From NCBI RefSeq assembly GCF_006345805.1, contig NC_042998.1, positions 158,162,001 to 158,226,000 on the forward strand: 64,000 nt of DNA, given 5' to 3'. The notes beneath the pieces are model-generated. The model saw only the letters and a list, made by a program, of their open reading frames with translations. It had not been told where the DNA came from and searched no databases. The translations under genes were made by a program, and so were the position numbers. This document shows, one piece after another, positions 1-64,000 of the stretch. Source of the DNA: Octopus sinensis. Its lineage: Eukaryota. The first letter of the stretch is position 1. Each line of letters starts with the position of its first letter.

Positions 1-2497
1 CCAGAAACTTTCTATGTGGTTGTTTTATCTGATACAGAAATAGCAATAAAATTTCTATAAAATCTCTCTCTCAAAGTTGATAAGGAATAGAATTTTAAAA
101 ATATGCTTCAGATGCAAAATACGTAAAAAAGACTGACGTGGTGACGGCTTTGATTGCTTTTGACTTGCATGGTTTTAAACAAGAACGTAAGCAAGGGACC
201 TTTTGAACTTCTGTGGCGTTAAAGTGGATGCGAAACAAATTTTCCGGATATGAAACTAGGCTACCAAATGTGACTTTCCCCGGGGATGCTGATTACTTTA
301 ATAAACCAAATGCAGCTTACAGTAGTAAAATTCACTCCAACTTCTGATACTTACTAACAATGAGACAACGAAGATATATTGACAAGCGCTCGCTTAACCA
401 GTAAGAGATTGCTTTCAAGTATCTCGAATAGCACATAGCCTACCGTTTTATAATTAGAAGAAAACATTGGATTATGCTATCCTAAATACAATACACATGA
501 AAGAAAACGGGCACGACGCACTGGTACGTGTATGTTCATAAGTTTATTGTATCAGTGCAGACTCAGAGATAAGCAACAATAATAACAACAGCATCATTTT
601 ACTAAAAGTAGTACAATAAGCTACTGAGTGTTTTGACCAAGTGTCTTGACTGATTATAGGAGTAGCAACAGGAAACGAACCAGCAACATTGCTATTCCTT
701 ACATCTCCGCTGTTCCTCCAAAAATTATTGACTCAGATATCTGCATCTCCCTTTTAACTCTATCCTCCCAGCGTTTGTTCTTTTATCTACGATATCCATA
801 TTGTTTCATCAGTGAATGCCATTTTGTCACATTGCGGCCATCTTATCTTCAAATGCCGTCTCGTGTCTATCATTCCCATCATACTTAGTTTTCTTGTCTA
901 AAGGTGCCATATTGATATAGCTGCCATCCACTAGTTTCTTCCAATCTTCCTCGCTGCATCTTAAAATCTGAATGATAAACAAATGAATATGATACTGAAT
1001 ATTAGTAAATAAAAATATTGACAGATTCGGATAATGTGACACAAAACAAATGTTATGGAAAAAAAGCAAATAAATAAAAGAAGAGAGATAGCAGAAAAAG
1101 AGGCAAGATATAGAAACAAGACTTAAGAAGAGAAAAAAATAAAATGTTTAGTTTGGAATAAAAGGTGGAAAAGAGAGGGTAACGAAGAGAAGTTGGAAGA
1201 GAAAAAAGAACGGAGAAAAAAAACAAATACAAAGAAAGAAGAGACGAAATAAAACAAAGAAATGCACAAAAGAAAGAAAAAAGACAGGAAAAAAGGTAAA
1301 TGAAAAAAGTAGAAAGAAAAGCAGAAATAAGGTAAATTGGGGGAAAAAAGAAAGGAAAATAAGAAAGATAATATAAAGGACGAAGGAAATGAAAAAGAAA
1401 GATGTGTTATATATTAATAGCAATAAAATTCTGACAGAGAGAAAGAGAGAGAGGGAGGGTGAGGGAGAGAGAGAGAGTTACTTTTAATAAGAGACACAAT
1501 AGCATACGATATCGGAATCTATTGGAATAATATTGTTGGGTTATTTCCTTGTATTTGGCTTCGTAGTTTTGCGTTTTTATATTTCTGATTAGAATGACTT
1601 GATTTAGTTTAGTTAAGGTTTGATTTGGTTTAGTTTGGCTTCCATTCGATTTCTTTGGTTTAGTTTAATCTTTGCCTAGTTTGTGTAGTACGGATTGGGT
1701 TGGTTTTATTTCTTTTCATTTCGTTTTAAATTTTGTACGATTTAGGTTCTTTGTCTGGTTTCCATTTCTTTGGTCTGATGTGATTTAAAGCTACTCCTTT
1801 ATCAAAATCAAATTTTCTGCTTTCTTAGGTTATTTCATAGTCATTATTTGTTGTTTTTGTTGTTTATATTCGTCTTGTTATTGTTGTAGATGTGTCGCTA
1901 TTAATTGTTTAATTCTTGTCATCACTAGTGTAAGTGTTACCTCACTAATTGTGTGACAATGAAATAATAAGACAAGAACTTGATAAGATCCGTTATGTTA
2001 AAATAAAGATAATAAAGATCCTGATAAAACTTTTAAAATATACTCACGCGCGCGCGCTGGCGCGCATGCGCACACATACACACACATGAGCAGATACCTG
2101 TGTGGACGGACAACGAATGTTAAGAAATACGAATCAACGTACACAGTTATAGGTATATAGTTAACGCATTCACGCACGTAAATGCAGAAAGAGGGAAGAG
2201 AAAGAGAGAGAGGTGAGGAAGAAGAAAAAAGGCAATTGCATGTGGTAAAAGGATAAAAGTAAAGAATAGCCTAAAACTAGAAATAAAAATGTAATTTCTT
2301 ATGTGCAAAACCATTCATTTTATATATAACATATAATAAATGCAGTCTTAAAATTACATAAAAAAACACCTTTCTCCTCGAATAAACAAATAGTTTGAGA
2401 ACAGATACGCATTTCGGTAATAAATAACCCATTTTACTCAGACATTGTACCTAGAGCTATATCATTTAATGTATTATTTTAAAAACATAGTGTAATT

Positions 2498-3405
2498 AAG
2501 TGGTTCTCAACCGGGGTCCATATAAGAAATTGAGAGAGAGTCCATGTAAGCAAAATAATAAATTGGGTACACACAGAACACACAGAAGTATATAAAGTGC
2601 CCTTGAAGAAATGTTACTCTGGATGTATTAGGTTGTCCGACAAGTTCGTGCCGATTTACTGTAGCTTACCTTTCGACTTATTTTAGAACATGGCTGAGCC
2701 CATAAAATAGGATTTGACTTCACCCACATTTAGAGCACATTTTAAGCTATCTTTTCGTGGAAGAAGGTTTATGTTCCCATGACCTGTGTTAATTCTGTAA
2801 CCCTTTAAAATGGAAGATAAGAAAGTTCCTTTTTGGCACTTAATGCTTTTCTTGTTCCGTAAAGGGAAAAATGCCTCACAAGCAACCAAAGAAATATGCG
2901 CAGTTTACGGTGATGTTTCTTTATCCGAAAGAACTGTACGGAAGTGGATCGCAAGGGTCCGAGCTGGAGATTGTAGCCTTATTGATAAAGAGAAGATTAG
3001 GCAGACCATCCACTACAGATGATGACCAAATCAAGTCATTAATTGAGAATAACCCACATTGCACAACCCGAGAATTGGCAGAAAGCCTCAACCTATGAAA
3101 ATCCGTCGTTCATGTGCACCTGGTAAAGATTGGGTAATGGCAAGTACTTATTGACCTTTTTCTTTCCTTTAAAAATCGGCACGAACTTTCCGGACAGCCC
3201 AATTTTATTGCAAGAAACAGCTTCGTTTCTGTCTTGGATAGTTTACATAGTTCAGCTTACACAGGTTAATGTATGAAAGGCAAAATAGGAATTTTGAAAG
3301 AAGTATCTATAAACTAGTTTTTAAACATTGAATGGCTGTGTGAGACCACCAGAATAGAATAGTAATCAAAGGGGTCCATAGATAAAAAGCAGTTGAGAAC
3401 CACTG
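2498..3405. mobile_element. Non-autonomous hAT/Charlie-like element (MITE), interrupted by a mariner
   Basis: Terminal inverted repeats aAGTGGTTCTCAAC (2498-2511) and GTTGAGAACCACTG (3392-3405) resemble the CAGTGGTTCTCAA termini of hAT-Charlie elements; subterminal GGGGTCCAT occurs near both ends. No 8-bp TSD is recognisable. Confidence 0.65.
2628..3202 (+). mobile_element. Internally deleted mariner transposon (N-terminal HTH region only, frameshifted)
   Basis: 30-bp TIRs ttaggttgtccgacaagttcgtgccgattt / aaatcggcacgaactttccggacagcccaa with TA at the left. ORF pieces 2810-3098 encode MEDKKVPFWHLMLFLFRKGKNASQATKEICAVYG...GRPSTTDDDQIKSLIENNP, a mariner DNA-binding domain. Confidence 0.9.
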
Positions 3406-3780
3406 ATGTTGTCTGAAGATTAAGTCGCTATTTCTGACAGGTTAGGAAGTCACGTAGTGATTCCTTTATTCGCTGGTGTCGTGAATGTAAGGTAAATGAC
3501 TAAGAAGAAATTAGAGAACTCGAAATTTCAATTAGAGACATCCTTTTCACACTAGTAACTTTTTATTTTCAGCATTTTATAATTCTCCCCATGAAACCAA
3601 AATGAATGTCTAGGGAGTGACGAGTAGCACCAAGTGTACTACGTAAACATTAAACAAGACTAAAATATGTTTGTTTGAAATTTCTCAAGAAGTAAACAGT
3701 GTAAATGTCTCTTTCGCAAACCTGATCTGAATTTTAAAGAGTAAAAACATTATTCAGTTTTTATGAGTCTATGTCCCGCA

Positions 3781-3962
<182 letters not shown>

Positions 3963-4787
3963 TTCGTATTCAGTTTATGTTTTACTTTCGTGCGTTTGAA
4001 GAAGATGCACTATTGACTGTTTGTAAACAATTAACTGTGAAATATCTGTGACAGAAAGAATTAAGAGAAGATTAAGATCACAGGATACATATTCTTTGTT
4101 CAGCTGAACTATGGATGGGTTCAGATTCAAAGTATCTTTGTTGGGTTGAGTTAGTAAAAGTTTGGAAGTCAAAGGAGTTAATCATTCCGCATAATTTCTG
4201 TGTAAATTATTGGCTAACTTTAGGGTTTCTTTTTCTTTCTCTATTAACATGTGAAAATCAATAGGCTATGTATTCATAGGTATTGGAAAATTTGTGAAAG
4301 CAATCAGTAACTTCTTCATGTATGTTTTTACTAGTAAGTAAATTGGGAAGTTTTGACATTTGAGTGAATCTCCATTTTGAGAATATTTTCATTTCGGGTA
4401 ATCAAAATATATGTTGGGTGTTTATGAATGATTGAGTTATTTCTTTGAAATTCTTGGCACAACTGAATTTAAGGGTGGAAAATGATGGAACTATTTGATT
4501 TTGTTAAATGTAGCCACAATATTCACGAGGCTAATCCTATTGTATTTGCCCTAGTTGGATTTGAATTTCTACCATGTACTTTCTCAAATTATCGGGTGGA
4601 GACTAGTGGGTAAAGTTAATACAAGGATTCGTTGAACATTATTAGTTGAATGTAAACTTTTTTATATGGATGGCATTTATGGAATCAAATACTGTGAGGT
4701 TTATAATTGCATGTCGTCAGTAAGTATCACATGGACGTAATCATTTTAATACCGATTTCGACAAAAATCCTAACAAACAACATATTT

Positions 4788-5205
4788 TCATCTTTTACCC
4801 TTTATTTGTTAGACTGCGGTCATACTGGGGCAACACCTTGAAGAATGTTTAGTCAAATGAATCAACCCTAGTACTTTTCGTAAACACACCAACATCTGTT
4901 GTCAAGTGACGTTTGAGAAGAGAAGACAGATGCACGCTCACACACATGCACGCGCACACACACACGACGGGCTTCTTTCAGTTTCCGTCACAAGGCTTAG
5001 GTCGGTCCGAAGCTAAGAGACAGTATTAACAATTGTATGCTAACATTACTCACAACACTATAATGATTACAATAGAAATGCTAGAATTAACAGATGCTTG
5101 TTAATTACGGAATCAATAAAAAATATGATAGGGGGAAAAGGTGCCACGCACTGAACTTTAAAACATGTGGTTAGAAAGCAAACTTCTAACCACACTGCCT
5201 CACCT
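4788..5205 (-). mobile_element. SINE family 2 copy carrying a ~110-bp foreign insertion
   Basis: Shares gacgggcttctttcagtttccgtc...aaggtgccacgca...aagcaaacttct(t/a)accac with copies at about 9686-9800, 19262-19622 and 27038-27190. The tRNA-like head is on the minus strand. Confidence 0.7.
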
Positions 5206-5530
5206 TCCCCCTTGATCAGTTTATTCTATGATTTCTTTTTCTTATTCCCAACTGGTTAAACAATATTTTGTTAACATTGGTTTCTTTCAAATCAATTCAT
5301 CTAACGTGTCACTTGTACTTATTTCAACGTAAGTTAGTCAAGTACTGGTATGGGTGCTGATAATATTTAGATGGTCATTCTGTCATAAAATCAGAATGAT
5401 CGAGAAATTGTCTACATCTGTTTAAGATTCTCTCTGCAATTAGTGACTTCAATAAAACGAAATAACTTACAATGGAAGTAGGAATCGGAACCAAAACTTT
5501 CATCAATAATAGTAGTTTTGATAATATTTA

Positions 5531-6659
5531 TCAGGTCGTCCAATAAGTTCAATCCGAATTTTGAATAAAGAAAACAAGTGATCAAATGTTATATTTAAAT
5601 GTCAGTTTCGATCTCCTCCCGGCTAGCGAAAGTTATGTCCCCCAAAGGATTCTGTAAACTACGAAACAAATGGTCGCCTGAAGGAGCAAGGTCGGGAGAA
5701 TAATGTGAATGAGGAATTTTTTCCCTACCAAGCTCTTCGATGTTCTGTGATGTGATCTTTACAGTGTGGGGTCGCGCATTGTCATGATGAAACATCACTC
5801 CAAAGCTGGGTTCAAACACTCTAATTGCTGACTTGAGCATTGATTGTTGCATTAGGTGGTAACAATTCAAAGTGAATTACTCCTTTGCAATCCCACCAGA
5901 TAGAGAGAATAACCTTTTTCCCATGAAGTTCCCTTCTCGGTTGTGGTTGAGCTTTGTCACTTTTACCAAGCCACTGTTTACGACGTTTAACATTTCGATA
6001 GAAGATCCATTTTTCGTCACCAGTCACAAGTCTATCCAAAAAGGGTGAAATGAGTTCACGAGAATGGAGAGAAGAGCAGATGTCAACTCGGGATTTGCGG
6101 TTGCTTTCGAACAATTCATGAGGCACCCATTTTCCAAGTTTAGGAACCTTTCCAAATTGTTGAAGATGACGATGAACAGTTGTATGATTTGATCTAAGCT
6201 TTATTGCCAATTCTTCAACTGATAATGCAGGATTTTCTTCAAGCAATGCCTCAAAGAGCTTATCATCAAACTCAACTGGACGTCCTGTTCGATCTTCATC
6301 TTCAAGGCTGAAATCTCCACTTCTGAATTTTGCAAGCCATCTTCTGCAAGTTCTTTCACTCAAGCATTCTTTCCCATAAACTGAGGGTACGTTTCGAGTC
6401 GCTTTGGCTGCAGAGTTTCCATTTTTTGTATTCATAAAGCATTAGGTGCCTTAAATGCTCTTTGGATACTTCCATTTTAGAAAGGGTTTTAATCAAAGAA
6501 ATTTTAATTCTATTATTCAGTAAAATAATATTTAATTAGCTTACTTGTACACAAATTCATAAAAATAATTTTTAATTCCATTAGACATTCTAAAATACAA
6601 TTAAATTTCATTCAATTTTAAAAAAGATAAAATCGGACAGAACTTATGGGATGACCTGG
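5531..6659 (-). mobile_element. Mariner transposon with transposase pseudogene (DD34D-type)
   Basis: TIRs tcaggtcgtccaataagttcaatccga / tcggacagaacttatgggatgacctgg with TA on both sides. ATG at 6475 (MEVSKEHLRHLML). Motifs WVPHEL, TGDEKW, HDNARPH and YSPDLAPS; frameshifts and deletions present. Confidence 0.95.
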
Positions 6660-6999
6660 TACGTTTTGACAGGATCAACCAGGGGGCTTCTATGTTGTCA
6701 CTCGATCCGTTAGAAATTATAATCAAATAACCTTAGTATTTTAGAAACTTAAAACAATGTAATATTAAATGAAAGCTGGATGGTCATAACAAAATGCCTT
6801 TTATCACATGTACGCTCGATTAGCGTTGGAGACTGAACAGCAACTGCCGTACCAGTAACACAAGGAAAAGTTCTAGAGGTGACCCAAAACAGAAGTGTGA
6901 ATCCTAATCTTTCCCAGATATTTAGTCTGGATATAGTATTCCTAGAAGCTCATTTTCCTGTAGATTATTAACAACATTAGTATTATTACTCCCACTTTT

Positions 7000-7210
7000 A
7001 AGGCAGTGAGCTGGCAGAATTATTAAGACGCCATACAAAGTTCATAGTGGCGTTTCTTCCGGTTTTACGCTCTGGGTTCAAATTTCATCGAATTTGCCTT
7101 TCATACTTTCGGGGCGAATAAAGTAAGTACCAGTTGAGAACTGGGTTCGATGTAATCGACCTCACCCTCCCTTCAAAGACTGCTGGCCTTGTGCCAAGTT
7201 TTAAAGCCAT
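7000..7210 (+). mobile_element. tRNA-derived SINE family 1 (octopus OK/OR-like)
   Basis: A-box-like ggcagtgagctggcagaa, B-box-like gggttcaaatt and the core ttgcctttcat..tttcgggg....taaataagtaccagtt are shared with many copies in the window. The family name is from recall, not a search. Confidence 0.8.
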
Positions 7211-9209
7211 TATTACTTTCACTTTTGTTAACAACCCATTAATGAGTACTATTTTCGACAGTATTGTTAGGATGTCTAATAATGCTGTTGGTACAAGATA
7301 TTTTTTATTGATACCATAAATAACAACCATTCTATTAATTCTAGCATTTCTATTGTATTCATTACAGCATTGTATGCAATTTTAGCACACAATTGTTAAT
7401 ACTGCCCTCTCACTTATTGTTGTGACTCCTGTCACCAGTATTATTACATTATGCCTGTTGTTTTATTCCTAGATTTACTTGTTGTTTCAAGTGTTACCAG
7501 TATTTCGATTTTTTTTTCTCCACCTTCCGTTCTAATAGAGCTATGACTATTGTTATTTGGCCTTTCAGTCATACATTAGCCTTGTTATTGTTCCTGATGA
7601 AATTTGAAATACTATTGTAGTCCTAATTTAACATAATTCTGTGCATCCTGTCTCTCTTCAAATCGCTAGTATCCTCCATATTTTTAAGTAATAATTCAAC
7701 GCAGCTATTATTTATTTATTTATTTATTTATTTCCTTCATTGTTATTCCGTTCTCTAGAGGAACATTTGTTTTGCGGATCTGTAAAACAACGGTCATATC
7801 CTCCAATAGTTGTTTCCTTATTTTCTTTGCTTCCACACTCTGCTCCCGTGAAGAGACACACTTCCATTGGTCTTCTATGGAAGAAATAAAATTACATAAA
7901 ATAACAACAGAGAACAAAAACGACAGAAAATGGCTTGCGATAGCCAAGTATTGTGTTTTGGTTTCTGCTTGTTTGCTAAGTTTTTTTTTTTTTTGTTTTC
8001 TTTTCATTGTCTGCTAACATCTAACTAAAATACTAGAGAATAATATTTGCTCAGACGCCATTTAGAATTATACTTAAAACCTTCTATTTCTATACTCGTT
8101 AGAGCAATGAATATCCGGACGCTTGCAAACAATCTGTTTTGATATATAGTTATTTTTCTTTCACCGATGCGTTCGATGTTCATTGCTTTTATTAATATTT
8201 TATCATTTGTTTTAGTTTTTTTTCTTCTTAACATAACACCGAGATTTTTTCTTACTTTGTCAATGACTTGTTCACAGCCGTCTGTCGGCTTGTTTAAGAT
8301 TTAAATAATTATTCGCTTACAGTGGCTGACTTTAGTAAACTTACTACATTGACTCTTTGATACTATTTAAGACTGATAAAAATTTCCTCTTTCAATTCAT
8401 TCGCTGTGCATGTTATGTTTGTTTGTGAATGTTTAATAGTGAGAGCATGTGTGTGGATATGTGTGAATGTGTGGACGAAGTATGTAGAGCTTTAGGCAAA
8501 TGCATTAGTCAGGCTTTTTACATGTAAATGCATTGGATCCTATTTCAATGTAAATATACAAACACGCATGACATATATGCATAAGTGTACACATACGCGC
8601 ACGTATATATATATATATACACATATACATATATGTATAAACATGCCTGAGGAGTGTGAGTGTGTATTTCTGCATGTGTCTAATAGATATTTCATACATG
8701 AAATATGCAGGGTTAGCCAAAAGTCACATGAGAGTAAATCAAAACCATTTAATTCCAAAATTAAACCAAAAAATTATTTTATATGATACTTCACTAATAA
8801 ATAGACAAATGCTGAAAAAAAAAACGGTGATTTTAACTCACAGCATTCAATTATTAAACATTCATAATTAGAATGAACAAATAAATTGAAAATTAAGTAT
8901 TTATGGAATTCTGATTTACTGACGGGTGACTTTTGCAAAAACCAATTTAGATAAAAAATTAATACAAAGTATATAATTTTATAAATATAATTATTATAAG
9001 GGCAACTACCGAACATGCTAGAAGAAGACACCAAAAGGCTCTAAAATTACTATATAACAGACACGGGCTGAAAGCGAGGGGATAGGGAGAATTTTTTTTT
9101 AAAAACGCTTCTGTAATACAACTAGATGTAATACAACTAGATTTAACCTGTATATATGTGTGAACACTTGTATATGCACTGTGGATGCATTGTGTTCGAA
9201 TGGTATGTG

Positions 9210-9321
<112 letters not shown>

Positions 9322-9605
9322 TGAGGGAATATTATTCCAAACTTACAGGGGAAAATTCAGTTTAGAAATACCAAATCAAACTTCACAAAATATAATATAA
9401 ATTAGAAAAAAACACCTTTTATCAATTCAAAATGAAAAAAATAAATTACACCATCTAGAAAATTACATATAATAGAAATATAAATATAAGATAAAAAATA
9501 ATATACCGATCATTAAGTAATGTGCAAAATAATGAATAAAACGTATATATTTGGTATATATATATACACATAAAATACGTTCATACATATGTATATATAT
9601 ATATA

Positions 9606-9688
<83 letters not shown>

Positions 9689-9813
9689 GAGGGATTCTTT
9701 CAGTTTCTATCTAGCAAATTGACTCATAAGACTATCGTAGGCCTGAGGCTACACAGTAGGAATTGGCAAGCAAGCTTCTTACCATACACCTACGCTTGCG
9801 CCTACACACACAC

Positions 9814-9897
<84 letters not shown>

Positions 9898-10364
9898 TAT
9901 GTATAAAGTGAGAGAGAGTGAGAAAGGAAGTTGGATCGATAGATAGACAGGCAGAATGTAACTTTTTTTGTGATTATTTTACATCTTTGTTGATGATGCA
10001 ACATGCGCTCTATTCTGAGCAAGATATTACCAAGTTTCCGTTTGAATGCTCATAACTCTCAGTGTTATTTTCACCAAATTGCAATATCACTTGTTCTGCA
10101 CACCAATCATTCTCTATCTAGTGGCAATCTCAAATTAGAGGCGTTGCATGGGTATGCATCTATTTTGAATACAGTAGATATGACCGATATAGTGAACTTG
10201 GAACTATTGCAACGAAGTATATACTGAAGCTTATCGATTGAAACAATTCTGATCTGGAACATTGTTTTTCCATCCAATTTGAAAGTTTGCGGAGACAAGT
10301 GGTGTAAAATTGTTTTAGATATGACACGTGTCTACTGAAAACGATGAATGTCTTGCAGTTATAT

Positions 10365-10580
10365 TGGTTTCAAATCTTGGCGCAAGGCCAGCAATTTCGT
10401 TGGGGAGTTGGGGAGGAAAGACGATTATACCAACACCAATGGTCAGTTGTTATTATTTTATCAACTCCGAGATGAAAGGCGAAGTTGACCTCGGAGGAAT
10501 TTGAAAGCGGAACGAAAAGACGGACGAAATGCCGCTAAGCATTTAACCGGCATGCAAATCATTCGACCAGCTTGCCGTCT
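10365..10580 (-). mobile_element. SINE family 1 copy
   Basis: gatgaaaggcgaagttgacctcggaggaatttgaa...gaaatgccgctaagcatt...ccagcttgccg is the reverse complement of the family consensus. Confidence 0.8.
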
Positions 10581-10890
10581 TACATCTACCAGTTAAATTA
10601 AAATACTGTATGATCTTTGGGGAGCTTGTTAATGATGTTGATATTGTTGCATTCCCAAACAGTGACGTGTAGTCTTTCAAAAGCTGAGATTACTTCAGCT
10701 ATCCAGGAAATGACCACACACACACACATACACACGCACAGACTCACACACACGCACACACACAAACACGCACGTACACACAAGGACATACACACACAGA
10801 CAGACACACATACATACTTACATACATACATACATACATACATACACGGTCATACATAAATACATACACACGTGCGCATATATATGTATA

Positions 10891-10923
<33 letters not shown>

Positions 10924-10939
10924 CATACATATATATATA

Positions 10940-10983
<44 letters not shown>

Positions 10984-11022
10984 GTGTGTGTGTGTGTGTG
11001 TGTGTGGATGTATATACATATA

Positions 11023-12050
11023 TTGGGTTGGCAACTAAGTTCCTGCCGTTTTTTAAATTTTTAAATTTTTTAAAAGGTTTAATAAAAATAACAACTAATT
11101 AATCAATAATGTATTCACCATTGTTGTTTACAACTTCTTCCGAACGTTCAACAAGATTTTCAATATCTCATTGGTAGAAATCACCCGATTTTGACTAAAA
11201 AAATTGATCCAACCAAGCTCTCAATTCTGCATCAGTTTTGAATGAAACTCCGTGCATAGCAATTGAAAGAGATCGGAAGAGGTAGAAATCAGTTGGTGCC
11301 AAATCAGGAGAGTACGGCGGGTGTGGCAGCACTTCCCAGCTATGCGTTTGAATAGCTTCCTAGGTCATATTGGTGATATGAGGGCGGGCGTTATCGTGCA
11401 GCAAAAGAACTCCATGCTGCCGATTAAGTCTTTTCTCTTGAATAGCCGTGTTGAGTCGTTCCATCTATTGAACATAGAGTTCCGCGTTGACCGTTTGGTT
11501 CCGTTCAAGGAATTAGTAATGGATAATCCCTTCCCACCATACGCACGACATCGTTTTAAGCAGATGACGATCTTGTTTTACAATGCTTCATATTGATGTA
11601 CAGGTATCATTTTTCGTTGTCAGTAAAGAAATCGTTGCTTGTGTCCATGAGTTGAGTGGTGACGAGCAAGCAAAGCAGTGGAGATTGTGGCTCGTTGATT
11701 TTTGTTGTTGTCACTTAAAGCAAGCGGAACCTGTGCTCCATACCTCTGAAACTTTCACATCGAGTGAAGATGCTTCTATATAGCAATGTGGGAGCATTCC
11801 ATTTTCTCTGCCAGTTCCCTTGTCGTTTGACGAGAAATTTCGAGCAAAAGTTGGTTTAATCGCGCTTCATCATTGCATCATCGCATTATGGTGCTGTTTT
11901 TCTTACAGACGGTGCCCAAATGACCCTACTATACTGTGCAGTCGACAAAACCAAAAACAAAAAATGCGCATGTGCGAAATTAAAAACACAAACCATGATA
12001 TAAATAGTGATGTGTGCGTATACACTTTTCACGCGAAACGGCTTCATAAA
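11023..12050 (-). mobile_element. Decayed mariner transposon
   Basis: TIR ttgggttggcaactaagttcctgccg follows a TA. Minus-strand translation gives HDNARPH, HPPYSPDLAPTDFYLFRSL and the C-terminus ...EEVVNNNGEYIID*. The other TIR is unclear. Confidence 0.88.
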
Positions 12051-12422
12051 TTGCTTCCATACTTGTGATGCAAGAATAATTTTACCCCGGACAAATATTA
12101 GGCTGTTCATTTGATTTTTAAAAATTAAAACTAAAAAATATTGCCTTCTATACTATATTCACATCTTTGAAAGTTTTTTAAATATTTACTTCCAGTTTTC
12201 TAACGTCAGTGACGTAGCATATCTCTTTATGTATATCTCTCTATCCATCAGTCTCTCTCTATCTTTCTCTCTGTAACATATCTCTCTATCTATAACTATA
12301 TCTCTATCGCTATCTCTCTATCTCTATATCTATCTCTCCGTATCTATCTGTCTATATGTTATCTATCTATAGCTCTCTATCTATATTTCTGTTATTTGTC
12401 TGTCTTACTAGCAAGCTCTCTT

Positions 12423-12457
<35 letters not shown>

Positions 12458-12868
12458 ATATATATATATATATATATCCCACTCACTCTCTATTGTTTTC
12501 ACTGTAAGTTTAAGTTTTCAATAGCTTTTTACAAACAAACAACGGCAAATTACTGACAGAAAGGAGTTCACAATCACTTATGTAAGTAATTTCATAATTT
12601 ACTGACAGAAGTATCTTTATAAATTTCACTGTACTCTGTACGGTTTTATGTTTTTCTGGCGGTTTTTTTCCCTGGTTCCTTCGATACTGGCCCTTTGGTT
12701 CACTGAGTGACAAATTTCGCTTCAACACATACAATACTTTATTTTCTGAAAATAAAGTATTGTATTTACTTTCTTCCTGTCGTATTAAGAAACATAATTT
12801 CCGTTACCAAATTATTTTCATTGTTTACTATCTTCTGCACTCCTGTATTTCTGTATACGTATATAACC

Positions 12869-13560
12869 ATGCCTAGAAGGAAAGCGTCAAATTTGCCAAC
12901 AATATCAAGGTCAGCCAAAAGAATGTCTCTGTCCAGGGAAAGAAAGATAGCTGCAGAAAGGGAAGCACGCCAAGAAACGAACAGACTATGCACTACAAAA
13001 GTCAGAGTATCTCAAAGTGATGAACAAATGTATGCACAACTGACAAGAAATAGGATTTCCACTGCAGAACGAAGAGGAGCAACTTCTATGAAGCAGCTTC
13101 CAGTTATGATCTAGCAGTTCATTAAGCAGAGTTTCCATTGGTGCAATGACAACTGAGTGCGTACATTGTAAAGCAAAGAAGTACTGTTCTATGTTTAAGA
13201 GATGAGCAATTATGTACATTATTTACATTATTTACAATTGACGGATATTTGTCCTCATCTTGTTTGTTGTTAACACAACCTTTCGGCTGATATACCGTCC
13301 AGCCTTCATCGGGTGTCTTGGGGAAATTTCGAACCTGGGTTCTCATTCCTAAATTATTTTTCGACGTTGTTGTTGTTGTTATTATTATTATTATTATTGT
13401 TCAATTCACTTCAGCCACCAGGATTTCCACCACACATTCTGATCATGAAAACAGGTGCTCCCATAATGCTATTAAGAAACCTTGGTACACCCAGACTCTG
13501 CAATGGAACAAGGTTGGTTGCTAAAACAGGCATGCCCCTTGTGTTGGAAGCAACATATCC
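12869..13560 (+). pseudogene. Helitron RepHel remnant: N-terminal region plus PIF1-helicase fragment
   Basis: MPRRKASNL...RSAKRM...EREARQETNRL and IGAMTTECVHCKAKK resemble Helitron N-termini. [39 protein letters not shown] is the PIF1/Helitron helicase motif. Confidence 0.85.
13184..13397 (-). mobile_element. Short Penelope-type terminal-repeat (pLTR-like) element with a degenerate minimal type I hammerhead (13272-13317)
   Basis: Minus strand reads gacac-CCGAUGA-a-ggcug...cagcc-GAAA-ggUU-guguu. Stems I and II pair but the core is mutated. Homologous to 29120-29380. Confidence 0.7.
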
Positions 13561-13601
13561 AAATCCCCACATTTCTTAATTCACAAAATTCACATACATG
13601 T

Positions 13602-13656
<55 letters not shown>

Positions 13657-13725
13657 TGTGCGTGTGTGTTACCAAGGGAAAGTTGGAAATGGTTCCAGTG
13701 TTTCGGTTTGCTTGCCTACATCGAA

Positions 13726-13767
13726 CAGTCTGATGAAGGTAAATAAACTGAAACTTTGACGTCACTG
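13726..13767 (+). ncRNA. Candidate type I hammerhead ribozyme
   Basis: cagu-CUGAUGA-a-ggu-aaauaa-acu-GAAA-c-uuugac-GUC-acug. Stem I is cagu/acug, stem II ggu/acu, stem III 2 bp. Predicted cleavage after 13763. Confidence 0.6.
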
Positions 13768-13998
13768 ATAATCAACCTTTAAGAGTTTAATAAAGTACTC
13801 TGCTAAAAAGTATTAAGTAAATTAACATGACATAAAAAAATGTATATACCAAAAACACTTATACAAGCACACAAACATGTATATGCATATGTACATGTAT
13901 GCATTATGTATGTATGTATGTATGGATGGATGTATGTATATATCTATGTATGTATGTATGTATATATGTATGTATGTATGTATATATATATATATATT

Positions 13999-14030
<32 letters not shown>

Positions 14031-14504
14031 TGTATGTATGTATTCATGTATGTATGTGTCTGCCTGTCTCTCTATCTATCTATAGATAAATAGATAGATA
14101 GATATTTAGATACATACATACATACATACATACATGCATACATACATACATACATACATACATACATACATACATACATACATACATACATACATACATA
14201 CATACGTAAGTGTGTGCAGGCAGGTATGAGTATTTACGTATTTGGAGCTATTCTGACAGATCGGTTGTTTTCACAGATGTTTAAATAAGACAGCTATATC
14301 CGAATCAAACTATAATAATTTACCATGATTTTGCTTTGTTTAAATACTGTATTGCATTTGTCCTTTGAATATATTTGACTAGAATGCTCCCTGACCCTCC
14401 CATTTATCCGTGTCAGCAGACGTCTTATTTCTCTCCTTCCAGCATACCCATCACCAACAGCAATAACAAAGAACGACAATAGCAACTACTACTACTACTA
14501 CTAC

Positions 14505-14607
<103 letters not shown>

Positions 14608-14741
14608 GCACAAGGCCTGAAAATTTTGGGGGAGGAGACCAGTCGATTACATCAACCCCAGTGATTCACTGGTACTTAATTTTTCGACCTCGAAAGGATG
14701 AAATAAGAACAATAATAATGATGATGATGATAATAATAATG

Positions 14742-14865
<124 letters not shown>

Positions 14866-15118
14866 TCACCACCACTATAACTACTATCATTACTGCCATC
14901 ACAACCATCACCACCACCACCGCCATTACTACTACTACTATAACAATAATATTATCATTATTATGTTGGCTAAACGATTAGCTGCACATTTGAGGAATTA
15001 ATAACATCCTGCCATTTAAGAGCGGTTGACAACTTTAAAAGCGAACTTTCACAGAAGATGGTTTTAGGTACTTGAGTGACGTCACAATTATTTTGTTTCT
15101 GTCTTGTGCTGGTTTTAT

Positions 15119-15189
<71 letters not shown>

Positions 15190-15574
15190 CATATACACAT
15201 ACATATAATGTTTGTGGGTTTATGTATAAATGTATTAACATATATACGTACATGCATAAATACATACATATATACATATATATATACATACATACATATA
15301 TGTGTATATATGTGTGTATATGTATATACTTATATATATATACTTATGTGTGTGTTTGTGTATGTATGTTTGTATATATGTATGTAGGTATGTATGTACG
15401 AACATGTGCGTGTGTGCGTGTATGTGTGTGTATGTGTGTGTGTGTGTGTGTCTATGTAGTTAAATACTCTGTACACAAACTTGCAAGCTGCAATCCTAAA
15501 ATCGGCACATATGCAAATCGCATACATGTTGACATGTTTCTCTCTCTCCCTCTCCCTCTCTTTCTCTTCCTTTG

Positions 15575-15606
<32 letters not shown>

Positions 15607-16363
15607 GCTCTCGCTTTCTTATTGACACTTTTTATACAAGTACCATAGATAGACACAAACGTACATTGAAGCTAACACACTTTTATTAGCAAATAGGGAA
15701 ATACAAACTTAACAATTTGTCTTTCCCCTATTGAATTTCATCTCATTTCTTCTCTCCCACTCTCCCTTTTCCTCTTTCTTTATCTCTCATTATCATTCTG
15801 TCTTTTGTGTAAGATGCACACATACTCACTCACACACACACTCACACACAACATGTATATACTTACACACATAAACATTTATTAACACAGACATACACTT
15901 AAGTATCCCCAACGCAACACTTGGTAGAATGAAGCAGACATCAATAAAATCCCTACTACTTCAGTATCAATCCTAAAGGACAACAACAACAGCAACAACT
16001 AGAATAATAAACAACTACTACAAAAACAACAACAACCGCGCACAAAATAACAACGGTTGCAAAATCAGAAAAACAAGAATAGAAATAAATACAAATATCA
16101 TAAAACAATTCAAACGCATAAAAAGTCTCATACCGAAGGTATTAACATATACACAAACATACATGCATACATATATACATACATACACACACATAAATAC
16201 GTACATATTTACACATGTATACACACACATGCACACACACACACACACATAAATATATATATATGTATATATATGTACATGTGTATATGCAGTTGCAAAT
16301 ATGTATGTGTTTATACACATGTGTATGCGTATTTATCAGATATATGATATACGTATACACACT

Positions 16364-16406
<43 letters not shown>

Positions 16407-16472
16407 GTACATATATATATATTCACACACATATTTACAAATATATGTTCATATACATACATTCATACATGC

Positions 16473-16503
<31 letters not shown>

Positions 16504-16545
16504 CATGCATGCATGCATGCATGCATACATACATACATACATACA

Positions 16546-16576
<31 letters not shown>

Positions 16577-19005
16577 GGTGCGTGATACACTTTAACGATA
16601 AAGAGGAATTGAAAACCACTTTCGTTCTTAGAGCAAAGTTAAGTGTCTTGAGAAGGTGGTGGATCAGGTGATCAGCTGCTGTCTAAAATATTTAATGTAT
16701 CACCAGAAGATGACATTTAATTCGATATAGTCTGTTGATAATTCTATTAGCGTTGCACACAAATCATACCGCCTGTTTTGCAACACGTCACTATACCATG
16801 ATACCCCTCTTCTTCAACAAAAGGCTCCAGCTTTTCAATCCCTCGGACAACTCGGTCTAACTTAATTTCAAATGAGCGTGTTTTTACGAATCGCTCTCAA
16901 TCAGACATGAGGGAGAGCCATGGAGAGTTAGTGAGTGGGAGTAAAACTGCGAGCACTAGTGTGAGTGTTTGTGTGTGTGTGAGAGAGAGACAGACAGCCA
17001 GAGACAGAGAGAGATCATGAGGTATAAATAGAGAAAGGAAGGTAGATATATGAAGGGGAGAAAGAGATTAGTGTAGAGAGTTGTGGTGTTGTGTGGTGTG
17101 ATGTGATGTGTTGCTGTGTGAGGTGGTATGGTGTGGTAGGGTGGTAGAATAAGAGCTTTAATGGTGATGGGTTGGTGTGATGTGTGTGTGAATGAGGTCT
17201 TAAGAAGTCGACTTGATTTGGCTCGATTGCACCGTGAAAAGTTCTCCTCTCGTGGATTAAATTCAAATGTAATTAGAGCAAATCCTCGTTTCGCCCGGAG
17301 AGAACAAATTGTGTTTGCCTTATAAAGAAATTGAATAGATGGGAGCGGTTAAATGTGCGCATGTGTGTTAGTATTATGTGTGTGCATGCGCGCGCGCGCG
17401 CGGGGAAGTATATGCGTTTTTGTGTGGTTTCGGTAATGGTGGTGGTGGAGCAAATGTGCCGATGGACGTGAAGTTGGATGGATTTGTAAATAGGAGCGGG
17501 AAGAGAGGACCAGAAGGAGGAGACAGAAAATGGAAGATGAAGAAGTCAAAAGAAAATGACGGAGGATAAAACGAATAAAAAGGAAAAGGGAGGAAGAGGA
17601 GGAGAAAGGAAAGAAGGAAGGAAGGAGTGGGAAATGGAGAAGCAGAAATACAAAAAGAGGAAACGTAAGGCTTAATGATAATGGTGGTGGACAATTGAAA
17701 TGTGGATGGTGCATTGTTGTTTCGTTGACGTTGGTGTTGTTTTTGTTATTGTTGATGCTGGGGTGATGGTGTTGTTGTTGTTGTGGTGGTGGTGGTGATG
17801 GTGATGGTTAGTTTCATGTTGATAATGTCGGATGTGGTAGAGAGGCTAGTAATCTCGTTGTTATTGTTGTTGTGATTATATCGAGTATAGTATTGTTATT
17901 TTTGTTGTTCTTTAACTCTAGGTCAATATTGATTGAGCAGATTTATGATCAAAGGCTTTCCAGACAAGTTACCGCCATGCTGCCCCATTTCATTTTCAGC
18001 AATAATGTATTTAAGGCAACCATTATTGAATAAGTCTTTCTCTTTTATAAGTAGTTATGGTGTGATCTGAGAGAATTTGGTTGCTATTTCTAGCGTGTTA
18101 ACCATGTCTCAGAATAGTTCATTTGGTCAGTAAACTGTTTTAGGAGTTCTTATTGGTGATGACAATTTTACAAATGCCGTTGGTATTGGTGGTACTAATA
18201 CCAACAACATCAGTACAAGGTAACCTGTATGATAAAGGCATGCAAATCTAGACCATTCTCTCTTAAAATTTCCTAGTATTTAATTATCTAATGTTTGTTT
18301 CCAAGTTTTAGAATAGTGAGTGTGATTCAAAAGAGATGTGGCCGCTATTTCTTACACATCCACCGACTGCGTAGAGGATTTCCTATCGGCGGTCTACGTA
18401 TATCACGTCTGTTTTCGTTCCTCCACTTCACTCTGTATTTCATATCTTCTCTATAATAACTATTACTTAAACATTTTCACGCACCGTCTGTGATGAAGGG
18501 ATATATAAACAGCTGTGAGACCTCTTTATAAATGTTCTGAAAACTATTCACAGCCTTGGATTTTTTAAGTATATACTATAAATCATTTGATATTTAGTAT
18601 AATATTTTATATATTACATAATTTGTATACAATAATATAATAATATTATAATAAATTCATAGCTTCCCCCAATCTACTGCCTTCCTGCAAACGCCTCCTT
18701 TTTCTCTACTGTCCCCTTAGGCACCAGCACCCACTTGGACCGTCTCAGCGCCAATCGGGGGTGGCGGGCGGTAGCGCCTACTTTGAGAAGCTATACTGTA
18801 AATCATAAATTATTTGTGGTTTAAGTCTATACAAGGATAAAATTAATAGAAAGTCAACTTCTGAAAACACGATATATTAAAAAAAGAACTGCCTGATTGT
18901 ATTTCTTAGGCAAGTGTTTAGAGAACCAGTACGTTTTAGATACAACCGGTTCTATTCGGTTCTATTTATGTCTGCCTCTCCGTATCTTTTTCTCTTTTTT
19001 CTGTC

Positions 19006-19059
<54 letters not shown>

Positions 19060-19173
19060 TTCTTCGTGCTTGTCTGGCAGTCTCTTTCTCTTTGTCTCTA
19101 TGCCTGTCTGTTAGTTCTCTCTCCTCTCTCTCTCTCTCAGTCTCTTTCTCTTTGTCTCTATGCCTGTCTGTTA

Positions 19174-19228
<55 letters not shown>

Positions 19229-19261
19229 GTATTTATCAATCTGTCTGCCTGTCTATCTTTT

Positions 19262-19622
19262 ATCTTTTATCTTTTACTTGTTTCAGTCATGTTGGAGCAC
19301 CACCTTGAAGTATTTTACCAAGTCGACCCCGCCACTTGTATTTAAGCTTTCGACTTGTTCTTTCGGTCTCTCTTGCCAAACCGCTACGTTACAGGGACGT
19401 AAACACACCTAAACAGGGTGTCAGTCGCTGGTGGGGAACAAATAGGAACATAAGGATACACACATACACACACATACGGCGGGTTTCTTCCTTTTCCTTC
19501 TATCAAACCCATACGCAAGGCTTTAGATGGACCCGAGGCTACAGAAGAAGACAATTGCCCAATGTGCTACGCAGTGGGTCTGAACCCGGAACGATGTATT
19601 TGGGAAGCAAACTTCTTACCAC
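19262..19622 (-). mobile_element. SINE family 2 copy (long)
   Basis: atcttttacttgtttcagtcat...ggagcaccaccttgaag...cgggtttcttc...ttgcccaatgtgctacgcagtggg.ctgaacccgga; matches 4788-5205 and 27038-27190. Confidence 0.75.
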
Positions 19623-20100
19623 TGTCACTATCACCTCATCTAGCGCCGTCACTACTGCTGCTATCATGCTATCGGCACCACTAACTTCTCCACTTCTTCA
19701 CATAAATCAGTGACCCTCAACGAAATAGCAGCGAAATCCCCCTCAGATAGCACTGCCGTTTAAAATATCAGCAACACGTTAAATAATGCAGTCCTACATA
19801 GTTATAAAAGATTGTGATTTCAGGTATGTATTAAGCAAGCCTTCTCACCACCTCATTCGCCAAAGACCAGGGCCTAAAGAACAACAACAACCATCAGTTT
19901 CAGTTCTGTTTGTTTTTGTAGTTTCTACCGTCACTTCTTGAACTTCCCCTATCATCACTGATTTGACTGTCACCCTCACGGTATCGCCATCAATATCGTC
20001 ATCACTGCCGCCTTCTCGACGACTTCTGCTTCTGGATTATCGCTCCATCATGGCTGCCAGCACCACCAGCATTGCACAGTATTACCAACTACTACTGCTG

Positions 20101-20157
<57 letters not shown>

Positions 20158-21797
20158 AACACTACCACTATAATTACTGCCAGAATTACCTGTACTAGTA
20201 CGAATGCTACGAAACCACTAACAACTCTTTTGCTACAAATACCAGCACCACCGTCACCAACGCAATCCTCACAGGCAATGTCACCACCACTGCCATCAGC
20301 AGTATCAACTGCTCCACTATAACTGACGCCATGCTCACAACAGTTACTATCACCACCATCAATACCGCCACCAGCAGCAGCAACATCGCCTACTTCCCCG
20401 TCAATACCATTATAACAATAACTATCATCTCCACATCAACTGCCGCCACACGCACCGTCCACAACAACACCATCATAGCATTATTACCATCCACCACCGT
20501 TGCCGCCGCCGCCACTACCGTGGATGGAACCAACTTAATTCATTCATAATCTTTTATTACAATACAACGGCTGACTTGATTTTCAATTTGATGAGTAATT
20601 CTTTAGAATTCATCCCGCGGGACGGAGATGTATTGTCCGGAGTTTCTCCAAAGACCTCACTCCTATTCATCACGTTGTCAACATTCTGTTCCCATATGTA
20701 GGAGAGAGGGGAGAATAAAAAATGAAAATGAATTGACAAAAAATATAAAGGAATCGCCATTGATATTAAAAGAGAACAAGCATCAAGCACTTCTGCATTG
20801 ACACTGTCATAATGTCTGTTGGTCGTTGCTTAACCAATGGATAGTTTCCTTTCTGTATGCACTCCTGTATCTGTTCTTCCTCTTTATAATTTAGAATAAG
20901 TTTTGATCGGCTACCTCCTTGGTAGCAAGGTTGTGACGGAAAGCATCATGTTTTAACTTTCATCCTTTAAACCTTAAAGAGTCTTGCAAATTTTTATAGT
21001 TCCTGATAACGTGCTTATTTGTAGTGTATGAACTAAGGATTTGCGTTCTCTCCCTAAGAACCCGAGTTCAGCCATACTTTGCTCCAGGCGGATCGATGTG
21101 CACCTTGATGCTCCAGTAATAAGTATGAAGCGGAAAGTATATCTTAGGTACTAGATTTGTAAATTCCTTATCAATGGTTTTACTAAACTCCTTATCAATG
21201 TCTCGTATTTTTCTAACCACATTGGTGTCCAGTGGGCAGCTGATTTTCACAACAGATTATGTGGTCCCACATAACAATATCTGATTGTATTTTGGTGTTT
21301 AAACTTCGAGGGTGTTTTAAATTTTAAGTTCCGCCTACAGTTTTAACACATCGGCTTCAATATAGCCAGCTTCGTCTGTTGGTCTTTATTTATTAATTAG
21401 TTGGTTGGTTATTTAACTATTTATTTTTGTTATCCTGTTCCATGCTGTCCTGGCCATTGCAAACTGCCTCATAGGAAGATAATATCTAGAAGACATCCTC
21501 TCTCTGTTGGCAATAATGTGGTTGATATTCTTCAGTGTTGGACTTGTACACCTTACATTTGTTGTCTGTTAATGCTTTCCATCTTTTATGTTGATAGAAA
21601 AATACATTTCTATCAAAAAACATTCCAAAGCTAACCTTATTTTTCCTCTGCTATCATCCCCTTTTTATCAAAAGACATGTATCTTACACCTCATTAACAC
21701 ACACCTAAACTGATCTTTAACATAAAATATCACTGAAGCTTCTCTTTATAAAATTAAGATAGTTAATTCAGTCATAAGAAAAGAATATGAAAAACAT

Positions 21798-22510
21798 ATG
21801 ACCATTATGAAGTATATTTGCCACCTAAAGGAGGCTAACCATTAAGGGTTGATGCAACTGTAACTTGTAACCCCAGGAAGAGATCTCCTCCAGCTGGCTA
21901 TACACTATCTGTAGCCTATCAGTATTTGCAAAGGGAAGTCATCGTTCCCATCTCCAGCCTGACGTGATACACACGGACACGAGTTTCTGGGTAATTGACC
22001 CATCATCAGCGTGTGACAACCACCGGTTGGCGAAAGGAAATAATTCTTAATGCAAATTCATATGCACATTTCCAGTGACGAAATGTCACTGATCTCGAAA
22101 AAGTGAAAACAAGCAATAATAAATCTCTGAGCGAGCTATAAACAGTAGCTGCACGACATCGTGAAGTATATTTGCTTGTTTCCACCTTTTCGAGATCAGT
22201 GAATTTTTCGTCACTGGAAAAAGTATGTATATATTTGCATTGAGAATCATTTCCCATCACAACCGGTAGTTTTCACACGCTTATGACGGATCAATGCTCT
22301 GAAACTTGGGTCCGTATGTATCACGTCAGGCTGCAAATGGGAACGATGACTTCTCTTTGCAAATACTGATAGGGCACAGGGGATGTCTTCCTGGGCTAAA
22401 AGCTACAGTAGCATCAACCCTTAAGGGGTTAGCCACATTTTGGTGGCACATATACTTCATGATGTCATGCAAATATTGTTTATAGCTTGCTCAGAGATTT
22501 ATTATTGCTT
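21798..22510. mobile_element. Two inverted ~350-bp hammerhead-containing units (PLE pLTR or retrozyme monomers)
   Basis: The minus-strand unit 21798-22175 has terminal redundancy tgaagtatatttgc at 21808 and 22162 (period 354). It is followed by a plus-strand unit 22172-22510 that begins and ends with ttgctt. The two align as a diverged inverted repeat. Confidence 0.8.
21970..22015 (-). ncRNA. Type I hammerhead ribozyme (intact core)
   Basis: cacacg-CUGAUGA-ugggu-caauu-accca-GAAA-c-ucgu-GUC-cgugug: 6-bp stem I, 5-bp stem II, minimal stem III. Predicted cleavage between 21976 and 21975. A degenerate homologue lies on + at about 22274-22318 (CUUAUGA). Confidence 0.85.
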
Positions 22511-22944
22511 ATCTGACCATTATATATTTCACTAAAGGTCAACTATCCAAATGGAACAAGCCCTTCATAAAACACTTCTTAAATGCTCCACCACCTCCCG
22601 ACTCCACTCAATCAATTATCTTGCTTTTACCATTTACTACTTTCTTTGAGCACTTGTTCATCAACACTCCTTCACTATCTCACTTATTAAGAAACCCCAA
22701 CCCCACCCCAGGTACACCCAAATCTCTTATATATAGAATTAGACAGCACAACCTGGGGTTAGTTTGACAATCGCCACTGACGAATGCGATAAATTTCTCC
22801 AGAAAAGTTTACAAGGAATCTTTAAAAAATTCTCTACCGGAGTTGACAAAGAACTTACCATATCAACAAACCAAACTGTAAAATTATATTAAAAAATTAA
22901 ATTGATTAGAACTACCAGTGAAGTCATTCTTTACCTTTTTCAAA

Positions 22945-24427
22945 TATATGGTGGTTGACTACTCCTTATGCAGAGTTTGACTACCTCCTCTACCTACACC
23001 TTAGAACCATCATGGCATCTGATGTGGCTTTTTAAACCAGACAATGTTTTGAAAAGATACTCACATAGATTGCATATCCGATTTGGACCACAAAGAGCTA
23101 CAGATAAGTTCAGACTTTGTGCATCTTAAAATGTCTTTTGAGGGCTCCGTTATATTTTAAAACCTCCTGGCATACATTGCATTGAAAGGCGTGCATAGAC
23201 ATATAGGCAGAATAGTTGGTGGAGGTTCGTTTTCTACGGGTTCTCAAATGAGATTTGGTGGAGGCTCGTTTTCTACGGATTCTCAAATGAGCAAAAGAAA
23301 GGCATAATCTGTCATAAACTGTGCGCATAAAACGTTCATTGTCATTCACCTTCTCAATCGTAGCATCCTTCTTTAAATCTCTCTTGAGTCCTGCATGCGT
23401 TATCCTGACCTCTTCAAACGCTTTCACTCACTCCACACTTTTGTTTGCCATCCAGCTCGATCCGAAGCAAGGGTTTCTATATCCTCCAGACCCATTCCAA
23501 GTCACTTTATAGTAGTCCTTATGGCGTCCTTAAAACTTTTTTATGCTTACGCCGATAGCGTTTCCCCTCTGCTTGCTCACCATAAAACGGTTGTTTGGTC
23601 CTGTGTTAATCGCCATTCGAACAATATGGCCACATCATCTCATTTGGTTTCTCAAAATCATAGCTTTGATTGTAGTAAAGCCCGCAGATGCAATGATATC
23701 TGTGTTTGGAGGAAAAGAAGTCCATTTAATGTTTAAAATGCGATGAAGACATTTTTGGCGGAATTGTATAAAATGTCTTTCATAACATGTCCATGTTTCA
23801 CAAGAATACAACAGGGATAGTAAGACAAATTATTTGTACAGAGCCAACTTTGTATTATTATCTATATGTCGCTGACGCCAAACGTGTGACTCCAAGCCAC
23901 CAAATGCTCGTGCTGCTCTTTGAATTCGCAGATGTATTTCTGTATCCAGATTTCCATCATTTTGTATAGAGCTTTCAAGGTAGATGAACAAAAATTTTAG
24001 AGAAGTTACGAACAGCATCACATGCAGGTTAATACATTACAACAGTTCATGGTCAAGTCAAAATCATCACAAGCTGAGTCAAATGCAGATACAAGAGATT
24101 GCAGACCTGTTTCCGAATGACTGATACGAGCGCAATCGTTAGCGTATAAAATTTCCCTAATAAGTAAAGTAAAAACGTTCATTTTGAATTTCTGTCTGGT
24201 CAGATTAAAAACATTTCTTGTTGTTATCGTATGAAAATACCTTCCTCCGAGTTTAGAGCAGCGTGTTACAACACAATAGCAAAGTATATTGCAAAGAGGG
24301 TTGGTGCATCAAGGTCTCCTTGCTTTACTCCATTTTTCACGGCAAAAGATTCAGAGAGCCTACCACCAAATTAACTCTAGCTTTCATATCTTGATGCAAA
24401 GCCCTGATCATGTTTACAAATTTCAAG
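22945..24427 (-). mobile_element. 5'-truncated, decayed RTE-clade LINE (RT plus C-terminal C2H2-like fingers)
   Basis: Minus-strand frames give GVKQGDLDAPTLFAIYF, LYANDC (YADD equivalent), NDGNLDTEIHLRIQRAARAFGGL, CNVCQEVLKYNGALKRHFKMH and CNLCEYLFKTLSGLKSHIRCH, with multiple stops and frameshifts. Confidence 0.9.
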
Positions 24428-24599
24428 TATATATATATATTTCTTTACTGCCCACAAGGGGCTAAATATAGAGGGAACACAAACAAGGACAGACAAACGG
24501 ATTAAGTCGATTATATCGACCCCAGTGTGAAACTGGTACTTTATTTATCGACCCCGAAAGGATGAAAGGCAAAGTCGACCTCGGCGGAATTTATATATA

Positions 24600-25400
24600 A
24601 ATAATAACAAAATAATAACTAAAACATATGCATATATACATACATATATGTACGTACCTACATCTATATGTATATATGCATGCATATATGGGTACAGGAC
24701 ACCAACAAAACGTCGAACACAATGAGAAACGAAAACATAAAAACAAAACCAAGGAAACGGACATTTTTTTAAACAACGAAAAAAACAGAGTACAAGACAT
24801 ACAACACAAGGAAAATTCCCCTTCTTCGGCCGCCTCTGTTTCGTCTACTCCGTGTTTCGAAGGTAAAGGCGAGACACGACTTCTTAGAAACAGTCCTTCC
24901 CGCAAAGCAAATTAAATAAAATTTGAGATTTTTTGCGGAGGGGTAAAAACGGTAAAAAAAAAAACAGGACAGTAAAGACAATACAAATAAAATCAGTAAA
25001 AGACAGGACAAGGAGAATAACAGTAACACAAACTTTAAGGGTTGTTAAGCCTGAACGAAGGAAAAATTATTTTGAACGCTTTGAAAACGGCTTGAGAGGG
25101 ACAGAGAAAGCCGTCTACACTTGTTGGAAGTAGTAGTCAGAAAGGCAGTAGACCTCTGGTCACGTGTCAGTGACAGGAGGTGGGAGAAGGAGTAAGAGAA
25201 AGGGAGAGAAAAAAGGGAAGGGTTGTAGAGAAAACCAGAAAGAATGAAGAATGAGAAAGAGAGAGGGATAGTAAGTTTAGAAGAAAAGGAAACCAGAAAG
25301 AATGAAGAATGAGAGAGGGAGGTGGACAGAAAGGTTAAGAGAGCGCATATATAGTTTAGTTTTTCTGTTAAAGTAAGATTAACCCAAAAAGTATTCCCAA
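24600..25400 (-). mobile_element. Dispersed repeat family X, copy C; carries the rearranged hammerhead motif at 24818-24879
   Basis: Aligns by eye with 28301-28845, 32150-32935 and 52570-53170 (e.g. gtaggtacgtacatatatg, ttcgacgt...ggtgtcctgtac, cttcgaaac, gaagaagggga). Confidence 0.85.
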
Positions 25401-25465
25401 GTGGCTGTGGGACATACACACATACATGTATATGTATGTGTATATATGTATGTAATGTATGTATG

Positions 25466-25579
<114 letters not shown>

Positions 25580-26115
25580 AAAGGGCTTAGTAAAATAAAT
25601 TACTTTGCCGCATACTGAACTCGTTAGAAATAGCAGCTAAAAAAACTTTTTATAAAACTATTTCTAACACTTAAAGAAAACCTCTCTCATATAGTGTTTG
25701 CTCAATTCAACTCAAGAAAGTATGAGGGTAGAGACATTAAAAAATCAAATGCAAAGGTTATTTGAGTACGTATTTACTAAGCCCTTTTATATAATGTAAT
25801 AATTTGAATTTGCCTTAAATGGTCCCTTTGCATACTGAATACTTGGTGAAATTGATTAATTAATTAATTAATTTTACCCTCAATTGTTGAAATTATAATT
25901 CATCTCTCTCTACTTAATTGTCTCGGATTTTACCGAAAAAAGCATAGTGTTTGCTGATTTTAACCCACGCTGGTGGAAAGGGGAGAGCAGAAAATTTTCT
26001 CTTGCATATTTGAGTTTGTTGGCACTGTTAGTTTGGAGCAGATCTTCAGAAGCGATAACAAGCCGAAAGGGTATGCTCCCATTTTCAGTGTTTTCAAATT
26101 CAAACAAGGGCATTC

Positions 26116-26168
26116 TGAGCTGATGAGAGAAGGGTCGATTTTGACTAATCTTGAAACGTACGTACTCA
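26116..26168 (+). ncRNA. Minimal type I hammerhead ribozyme, unit 1
   Basis: ugag-CUGAUGA-gaga-ag-gguc-gauuuu-gacu-aa-ucuu-GAAA-cguac-GUA-cuca, with a palindromic stem III region ACGUACGU typical of dimer-forming minimal HHRs. Predicted cleavage after 26164. Confidence 0.85.
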
Positions 26169-26674
26169 AATAACCTTTGCATTTGATTTTTTAATGTCTC
26201 TACCCTCATACTTTCTTGAGTTGAATTGAGCAAACACTATATGAGAGAGGTTTTCTTTAAGTGTTAGAAATAGTTTTATAAAAAGTTTTTTTAGCTGCTA
26301 TTTCTAACGAGTTCAGTATGCGGCAAGTAATTTATTTTACTAAGCCCTTTTATATAATGTAATAATTTGAATTTGCCTTAAATGGTCCCTTTGCATACTG
26401 AATACTTGGTGAAATGATTAATTAATTAATTAATTTTACCCTCAATTGTTGAAATATAATTCATCTCTCTCTACTTAATTGTCTCGGATTTTACCGAAAA
26501 AAGCATAGTGTTTGCTGATTTTAACCCACGCTGGTGGAAAGGGGAGAGCAGAAAATTTTCTCTTGCATATTTGAGTTGTTAGCACTGTTAGTTTGGAGCA
26601 GATCTTCAGAAGCGATAACAAGCCGAAAGGTATGCTCCCATTTTCAGTGTTTTCAAATTCAAACAAGGGCATTC

Positions 26675-26727
26675 TGAGCTGATGAGAGAAGGGTCGATTT
26701 TGACTAATCTTGAAACGTACGTACTCA
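26675..26727 (+). ncRNA. Minimal type I hammerhead ribozyme, unit 2
   Basis: Identical to 26116-26168. Predicted cleavage after 26723, 559 nt downstream of the first site. Confidence 0.85.
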
Positions 26728-27206
26728 AATAACCTTTGCATTTGATTTTTTAATGTCTCTACCCTCATACTTTCTTGAGTTGAATTGAGCAACACATATG
26801 AGAGGGTTTTCTTTAAGTGTTAGAAATAGTTTTATAAAAAGTTTTTTTAGCTGCTATTTCTAACGAGTTCAGTATGCGGCAAAGTAATTTATTTTACTAA
26901 GCCCTTTTATATAATGTAATAATTTGAATTTGCCTTAAATGGTCCCTTTGCATACTGAATACTTGGTGAAATTGATTAATTAATTAATTAATTAATTTTA
27001 CCCTCAATTGTTGAAATTATATATATATATATATATGTAGGACAGCTTCATTCGGTTTCCGTCTACCAGATCCACTCACAAGGCTTTGGTTGGCTTGAGT
27101 ATATAGCACTTGCCCAAGGTGCCACGCAATTGGATTGAACCAGGAACCATGTAGTTGGTAAACAAACTTTTTACCACACACCTACTTCTGCGCGTGTGAG
27201 ATATAT

Positions 27207-27300
<94 letters not shown>

Positions 27301-28159
27301 CATATATATATGTGCACGTGCATTTGCATGTGAGAGGAACGCGCGATTATGGTGTTAAAAATACACGTGTATATATGTGTGTAAGAAGTATTTATAAGTT
27401 TATGAACTGTTTCGCTCTGTTGTTTATTTCTTTATGTATTGTGTAGTAGACCAGAACCAACCCCTACTTTATAGGTCAAACCTTTTCAATTATCGTAACT
27501 CTCTGCCACACATTTACTTTTGCTTTCTATTTCTTTTGCTCTTTTTGTCCGTTTCTGTTACTTTACGGTAATAACTGTAAAGAGGACGAGAAGCGAAGAA
27601 CCAAGACAAAAGGGATGGCAGAGATTAGTTGAAGGAGAAATCAATGGTTGTCATAGGGAGGGGTAGGGAGAGATAGAAATTTCGCACTGGCTAGAAAAAT
27701 AAAACCAGCCCACGTGATCCGTCGTCTGCTGGTGACTAGAAGCAAGACAGAATTGAACAGGGCTTGATGGATTCTAGCAGATTTTAGCTGTCTATCCATC
27801 AGTGATAATGAAATAATATGGCATACAATCAAAAGATGACCATTCGACTTTACATTAAACCATGTGCATTCTTTACCCAACAAGTGTTATCAATGGACAT
27901 TGATTTTAATATTTTCTTTCCATAATCAGGAGCTCAACTAAGCTAATGGACCTCTCTGAATGGATGACAATCTTAATGAAATCGTAAATCTTCTGAAAAA
28001 GATTCTCGCTGGTTGGCTCTTATTCCCGCTCAATTTATTTCTTTTTCTCTGTCTCTCGTTGTCAGTTTCTCTTCAGTATTTCGACAATTATATTCTCTCT
28101 TTCTTCCCCCTCCTTCCACTCTCCTACTCTCTGTCTGTCTGTCTGTCTGTCTGTCTGTG

Positions 28160-28221
<62 letters not shown>

Positions 28222-28300
28222 ACTCGCAAGCAAATGAAATAGATAAACAGATACGCTCTTCCATTCTGTGTAAATGAGTGTGTGTATATATATATATATA

Positions 28301-28845
28301 TTGGTCGACATTCTTTCTCTCTCGTCGTCCACTATAATCCAGCGTTTGCATTACTTTTTTCGTCTGGCGTAAACAGCCCTTCTTATCTTGTTCTCCTTGT
28401 CCTGTCTCTCACTGTTATATATTTATTTTTCAACTGTTTATATATAATTTTTTTTTTTTTACTGTTTATATGTTTGTACTGTCGTTACCGTCTTGCTTTT
28501 TTTACCATTTTTTACCCCTCTGCGAAAAGATCTCAGAATTTTAATTGATTTGCTTTTCGCAGGAAGGAAGTTTCTTCGAAGTATACGTCTCGCTTTTATC
28601 CTTCGAAACGTAGAGTAGATGAAACCTTAGCGACTGAAGAAGGGGATTTTTCGTTGTGCTTATTGTCCTGTATCTCTTTTTTCTTTTTTGCTTGTCCTGT
28701 TCCTTGGTTTGTGTCTATGTTTTTCGTCTCTCTATGTGTTCGACGTCTTTTTGGTGTCCTGTACACATATATGCGTGTATATGTACATGTAGAGGTAGGT
28801 ACGTACATATATGTTTATATATATGCATATGTTCTATTTTATTAA
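28301..28845 (+). mobile_element. Dispersed repeat family X, copy A, flanked by (TA)n
   Basis: Nearly identical to 32418-32935 and more diverged from copies C and D. Confidence 0.88.
28584..28647 (+). ncRNA. Candidate non-circularly permuted (pseudoknotted) hammerhead ribozyme
   Basis: uacGUC|ucgcu-uuu-auccuuc-GAAA-cgua-(16 nt)-agcga-CUGAAGA-aggggau. Stem III is uacgu/Acgua, stem I ucgcu/agcga, stem II ggggau/auccuu beyond an A.C pair. Homologues: 32687-32751 (+), 24818-24879 (-), 52795-52856 (-). Confidence 0.6.
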
Positions 28846-29119
28846 CATATATATATATATATATATACGCGCGCGCAAACACACATACACGCACACAAAA
28901 TGGCAGATCGTTAGGAAGGAGAGGCACAAAAGAGAAAGTAGAAAGCAAAGGACCACTGATTAGGTCACAGAAGTGTGGCAAAAGAACTCTGGCCGAAATA
29001 CAATTAATATCAAATAAAGCTGAAGCAAGTGAACACCAAATATATAGTGCGCGTATTTTCATTGGCTAACCTGGCAACATGACCATCCCCAAAGACAATA
29101 ATATGTGTGTGTGTATTAT

Positions 29120-29380
29120 TTACATTACTTACATTTGACGGATATTTGTCCTCATCTTTGTTGTTAACACAACGTTTCGGCTCATGTACTCTCCGGCCTC
29201 CATCTGGTGTCCTGGAGGAATTTCGAACCTGGGTTCTCACTCTTAAGGTACTTTTCCGATGCTATTATTATTATTGTTATTCAGCCGAAGCGTTGTGTTA
29301 GCAACAAACAAGATGAGGACAAAATATCCTTCAAATGTAAATAATGTACATAATTCTTCATCTCTCAAATATAGAACTGT
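29120..29380. mobile_element. pLTR-like element (family of 13184-13397): minus-strand copy plus inverted partial copy; degenerate HHR at 29166-29211
   Basis: Minus strand reads gacac-CAGAUGG-aggc...gcc-GAAA-cgUU-guguu. The plus-strand partial copy starts tcagccgaagcgttgtgttagc at 29281. Confidence 0.75.
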
Positions 29381-29382
29381 AA

Positions 29383-29471
<89 letters not shown>

Positions 29472-29625
29472 CTCTCTATATATATAATATGTGTGTGTAT
29501 TTATACGTATGCTTGTATACATATATGCATGTGTGTGTGTATGTATATATATGTGCGTATATATATGTTCATATATATATTTATATGTATGTGTGAATGT
29601 GCGTATATATGTACACACACACACA

Positions 29626-29690
<65 letters not shown>

Positions 29691-31304
29691 GTGCGTAACT
29701 ACATATATGCATTTATAGCGAGCACGGCTATAAGTTTAAAAAGTTTGTTACGCGGCAACCTAGTTTCAGATTCGATTTCTATCTATGTTTTTGTCTCGCT
29801 TTATATTACTCGACTGATCATAAATATCCCCCGAAATATACCCGAAATATACCAAACTATTTGTTTGATTGAATGCCAGATTTCCACTCATTTAACCGCC
29901 ATCACCCTTTATCTATACAATTGTTACATTCACCACTATATAAGCGCCAGCTCTTTTCCCATCGAACATTTTCGCTTTCTTCTCTTTCTTATTTAATTCC
30001 CTCCCCCATGCTTTACATTATAAACCTCCACCTTCTCGATCAACTGATATATATCCTTTTCTCCCAAGCACATCAATTTCTCCAACTTCGATTTTTACAA
30101 ATGCTTTAATCCCTACATCTACTTCGATTTCCCTTCACCCCATCTTACGCGTACCAAATCATCTCACCCTACTCAAAAGACCCTGGGTCCTATTGTCAGT
30201 AAAGTCTAAACTCGGAATGCCATGTAAAGTTCCATCAACTGGTTCACTTCTTCCTCCATTGTAGCTCCTCTCAATCAGCCGTCTCACGCTCACCGTCGAC
30301 TGCCTCTCTACTTTCGTTTCCTGTATCAACCAAACTGCCAACTGCCTTCATTCCCTATTCACATTGTACTCGTTGCACAAAATTTCCAATGTAACAAGCT
30401 GCAAACTTTGCGTTTCTTCTACGTCTCTTCCAACAATCCACATCATTACTGAACAAAAAAAAGAGTAGATGACATTTATGGTTCAGGCAGTTTGCATAGC
30501 TAGAATTAAAATGAACAAAAAAATTAAATAAAGAAGTGGCCAGTGGCATATAAATGAACAATCTAGCAAATACCATATAATATAAATTCTGCATTTATAA
30601 AATTATTTCCACCTGGAGATATGTAATTATGCTTATTAACAAAGCGCTAAATGAGTTCTCTTTGTTTTTTTTTTTTTTTGGGGGGGGGGGGGTTGTGTAA
30701 AAGTCTAAGTCCTCTGGCTATTGGAGAATAAGTCAGGTATTTGCTGTGCTGAAGACGGCCATTGAGCGAGAAACACAAATTCACGACTGTCCTCTCATCT
30801 CCAAACAATAATACCGTCTTTTACCTTAATAGCACGTCAGCTTTGAAAAATTCCAGAATCTTGAGAATATTTCTTCCTCGAGTAAAGCTGATCTTAATTG
30901 CCATACAGCAATTATGATGCATTCTCTAGAGGTGGAAATAATTTTGATAAATAAATAATTTATGTTATATGGTATTTGGTATACCCGTATTTGTCTATAT
31001 TGTATATTAAATACACAAATTGCCTAATATAGCTCGGCGTCCCTCCACAGTTCGATACTTTTTATGAGAAGCTCTCGATGAAACCTTTTCTACCATAACC
31101 ATTGAGTCGGATGTTCTATTTTCTGGCTCAAAAGGAATTCATAATCTCTAATGTTACTTGGTGTACCTAATCTTAGCAGGTAATTCATAGATAAAGATGT
31201 TCTTTGTTTATTTTGTTTTCATTTTAATTGGAAAACGGAACTTGGTTAACATTTTATCTTAACACCTGAAAAAAATATAGAAAATGATATTGCAAATATG
31301 ATCC

Positions 31305-31508
31305 AGACGGTGATCTGACAGAGTCGTTGGCAAACCGGGCAAAATACTTAGCGGCTTTTCGTCTGTTTTTACATTCTGAGTTCAAATTCCACCGAGGTTG
31401 ACTTTTCCTTTCGGGGCCAATAAAATAAGTATTATTTGAGCACTGGGATTGATTTAATCAGATTACCCACTCCCCGAACTTGCTGGTATTGTGCCAATTT
31501 GAAACCAG
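31305..31508 (+). mobile_element. SINE family 1 copy
   Basis: gacggtgatctgacagagtcgtt...ctgagttcaaattccaccgaggttgactttt.ctttcgggg...cttgctggtattgtgccaatttgaaacc. Confidence 0.8.
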
Positions 31509-32018
31509 TATGTCAACTATATTTCAAATGTTTTTAAAATTTGTTAATGAACATCAAACGATGGTTAATCGCTAAGCGTTTTGTTAAAATTAATGCACTA
31601 ACTGTAACTAGCATCAAAAGGAGAAACGATTAGGCTGAAAAAGTGTAGGAAAAACAACACAAATCATTGATTCTCGTATTTCTCAGAAGTTCCGCTCGCA
31701 GTAAGACTTTCTGAGAAATTGGTAAGCGAGTTAATTCATAGAATGTAACTAAAAATAAATATACGATGAAAATTGTATCCATTAGGGACTAATACTATTT
31801 AACTTTTTTCCAGCAAAAACAATGAGACAAATCCAGATACATTCAGTCTAGTAGAGCACCCACCATATTTACTGGAGTAGTTATAAAATGAATCATTAAG
31901 AAACCAGACAGCAAAATTGTAGAATTACTAACTATACTCACTAACTGTCTTAGGGACTCCATCAGAACGCAAATCAAGGAGTACGTTAATGTAGAGATCT
32001 TTAAACTATTTGGCAGAC

Positions 32019-32066
32019 AATCCAAGACATGTTTCGATCTCATTCTAACCTCCTCAGTGAATGATT
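32019..32066 (-). ncRNA. Candidate minimal type I hammerhead (stem I imperfect)
   Basis: aaucauuca-CUGAGGA-gguu-agaauga-gauc-GAAA-cau-GUC-uuggauu, with a palindromic ACAUGU stem III region. Confidence 0.5.
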
Positions 32067-32149
32067 ATCTATTTTATTAACATATTATACGACTAAACGC
32101 ACGCACCCTATTAAGTAAGATTGTTCTGTTTATCAAGTTAGCCTTGATA

Positions 32150-32930
32150 TTAACTCTCACGCGACTCTGCATCTTTCTTTCTTTCTCTCCCATTCCCTTT
32201 TTCGTCTTTTTTCCCTCACTTAACTTGTCTCTTCCTCTCTCTCTCATTCTTCATTCTCTCTCTCCCTTTCACACCATTCTTCTTCATGTCTCCTCGCACC
32301 ATTCCCCTTCTTCTCTCTCTTCCTCTTGCTCCTCCTCCCCCATTCCCGTCGTCCATCTGCGACGATACTTCCGACGTAACTGCTATCCTGTCTTTTCTCG
32401 CCCGCCTTCTAAGGCTACTGGTCGACATTTTTTCTCTCTCGTCGTCCACTATAATCCAGCGTTTGCAATACTTTTTTCGTCTGGCGTTAACAGCCCTTCT
32501 TATCTTGTTCTCCTTGTCCTGTCTCTCACTGTTATATATTTATTTTTCCACTGTTTATATATATATTTTTTACTGTTTATATGTTTGTACTGTCGTTACC
32601 GTCTTGCTTTTTTTAACCCCTCTGCGAAAAGATCTCAGAATTTTAATTGATTTGCTTTTCGCAGGAAGGAAGTTTTCTTCGAAGTATACGTCTCCGCTTT
32701 TATCCTTCGAAACGTTTAGTAGATGAAACCTTAGCGACTGAAGAAGGGGATTTTTCGTTGTGCTTATTGTCCTGTATCTCTTTTTTTGCTTGTCTTGTTC
32801 CTTGGTTTGTGTCTATGTTTTTCGTCTCTCTATGTGTTCGACGTCTTTTTGGTGTCCTGTACACATATATGCGTGTATATGTACATGTAGAGGTAGGTAC
32901 GTACATATATGTTTATATATATGCTATGTT

Positions 32931-32935
<5 letters not shown>
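32150..32935 (+). mobile_element. Dispersed repeat family X, copy B (longer pyrimidine-rich 5' part)
   Basis: 32418-32935 is nearly identical to copy A; the 5' CT-rich part resembles the extension of copy C. Confidence 0.85.
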
Positions 32936-32972
<37 letters not shown>

Positions 32973-33074
32973 ATATTATGTGTGTGTGTGTGTGTGTGTG
33001 TGTGCTAATTACGATGTTGTGTAAATATGATTAAATCAACGACATTGCTTTTGCTACAAGTGAATGTAATCTTT

Positions 33075-33283
33075 TCTACTCTAGGAACAAGGCCCGAAAT
33101 TTTGGGGGAGGGGCTAGTCGATTAGATCGACCCTAGTACGCAACTGGTACTTAGTTTACCGACCCCGAAAGGCTAAAAGGCAAAGTTGACCTCGGCAGAA
33201 TTTGAACTCAGACCGTAAAGACAGACGAAATACTGCTAAGTATTTCGCTCGACGTGCTAATGTTTCAGCCGGCTCGCCACCTT
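33075..33283 (-). mobile_element. SINE family 1 copy (further copies or fragments at ~14609-14700, 24440-24590, 33360-33470, 35865-36076)
   Basis: aaggcccgaaattttgggggaggggctagtcgatt...gaccccgaaagg..aaaaggcaaagttgacctcggcagaatttgaactcag...ggctcgccacctt. Confidence 0.85.
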
Positions 33284-36200
33284 ACTAGTGAATGTAATCA
33301 ACCAACAAATTAAAATGAGAAGCAAAACATATCGTATTCATAACCAAACTGTCATATTGTTTTGCACGTGGCTCGAAGTTTTGGGGAAGGGATTAGTCGA
33401 TTACATTGAACCCAGAATTTAACTTCTTAATTTATCGACCCCAAAAGGATGAAAGGCAAAGTCAACTTCGACATACCTAAATATACTAACATAACAGAGA
33501 TTTCGTTTGAATAGACAATATCAATTCTTATTGGAAAATATTGTAGCTGAATATATAACTCGTGCTTATTTCATTGATTCGGAAGAGGTGAAAAGTGATG
33601 TTAGGCCCGACCATAATCGAACAGAAGTATAGGGGAAAAAATTAATGTGTTCTTGCATACAAACTGATCTTTTAACAGTCATCGAATCTGCCCTACATAA
33701 AGATAAAACATAACATATATCAAATCTTCCGTAAATACATTGAAAGGAAGGAATAACTGCAGTCTAAGCGCAATCATTTACTATCAATTCTATTAACCTA
33801 CAATAAATATCAGATTAAGTTGTATTTTGTATAATATGCAAAAGGATCTCAACTAGAAGACTTCCTCGAGAGAATGGATATGAAAGGTTATTTAGTTAGG
33901 TTTAGAAATAATTATACTTTAAAATCAATAAAAGTTAATTCTATTTCTCTAATATTGTATAATATTAATGCAAAACTTGTAGCGGGAATTAAAATTCCTG
34001 CAATAAGAAACGGTCTACTTGGTTGTAATGCCCAGAAACTTCTGTTTGTCAGCAAAGCTTTAACAAAACGCTCTATTTGTTAGCAGCGTATTTTTATCTT
34101 AAAAGTTTAAAAGTTTGAGTACATTCAGTAGCTCGAAGAGGTCGAAAAACAAAGAAAAGGGTTTGAGAACAACAGGTACAAAAGCTATTAAATCACACAA
34201 GTGTATAAAATATGTTTACATATAGAGGCGGCCTGAAGATCATAATTAGAAAATAATTTTGAATATATGTACGATGGTGCGTTTTAAGTTTAGACGACAA
34301 ATGTATTACAAATGACCACATACTGTCTGTTTCAGATAATAATTTGTTGGGTAAGTCATACATTTATGTGGAAGAATACCAGTTTCTCACGAAGGTAACA
34401 TGTTTATCGAACAGATTACATGTTCGAACAAATATTTACATATTAGAATTTTAGAGTTAATAACATTTGGTTAGGAACCATATACTGTGGCTCCAATTAG
34501 GGCTTTAAAATTATTGCAAAGGTTCCAAGAAGTCACGCAGAGATGCTGATAAGAATATATGTTGAAGTCCTAACTACATTATAAATCATTTCCTCGTTAA
34601 AGAATAATTGGCAACCCAGAATATTTATATTCTGTGAATGTAGTTAAGTTAATAATCTGACTAACTAGAAATAACTGGAAACATGTTCTATCATAGCGTG
34701 TACCAGTGTAAAGGGTTAGGTTTCTACTTGTTAGTTCAGTGGAAATAATATTCCATCTTATTCCTTTTCATTCTCACTTAGTGAACTGGTCAGTCAGTTC
34801 ATTGTTCATTCGATTAATTTTCAAAGTTACCAACATCGCTACGATAGCCAATGATCACCAAAACTTTCTACTTGTATATCAATCCTAATGAAAGTACTTT
34901 GAATTACCTTCTTCCCTGCATTTTGAGGTTCGACGCTATATAGCCTTTCATAGCTTTGCAGAAAATAGCACACAGTTCTCCCTCCAAAGAAATAATTATT
35001 TGAGGCGTTTCATATATTAGTCAAGTATTCTCCTCTGTTAATAAGAATTTCTAAACCTACTAAATAAACAGAACACATAACGATATGAAAATAAATAAAT
35101 AAAAGCTTCTTTTTCATCGCATTTTAAAAATCACTTTTAAATGTTGCTGTAGCCATAACGTATCGTCATTAGGTGACATAATCTGCCAGAACCTCGATGG
35201 CTAGATCTTTTTACTCGATAGAGTGTAAGTGGTTATATCAGGTAAAGGTGGTTTGGCAAGGAGCGGTTCTCTATGTACTTTACACAATGCGGGCTATTTT
35301 CAGAAAGGCACAAAAAGGCAAAATGTACCATATACTTTATTTTATCGTCTCCTGAAGAATGAAAAGCATATTTGACGTCAGTGACATTTGAATTCAGAAA
35401 GCAAACGGCCGGAAAAAATATCGGAAGTCAATTTCTTCAATACTCTAACGATTCTGCAAGTTGGCCTCCTCATACTTACACTTAAATTCCGCAAATAAGT
35501 ACAATTTTCACTCAAGACTGCTAACACTATGTTAGTTAATCATATCTAAAAAAATTCTAAAAAGCAAAGTATTTATCAACCAAGGAGAATGAAAGCTTGT
35601 GTTTTTGTATAACAGCGTGAAGGACATAAAATTCCGACGGGTAATTGCGCTTGTTCTCCCATAATAACATTTGTAATGATAATATAATGCTTTCACTTTT
35701 CGGCATAATCTCAGCAATTTTTTAGAGTCGGGGAGGTTAGTCGACCATATCAACTCCTCAGTGTGTGACTGGTATTTCATTTTATCGATCCCAGAACGTG
35801 AAAACAGACGAAATGCTGCTATGTATTTTGTCCAGGTCACCACCTAAATGATGACAACAATAATCCTTTCTATTAAAGGCACAAGGCCGGAAATTTTGGA
35901 GGAGGGGGCTAGTCGATTACACGGACCCTAGCGCTCAACTAGTACTTATTTCTTCGACCCTAAAAGAATGAAAATAAAAGTCAATGTCGGAAGAATTTGA
36001 ACTAAGAACGTGAAGACAGACGAAATGTCGCTTAGCATTTTGCCCCGCGTACTAACAATTGCAAGCTCACTGCCTTATGATAATAATAATATTGGTTTCA
36101 AATTTTGGCACAAGACCACTTGATAACTCGACACCGTTAAAAGGGCAATCTGAAGGATCATCTCCCCACAATTAGGGAACATCTAAGTATTTTTAGTCGA

Positions 36201-36703
36201 AGTAAATGTGATATAAATTTTATGTGAATTTATGAGATGTGAAATTATCATTGATACATACTTCCACAAGGCAGTATCGTAATCATGTCAGACGAAATTT
36301 TGTGCCGCATTTCTTTTGGCTTTTTCCTTCTCAGTCCAAATGTTTCTTTCATTCTTTCATTAAAATAAAATGCCAGTTGAGCACTATTTTCATTGTAATA
36401 GACGTTCCTCTACCATCAAAACTGCTGGCCTTGTGCCTTAATAAGAATAGATATACTTTTATATATATTCAGGCAAATGTCTTCAATTACCCTGTTATAG
36501 TCACAAAGTTGCGTTGTTTTACAATGCAGCCCTCTCCAGGTGCTTTTGTGTTCGGTAATGAACTCGGAGTTTCAAACCACAGGATTTATGAAATCTACAG
36601 GACCAGATTGTCCTCGTTCCGTTATCCATACGATATATATACTTTTACTTGTGATGCCTTGCTCGTTCCGCTTGAATCAGATTATATACATACATACGTA
36701 CGT

Positions 36704-36774
<71 letters not shown>

Positions 36775-36814
36775 TGTATGTATGAAACAGATTATACACA
36801 TACATACATATATA

Positions 36815-37685
36815 CTGGGTCATCACATAAATAATGCGGTTTTTTAATACTTTTAATTTTTCAAAATTAAGATAAACAAAATTCTTTTTTAATCTAAAAT
36901 ATAGCTCCTTCATTTTGTACAATACTCTTCCATATATCTGATACACTTGGAAGGCCTCTCTTCCAAAATTCACTTGTCCGTGACGAAAAATACTCCTCCA
37001 TACTGTTCTGATCTCGTCTACAGAATTCATGTTTTTTCGTCCAAATGATTTTGAAGACTGCGAAATAAATGATAATCTGATGGGCAATGTCCGCCGAATA
37101 TAGTGGGCCCCATTTTTCAGTCAAACTGCTCCAGCCTTTGGAATGTCATCCTCGCTTTATGTGGCCGATCATTATCCTGGGGGAAGAACACCTTTCGCCT
37201 GGAAACCACAGGTGGTCGTTCTTCTTTTCGTGTTGACTTCAATGACTGATTGAATGACCAATTCTAAGCTTCTCTGCTAGTCCCTCAACAGATGCGATGG
37301 ATTTTGTTCCACCAGGAATTGCAGGACGTCCTCATCGATCTCTGCAGATCTTCCAGGACAAAGCTCGTATTCTAGGCTGTAGTTTCCGGTTCGGAATTTC
37401 TGGAACCACCGTAGACATCGGCTTACGCTTATTGTCCGATCCCCATATACTGCATTAATATTCCTCGCATTTTCCGTTGCGCTGTTGCCTTAATTGACTC
37501 ACAAAGCAAAATATGCCGAATATGCTCCTTCGTCACTTCCATTATAAGTTGGAAAAAAAATAACTGTTAAAATCGAACTGCACTCTTCAAAACTTGTACA
37601 AGGTAAAATTACTACCTGCTTTTATAGCAAGTTGACTTTTAATTCATGCAACTGAAAAAATCGCATTTTTTATGGGATGACCCAA
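36815..37685 (-). mobile_element. Internally deleted mariner transposon
   Basis: TIRs ctgggtcatcacataaataatgcggtttttt / aaaaaatcgcattttttatgggatgacccaa with TA on both sides. ATG at 37542 (MEVTKEHIRHILL); NAVYGDRTISV..C.RWFQKFRTG; LYSADIA; C-terminus ...VQNEGAIF. Confidence 0.9.
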
Positions 37686-37916
37686 TATATACAAAATTAA
37701 ATACACAACTAATAATAGTTTACACAACTAATAATAGTTTCATGTTATCATGATATTTGAAGAGGCATATTTATATAATAAGCCGTGTAGCTTAAAGCGA
37801 TCTTTTAGGCTCTGTTTATGCGTTATATATACATACATACATGCATACATACATACATACATACATACATACATACATACATACATACATACATACATAC
37901 ATACATACATGCATAC

Positions 37917-37953
<37 letters not shown>

Positions 37954-38216
37954 TCTTCAAAAACAAGGACGCTGGACAGTAAGAAAATAAGAAATAAGCG
38001 AGGGAAAAAGCGTGAAGAAGGTTGATGCAATAAAATGGGACGAGAAAAAGGAAATGAAATGAAAACCTAAGGTTCTCGTCCTCCCTGATTGCAGAAAGCT
38101 CATTAAATACAATTGGTTTAGAACAAAATAACAGAAAATATGTCAATGTCTGCGATACAGCAACTCAATCCGGAGTGGGTAATGTCCGCGAATTCGAGAT
38201 AGATAGATAGACAGAC

Positions 38217-38281
<65 letters not shown>

Positions 38282-38290
38282 TATATATAT

Positions 38291-38385
<95 letters not shown>

Positions 38386-39518
38386 CTTTATCAACAAACT
38401 TTGAAGCATCGAGAGAGTTGGTACGTTACAGAAATGAAAGTAAATCTCGAACGTAGAATAGCTGTGAAAACAGCTTAGAAGATCAGGGAAATATCCTCAG
38501 AGGACGGGAAAATATTGGTCAGCGAGGTGCTATTGAGAATCGACCCAGTATTTCTCAAATTCCTGATGTTTTAACCTGTTTTCGCAGCTTTTCTGTGTTA
38601 TAAATTTCCTTCACATAAATAATTATACATTATATATATCTTGAAGAGGCATGGATTGAACTTTTGCATATAAGCTTAACTACTTCACTTGTCATTTTAT
38701 TGATATTTCTATTCAGTGGCAGAAATCAATAAATTTGTAAGGGAAGGAAATTAAACTTTTTTTAATGTAGGTTTTGATAGAAGAGACGTATAGATGCTGA
38801 TTTGTAACTTCTATTTCACTTCACGTTGTAATATCTCAGCATCCTTTTATTTAAATGAATCGATTAACCGAAATATTACAAACAGAAAACTAATTAACAG
38901 TAACAGTTGATAACCACTGTTTTCCATGGAATCGTTAATAATACGGCAATAAATTGTATACTCATTAATGTAAATGTCAAATACAAATAGCTCATAGACG
39001 CGGCACTTAAATATTTCTTTTAACCAGGTGTGTGATAATTGATTAGATACAGAAATTTGTGTACGACTGTGTGCGTATATGAATGGCTGGGTGCAGGATA
39101 CTCATCAGTTTACTTACTGTGTACCATTTCTTTTAACTGAAAGTAAAATATAAAACTTCACTATTTAAAAAGTGTGTATTTAATGCTGGTGTTTGTTCCC
39201 GTTTTGTGTGGTTAAACTGATGTGAAATAACTGTTTACTTGGAAAGAGCTTGGTTACATCACAGATATACATTATGAGTTTTGTTCCCAGTAGCTCGGTT
39301 AACCGAGGTACATTTTGTGAAGAACAAACAACAGAGCTTTTACACAGTTTTAGGACCTGCTAGAATTAAAAATCATATCATATTTTCTTAAAACTGAATA
39401 TATAATATGGAATATTACAGCCAAAGATACACTATGCCTTAAAAAAATAACAAACTATAGTCCTTGTAGTATATTGCTATTTCCCACTACAGTCCACTCT
39501 TTAAATCATGTTAGAGTT

Positions 39519-40635
39519 CATCATCATTTGGTCAAGCTTGCTCGGACATTTTTAACCCACATGCCATCTATCTCGGTCCTTCAATAATTGAGAGAGGTCT
39601 TTAGGGTAACATCTAGTGTCTCTGGTGAGATGAACTATATAAGTTGTGTTCGGACGACCAGCTCGAGTACGGTCATGCTTGGGTATCCATAGCAGTAGAT
39701 CACTTGCCAGTTCTTGTTTAGCTCGCCAGCTATGTTCCGCAAAGTGAAAGCACCTTTTCCCTATAATGTTGGAAACAGGTAGAACACCATACAGCTGTTT
39801 CTTGGTGGGATGAGTACTCCAAGATATGTTTAAGACTGCACTTAACGTTCGGGTGTAAGTTCCTTCTAGCTTAGATTTCAGCTTTTTTTTGTTTTTTTTT
39901 TTTTTTTGGGGGGGGGGGATAAGCGTCCAGGCTATTGCTCCCATTTAAAGAGACTGACTTTTCTGTTTCACGGAAAAAATTCCCCGGAAGCAGTCGGACA
40001 AATACTGTTCGTCGTCTATTTGAACGAGTAAAGGCCATAAATTTTGAAGCGATATTATTGTTTGCATATTTCTCAAGAGCTTTTGACTCTATCCTCCGAA
40101 CTGAAATGAAGGAAATACTACTGGCCTTTGGTATATCTGAGGAAGCAGCAACAGCAATTATGATACTCTATAACAACACCAAATCAATGGTAAGATCCCA
40201 GATAGAGATACAAGTTTCTTTGATATTAGAGCCAGAGTACTCCAAGGGGACAAATTGGCACATTTTCTAATTGTGATCACTCTGGATTATGTCTTCAGAA
40301 CAACACTTGACAATCTAAACAGCCCCAGTTTCACACTCGGGAAAAGAAGATCGATCAGACATTCAGCTAAAACAAAAATAGCTGATGCAGACTATGCTGA
40401 TGATCTAGACTTGCTCTCTGACACAAAATCAATCTCCATCCAATTACTTCACTGTGTTGGACCTCTTATTAATCCTAATAAAATCAATCTCATTGGTTAC
40501 AATTAGCAAGGATACATCACCAACATCGGCAGAGATCCCGTCGAACAAGTACTTCGTTTCTAAAAGGATGTAAAAACTTGGACTGCCAAAGCATGATCAA
40601 CCCTAAACGAACTGGTTTCTGTCTGAGAATCAACG
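39519..40635 (-). mobile_element. RTE-like LINE with inverted 5' part
   Basis: The 3' part lies on - (39519-39945: GAIAWTL...LEGTYTRTLSAVLNISW...GRPNTTY...DRDRW, then a (TGA)n tail). The RT core lies on + (39945-40635: FSRAFDSI, VLQGDKLAHFL, ADADYADDLDLL). Confidence 0.88.
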
Positions 40636-41179
40636 CTGGGATAAAGTGAACCTCGATTTTAATTTCTTTCAATGAAGAAAGATCATTTAGCAATGTTGGT
40701 AGAACGCCGGATAAATCGTTTTGTGGTCATCATTCCGACTCTCTATACTCAAATCCTGACGAAGTCATCTTTGCTTTTCATCTTTTCGGTGTCGAGAAAT
40801 ACCAGGCGTATTGTTGGACCGAGTTTTCTTATACTTTCACTCTTGCTTTCCGCCCATGTATCTCAAAAAGAAGCAGCCGTGTCTAATAATGTCCAAGATA
40901 CGCCGTGTGTCTTGAAGGCGCTGCTATTACTTCACCACAGAGTTCAGGGCCCAAGGAAAGGTAAAAAACTATTATCAGCCATCTGCAAAATTTGGCGTGG
41001 ACAATATCTTTCATGCACCCTCCTAGATTAACGGATAATAAGAATTTGTAAAATTAATGTCTAAATTGAATTGTTTCGAGTTAGATAGTGACAGATATAT
41101 TCATCATCGTAGAAAAGAGACCGAAGAGAAGTCTGATGATATAATACTTGGTCTAATGATTAATCTAAAAAAGGCTGGC

Positions 41180-41690
41180 TACGAGCAAATTGCACTTATT
41201 CTTTGCTTTGCTTGATTCATTAAAGATTTTTCGTTTTATCTGAGAATATGCAGGTTTTATAGGAGTTGCTAATAGTTTTAATATCAGAGTTTAGTTAATA
41301 TTGGAAATTTCTGTTATGTTTAGAATTTTACTCTAGTAGTTTGATTTGAAAGGTTTCCGATATTGCAATGGATTCAGAAGAGGTTGTAATACATCTGAGC
41401 AGCTTCTGTCGTTTCTGCTTGGGATAAATCATCTTCGATGTTTATTTTATCTATTTGGGTGAAGAAGGGATAGCTTCGTAGTTTTATATTGAAATAACTA
41501 AGTGTAGTGTTACTTATATCTGATTCATGGAAAAATAACTCTCTTCTTCATATCTTTACGATGTAACATTTTCTGAAAAGGCCTTTTCAGGTAGAACTTT
41601 ATTTAATGGTATTGAGATGAAAACGCAATTTTTGTAGGGCTGTTTCCAAAGTCTCTAGTTTTTAATCGTGGGTAAAACTAGACTATGCGA
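41180..41690 (-). pseudogene. Penelope-like retroelement ORF remnant (pre-RT region)
   Basis: The minus strand 41321-41223 translates to NRNFQY*LNSDIKTISNSYKTCIFSDKTKNL, matching from recall the PLE motif FQxxLxxDIxxIxxSxxxxxxADKTxNL. Boundaries are uncertain. Confidence 0.5.
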
Positions 41691-41908
41691 GTATTGTCAC
41701 GAACAAAATAAGGGCAATTTATGTAGTACTCATATTGTGTGTGCATAAATGCATGTATTTATGTGTGCATGATGCATGTTTATACACACACACATACACA
41801 CACACACACACAAACACACACATATATATATATATATGTATCTGTGTCTGTATATATGTACATATATACGTATATGCACATATAATATATATATTATATA
41901 TGTACACG

Positions 41909-41939
<31 letters not shown>

Positions 41940-42141
41940 TGTGTGTGTGTGTGTGTATAAGGTGATAAGATGAGTATATAACGATAAATTATCCAGGTGG
42001 ATACCGTGATAGCTCTCAGGTATTTTCCAGGTTACGGCTAACCAGCAATCCCACAGTAATATTTCTGGTGGCTAACTCCGGGTTTCCCTCTTTGGATTAA
42101 GAATATTATCATACATACAGACAGTCACATATACACACACA

Positions 42142-42272
<131 letters not shown>

Positions 42273-42491
42273 ACTCACACAATAAGAATACTGAATACGC
42301 GAAAGATGTTTGTGTATGTGTGTGTGCGCGTGCGAATGTATGTAGAAAAGATAATTTTCATCCCAGCGCCAAGTTGGGTGCCGACTATATTTCGATCACT
42401 GGAGCTTATGTCTAGCGAATGCAGTTTTCTTTGATACAAAAAATATGGATGCAGCACAGCGTGTTAAGATTTGTTTGAGAGTTGGCAATAC

Positions 42492-43065
42492 TGGTTTCAA
42501 ATTTTTGCACAATGCTAGCAATTTTGAGGAGAAGGTAGTAAGTCGCTTACATTGACACCTGTATTCCACTGGCACTTATTTTATCGACTACGAAAGGATT
42601 AAAGATTAAGTTGGCCTCGGTCGAATTTGAACTCAGGACGTAAACATGGATGGAATACTGCTAAGCATTTTCCCCGGCTTGCTAACGATTCTGCCAGCTC
42701 ACCAGATTCATTAACACACCGAAGTCCACTTATGTTTTTATCCTATCTGGGTCGATAAAATAAGTACTAGTCGAATACTGGGGTTCGACGTAATTTACTT
42801 ACCTCCTCCTCTTGTGCTAAAATTTAAAACCAAGCCAATATGTATTTCTTTATTGCCCACAGGGGGCTAAACATAGAGGGCACAGACAAAGGGATTAAGT
42901 CGATTACATCGACCCCAGTGCATAACTGATACTTATTTAATCGACCCCGAAAGGATGAAAGACAAAGTCGACCTCGGTGGATTTCGAACTCAGAACGTAA
43001 CGGCAGACGAAATATCGCTAGGCAGTTCGCCCGGCGTGCTAACAATTCTGCCAGCTTGCCGTCCT
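42492..43065 (-). mobile_element. Cluster of SINE family 1 copies (42492-42705 -, ~42720-42830 + partial, 42845-43065 -; another at 43445-43620 -)
   Basis: Repeated consensus blocks gaccccgaaaggatgaaag.caaagtcgacctcgg..gatttgaactcag and gctaac.attctgccagct. Confidence 0.85.
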
Positions 43066-43823
43066 AAAACCAAATCATACTTATAAATAGCTAATATCTT
43101 CAATGTCATTCCCTATTTAAGATTGATTACTTCTCGCAAGATAGATGAAAATAATAGAATAGTGCAGCTTTCAAGGTAGAAAAGATGAGTGTATAACAAT
43201 GAATATAATGTACAAGAGTACAAGAAAAATGATTTTAAGTATTTAGATACAATCTTTTACCTTATAAGCTCAAATTCCGGTGACGCTGAAGAAAATCATA
43301 TCCATCAACTACTAGTATATATATAATCGACTATATACCAATGTTTGTGTCATTGTAATTTCATAATCATCATCATTAATACTATTTACATACCTATGAC
43401 TTAAATTGAAATATTTGATTTGGGAAGTTCATCTAATAATCATTTCGAATTTTGGCAAATATCCAGCAATTTCGACGGAGGGGTAAGTCGACTATATCGA
43501 CCCCGTTGCTCAACAAGTACTTATTTTTTAGACCCCGAAATGATAAAAGGGAAGTCGACCTCAGAACGTAAAGCGGGTCGAAATGACACCAATCTTGTTA
43601 ACGTTTCTGCTAGCTCGTAGCTTAAGGTGTCCATATAATAATACCGGTTATCCACCCACTATAAATTTGTGGCTTTTCGCAACGTAGTTCAAGGCTTTTC
43701 CATTTCCCCCTCTCTCTCTTTTTCTTTCTCACTAGCTTTTTGTCTGTCTGTCTCTCTCTATCTCTTTCTCTCTCTCTTCTCTTCTCTCTCTCCTCTCTCT
43801 CTCTCTCTTAGTTCTCTACCTTC

Positions 43824-43898
<75 letters not shown>

Positions 43899-44104
43899 AT
43901 ACACCAAAGTTTACCTAAAACTTCAAGTAACTATGTAACAAAGAAAAGAGCGAACAGAAAAAGTGAAATGACTGAGAAAAAAACTGAGTAGGATTAGGAA
44001 GAAGACTATGATGTTTACGATAATGATGGAGATGACGACGCCAACCATGATGGTGACGGCGGTAATGATGATGATGGTGTTGGTGGTGGTGGTGGTGGTG
44101 GTGG

Positions 44105-44147
<43 letters not shown>

Positions 44148-44976
44148 AAAGATGATGATGATCAACAGCTACAAGAATAACAAAATACACTAACAACAAT
44201 AAAACAACACTGATGCCAATAAAAATCTTTGCAAAAAAAAAAGACGTCGTTTGTAAAATGGCTAGTACTGCTTGACAACAGAACAGTTTGGAAGATGCAG
44301 CAGCAGTAGCGAAAGAAGAAGAAGAAGAAGAAGAAAGAAGAAGAAGAAGAAGAAGAAGAAGAAGAAAAGAAGAAGAAGAAGAAGAAGAAGAAGAAGAAGA
44401 AAAGAGAAGAAGAAGAAGAAGAAGAAGAAGAAGAAGAAGAAGAGAAGAAGAAGAAGAAGAAAAGAAGAAGAAAGAGAAAAGAAGAAAGAAGAAGAAGAAG
44501 AAGAAGAAATTGTCCGCTCTCTGCTTGTTTCAGTGAACCGACCATTATTTTGATCTTTCATGTATTCATGAGTAAGTAGTGTCGTGTTTAATTGCCTTTG
44601 TTGCGAGATCGAGAGATGACAATATATATATATATATATTAATATATATATAATATATATATATATATATGTATAATGTATGTTTATGTATGTATGGTAT
44701 GTATGTATATATAGATATAATATATTATATATATGTATGTTATGGATGATGGATGGTAATATATTCATATATATGTACGTATATATATGTATATGTGTGT
44801 GTATGTGTGTTGAGAATGATACGGGGAAGGTTGGTGTGAGATGGAGAGATGCACTAATTTTCAGCATCATGGTTAGAATTCGTAGTAGAAATTGGCTTGA
44901 AAATATCATACTGAAGTACTAAATTAAAGAAACAAAAGTAGAGGAAGCAGGAGATATAGTGACAGAAAGAGAGAGC

Positions 44977-45044
<68 letters not shown>

Positions 45045-46035
45045 GGACAGAAACAGAGACAGACAGATAGACAGGCAGACAGACAGACACAGAGAGGGAG
45101 AGAGATGGAAAGAGAGAGAAGGGTGGGGTAATAGAAAGTCGCTGTAGTCGCTGAGATTCGCTGAGAATTGCTGAGAGAAAAACGAAAGCGTTCTATCTCA
45201 AAAAGTGAAATCGTCATGGTATGGCTGGTCATAAGAGCAAGCCTCTCCTCCGCTCTCTTTTTCTCTCTCGCTCGCTCACTGTATATTAGGGGGAAGAAAA
45301 TCGAATGAAAAGATAAAAAGATGAAGGAGAACGATAGAGATACAGTGGGAAAGACAGAGAAGTGGACAGAGGGAAAAGCTGAGAGACAGAGTGTAAGAAA
45401 ACTATAATATCCGCTAAAGAGAAGCCATCACAGTATGTCTTGTAGGAACAAATACTTATTCTCTGGCTCTCTACCTACATCTATGTCTATTACTCTTCCT
45501 CTTGTCGCTCTCTGTCTTCTTATTTCTCCCTTTCTTTCCTTCTCACTTTTTTTCTCTCTGTATGTAAAACAGACAGAAACTGGCAAAAATATAGTTATAT
45601 TGAGGCAGAAAGAAAAAGGGGGGGGGGAAAGGAGATAATGAGAATTGTATAAAGATAAAGAATGGAAGAAAGGGAAAATAAGAGAAACGGCATGTGAAAT
45701 CAGAGCATGGTTTATTATAGAGGAAAATACATCCTAGTTCTCTGGAGCGTTTTCTTTTTTCTTCTCTTATCTCTCTCTCTTTTCTTTTTATCCCTCTGTC
45801 ATCTGTCTCCCTCTCTCTTTCTCTCTTTCTCTCCCCCTTCTGTTTATCTCTGTCTCTCTTTTTACTCTCTCTATATTGGTCACTGGCAAGCCCAAATATA
45901 CATAAGAAAAATGGATAGGTGAGAGAAAAGAGTGGCAAAAAGACAAAAATATATAAAGAAAGCGAGAGAGAGAGAGAGAGGAGAGAGTGAGAAAGAGACA
46001 GACAGACAGACACAGACACACACACACACACACAC

Positions 46036-46414
46036 CAAAGATGTAGAAGGAGGAGAAAACGCAAAGAAAATGCTGTTCGCTATGATTATAAAGATGCAAC
46101 TTGTACTGGTGCTGTTGCGACGACAACGACAACCACGACGATGATGACGATGATGAGGAAGTGCAAGATGAGGATGAAGAGGATGATGATATGGTGGGGT
46201 GATGAACAAAAATTCCACGAATGTTGCTGGAACTAAATCTCTGAATTTTAGAGTAACCTGGCGATCGCCATCATCATAATTACAACAATCAACATCCTTT
46301 ATGACTTCATTAACACCACTAACATCATTCAGCATAGACGATCTGCTAGAGATAGTAGCCAGATCTTCATCCAGTCTTAATTTATAAAAAGGAAGTGCAC
46401 ATTGTATAATTTCA
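46036..46414 (-). CDS. Possible internal coding exon of an unidentified host gene
   Basis: T-rich acceptor ttttttttcctgacag|, open frame EIIQCALPFYKLRLDEDLATISSRSSMLNDVSG...PPSTSL, donor TTG|gtgtgt. No recognisable homology, and part is derived from GAT repeats. Confidence 0.2.
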
Positions 46415-46672
46415 CTGTCAGGAAAAAAAAACATCAAAATGCAATTAAAAAGAAAACATATGATGGCATGGTCATGATTACAATTCTTTTGATCATAGCT
46501 CTGTTCTATCAAAATTAACATTGTCACTCTCGCTATCATCAACATCACTATTATGACTACCAGCACTATCACCATCCTCATTAGGATAATAATGATGAAG
46601 CTGACGATAATGATGATGATCATCATCAACAGTGGTAGCAGCATCATTACCACCACCACCACCACCATCATG

Positions 46673-46707
<35 letters not shown>

Positions 46708-47010
46708 TTTCACTAAGAGTTTCTCATATATCGTTTCGTTTCGGGAATTTTTAATAATCTTTTTTTTTTCTTTGTTTTCGTTTTAGATTATTTACAATTC
46801 GATCATTTTTTTAATTCTTGGCATAATGCGTTCTGTCCTTATTATTATCATTGTTCTTGTTGCTGTTTTTATTGTCGCTGTAACTGCTTCTTCCTTAATA
46901 TTTTTCGCTTCCTTTGTCAGGTATCTCATTTTTATACTTATATATTTTTTAAGGGACACATTGTTTATTTTATTCTTTTTCGTTTCATTTTCAAATTGTT
47001 TTACGTATAG

Positions 47011-47058
<48 letters not shown>

Positions 47059-48037
47059 GTGTGTGTGTGTGTGTGTGTGTGTTTATTTGTATGTATGTAC
47101 GTATATGCATATACATACATATATATGTATATATATATATATATATGTGCCTGTATTTTGTGTGATAGTATGCGTTTGTGCATGTATGCGTATAATATAA
47201 TATGTGTGTGTGTGTGCGCGTGTGTGTGTGTGTGTTTGTGTATGCACATACATAAATAAACACAAGTAAATATTACATACATATATATATACACAAGACA
47301 CAAAGACCCGCATTATTTTCAGTTGTTTCTGGAAAACTAGTCGATCCAATTAAAGACGGATTGTACAAGATTTCTCTTAACTTGTTACAGATAATAATTC
47401 GTTGCCGTGTGAGTTGGCATATTGTTTCTTGTATATGTACTTTTTAATTTTTTTTTTTTTGGCAGACGCTCATGTATGTGAGCATGCATGGAAGCAAGCG
47501 TGTGCCAAAAGAAAGTATTTAAAAAGCAGAAGAGAAAAAATACAGAATGCCATGTGCACACACATACTTTTTGTGTAGGTATATACATATGTGCGTCTAT
47601 GTCTATATACAAATAAATATATCCATGCATATAAGTACACACGTTTTCAAATCTAGAAAATGAACACATATCCAGGCACACTACATCACTCACCATGCTT
47701 GTATATACAACGAGTTTTCACGTTTCCAAAGCTTATATACACACGTTAACTCCTATCCAGTCATATTATTCCATACACACACAACAAACACACACATGCA
47801 CGCACACATACGTGCACACACATGTATACATACATAAATACATGCATACATACATACATACATACATACATACATACATACATACATACATACATACATG
47901 CACACACACACACACATACATATATGTATTTATGTATTGTACGATACAACTACATTCCAAAATTATCTACACACTTAAACATAGCTATGTTTCAATATAC
48001 GCTCGCCAAAGTAGAGATATAGCTTGTATTATTATTG

Positions 48038-48977
48038 CTAGCAAATCTACCCATCTACGATGGAAGCCTAAAATGAAGTAGGGAAGCCATAACAGCAGTA
48101 TGTACTGAGAAATGTGTAAATGGACTTGATATATTACTGGGTGATGTCTTGGAGAAATCACATTATTGTTGGTGATACAGCATTCTATTGCGGTTATATG
48201 ACATGCATTTGCGACTAAGTGACGTGTGATGACGATTCACTCCCGACCTGAAATAGACTCCCAGCCTCTGTATCATGAATGGTATTGTGGACCACTCCTA
48301 ATGAAAGCCAGACCTTCTTTCGACCACTACATGAAAATTATTAAGAAAAAAATGTTATTTAGATATACTTTTATTTTACTTGTTTACGCTATTTTACGCT
48401 TGTTATACATTCAAAGTTCACAAATTTCTTTATTTAAATTATAAATCATATTCCTTTCGATAATATCAGTATGATTACAAAACTTATTTGTTGACGATTT
48501 TTCTGTTTGGTCAACACTAATTTTCAAATTATTGGAGTTCGTTGCTCTACTAATTGCGACGTATAACCGGCCGTGTGTAAACATCGAAGTGGGTAAAAAC
48601 ACACCTACACTAACTAAAGTCTAGCCATGTGTCTTGTTTGCTGTGAATGCGTGAGCGGAACCTTTAGGAATCTGCCCATCTACGATGGGAAATAAAGGGA
48701 TAGTATCGCAAATCTAAACCTTCTAACTTCACAAACTATACGGGGTTGAGGGAATCCAGAGTTAATCCTGTTCACCGGAATTTTAACAAAAAAGTCAAAA
48801 GTGATTTATTAATACAAATCTCAGTCTCCACTAAATAATCATATTTTTTCACATTTTTTCCTGATTACCTCCTTCGTAATCTCGAAAAACATCGTGACTA
48901 TTGGTGCTGCCATCTGACCGCGAAAAGAGAACAGGCAGACGGACAGACAAATGAATATAACGCCCATTATAGTAAGA
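48038..48977 (-). mobile_element. Non-autonomous Helitron with a helicase C-terminal fragment and two 3' termini
   Basis: 5' end TCttactataatggg...ttgtctgtccgtctg near 48977. 3' hairpin ccatcgtagatgg plus CTAG (48041-48038). Internal FAFTANKTHG*TL..VGVFLPTSMFTHGRLYVAISR matches the PIF1 motif FAMTINKSQGQ...HGQLYVALSR. Confidence 0.8.
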
Positions 48978-49265
48978 AGTTGACTTCCTTTTGCTTCTTT
49001 TATTTGTTATCTTCAAACTCCAAAGAATTCTTCTCAACACATGGCTATGGTGCTCCCTCTCTATTTCTGCCCATGATGAGAGACGCGCATATCGTCATCC
49101 ACCAAGGGACATGCTCAACTGGATAAGATCAAACAAGTGACAAGCAAATCTGTGCCACTGAGCAAAATATTTGCCGTGACTCAATTCTTACACCAAGACA
49201 AAACATGTACACGATAACATTTCTCATCAGTTAAGATCCAGTGCCTGATATTGCATCAGGGCATA

Positions 49266-49343
<78 letters not shown>

Positions 49344-49396
49344 TTATCATTATTATTATTGTTGTTGTTGTTGTTGTTGTTCTTTTTCTTCTTCTT

Positions 49397-49461
<65 letters not shown>

Positions 49462-49484
49462 TACTATTATTATTATTATTATTA

Positions 49485-49813
49485 CATGTTTGACTTTTGC
49501 TTTATATTTGTACAAGTTGGATCCAAGTCTCACCCAGAGACCTCAAGAGACAACAGGTTGGAAGTTCATGTTGTTGTTATGCCTAGTGTGCCATATATTT
49601 GGTTTTGTATTTAGTGTTGTACTTGTGAATGTTCTAAAAAAAAACATACGAAAATTATGTTTGTTTTAAAACTTGAGATTACATAGAAAGTATTTTGCGT
49701 AGGATATGAGCAGTTCCCATGAGCACTATCTTTTGAATTAGGTAGCAATCAGCCCCTTTTGCTATAATTCCCAGGGCACCTATGACAACAGTATTGTTTT
49801 AGTCGTCAGGTTC

Positions 49814-49862
<49 letters not shown>

Positions 49863-50191
49863 CATGTTTGACTTTTGCTTTATATTTGTACAAGTTGGAT
49901 CCAAGTCTCACCCAGAGACCTCAAGAGACAACAGGTTGGAAGTTCATGTTGTTGTTATGCCTAGTGTGCCATATATTTGGTTTTGTATTTAGTGTTGTAC
50001 TTGTGAATGTCTAAAAAAAAACATACGAAAATTATGTTTGTTTTAAAACTTGAGATTACATAGAAAGTATTTTGCGTAGGATATGAGCAGTTCCCATGAG
50101 CACTATCTTTTGAATTAGGTAGCAATCAGCCCCTTTTGCTATAATTCCCAGGGCACCTATGACAACAGGTATTGTTTTAGTCGTCAGGTTC

Positions 50192-50193
<2 letters not shown>
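49485..50193 (-). mobile_element. Two tandem 3' fragments of an R4/Dong-like (RLE-endonuclease) non-LTR retrotransposon in (TAA)n
   Basis: Copies at 49485-49815 and 49863-50193. 50193-50056 encodes WNLTTKTIPVVIGALGIIAKG...IQKIVLMGTAHILRKILSM*, typical of the RLE C-terminus. Each copy is embedded in (ATT)n. Confidence 0.8.
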
Positions 50194-50240
<47 letters not shown>

Positions 50241-50336
50241 CACGTATACATACATACACACATACATACATACATACATACATTCATACATACATACATA
50301 CATACATACATACATACATACATACATACATACATA

Positions 50337-51200
50337 CGAGGTGGTGTGAAAAAGGTCCCTAGACTAAAGATGGCAGCACACATTTACGTGCACAGTGAGA
50401 GCTAGTAATGACCTTCATGAACCAGTGTGCCGCGTGTCATCGCTGTGTTTACTTAGCAAGTTGAAAAATTTGTGTTTTTTTTATCATGTATATGCTATAG
50501 TCTGCGATTTTGTCATGGGCAGAAAAAAAGAGCCAACGTGAAATTCGGCGTTAAACTGCTTCATTGAGCCTGTTTCGGGAAGCTTATGGCGACGAGACAA
50601 TGGGTCGTGCGCAATGATTCGAGTAGCACAAGCGCTCCAAAAGCGGAAAAAAGTTCCTGGATGATGAGCCATCTGGAACACCTGCCACGAACGTCATACC
50701 CCTGGAACTGTGATATTGTGCATCTACAATTCGCTCCCCCCCCCGCCGCCGCCAGTGCCAGACCGTTAATCGTGAGTTCTACTGCGGCGTTTTGAAGCAT
50801 TTGAGGGAGGACATTCAGCAAAAGCAACATTCTTTGGAGTGCGAAGAATTAGATTCTCGACGACGACAAGGAACCCTGTCACCAAGCTCTCCTCACTCTC
50901 CTCATCCGCCCAATTCGCCAGATTTAGCACAAGCGGACCCCCGACTCTTCTCCAAAATGAAAATGCAGTTCAAAAGTTACCGCTTTAAATCTGTTGTCGA
51001 GATCAAGAGCGAATCGCAGAAGGTCCTCGACTCGCTCATAAAAAAAAGACCAAAAAAAAAACCCAAGAAAATAACGACTTCCAGAACAGATTCCAAAAGT
51101 GGTAGGAACGGTGGGACTGGTGGATTGCTGCGCAAAGTGACTATTTCGAAGGAGATGGTGCTAAAACTTAGACAAATAAGAGCCTTTTGATACCACCTCG
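50337..51200 (+). mobile_element. Decayed mariner transposon
   Basis: TIRs cgaggtggtgtgaaaaagg / ccttttgataccacctcg with TA on both sides. RANVKFGVKL N-terminus; HPPNSPDLAQAD..LFSKMK. Confidence 0.88.
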
Positions 51201-51987
51201 TACAAACACACAAACACACACACTCACACACACACACAATTAAATTGTTTGCTTATTTGAATTGACTGTGTGTGTGTGTGTGTGTGTTGGTATAAATATA
51301 TATATTAATTACATTACTTAACACAAACTATTTGAAAGCGTTATATTTATCATGCTAATCTCTATTTTCTAACGTCCCAAACAGCGATCACTGGTTATAT
51401 AGTCAGACCGTATCATTCCCTTTTCTTGTAATTTCCACAAACAGTCTGTGCTTACCGCACTATTAATCTTTCTTTCTGTATACTCTTAATATATGAATTT
51501 CTATGTTCCATTTATCATAATATCTAAATTTTTGAAGCTTCAGTTGAGAATTGAAGGTGTATGTTTAAAACCAATAACTTTAATTTATAACTGTAAGACT
51601 ACAAAACTGGTTGGTTATACTATATGTCAGGAGAAAAACAACTACGACACACACACACATACATACATAGATATCTTTATAAACGTATTTCTATGTTCGA
51701 TTATACCTACGGGATTATTATATTTTTTGTTACTATTTCTATTTTAGTTGGATATTTCTTATGACAAATGAGACGCAGGATCACTGAATGCCAGTCAATC
51801 GTTGCAATAGTTGGGAACTGAATGTGATATTTTTGAAGCAAGTAGTTTTAATTAATAACTGTAAAACAATGAAACGGAATGGTTATAATATATGTCAGGG
51901 GAGAACAATAAGTAAACTAGCAATCGGAGCAGAGTTATTCATTAAAGTTGGAATTCTAATTCAATGTTGCTGTTGTCGTTAGTATTG

Positions 51988-52019
<32 letters not shown>

Positions 52020-52203
52020 GGTGAAGCGGTAATGATGATGGTCGTAGTGGCAGTGGTGGTACTGTTGCTGGTAGTTTATGTTGGTATTGATGTAATTGTT
52101 GTTGTTTAACCCAGTTCAAATCTTATTGATCATATCATGTTTTATAAGCACTACATGATCTAATACGCCCATTGTTCTCCCAGTATGCTAGGGACTGATT
52201 TAA

Positions 52204-52503
<300 letters not shown>

Positions 52504-52569
52504 CAACGATCAAACTACAAGGAAATTCTCTAGAGGAAAAATACAGCGAAAAATACATGTATATATATA

Positions 52570-53170
52570 TATATAAATATAAAATTAATAAATAAATAAA
52601 ACATATGCATATATACATACATATATGTACGTACCTACCTCTACATGTGTATATACATGCATATATGGGTACAGGACACCAAAAAAACGTCGAACACAAT
52701 GAGAAACGAAAACATAAACACAAAACCAAGGAAATGGACATTTTTCTCAAACAACGAAAAAATAGAGTACAGGACATACAAAACAAGGAAAATTCCTTTT
52801 CTTCAGTCGCTTTTGTTTCCTCTACTCCACGTTTCGAAGGTCAAGGCGATACATGACTTTAATGAAACAATCCTTCCCGCGAAAATCAAATTAAATAAAA
52901 TTTGAGATTTTTTTGCGGAAGGGTAAAAATGGTAACAAAAACAGGACAGTAACGACAGTACAAAATATAAACAGTAAAAGACAGGACAAGGAGAATAACA
53001 GTAACACAAACAAGAAGGGCTGTTAAGCCGAACGAGATAAAATATTTTACGAACACTATTTTTTGAGAACGGCGAAGGAGCAACAGAAAGTGCCGTCTCT
53101 ACTTGAAGGCACCCAGGACAGAATGTCAGTAGCAGAGCTCTCGTCGCAGGTCAACGACTGGAGGGAGGAG
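52570..53170 (-). mobile_element. Dispersed repeat family X, copy D; rearranged hammerhead motif at 52795-52856
   Basis: Closest to copy C. The motif reads ucauGUA|ucgcc-uuga-ccuuc-GAAA-cgugg...agcga-CUGAAGA-aaagg. Confidence 0.85.
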
Positions 53171-53176
53171 GAGGAG

Positions 53177-53207
<31 letters not shown>

Positions 53208-55434
53208 CACACGCATACATACATACACACAAACATACATACATACATGCACACCACCATTATTCTCACGCTCAGACTAACCAATACCACAAAATTTACA
53301 CAGCTACTACACGCATTTCAACATACACAGTACTCCTCATCAAGCACTCGTTGCAAACAGTATTTTCCCTTTAAGTTCACACACACACTCTAAAAACTGT
53401 TCTCCTTCCCGTCTTGATCTCCGCTCGCTTTTGGCTCTTCACCTTCTCCTTGCATCCTTTCTCAATTCAGTTTTCTTCAGACATTAATTGTGATTGCAAT
53501 CTCAAATCAATGCTTATGAAGACTACTGGTAAAACGAAAGATATTCGCCTGCGTGAGTTTCTTTCAATTATCTGATAATTCCCTAATATACGTTCCATCA
53601 TATGCAAGTCGAAGACCTGAATATTATAACTGAAACTCTATTTTCTATTAAATCTATAATACTACCTTTTTCTGCACTCCGTGTCTGTATTGGTACGTCC
53701 TGCATTACTCCCGCTTCTCTCTCCCCACCTCTCTCTCTCGTTATATATACGAGATTGTAATCTCATGGATTAGTATGTGCGGGGCGCAGCTGAAAAAGAC
53801 TATATCCACTCTGCTTGCGAATACTAAACCGAGCTAGTGGTCAAGATGTAGGAAGTGTTAGAAGATCTTCTCAGGGACATAATGAAGGACGCATGCGCCA
53901 GATTCTAGTGTTATTTTGAGGCCGTGGTAGAAGCTGAGAGTAACCACTTTGAGTAAACTATTATCCCCCAGCCATGATCTAGTTGATATTTTTTATATTT
54001 TTTAAATTACTTTGATTTTGGGGTAGGATATTCTGTAGACTTTTTCTTTAATGCAAACAGACAAATTTAGTTCTAACACTTTGTACTTCTAGAGACCAGT
54101 GGCTAAAGTGTATGGGTTGGTGACTTGAATACAAAGCACTCGAGCTGTCTTTCTTTCGCTGTAATTAGAATGTTCGTCTGTGTAGCAGCAGTACCTTACA
54201 CATTTAAGAGTAGTACACCGTAGGTCTCACCTAAATTTTGTAGAGAACTAGTAGTTGTGGGCAAAAAGATTTACTGATCGAGCAGAGGAAAGTCAGTCTT
54301 TGTGATGCAATCATTGCAACATTAAGTATTCTCATTCATCAACGGATACACTCAGTCTTATGGGGTTTTAACACTTTTAGCAAACTTGAATGATACTTCT
54401 ATGGGCCGTTTCTGCTTATGAATGAATGAGATCTGATAATTGTTTCTTAATATGTGTTGTTGTTGCATCTAGGTATCTTTTAAAGTGATCTCGCTCGTTT
54501 CGATTTCTAAGTTAATGCTTACTGATTCAGTGATAGTTTGGCCTGGGGTTACAAAACTTTACACATGAATGAAGAATGGCGTTAGAATAAGATTCGGCGT
54601 CGCTGACTTAACATATAAGTCGTAAATGCATGGAGAAAAGGGAGTAGTGGTAAACTAAAACTTGGAACCTACAAGAGTTGATTTAAGGTCGATGAGAGAG
54701 AAATCTTAGCTGTATCCGAAGCGATAGTATAATCTAACAGGAAGCCACCAATCCAAGAGAGACGGTGGCCACCAATCCAAGAGAGTAGGTAGTTTTGTGA
54801 AGGAGATTCGTGCCATGACATTTTGGGAGTGAAAAAAATTGACATGACAAGAAAGATTTGTTTTCTTGGCAACTGAATACACTTTGGCCTGTTTTCATGT
54901 TTTAGAAGGTAACTTTCACAAATATAATCATAGGATGATAGTCAAGATATGTATTGGAGGCTCAGATTGTCTAAAATGATTTACAGCAGAAAACCCTAAA
55001 ATATATGGCTAGCATTCTTGATAATAAAATGCAGGAGTGACATCTTGGCAATACACGTAGAAGATATTCTCTATCAAGGAAAGAAGCATTTTCTGTTCTG
55101 AAGCGTAAGAATCAACTATCTCCTATAAACTGTCGAATTGATTCGGTATCTTAAAAGGCATGTTTATGTTCTTGTAAGCCTTTTGCTATATTTCTAAATG
55201 GGGCACTACACATCTACATTTTTTCAATTCACTTAGCTTATTGTACACTGGGAAACAGGAGATTTCGCGGAGCTCACTTGCCACAAATAATGGAGTGTCT
55301 GACGTTAAGAACCTTGATTTTCTTTGCTTTAAAAACGGACGGAAGATGTTTTTGACTAATTCTTCGAAACATAGATCATCCCTAGTTTCTTTGGAATTTA
55401 GGTTTTACTCATATTAGGAGAGCTGATAATCTGT

Positions 55435-55479
<45 letters not shown>

Positions 55480-56854
55480 GGTCTGTGTGTGTGTGTGTGT
55501 ATGAATGTGTGTGTGTATGGAGAGAAAGAAAGATGAAGAGGCGGGAGAGAGATTGTTAGGTCCATTCGGAGCTGGGTTGCTTGGGAATGCAGGTGGAGAG
55601 TTAATAAAGCAAAAAATGTCTATAAACACAGTGCGGTTTATAAATGTTCTTAATCTCCTACAACACATATTGGGAAATCAGTAGTGTTAACAAGCCGAAT
55701 GAAAAGGGTCTGTTTGTTAAAAATAGTAAGCAGTTGTCAATCACATAATTCTCTAACACCTTTTGACATGGAAGTTCACATAGTGCAAAGTAGTCCCAAA
55801 TACCAAAATCCAATCATAAGTCTGGCCATTGAAAAAGAGATTACACTGGCGGTGCTCCAGCGTCACCACAGCCTTAGGGCTGAAACATGTAAAAAAATAA
55901 AAGAATACATTCACACCCGCACCACCAAAAAAAAAAAACACTACCCTAACGACTTGAAAACATTGATCATAGTTCTATTTCATGAGCTTTGACCTGGGTC
56001 AACAGAAGAACAACGATAGCTAGAACAACTATCACAAACCTTGAATGAAACCGTTTTATCCCTTCGTGGCAAGAATATAACAGAGCTCATTAACCGTTCA
56101 TGCCTAATTTCAAAGTTCAATGAACTAACACTGCTTACTTACATCGTATATATATGTGCTTTTCCTTATTTTGTATTCAGAATTATATTTTATGTCGTAA
56201 AACATTTTATTGCAAGTGAAGTTAGAAAATGTAACAGCAGCAACATATTGCTTTGAACTACATAATGGAGAGAGAAGAATGCTATCGAGACGTATTGGAT
56301 ATCTGTTTCGGTTTTAAATGCATACAGAGGGAGAGAGGGAAAGAGAAGGAGGTGTGAGAAGAAGAGAAAGAGAAAGAGAGATAGAAAGGGAGAGGGAGAG
56401 AGGGGGAGATAAAGAGAGGTAGAGAGAGAGAGAGGGAGGAAAAGACAGAGGCAGACAGACTAACAGGTAGATAGATACATAGATGAATAGATAGATACAT
56501 ACATATATACATACATATGCATTTGTGTGTGAGTGTAAAAATATCATATACTTATATCTTTACACGCACACACAAATACATATACACACACATACATACA
56601 CACACAAACACAAACACATATATGTATGTATGAATCTATGTTCATTCATGTGATCGCAAATATATATGCAAGTGTATGCATGTGTGTGATTTGTGGTGAA
56701 ACTCTGGAAGAAGTTATAATAAAACGCAAAAATAACATAAATAAAATATCAATGATCGCTCTAGAATGAATTCAATAAAGTATAATTTTTTCTTAAAAAA
56801 ACTTAAGAAAAAAGACATCCATTAAAATTTTTATATAGCAAAATGATTGAACGA

Positions 56855-56944
<90 letters not shown>

Positions 56945-56958
56945 CAATAATAATAATA

Positions 56959-57043
<85 letters not shown>

Positions 57044-57259
57044 CAACAACAAAGATTGAATGAATTATATTATCGAATTCGAAGGAAACTAAAAGAATTA
57101 CTTTATAAAATAATAATAATAAAAAATTGAATGACTTATATAAGAGAACTGAATAATATATTATATGAGAGATGAAAAAATGACTAAAAATTGTGTAGAA
57201 TATAAACAAGATATGAACGAAATGAAAATACTGAGAAAAATATACGTGCGTCAGTATAT

Positions 57260-57318
<59 letters not shown>

Positions 57319-58041
57319 AAAAGAGAGAGTAATAATGAATATAACATGTTTAAAGAAATTTCAATAAAAATGAAAGAATTTACTATAGTAAAAGAGAAAG
57401 TGAAAAATAAAGAAGGAGAAACGGAAAACTTAGTTACATTTAAGCCATATTTGAATGCTATTCTCTGACAGGCAGCCATACATCTTGCTTGCTCTTCTAA
57501 ATCATCCAACGAAATTTTCTTTTATTGCGTGTATTTTTCTTTCACGCTTAGTCGCTTTTTTGACGTTTCCCATCTCCCTCTCTCTCATTCTCTTTCTCTT
57601 ACTCTCTCTCTCACACACGAATTTGCTCTCTTGTTGACTATGTTTATTATCGTAGTTGTGTATTCGGTTTTTTTTTTGCTCATTTGTTTTTGTTCACGTT
57701 TCTAATATAACTCTAGCTGTTTTTCTTGTTCTAGTTTTAGTTTTTATTGTTGTTGAGGCTGTAGTTGTTGTAGTATGATTTTTTCCCTAAAATACTTGAC
57801 TCTCCCTTCCAATTTTACATACTCCTTTTTTTTATAGTTATTACCCTTTTCATTCTTTTAGCGCAAAATGCATTCAAGCACAGGATTCCTACATACGAAC
57901 ACTTGCATATCCAAACAAGCATAATGCTTTGTACCGATATGCATGCATACATACGCACATCTTATACAGATACGCACAAACGCATATACCTAAATACATG
58001 TGTATATGTGTGTGTGTTCATATATGTATATGTGGGTGTAG

Positions 58042-58086
<45 letters not shown>

Positions 58087-58304
58087 CAAAGAGAGAGAGA
58101 GAGAGACGAGGAGGAGAGAGGGGGAGGGAAAGGAGAAAAGAGAGGAGATAGACATGCATCTTAATACTGATATATATATATCTTCTTGAAGATATACATA
58201 TACATACATGAGAATGGATAAGTACATAATGAATGTATATATACACGTGTATGTGCGTGATATATATGCGTGTGTCTATATGTGTGTGTATCTGTGTGTG
58301 TGCG

Positions 58305-58336
<32 letters not shown>

Positions 58337-59175
58337 CGTGTAGTGTGTATGTAGGGAATTGTTCACGTACATACGTATATGTATGTTTATATGTATACAG
58401 GTATATATGTATATGGGCACCTATGTATATATGCATGCATATACGGATGTGTGTATGTACGGAAGGATGAACACATAGCTTCCGGAACCACGCCTATATT
58501 CTATGAAACTGTAAGGAGTGGACTACCGGCACCAACGACCTTATTCAAAGCCTGATTCCACATAACTGCTCAGTTCATAGAACATCTGGAGTCAGGCTGG
58601 CTGATGCCAAAATGGCGTCTTTCGCTTGCCTAACGTTCATTACTCGCTGATGCAGAAAACTGCGCTGTCTTTTATTTTTAATTCACTGTCTAAAAGAGCC
58701 CAAAGGCTTTCCCGACAATTCTATTACGTATCCATAGCAATTACTTTCCCACTGAGAGTGAAACAAACACAGATGTGCACTGAAGCAGCAAATTTCTATC
58801 AAAATCGGAAATTTTCGTTGCAAAAGTCATTAAACCGAACGCTGCTGCAGCAATCGTTGGTGCTGTGTGGATGCTCTGTGCTCTTCTTTCTGTTATAACA
58901 TTCTGAACTGTCGGATGCTTTACTGTAACACTCACATATACTCGCAGCTATTATGTGCATCATACATAAAACACATACCATACACTACACGATATATACA
59001 TGCATTGCATGCGTCTGTATAGATGCTTGCATAAATGTGCGTTGCATTGTATATGTATATGTATATATATATAAACATACACACTATTACACATCATACA
59101 TATACACGCCCTAATGTATACACACACACATACTATGTGCATGTATATGTTCGTGTATGTATATTTGTGTGTCAG

Positions 59176-59269
<94 letters not shown>

Positions 59270-61729
59270 TTACACAGCTGCTCTACATACCCATACACAT
59301 TCACTACTCTTGACATATATATAATATCTGTATGCACATATTTATATGCTAAACAGTCGTACACACACACACACGCACACACACACGCACGCACACACAA
59401 ACACACACAGACACACACACACACACATCAGGAGTGTGTGTATGCGCGAGCGTGCCAGTCAACATCACACACCCGCCAGGGGGAGAGTAATAATGGCAAA
59501 CGGGATGTTAGATGCCGCTGCTTCTTTGATCTTATGATTAGCGTTTAAAAACGTTAACCCGATCAAGCGGCTCTAACATACATATACAGACAGCATGGCC
59601 CGACATCAACAAATCTGATATATTCTTCCTCTTTGAAGACATCACAAGCAGAAGATTGGAATACACTGTTCCTGGAATAGAGCGATTCAAAACAGTATTT
59701 ATGCAGCAAATACTAATATATTCTTAGAATATTTTAGCAATAAACTCAAACATATTTAGAATGACACCTGAGGCCTGCTACAAATTCGCTTCTTCTCATT
59801 GAAAATTTACTTGTTTTATACCCTAAATTTATTATCTTGATAAACTAGAATGTATTTCTATTTTACTGCGTTGTCTTGCACATGTTTCTGTTGTTGCTCT
59901 ATCACTCATTTAGATTCAATAAACGTATCACTGAGCGGAATTGTCAGTGGATTTTAGAGAAGAACTGAGTTTCTTGAATTTTCTTTCAACCGACCTTTTC
60001 CCTAGGTATGTCCGTTTTAAGAGGGTATTTGATCTATGTTAAGGTTTTAACTAAACTAACAAAATAATTCTCGGTTCTACAATGCTTTCACAAACGAATC
60101 GATGACTAGTGCTCATAATGGCGTGTAGTTACTTTTAGATAGACGAGGAACTAAAATCTCTCTCACGGTACAGCAATGATTTAATAAGTCAACATATCAA
60201 TCAAGAAGCCCTTAAAACTGAGACTACATTAGAGTTTCATTGTACAAATAATACTACCATAATGATATTATTAGTAATACTGTCATATCACTTTGACCAG
60301 ATATTTGATATATGATTTCGTTTTTTAGCTTCGAATAATTCTCAATGTAATACGAAAACTTTCAATGGATTATTCGGACGATTATAACTGTTTCTCAGCT
60401 CAAGAATCCTTTTGTCTTCAGAAAACCGAGCACTCGAATATGAGAAACACAAAACGTAGCTGTCAAACATACGTAAATATACTCTTTTCCCATGTGAGTA
60501 ATGAGGTGTCAAAAATATTTTCTCCATTATTCACGGCTACTAATGTACCGGTGCCTTTGCAAGTTGAGATCTATTCTGTAATCGCAGCACAAAAAATTGT
60601 CTCCTACTCAAAATCAATGATTTTCACTGATTGCAGATTTTTTTTATTTGGGTGGATGATCAATGTGTTGAATTCGATATGTATTAGCTCAGTGGACAAA
60701 TAATGTTCTTAATCGATTTTACCTATTATAATCATTTCTTTTAGATCACGATTATGAGAGCAATTGTTTCATTGTTTATTGGGCCAAATATCAAATCATT
60801 GAACTTCTAACAGCGAGAGTCACATATGGCAAGTTTAAAAACTGTAGCAAATTCGACATGCTGGTTAGTTACTTCTTCCTTACAACATTATACAGCACCG
60901 GCTATAAATATGAAATGCATAATATATATGAATGTATTTTCGTGTGTCAGAGAAAAGTATGTATTTTCTAAGTAACCATTGACTTTGATTAATATCTATC
61001 AAGCCAGAGTCATCTCGGCACCAAAGAAGTCCTACTTACTGTTCATACATAGTATAAAGTGTCCTTTTACTAACAGATGACAAATCAAAAGAAAAAAAAT
61101 CAAACAACAGAAATTTCTATGAAGTGTATTATCGACATAAACAGTCTTGTAAGATACTATACAAATACCAGATGCTGGTTGTACATAGATTAAGTGAAAC
61201 GAAACTAGAAATGTTTAAGCTATCTTTGTATAAAGATTTCTGAATAAAAGACTAGACAGACTAGCAATTTGCTTTTATAATTCAGTATTTATTAATGTTA
61301 AATTGTTTAGAATTTATACTTTTCTTTGTGGCGTTTGAATTTGCTGTATGAGAAACCTATTCATTATTTCACAAATTCTAAGTCATTATGTTTGTGATAG
61401 AAATATAATTGAATACTAAGTAATACAGATTGTAAATATTTCATTAATGATATTGTATTATAATGTTATCTATTATATATTATATATTAGCACACTACCA
61501 ACGACAGGATTGATGCGGGGAACGAGATAAGATATCAGCTGCCCGTATCCTGTCTCCCGATACTGCTTTATGACCGTGGTCAAAATATTTGACTACAGAA
61601 AAAAAAGAACAGATCACAAAATGCAGAAGCTGGTATAAGTGCTGATGTACTACATCACCGTAAATGAAAGCAATATCTCAATAAACACATGTCTCTTCAG
61701 CCTACACAGTTGAATTCGAAAACACAGTG

Positions 61730-61774
<45 letters not shown>

Positions 61775-62419
61775 GGGGTTATAATCGAAGCTGTGTCCTT
61801 GTGGGGAAGGGGCACGTTTTCAGATTCCGGTAATCAAATATATGCATGTACATATTTTATTTTAAATGAGTACACCATGGTTACTAGTTGCACGTCCTGG
61901 TGATTCATATTTTCAAAGTATATATTAAAACAAAGACGGGAAATTTGGAATATTTTTAATTCCATGTTACACGTGTTTTTATACAGTATAGGAAATGTAT
62001 TATGAACAATGCATAATAGATATATACATGTAGAGAACATGTAAAGGTAAGATAAACAAAATAGTTCTCCATCTGGTAATAGATAAATATTGCTTTATGT
62101 GCATAGTATACGGTTATGAACTACTAACAGTTTCATACATTGAAGTTGTTGTCTAGGTAGGTTTAATAACACGCCTTGTGTCTCCAAGCAATTTTCAGAC
62201 TCTAAACACATAGCCTATACAAGTGGCAAATCAGGACAATAGAACAAGAGAAATTACGAGAAAATTACAAGTAGGTGGATGCAAAAAGTGGAGGAGTGAA
62301 CAAAAAAGTTTTTGAGAATTAGAGTTATGTTTCTCCGTAAAACTAGTTGGTATAGAATCAACGGGAGAGGTCTAAAGTAAGCGATATTGATGCTCAATCT
62401 AGGAAAGGTGGTACTCTCC

Positions 62420-63070
62420 ATTTCCCCAAAAGTAACTGTCCATATGTTTGCATTCGCTGAAAGTTTCTGATCCGAAATTAGCAGTGCAATGGAATTCTTA
62501 GATCTAATAAGGATATGCGGTCTAGAGCCCTTAACACAGAGAGTGGATTTTTTTACTATTTTCCTCTTGATTATCTCTGCGTAGAGTTGATCTTCGAACC
62601 TCATGCGTGGCTAACGAACCAAGTGGCTTTACTTTTGTCGATGTACCGGTAAGAAGATAGGCGGTTTGCATAGCGTCGTTTGAAGTTGCCTTTTGCGTAA
62701 TCCCATGTAATTCTTCTCTTCGGTTAGATTATCGTGTGGGGTTGTTGTTACGTTTGCACTTCTGCCATTAAGTTTGGTCTGAAGGCCAACTCCACACCAA
62801 ATACAATCAAGTGGAAAATCGTTGAAAAATACATGCCATATGTTGATGGATCTGAAAGATGAAAGTTATGCCTAGCTGTAAGATCGCACATCCTTTTAAG
62901 ATCTAGCAATTCTACCAAATTGCTAACTCCAGGTCAGAAATTTTCAGCAAATGTTATAGTGAACATCCCTATTATCCTTAATATCCTAGAAACAGCTGTA
63001 AGACTAACTTTCTCTTTATGAATGTCCTGAAAATTCCATACAGCCTTAGCTTTGTTGTCTCAGTTTATTT
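62420..63070 (-). mobile_element. Penelope-like element remnant: GIY-YIG endonuclease region plus an inverted partial pLTR (62975-63070, +)
   Basis: Minus strand gives LNG..ANVTTT...EEKNYMGL/AKGNFKRRYANRLSSYR...KATWFVSHA*, IKRKIVKKST...GSRP and NFGSETFSECKH, matching from recall the PLE pattern YIGLT..FK.RY.NH..SF...T.LS.HIW and N.RSE..S.C.H. The plus-strand segment atcctaGAAAcagctgTAagac is the 3' half of an HHR and is homologous to ~18480-18570. Confidence 0.65.
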
Positions 63071-63072
63071 AA

Positions 63073-63145
<73 letters not shown>

Positions 63146-64000
63146 CTGTATAACATTGGAAGCTCTCCTAGATTCAGCTTGTTCAGGTGTTTCTTATGCC
63201 TTTCATCATTTGATGCTCTCCTTGATGCAACTTGTTAAGGAGTTTGAGAGTCCCTAAGTATTTGCATATTCTCAGCATTGGAAGCTCTCCTGGCTGGCGT
63301 TTGATCTGAGTTTTCATTTGCACAGGACTTTCCTTTCCTCGCTGCAGCCTTAGCTCTTTTAATTGTAATCTGTCCTCTGTTGGCGGAGATTTGTTTTTAC
63401 GGGACATACTGCCGCTGTATGCGACAGGCAACAATAAACTACAGAAGAACCTGAAAATTGATCACTGCATTTAAGTATTACATTAATATTTAAGCTTACC
63501 TTTTAAAAATTCAACGATAATTCTTCTGCCGCCACTTCATTTAAAGACAATTTGATGTACGTAGGTCCTTACTTTTCGTACAAATAATTATTTTTATTTC
63601 AAGGGTGACTCGCTCGATTTCGCAATTTATTTTGATTATTCCAAAATTTATTTCCAAGTTATAAAAATTGTAATATTAATATGCTAATACCTACGTAGTT
63701 ACGTACGCACGTACCTGTGGTGTGTGTCACACTTAGTTGAAAGGAAGAGGTAAAAAGAGAGAAATGAAACTTGTTAAGCAGAAGAATCGTTGAAGTAAGA
63801 AGCAAAGCGGCAAAGAATAGGGAGTAAGAGGGAATGGGAGAGTGAGAGAGAGAGAGAGAAAGAGAGAAAACATTGATCGCGCTGACAGGTAAGAGAAGGA
63901 GACATAGAGGAGGGAGAGAGGAAGAAGCAGGAGGAAGAGAGAAAGATATTTAGAGAGATTGACTGAGTGAACGAAAGGAGTGGATAGAGAATGATAATGA

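Follow-up and report, generated by a model that had tools for sequence, protein, structure and literature searches.

Both ingredients of the locus described here, small animal hammerhead retroelements and the inverted, tailed insertion layout of Penelope-like elements (PLEs), are already known. Invertebrate non-LTR retrozymes, in the account given by Cervera and de la Pena (2020, PMC7229834), measure 170–400 nt (350–390 bp in mussel), are low in GC and are bounded by target-site duplications (TSDs) longer than 4 bp. Circular templates and mobilization by PLEs have been proposed before (PMC4209133; PMC7229834; PMC7761336; 10.64898/2026.07.22.740005), the case for PLE mobilization resting so far on the hammerheads common to both, on their co-occurrence and on kinship with pLTRs (PMC7229834; 10.64898/2026.07.22.740005). 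For PLEs themselves, Craig et al. describe an adjacent inverted 5′ copy and a 30–40-bp tail as typical, and the origin of the tandem and inverted structures is called unresolved (PMC8557442). In Adineta, Pen2a has an adjacent inverted pLTR that overlaps the direct one by 15 bp, together with a 31-bp tail and a 9-bp TSD (PMC3846280). The purified Anolis PLE protein, a predicted dimer, is reported to cut and extend both strands, to start at two internal RNA sites that define the genomic tail and to prefer unprocessed RNA, with no need for ribozyme cleavage; the 30–40-bp tail corresponds to the two fixed reverse-transcription start sites (PMC11167929).

We analyzed a 64,000-nt stretch of an Octopus sinensis contig (the window), which contains a fold-back of two copies of a hammerhead-bearing unit. 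Self-comparison of the window (blastn, word size 7) returned one large inverted match (21798–22468, E 4e-132) and a second inverted match of 65 nt (22111–22175 with 22446–22510; 58/65 identical, 89%). Together they delimit a head-to-head pair of 333–354-nt unit copies that are 86–89% identical and have TTGC in common (Table 1). With T denoting the 65-nt piece, U the rest of the unit and t the first 13 nt of T, the top strand reads rc(t) rc(U) rc(T), then U T, so that the second copy of T is the right outer end (22446–22510).

Table 1 Features of the inverted hammerhead element and its immediate flanks (window coordinates).
Feature	Position	Strand	Description
TSD left copy, 13 bp	21796–21808	+	12/13 identical to 22511–22523; best flank match
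Left arm	21809–22175	−	367 nt: 354-nt period + 13-nt terminal redundancy; sense strand outward (left)
Segment present in left arm only, 21–22 nt	21890–21910 (approximate)	−	From arm alignments
Type I hammerhead	21970–22015 (read 22015–21970)	−	Core CUGAUGA (22009–22003), GAAA, GUC; predicted cut after 21976
Segment T, 65 nt	22111–22175	−	Unpaired center between the arms and 5′ start of left arm
Inversion junction, TTGC	22172–22175	.	Common to both arms; 9/13 when extended, imperfect
Right arm	22172–22510	+	339 nt: 333-nt period + 6-nt redundancy; sense strand outward (right)
Decayed hammerhead copy	22274–22318	+	Core CUUAUGA; helix I with one mismatch, helix II disrupted; missed by motif scan
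Tail	22459–22510	+	42–52 nt by which right outer end exceeds left on the unit map
TSD right copy, 13 bp	22511–22523	+	12/13 identical to 21796–21808
ORF-like stretch, not part of the element	22551–22958	+	Flank beyond the TSD; 5 stops in 136 codons

The first-pass annotation of this DNA had described the minus-strand copy as one 354-nt period with a short redundancy, which is borne out by a direct repeat (21803–21821 and 22157–22175), and had joined the two copies through a ttgc microhomology, which the shared TTGC confirms. It had also given the plus-strand copy a single period with ttgctt at both ends. The ends are as described (22172–22177 and 22505–22510), but the period is 333 nt and not about 350, because this arm is without the 21–22 nt present near 21890–21910 in the left one. 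Similarly, the inverted match does begin at 21798, where the left copy had been taken to start; the arm itself most likely ends at 21809, with 21796–21808 belonging to the TSD. Outside T, 243/281 aligned bases are identical between the arms, and the alignment has nine gaps, one of them that of 21–22 nt. The closed 354-nt map depends on a single T-to-U junction (22111/22110), and a template jump could also create such a junction.

The unit has a GC content of 43.5% and is non-coding: no frame exceeds chance level, the longest stop-free runs being 50–60 codons, and a run of 60 was reached by 597 of 2,000 shuffled right arms. On this count, and for want of a Pfam match, we rejected a vestigial ORF within the unit. 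In the left arm, a 33-codon frame starts from an ATG within the hammerhead core (22006–21908, minus strand); it too is at chance level and has no Pfam match. With one period plus 13 or 6 nt on each strand, a head-to-tail tandem is absent from the locus. No further copy of the unit was found in the window by blastn (word size 7) or by nhmmer with profiles of the arms and of T, and exact-pattern scans of bacterial and archaeal genome contigs for the element gave 0 matches. A tRNA-derived SINE origin was discarded, as ARAGORN found 0 tRNA genes in the window.

A 13-bp direct repeat, overlooked in the first-pass annotation, sits exactly outside both arms. Its 12/13 level of identity was reached by 4 of 3,000 control pairs of 40-nt windows taken at equal spacing, microsatellite-containing windows being excluded. 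We read this repeat as a TSD and both arms as products of one event, since a TSD around both arms implies a single insertion. The unit is not continued into the flanks, where equal scores were obtained in 422/500 (left) and 128/500 (right) shuffles. At the left end, a microhomology of target and unit that might have served in priming is not claimed, since 47/500 shuffles score as well; its one effect is to blur this boundary by 10 nt. The target site and the next bases (22511–22533) loosely resemble the antisense of the start of T, a likeness that may arise by chance where DNA is AT-rich, and the search with the profile of T returned nothing at 22511–22533.

Two independent insertions, or one insertion duplicated by DNA-level fold-back or inversion, would make the flanking 13-mer match a coincidence. 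The difference of 13.5% between the arms, together with the 21–22-nt indel, could mean different templates or ages, and the left 13-mer partly resembles the unit. We nevertheless regard such a two-step history as improbable: the 13-mer pair brackets the arms exactly, at the low control rate given above, and its right member is closer to the left copy (12/13) than to the unit. Fold-back of the left arm alone, moreover, could not supply the last 42–52 nt of the right arm, and divergence is similar in size in the TSD (1/13) and in T (7/65).

The hammerhead of the left arm has a helix I of 6 bp with a distal 5-bp helix, a helix II of 5 bp and a helix III of 2 bp with a tetraloop. It was the sole match when the window was scanned for the motif on both strands, and 0/100 shuffled windows gave any. 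The canonical core (CUGANGA, GAAA and NUH, with helix I open) is present in the left arm and lost from the right, so that, as judged from the sequence, the left core is intact and that of the right copy is broken. A G10.1–C11.1 pair at the base of helix II is typical of hammerheads, not universal; the left arm has U-A at this position and the right arm C/U. Axolotl HHR_Amex2 is described as retaining cleavage with a U-U mismatch there (PMC7229834). The helices of the left hammerhead (6, 5 and 2 bp) fit the sizes given for the canonical type I motif (about 6, about 4 and 1–2 bp; PMC4209133). Both arms have a nearly self-complementary helix III region, as do metazoan hammerheads that act as dimers (PMC4209133): the 8-nt region self-pairs at 6/8 positions in the left arm and, with four wobbles, at 8/8 in the right.

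Folding and profile searches gave a less favorable picture of the ribozyme. The predicted catalytic fold (−15.3 kcal/mol) lies 5 kcal/mol above the predicted minimum, an alternative fold of −20.5 kcal/mol, and the local hammerhead fold is no better than those of shuffles (z −0.01 and −1.13). Rfam hammerhead models gave 0 matches at the gathering score and were absent from the 5 matches at E up to 10; those five weak matches (E 0.19–3.1) were dismissed as generic hairpin hits. The initial description of the minus-strand hammerhead as well formed must be qualified for the U-A pair closing helix II, the disfavored catalytic fold and the missing Rfam match. Because only one hammerhead has an intact core and the other copy lies on the opposite strand, the locus itself cannot make circles.

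The locus shares with metazoan non-LTR retrozymes, as these are described in PMC7229834 and in the preprint of Li et al. (10.64898/2026.07.22.740005), its unit size (354 and 333 nt), its non-coding nature, a GC content below 50%, a TSD longer than 4 bp (here 13 bp) and a type I hammerhead whose 2-bp helix III carries a tetraloop. Its copies also differ in length by an indel of about 20 nt, as do Acropora retrozyme variants. Unlike the retrozymes described in these sources, the copies here are inverted and form no head-to-tail tandem, and helix II closes with U-A. An active retrozyme would have at least two head-to-tail hammerheads on the same strand; such a tandem is absent here, and the locus is therefore not filed as an active retrozyme.

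In its layout, the locus resembles insertions of endonuclease-bearing PLEs such as Pen2a_Av of Adineta vaga (PMC3846280) and Poseidon PAc of Anolis (PMC11167929). An inverted copy adjoins the 5′ end of the direct copy with a short overlap, one TSD surrounds both, one side has an extension and a hammerhead lies in the repeat. It differs from them in that this extension is 42–52 nt instead of 30–40, the hammerhead is canonical and not minimal, and an ORF for RT or GIY-YIG is lacking: none lies inside the TSD, and no such match was found in the flanks. The inverted arm is here a full period plus 13 nt, whereas that of Pen2a is shorter than its pLTR (PMC3846280). Without an RT and GIY-YIG ORF, the element is not an autonomous PLE; the most fitting name for it is a non-autonomous hammerhead element whose insertion has PLE geometry.

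The arms could instead be ORF-less pLTR and tail pieces of an autonomous PLE and not closed copies of a small unit. The right arm would then be a pLTR plus tail, and a single template jump, made over the 6-nt TTGCTT redundancy, would have produced the central copy of T. Several published observations lend this reading some weight. Pairs of minimal hammerheads on opposite strands, 100–700 bp apart, have been ascribed to truncated PLEs (PMC4209133), solo pLTRs with TSDs are known in Adineta (PMC3846280) and the ORF of the Anolis PLE begins at helix II (PMC11167929), to which the 33-codon frame from the core ATG of our left arm may be compared. The Schistosoma pairs in particular are like the locus in that each strand has one hammerhead, within a few hundred bases of the other; unlike it, they consist of the minimal PLE-type motifs ascribed to truncated PLEs (PMC4209133). 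Against the same reading, it requires an extra jump, the internal frame is at the chance level given above and has no Pfam match, and the hammerhead is of the canonical retrozyme type and not of the minimal PLE type, in which helix II has 7–8 bp and helix I 4–5 bp (PMC4209133). We therefore consider a pLTR relic unlikely, if still the most credible of the rival origins.

A related alternative had been offered in the first-pass annotation, namely a Penelope element with an inverted and a direct pLTR as its 5′ end and a decayed ORF-like stretch from ATG 22551 onward. The arms do have a PLE-type architecture, the ATG follows 41 nt past the right arm and the frame does begin with MEQALHKTLLK. The TSD, however, closes the insertion at 22523, so that everything beyond, the frame at 22551 included, is old target DNA. 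The frame meets the first of its five stops at codon 33. A phmmer search with it against 1.84 billion proteins returned one match, to a repeat protein over about 25 residues, which is spurious; a neighboring 84-aa frame had 0/32 homolog candidates at E up to 1 (weak evidence), and a six-frame Pfam search gave no relevant family. With no PLE homolog in the protein or Pfam searches, we rejected the downstream stretch as a Penelope ORF, and the alternative built on it is very improbable.

On the left flank, the longest stop-free frame (21730–21808, plus strand, 26 codons) is in phase across the TSD with an 84-codon frame at 22513–22764. These two intervals may be parts of an older coding relic that was interrupted by the insertion; Pfam and a homolog search gave no homolog for them. 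A PLE N-terminus that we suspected by eye, from its motifs, in the left flank had no Pfam match in three frames.

The window around the element is AT-rich (GC 27–40%) and dense in microsatellites (141 tandem-repeat rows) and transposon relics. Closest to the element, a decayed LINE-like relic occupies 22950–24400 on the minus strand, in which we presume RTE-type motifs. Pfam recognizes there only a weak C2H2 zinc finger (E 0.003), and the LINE-like frame had 0/9 homolog candidates; a 39-bp tandem duplication lies within it (23216–23291). A mariner transposase fragment (5824–6441, minus strand; Pfam Transposase_1 and HTH_48) has relatives at 80% in Limulus and 49% in Octopus sinensis, with 93% for the closest overall, which may hint at horizontal transfer. 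A fragment of the Pif1 helicase 2B domain (13274–13576, plus strand; E 2e-13) is probably a Helitron relic. A SINE-like repeat family, which we take to resemble octopus SINEs, is represented by 24433–24592 and eight other matches, such as 42838–42984, 33116–33203 and 7088–7160. An unclassified repeat of about 550–620 bp occurs in four copies in both orientations, 75–93% identical (24589–25192, 28299–28866, 32416–32961 and 52565–53176). A recent complex duplication at 25569–27017 combines a direct repeat of 563-bp period at 98% with a 204-bp inverted copy at 99%, and a 378-bp tandem dimer at 49436–50242 (98% identity) has ATT microsatellites at its bounds and no hammerhead motif by scan.

The arms of the 702-nt region can pair, with a predicted fold of −388 kcal/mol on the plus strand, with 80% of bases paired, and −404 kcal/mol on the minus strand. 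When each period is folded as a circle, the left arm gives z −1.35 against shuffles (7/100 as good) and the right arm z −2.78 (0/100). Retention of the fold-back as functional double-stranded RNA, for instance as a substrate for ADAR or small RNAs, would accord with the folding energies of the region. Any inverted repeat folds in this manner, however, and the arms have drifted to 86% identity with nine gaps and a longest identical run of 19–22 nt; no host gene was identified, and we judge such retention highly unlikely. The arms differ by 21 transitions and 17 transversions, with damage to the core and helices, and this divergence looks neutral. Of these, 8 are A/G and 13 are C/T differences; the lack of an A/G excess also led us to reject ADAR editing before insertion.

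Taken in order, the locus consists of a TSD, an arm pointing left, an arm pointing right and a TSD, and both arms run antisense-inward from the two target ends, as expected of two first-strand cDNAs. We consider it probable that the locus records one old retrotransposition of a small, non-coding, retrozyme-like hammerhead element, on which a Penelope-like RT/GIY-YIG enzyme acted in trans. Such an enzyme would cut the two target strands 13 nt apart, and each target 3′ end would then prime inward reverse transcription on hammerhead-strand RNA, from two start sites 42–52 nt apart within segment T. Each cDNA would pass the ribozyme cut site and run for about one period. The cDNA 3′ ends would anneal at TTGC/GCAA and copy each other, leaving head-to-head arms between the TSD copies. 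Neutral decay of the arms, including inactivation of the right ribozyme, would have followed. Points that count against this reading are the single locus, the one-sided extension of 42–52 nt (somewhat longer than the published PLE tail of 30–40 bp), the lack of a tandem and the fact that no autonomous PLE partner was seen.

L1 twin priming (PMC2246262) offers a parallel, as both target ends prime reverse transcription and an inversion results inside one TSD. In the L1 case as described, each primer copies a different stretch of a single RNA (PMC2246262), whereas the arms here are both copies of what is essentially one and the same full unit, and a poly(A) tail is absent.

What served as the template is constrained by the position of the cut site. 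Both arms cross it and extend at least 141 nt to either side. End-to-end copying of a simple linear monomer cut by the ribozyme is thereby excluded; either the RNA was circular, multimeric or uncut, or a template jump took place. We put an uncut linear RNA of more than unit length at close to an even chance, a ligated circle somewhat lower, and a unit-length linear RNA combined with a template jump lowest, as rather doubtful. The two arms had first been interpreted as different circular permutations, expected from a circular or multimeric template. The exclusion of the simple cut monomer upholds part of that argument; scattered starts find no support, as the outer ends differ by just 42–52 nt and two permutations thus need only two fixed start sites. 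In the best model, the two permutations reflect a pair of start sites separated by about 50 nt.

With the start sites fixed, both arms end within 13 nt of one lap at 1 of 36 good inverted-microhomology junctions and at 3 of 507 plain 4-mers, in a post hoc count that includes the observed junction. Such one-lap arm ends favor a circle copied with poor strand displacement, albeit in a single case considered post hoc; one-lap arms are equally explained by a linear T-U-T RNA that begins with T, or by a single jump on a unit-length RNA. Likewise, the length of one period plus 13 or 6 nt per arm hints at a circular template, and an uncut linear template fits it as well. We tentatively put forward, as a possibility short of likely, that a Penelope enzyme acted on circular retrozyme RNAs. 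A dimer would prime one circle at each nick, each cDNA would stall after one lap on meeting its own start (hence period +13 and +6 nt) and the ends would join by microhomology.

In the literature searched, which left most subscription papers outside its scope, we found no account of a retrozyme-sized unit with inverted arms, a tail and a TSD. Nor did that literature yield a cephalopod family of such elements. Additional invertebrate families are listed in the supplements of PMC7229834 and PMC4209133, and the present one could be among them. A retrozyme-sized unit bearing the insertion signature of a PLE is mechanistic evidence of a kind not found in the literature searched, while a single decayed copy proves little. 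Because the unit is very small, arm lengths can be counted across genomic copies to separate circular from linear templates. A genome-wide excess of arms of one lap plus a few bases would provide countable data on the mobilization of retrozymes by PLEs via circles, and such arm counts would also address how the inverted repeats of PLEs form.

What the first reader, a model, noticed from the sequence alone, without database searches (positions are those of the whole stretch)
28584..28647. Four-copy repeat family carrying a hammerhead whose core strands are in reversed (non-circularly permuted) order
Established: hammerhead types I-III are the three circular permutations of CUGANGA -> GAAA -> NUH. 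Seen here, the order is NUH -> GAAA -> CUGAAGA, which no circular permutation produces, yet all three stems can form. Copy A: uacGUC|ucgcu uuu auccuuc GAAA cgua (16 nt) agcga CUGAAGA aggggau. Copy C (24879-24818): ucguGUC|ucgccuu ua ccuuc GAAA cacgg..gaggcgg CCGAAGA agggg. Copy D (52856-52795): ucauGUA|ucgcc uuga ccuuc GAAA cgugg..agcga CUGAAGA aaagg. Copy B (32687-32751) is like A with a 1-nt insertion in stem I and one stem III mismatch. Stem III pair 15.3:16.3 is G-C/A-U/G.U (A/C/D), 15.4:16.4 is U-A/C-G/U-A, 15.5:16.5 is A-U/G-C/G-C. Stem I pair 5 is U-A in A and C-G in C (mismatched in D). Stem II G.U pairs become A-U in D. The triplet stays NUH (GUC/GUA). Inference: the linkers fit the known 3D fold, 2-4 nt between the adjacent tips of stems I and II and ~15 nt from stem III back to stem I. 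Caveats: stem II opens with A.C, copy C has U4->C, and some covariation could be CpG decay of an ancestral CGCG/CGCG stem. To my knowledge non-circular HHR permutations have been reported only rarely, and standard type I-III descriptors would miss this one, so novelty needs checking.
Basis: partly seen in the sequence, partly recalled or inferred. Interest (0 to 1): 0.92.

Follow-up and report, generated by a model that had tools for sequence, protein, structure and literature searches.

The report
Split-core hammerhead ribozyme in animal retroelements
A mobile repeat with thousands of copies in an animal genome carries a probable self-cutting RNA whose parts are wired in an order we did not find described, and the same wiring appears in a group of animal retrotransposons reported to lack such an RNA.

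Summary
The four copies are real. They belong to a non-coding, Penelope-type tandem retroelement (unit about 0.8 kb, inserted into (TA)n) with 4,042 exact core matches in the genome. The order NUH→GAAA→CUGANGA is the published type SGC (Eckert 2023), so the order alone is not new. Stems I and III covary. The strand before GAAA pairs with an upstream strand, and the bases after A9 close a separate helix X beside a hairpin Y. This inserts a four-way junction between A9 and G10.1, inside a block Eckert assumed unbreakable. The fold holds in six family consensuses in this genome, one of them a Naiad retrotransposon 3′ end. By eye it also fits 11 published Naiad consensuses; six other Naiads read as type CSG. 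Naiads were reported to lack canonical hammerheads. Cleavage is untested and there is no usable RNA evidence. Monomer versus dimer and the mobilising enzyme are open. The scan had not noted this element; it noted a CSG hammerhead and a ribozyme-less repeat of similar behaviour elsewhere.

The parts
28302..28858 (+). Copy A: 5′-truncated unit of young subfamily A (unit about 870 nt), flanked by (TA)n
   Evidence: 98% identical to the L011 unit; flanks
28515..28519 (+). Helix X, 5′ strand (CCCCU), pairs with 28641-28645
   Evidence: first pair U-A in families A/C/D/H, G-C in F; also in the MFE fold
28520..28562 (+). Hairpin Y (10-bp closing stem), between X and stem II with 0-nt linkers
28563..28568 (+). 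Stem II 10.x strand supplied from upstream (GAAGGA; G10.1 = 28563), pairs with 28599-28604
   Evidence: 5-6 Watson-Crick pairs in all six family consensuses, with three different helix sequences
28570..28577 (+). Interaction helix 'I', 5′ strand, pairs with 28618-28625
   Evidence: 5-10 bp in six consensuses with changed sequences; at least 5 bp in 31 of 42 motifs versus 14 of 80 controls
28584..28594 (+). Block S: stem III 16.x strand, GUC triplet (predicted cut after C28589), stem I 1.x strand
   Evidence: the cleavage site is inferred by analogy, not shown
28599..28612 (+). Block G: stem II 11.x strand, GAAA (28605-28608), stem III 15.x strand
28618..28625 (+). Interaction helix 'I', 3′ strand
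28629..28640 (+). Shortened block C: stem I 2.x strand and CUGAAGA (C3 = 28634, G5 = 28636, A9 = 28640)
28641..28645 (+).
   Evidence: duplex energy with X′ -8.5 versus -3.9 kcal/mol with 11.x
32093..32955 (+). Copy B: about one whole unit of subfamily A type; motif 32617-32749 with a 1-nt insertion in stem I
   Evidence: 94% identical over the whole unit; motif positions
24594..25348 (-). Copy C (subfamily C); motif 24943-24818, H17 = 24873; U4→C is a minor variant
52572..53176 (-). Copy D (subfamily D); motif 52923-52795, H17 = 52850; private changes in stem I and helix X

Best explanation
The repeat is a non-autonomous Penelope-type retroelement (retrozyme-like, one ribozyme per unit of about 0.8 kb) carrying a hammerhead with a split core. 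5′ to 3′ the parts are: X′, hairpin Y, stem II 10.x, I′, block S, block G, I″, stem I 2.x with CUGANGA, X″. The backbone between A9 and G10.1 is replaced by a four-way junction, in which X would stack on Y and stem II on the core. Stems I and II form as pseudoknots across a rod made of helix I and stem III. Shown: sequence, order, copy number, covariation, fixed 3′ ends in (TA)n, variable 5′ ends, head-to-tail partial tandems, and the same fold downstream of an RT remnant in this genome. Inferred: self-cleavage after H17; excision of unit-length RNA from tandem transcripts, possibly with circularisation; copying by a PLE reverse transcriptase-endonuclease that nicks (TA)n and starts about 260-270 nt 3′ of the cut site; descent of the ribozyme from a Naiad pseudo-LTR. 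Whether the active fold is a monomer or a strand-swapped dimer of two units is open; I put it near even.
For: Stem I in 42 motifs whose stems I and III were not fixed by the pattern: 1.1:2.1 is C-G in 19 and U-A in 17, 1.4:2.4 is C-G in 19 and U-A in 19, neither in a CpG context. Watson-Crick fraction 0.895 versus 0.595 shuffled, 0 of 2000 shuffles as high. Stem III 0.778 versus 0.465. H17 is C/U/A (G was excluded by my rule) and N7 is A/U/G. Matched control: stems I and III in 32 of 42 versus 0 of 80; strict X/Y junction in 18 of 42 versus 1 of 80. X+Y+upstream stem II: 95% of cells paired, 13 two-sided changes, 0 of 500 shuffles. Families H and Naiad have different stem II sequences (GAGCA/UGCUC, GACACC/GGUGUC) that still pair upstream; all six consensuses have 0-nt X-Y and Y-II linkers; in the Naiad the post-A9 strand gives no stable duplex with 11.x (+1.3 kcal/mol). 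Naiad pattern: 309 hits, 0 control; RT motifs lie upstream of the same fold in L196. By eye the fold fits 11 published Naiad consensuses with unrelated helix sequences. PLE hammerheads tolerate an unpaired base at the 5′ end of stem II and act as dimers (PMC4209133).
Against: No cleavage assay. No clear pile-up of 5′ ends at the cut site: about 5-8 of 50 listed matches start there, near what ordinary truncation and microhomology with (TA)n would give (the expectation is my rough estimate), so most copies were made from RNA that spans the site. In the window families stem II is invariant and was fixed by my search pattern, so its support comes from families H and N and from sequences read by eye. 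Stem III covariation could be CpG decay. Sequences are related, so shuffle counts are not probabilities. Helix X is only 3 Watson-Crick pairs in the G000 Naiad consensus and 50% paired per copy. Nested folding of copy A gives X and Y but not the active stems (z = -1.68). Only 10-15 nt separate the tip of stem II from the far end of stem III, 5-10 of them in helix I, which strains a monomer; no 3D model was built. Naiad copies here are decayed while subfamily A is at least 99% identical, so the present mobiliser is not identified.
Confidence: 0.72

Rival explanations
1. Plain type-SGC hammerhead: stem II forms between the post-A9 bases and 11.x, and the upstream strand with helix X is an off-switch conformation.
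For: In families A, C, D and F a 4-5 bp G-C/G.U helix can form if one base after A9 is looped out, an insertion known in PLE hammerheads. Type SGC is validated in vitro.
Against: No two-sided change in that helix. It is 2.6-4.2 kcal/mol weaker than the upstream duplex in A, C, D, F and H. It shrinks to 3 bp in H and 2 bp in the Naiad, and by eye it cannot form in several published Naiads. The upstream helix always begins at position 11.1 with a G.
Confidence: 0.1
2. A hammerhead-derived fold kept for binding the PLE protein or for structure, with little or no cleavage in vivo.
For: Most genomic copies span the cut site. In the one PLE tested in vitro, hammerhead cleavage was not needed for insertion and no RNA-seq ends mapped to the site (PMC11167929). 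PLE minimal hammerheads cleave poorly.
Against: The NUH triplet and the core follow hammerhead rules while the helices are rewritten. Those rules are catalytic ones (established knowledge). Spanning copies are also expected from re-ligated circles.
Confidence: 0.13
3. Chance motif in an amplified repeat; the covariation is CpG decay of one ancestral hairpin.
For: Copies share ancestry; stem III positions 3-5 and stem I position 2 are CpG-explainable.
Against: Non-CpG two-sided changes in stem I and helix X; 0 of 80 matched controls; unrelated helix sequences in families H and N keep every helix.
Confidence: 0.02

Closest known systems
Type-SGC and type-CSG hammerhead ribozymes (Eckert, Friedrich, Weinberg, Weinberg 2023, PMC10085705; main text read through the Discussion; supplement passages)
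   Same: Order S-G-C, full core, short 1.x→11.x linker, a helix 'I' joining the far ends of stems I and II, and the same noted difficulty of joining helix I to stem III.
   Different: There block C (2.x, CUGANGA, 10.x) is assumed unbroken, and the CSG descriptors shown require stem II right after CUGAUGAG. Here 10.x comes from upstream of block S, and helices X and Y sit between A9 and G10.1. [quoted passage not shown]
Naiad clade of Penelope-like elements (Craig et al. 2021, PMC8557442; passages; supplement tables and parts of the FASTA)
   Same: (TA)n targets, partial tandems, fixed 3′ end. The G000 Naiad 3′ end has the same fold. A short AC-rich motif near the insertion 3′ end is shared between the Naiad and subfamilies D and E.
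   Different: The paper reports no canonical hammerhead in Naiads, only 'core' and 'half-core' strings. The window element has no ORF and no detectable homology to the Naiad outside the fold and that motif, so descent is inferred.
Non-LTR retrozymes of animals and PLE minimal hammerheads (PMC4209133 passages; bioRxiv 10.64898/2026.07.22.740005, first part and passages)
   Same: Non-coding head-to-tail units, one hammerhead per unit, tied to PLEs; a dimeric active form is precedented.
   Different: These carry type I hammerheads. The type I descriptors used in that survey would miss this one. Circular RNA is not shown here.

Membership tests
Hammerhead ribozyme | Core CUGANGA, GAAA, NUH with A15.1-U16.1 | tested here: met
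   Six family consensuses; the S block was not part of any search pattern
Hammerhead ribozyme | Stems I, II, III with covariation | tested here: met
   Stems I and III; stem II only in the upstream form, across families
Hammerhead ribozyme | Site-specific self-cleavage after H17 | not testable with these tools
   Needs an assay
Hammerhead types I-III (circular permutations) | Cyclic order C→G→S | tested here: not met
   Order is S→G→C; no hammerhead family among the 150 of 311 Rfam matches listed
Type SGC (Eckert 2023) | Block order S, G, C | tested here: met
Type SGC (Eckert 2023) | Helix 'I' between the far ends of stems I and II | tested here: met
   5-10 bp in six consensuses
Type SGC (Eckert 2023) | Block C unbroken: stem II strand follows A9 within 1-2 nt | tested here: not met
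   a weak alternative helix remains possible in A, C, D, F, so this is not met on sequence evidence only
Non-LTR retrozyme | Non-coding head-to-tail units with one hammerhead each | tested here: met
   Periods 865-880 (A), 802 (C), 790-807 (D), 765 (F); no ORF search was run on the unit, which is pyrimidine-rich and low in complexity
Non-LTR retrozyme | Type I hammerhead | tested here: not met
Non-LTR retrozyme | Circular RNA intermediate | tested here: inconclusive
   Tandem units share 1 private substitution against 33 unshared
Naiad PLE | ORF with N-terminal GIY-YIG and C-terminal RT | tested here: not met
   The window element is a short unit with no such ORF seen; only RT remnants were seen for the G000 Naiad itself
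Naiad PLE | (TA)n targets, fixed 3′ end, partial tandems | tested here: met
   Subfamily A: microsatellite begins 239-249 nt after G12 in 27 of 27 scored copies; other PLE clades share these traits

The most novel reading that the evidence does not exclude
Naiad retrotransposons across animal phyla, and their non-autonomous derivatives, carry non-circularly permuted hammerheads. One form is a split-core topology outside the six permutations proposed in 2023: the catalytic core is interrupted between A9 and G10.1 by a four-way junction. It may cleave only as a strand-swapped dimer of two pseudo-LTRs or two tandem units, so that the ribozyme cuts multimeric RNA and spares monomers.
Probability: 0.55. 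Interest if true: 0.92.

Novelty: new variant of a known kind. Interest (0 to 1): 0.84.

Why it matters
If it cleaves, the hammerhead core can be built from four strands in a new order, and the A9/G10.1 link can carry whole helices. That enlarges the known fold space and offers an insertion point for engineered ribozymes. It would move non-circular RNA permutation from rare metatranscriptome RNAs to thousands of loci in animal genomes. It gives a directly testable answer to why Naiads seemed to be the Penelope-like clade without hammerheads, and it would mean that type I descriptor surveys undercount retrozymes. Six Naiad consensuses read as type CSG, known in the 2023 paper from two sequences.

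Tried and rejected
Rfam scan: the 150 of 311 matches listed were microsatellite-driven miRNA models and one Plasmodium sRNA model, all under the gathering score; no hammerhead model among them. Sequencing runs: no RNA holder listed; all runs are contigs. Laying four guessed-RNA runs gave no end pile-ups. A depth step near the cut site in X1 and a head-to-tail joint in X4 are uninformative, because the conserved core collects many subfamilies and tandem DNA gives the same joint. 5′-end pile-up at the cut site: not clear. Shared private variants in tandem units: 1 versus 33, little power because subfamily A is nearly invariant. Search for the partner enzyme: the long GIY-YIG ORFs fetched are C-terminal-endonuclease PLEs without this fold, and the unit showed no homology to their bodies in the output seen. 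A possible intron (GTAAG near the unit junction, CAG|G at G10.1 in A and F) is not kept in C, D, H or N, and no such joint appeared. One search is void: I miscounted the structure string; it was redone. The X/Y rows came from a loose search that sometimes chose U-rich strands, so I rely for X and Y. A1 misaligns block S between families, so stems I and III were counted by anchors in a script instead. Subfamily E was not searched for separately.

Full report
1. Observation. In copy A the triplet GUC ends at C28589, GAAA starts at 28605 and CUGAAGA at 28634; stems III and I each have 5 pairs. A three-block descriptor hit 2 times in the window against a mean of 0.05 in 40 shuffles.

2. The element. 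G000 is a 2.72-Gb animal genome. I infer an octopod because one of its repeats matches the published Octopus Naiad 3′ ends. The core pattern has 4,042 exact matches and 0 for the reversed control. This is a lower bound, since families H and N do not fit the pattern. Units lie head-to-tail with periods of 765-880 nt. 5′ ends vary. The 3′ end is fixed: in subfamily A a microsatellite begins 239-249 nt after G12 in 27 of 27 scored copies. At tandem junctions the unit runs on past that point, so copying starts inside the RNA. Internal initiation and AT-rich targets are what a purified PLE protein does (PMC11167929, passages). The ribozyme lies on the strand whose 3′ end is fixed, which by target-primed copying is the template strand (inference).

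3. The order is known. Eckert et al. 2023 named S→G→C 'type SGC' and showed that it cleaves. They found no such RNA in genomes of known organisms, apart from one GCS candidate. They assumed that CUGANGA and its adjacent stem II strand cannot be interrupted.

4. Stems I and III are real. I fetched 40 of the first 60 listed places (20 failed), which gave 42 motifs. The pattern fixed GAAGG, CCUUCGAAAC and CUGANGA but not stems I and III. Stem I: 1.1:2.1 is C-G 19, U-A 17; 1.2:2.2 is U-A 21, C-G 18; 1.4:2.4 is C-G 19, U-A 19. The first and last are not CpG contexts. The Watson-Crick fraction is 0.895 against 0.595 when strands are shuffled between copies. Stem III gives 0.778 against 0.465, but those changes are CpG-explainable. 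The same anchors in metagenomes gave 80 returned loci; stems I and III formed in 0 of 80, against 32 of 42 here. The copies are related, so these counts are not probabilities.

5. The strand before GAAA instead has a 5-6 bp Watson-Crick partner about 25 nt upstream of the cut site. The post-A9 bases pair with a strand just 5′ of a hairpin that ends next to that partner. On 21 aligned copies, helices X, Y and upstream II are 95% paired with 13 two-sided changes, among them U-A→G-C at the pair next to A9 in family F. Stem II is invariant in those families. The better test is two families with other sequences. H (consensus from 7 motifs in 15 fetched loci) pairs GAGCA/UGCUC with a 6-bp X and an 8-bp Y. 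N (36 anchors in 30 loci) pairs GACACC/GGUGUC, and its post-A9 strand gives only 2 pairs with 11.x. In all six consensuses (A, C, D, F, H, N) the X-Y and Y-II linkers are 0 nt, and a 5-10 bp helix joins the strand after 10.x to the strand before 2.x, which is Eckert's helix 'I'. X is weak in N (3 pairs). A strict X/Y junction is found in 18 of 42 G000 motifs and 1 of 80 controls. So the backbone between A9 and G10.1 is replaced by a four-way junction. The fold is equivalent to joining the ends of a CSG ribozyme and reopening it inside the core (inference).

6. Link to Naiads. Craig et al. 2021 reported that Naiad PLEs target (TA)n and lack canonical hammerheads, though some hold a 'core' or a 'half core'. 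Family N is the 3′ end of such an element: 309 pattern hits, 0 control, a fixed 3′ end into (TA)n, and RT motifs upstream in L196 and L193, with the fold at the 3′ end of L196. I read their supplement by eye and could not compute on it. Of 54 listed Naiad consensuses, the split fold fits 11. Eight are named by their FASTA position: Bfor (stem I only 2 bp), Amil, Aacu, Anas, 2_Movir, Obim, Ovul, and Esco (table order). Three more are placed by file order only: a Clytia element, Plae, EuTe. In the Acropora elements, for example, stem II is GGCUCC/GGAGCC, X has 8 pairs and helix I has 10. Six others, in the nematode part of the file, read as plain type CSG. Six with GAAA before the core or an unclear partner I could not resolve. 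I saw only part of the core-motif places (for CTGATGA, places 1-14 and 23-51 of 62; for the other three motifs, places 1-14), and a line break can hide a motif, so these counts are lower bounds and the unseen elements are untested.

7. How it likely works. A tandem transcript folds as a rod (X, Y, helix I, stem III) whose terminal loop (1.x, 11.x, GAA) docks on the free strands at its base (2.x-CUGANGA, 10.x). Cleavage after H17 would release unit-length RNA, which could circularise, as proposed for PLEs. A PLE enzyme would then copy it into (TA)n. In the hammerhead structure stems II and III are coaxial and point apart. Here only 10-15 nt link the tip of II to the far end of III, most of them helical, and in one published Naiad the arm is a nearly continuous 15-bp helix (by eye). 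A monomer would need a sharp turn or partial melting. Two units could instead exchange loops; dimeric PLE hammerheads are precedented. None of this is shown.

8. Against. There is no assay and no usable RNA evidence. 5′ ends do not clearly pile up at the cut site, so templates usually span it, as uncut RNA or as circles. One PLE hammerhead was dispensable in vitro. The Naiad copies are old and subfamily A is young. G000 also holds a young intact PLE family with a C-terminal endonuclease, so the current mobiliser is unknown.

9. Prior art. Searches of the held library: 'non-circular permutation'+'hammerhead'; 'hammerhead'+'octopus'+'retrozyme'; 'Naiad'+'hammerhead'; 'type-SGC'+'hammerhead'; five PLE/permutation terms; structural-variant terms; 'rearranged hammerhead'+'retrotransposon' since 2023 (84); 'octopus'+'hammerhead ribozyme'+'circular RNA'+'Penelope'. 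None of the papers I opened describes permuted hammerheads in Naiads or a helix-bearing break between A9 and G10.1; the others I saw only as listings. Passages of PMC3088659 describe small core insertions. PMC13725137 mentions variants 'containing additional helices' citing three references. One is Eckert; passages of PMC10162972 showed no such variant; I did not identify the third. Most subscription papers are not in the library, and the supplement of the 2026 preprint could not be seen.

10. Verdict. A real, conserved RNA structure, probably a self-cleaving hammerhead in a topology beyond type SGC, carried by a large retrozyme-like family and by Naiad retrotransposons. New variant of a known kind; interest 0.84.

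Noticed in passing
window 25773-27017 (+), cores at 26120 and 26679; inverted piece at 25569-25772: A second tandem repeat (period about 560 nt) with a type I minimal hammerhead and a palindromic stem III, plus an inverted 5′ piece: an ordinary PLE-type retrozyme next to copy C.
   Followed up: partly
window 32057 (-): A type I-like CUGAGGA...GAAA arrangement just upstream of copy B on the opposite strand; stems not checked.
   Followed up: no
window 49436-50245: Tandem of about 379 nt set in (TAA)n; from recall it resembles the 3′ end of an R4/Dong-type non-LTR element.
   Followed up: no
PMC8557442 supplement, Naiad FASTA parts 13-16: Six Naiad 3′ ends read as complete type-CSG hammerheads with an 'I' helix; the 2023 paper had two CSG sequences. 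By eye only.
   Followed up: partly
L109:5100-6600: 482-nt tandem repeat with GAAA before CUGAAGA and 7-8 bp helices, but no clean stem I; possibly another permuted-hammerhead family.
   Followed up: partly
L145, L146, L147; L143, L149: A young PLE family with an intact 781-aa RT-GIY-YIG frame in several copies, and a second family whose pseudo-LTR has a type I hammerhead like those listed for Hydra elements. Candidate mobilisers.
   Followed up: partly
window 28578-28583 with 28613-28617: The internal loop between helix I and stem III keeps GAAG opposite GAGUA in families A, C, E and H (AAAG in D); from recall this resembles a sarcin-ricin/loop E motif.
   Followed up: no
L065, L126, L209; L127; L186: Further families with GAAA before CUGANGA. 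L127 and L186 look like the split fold; the L065/L126/L209 family is cut just before GAAA in all three copies.
   Followed up: no
window 28562/28563: In families A and F a pyrimidine tract with CAG|G falls exactly at G10.1, like a splice acceptor; not kept in C, D, H or N.
   Followed up: partly
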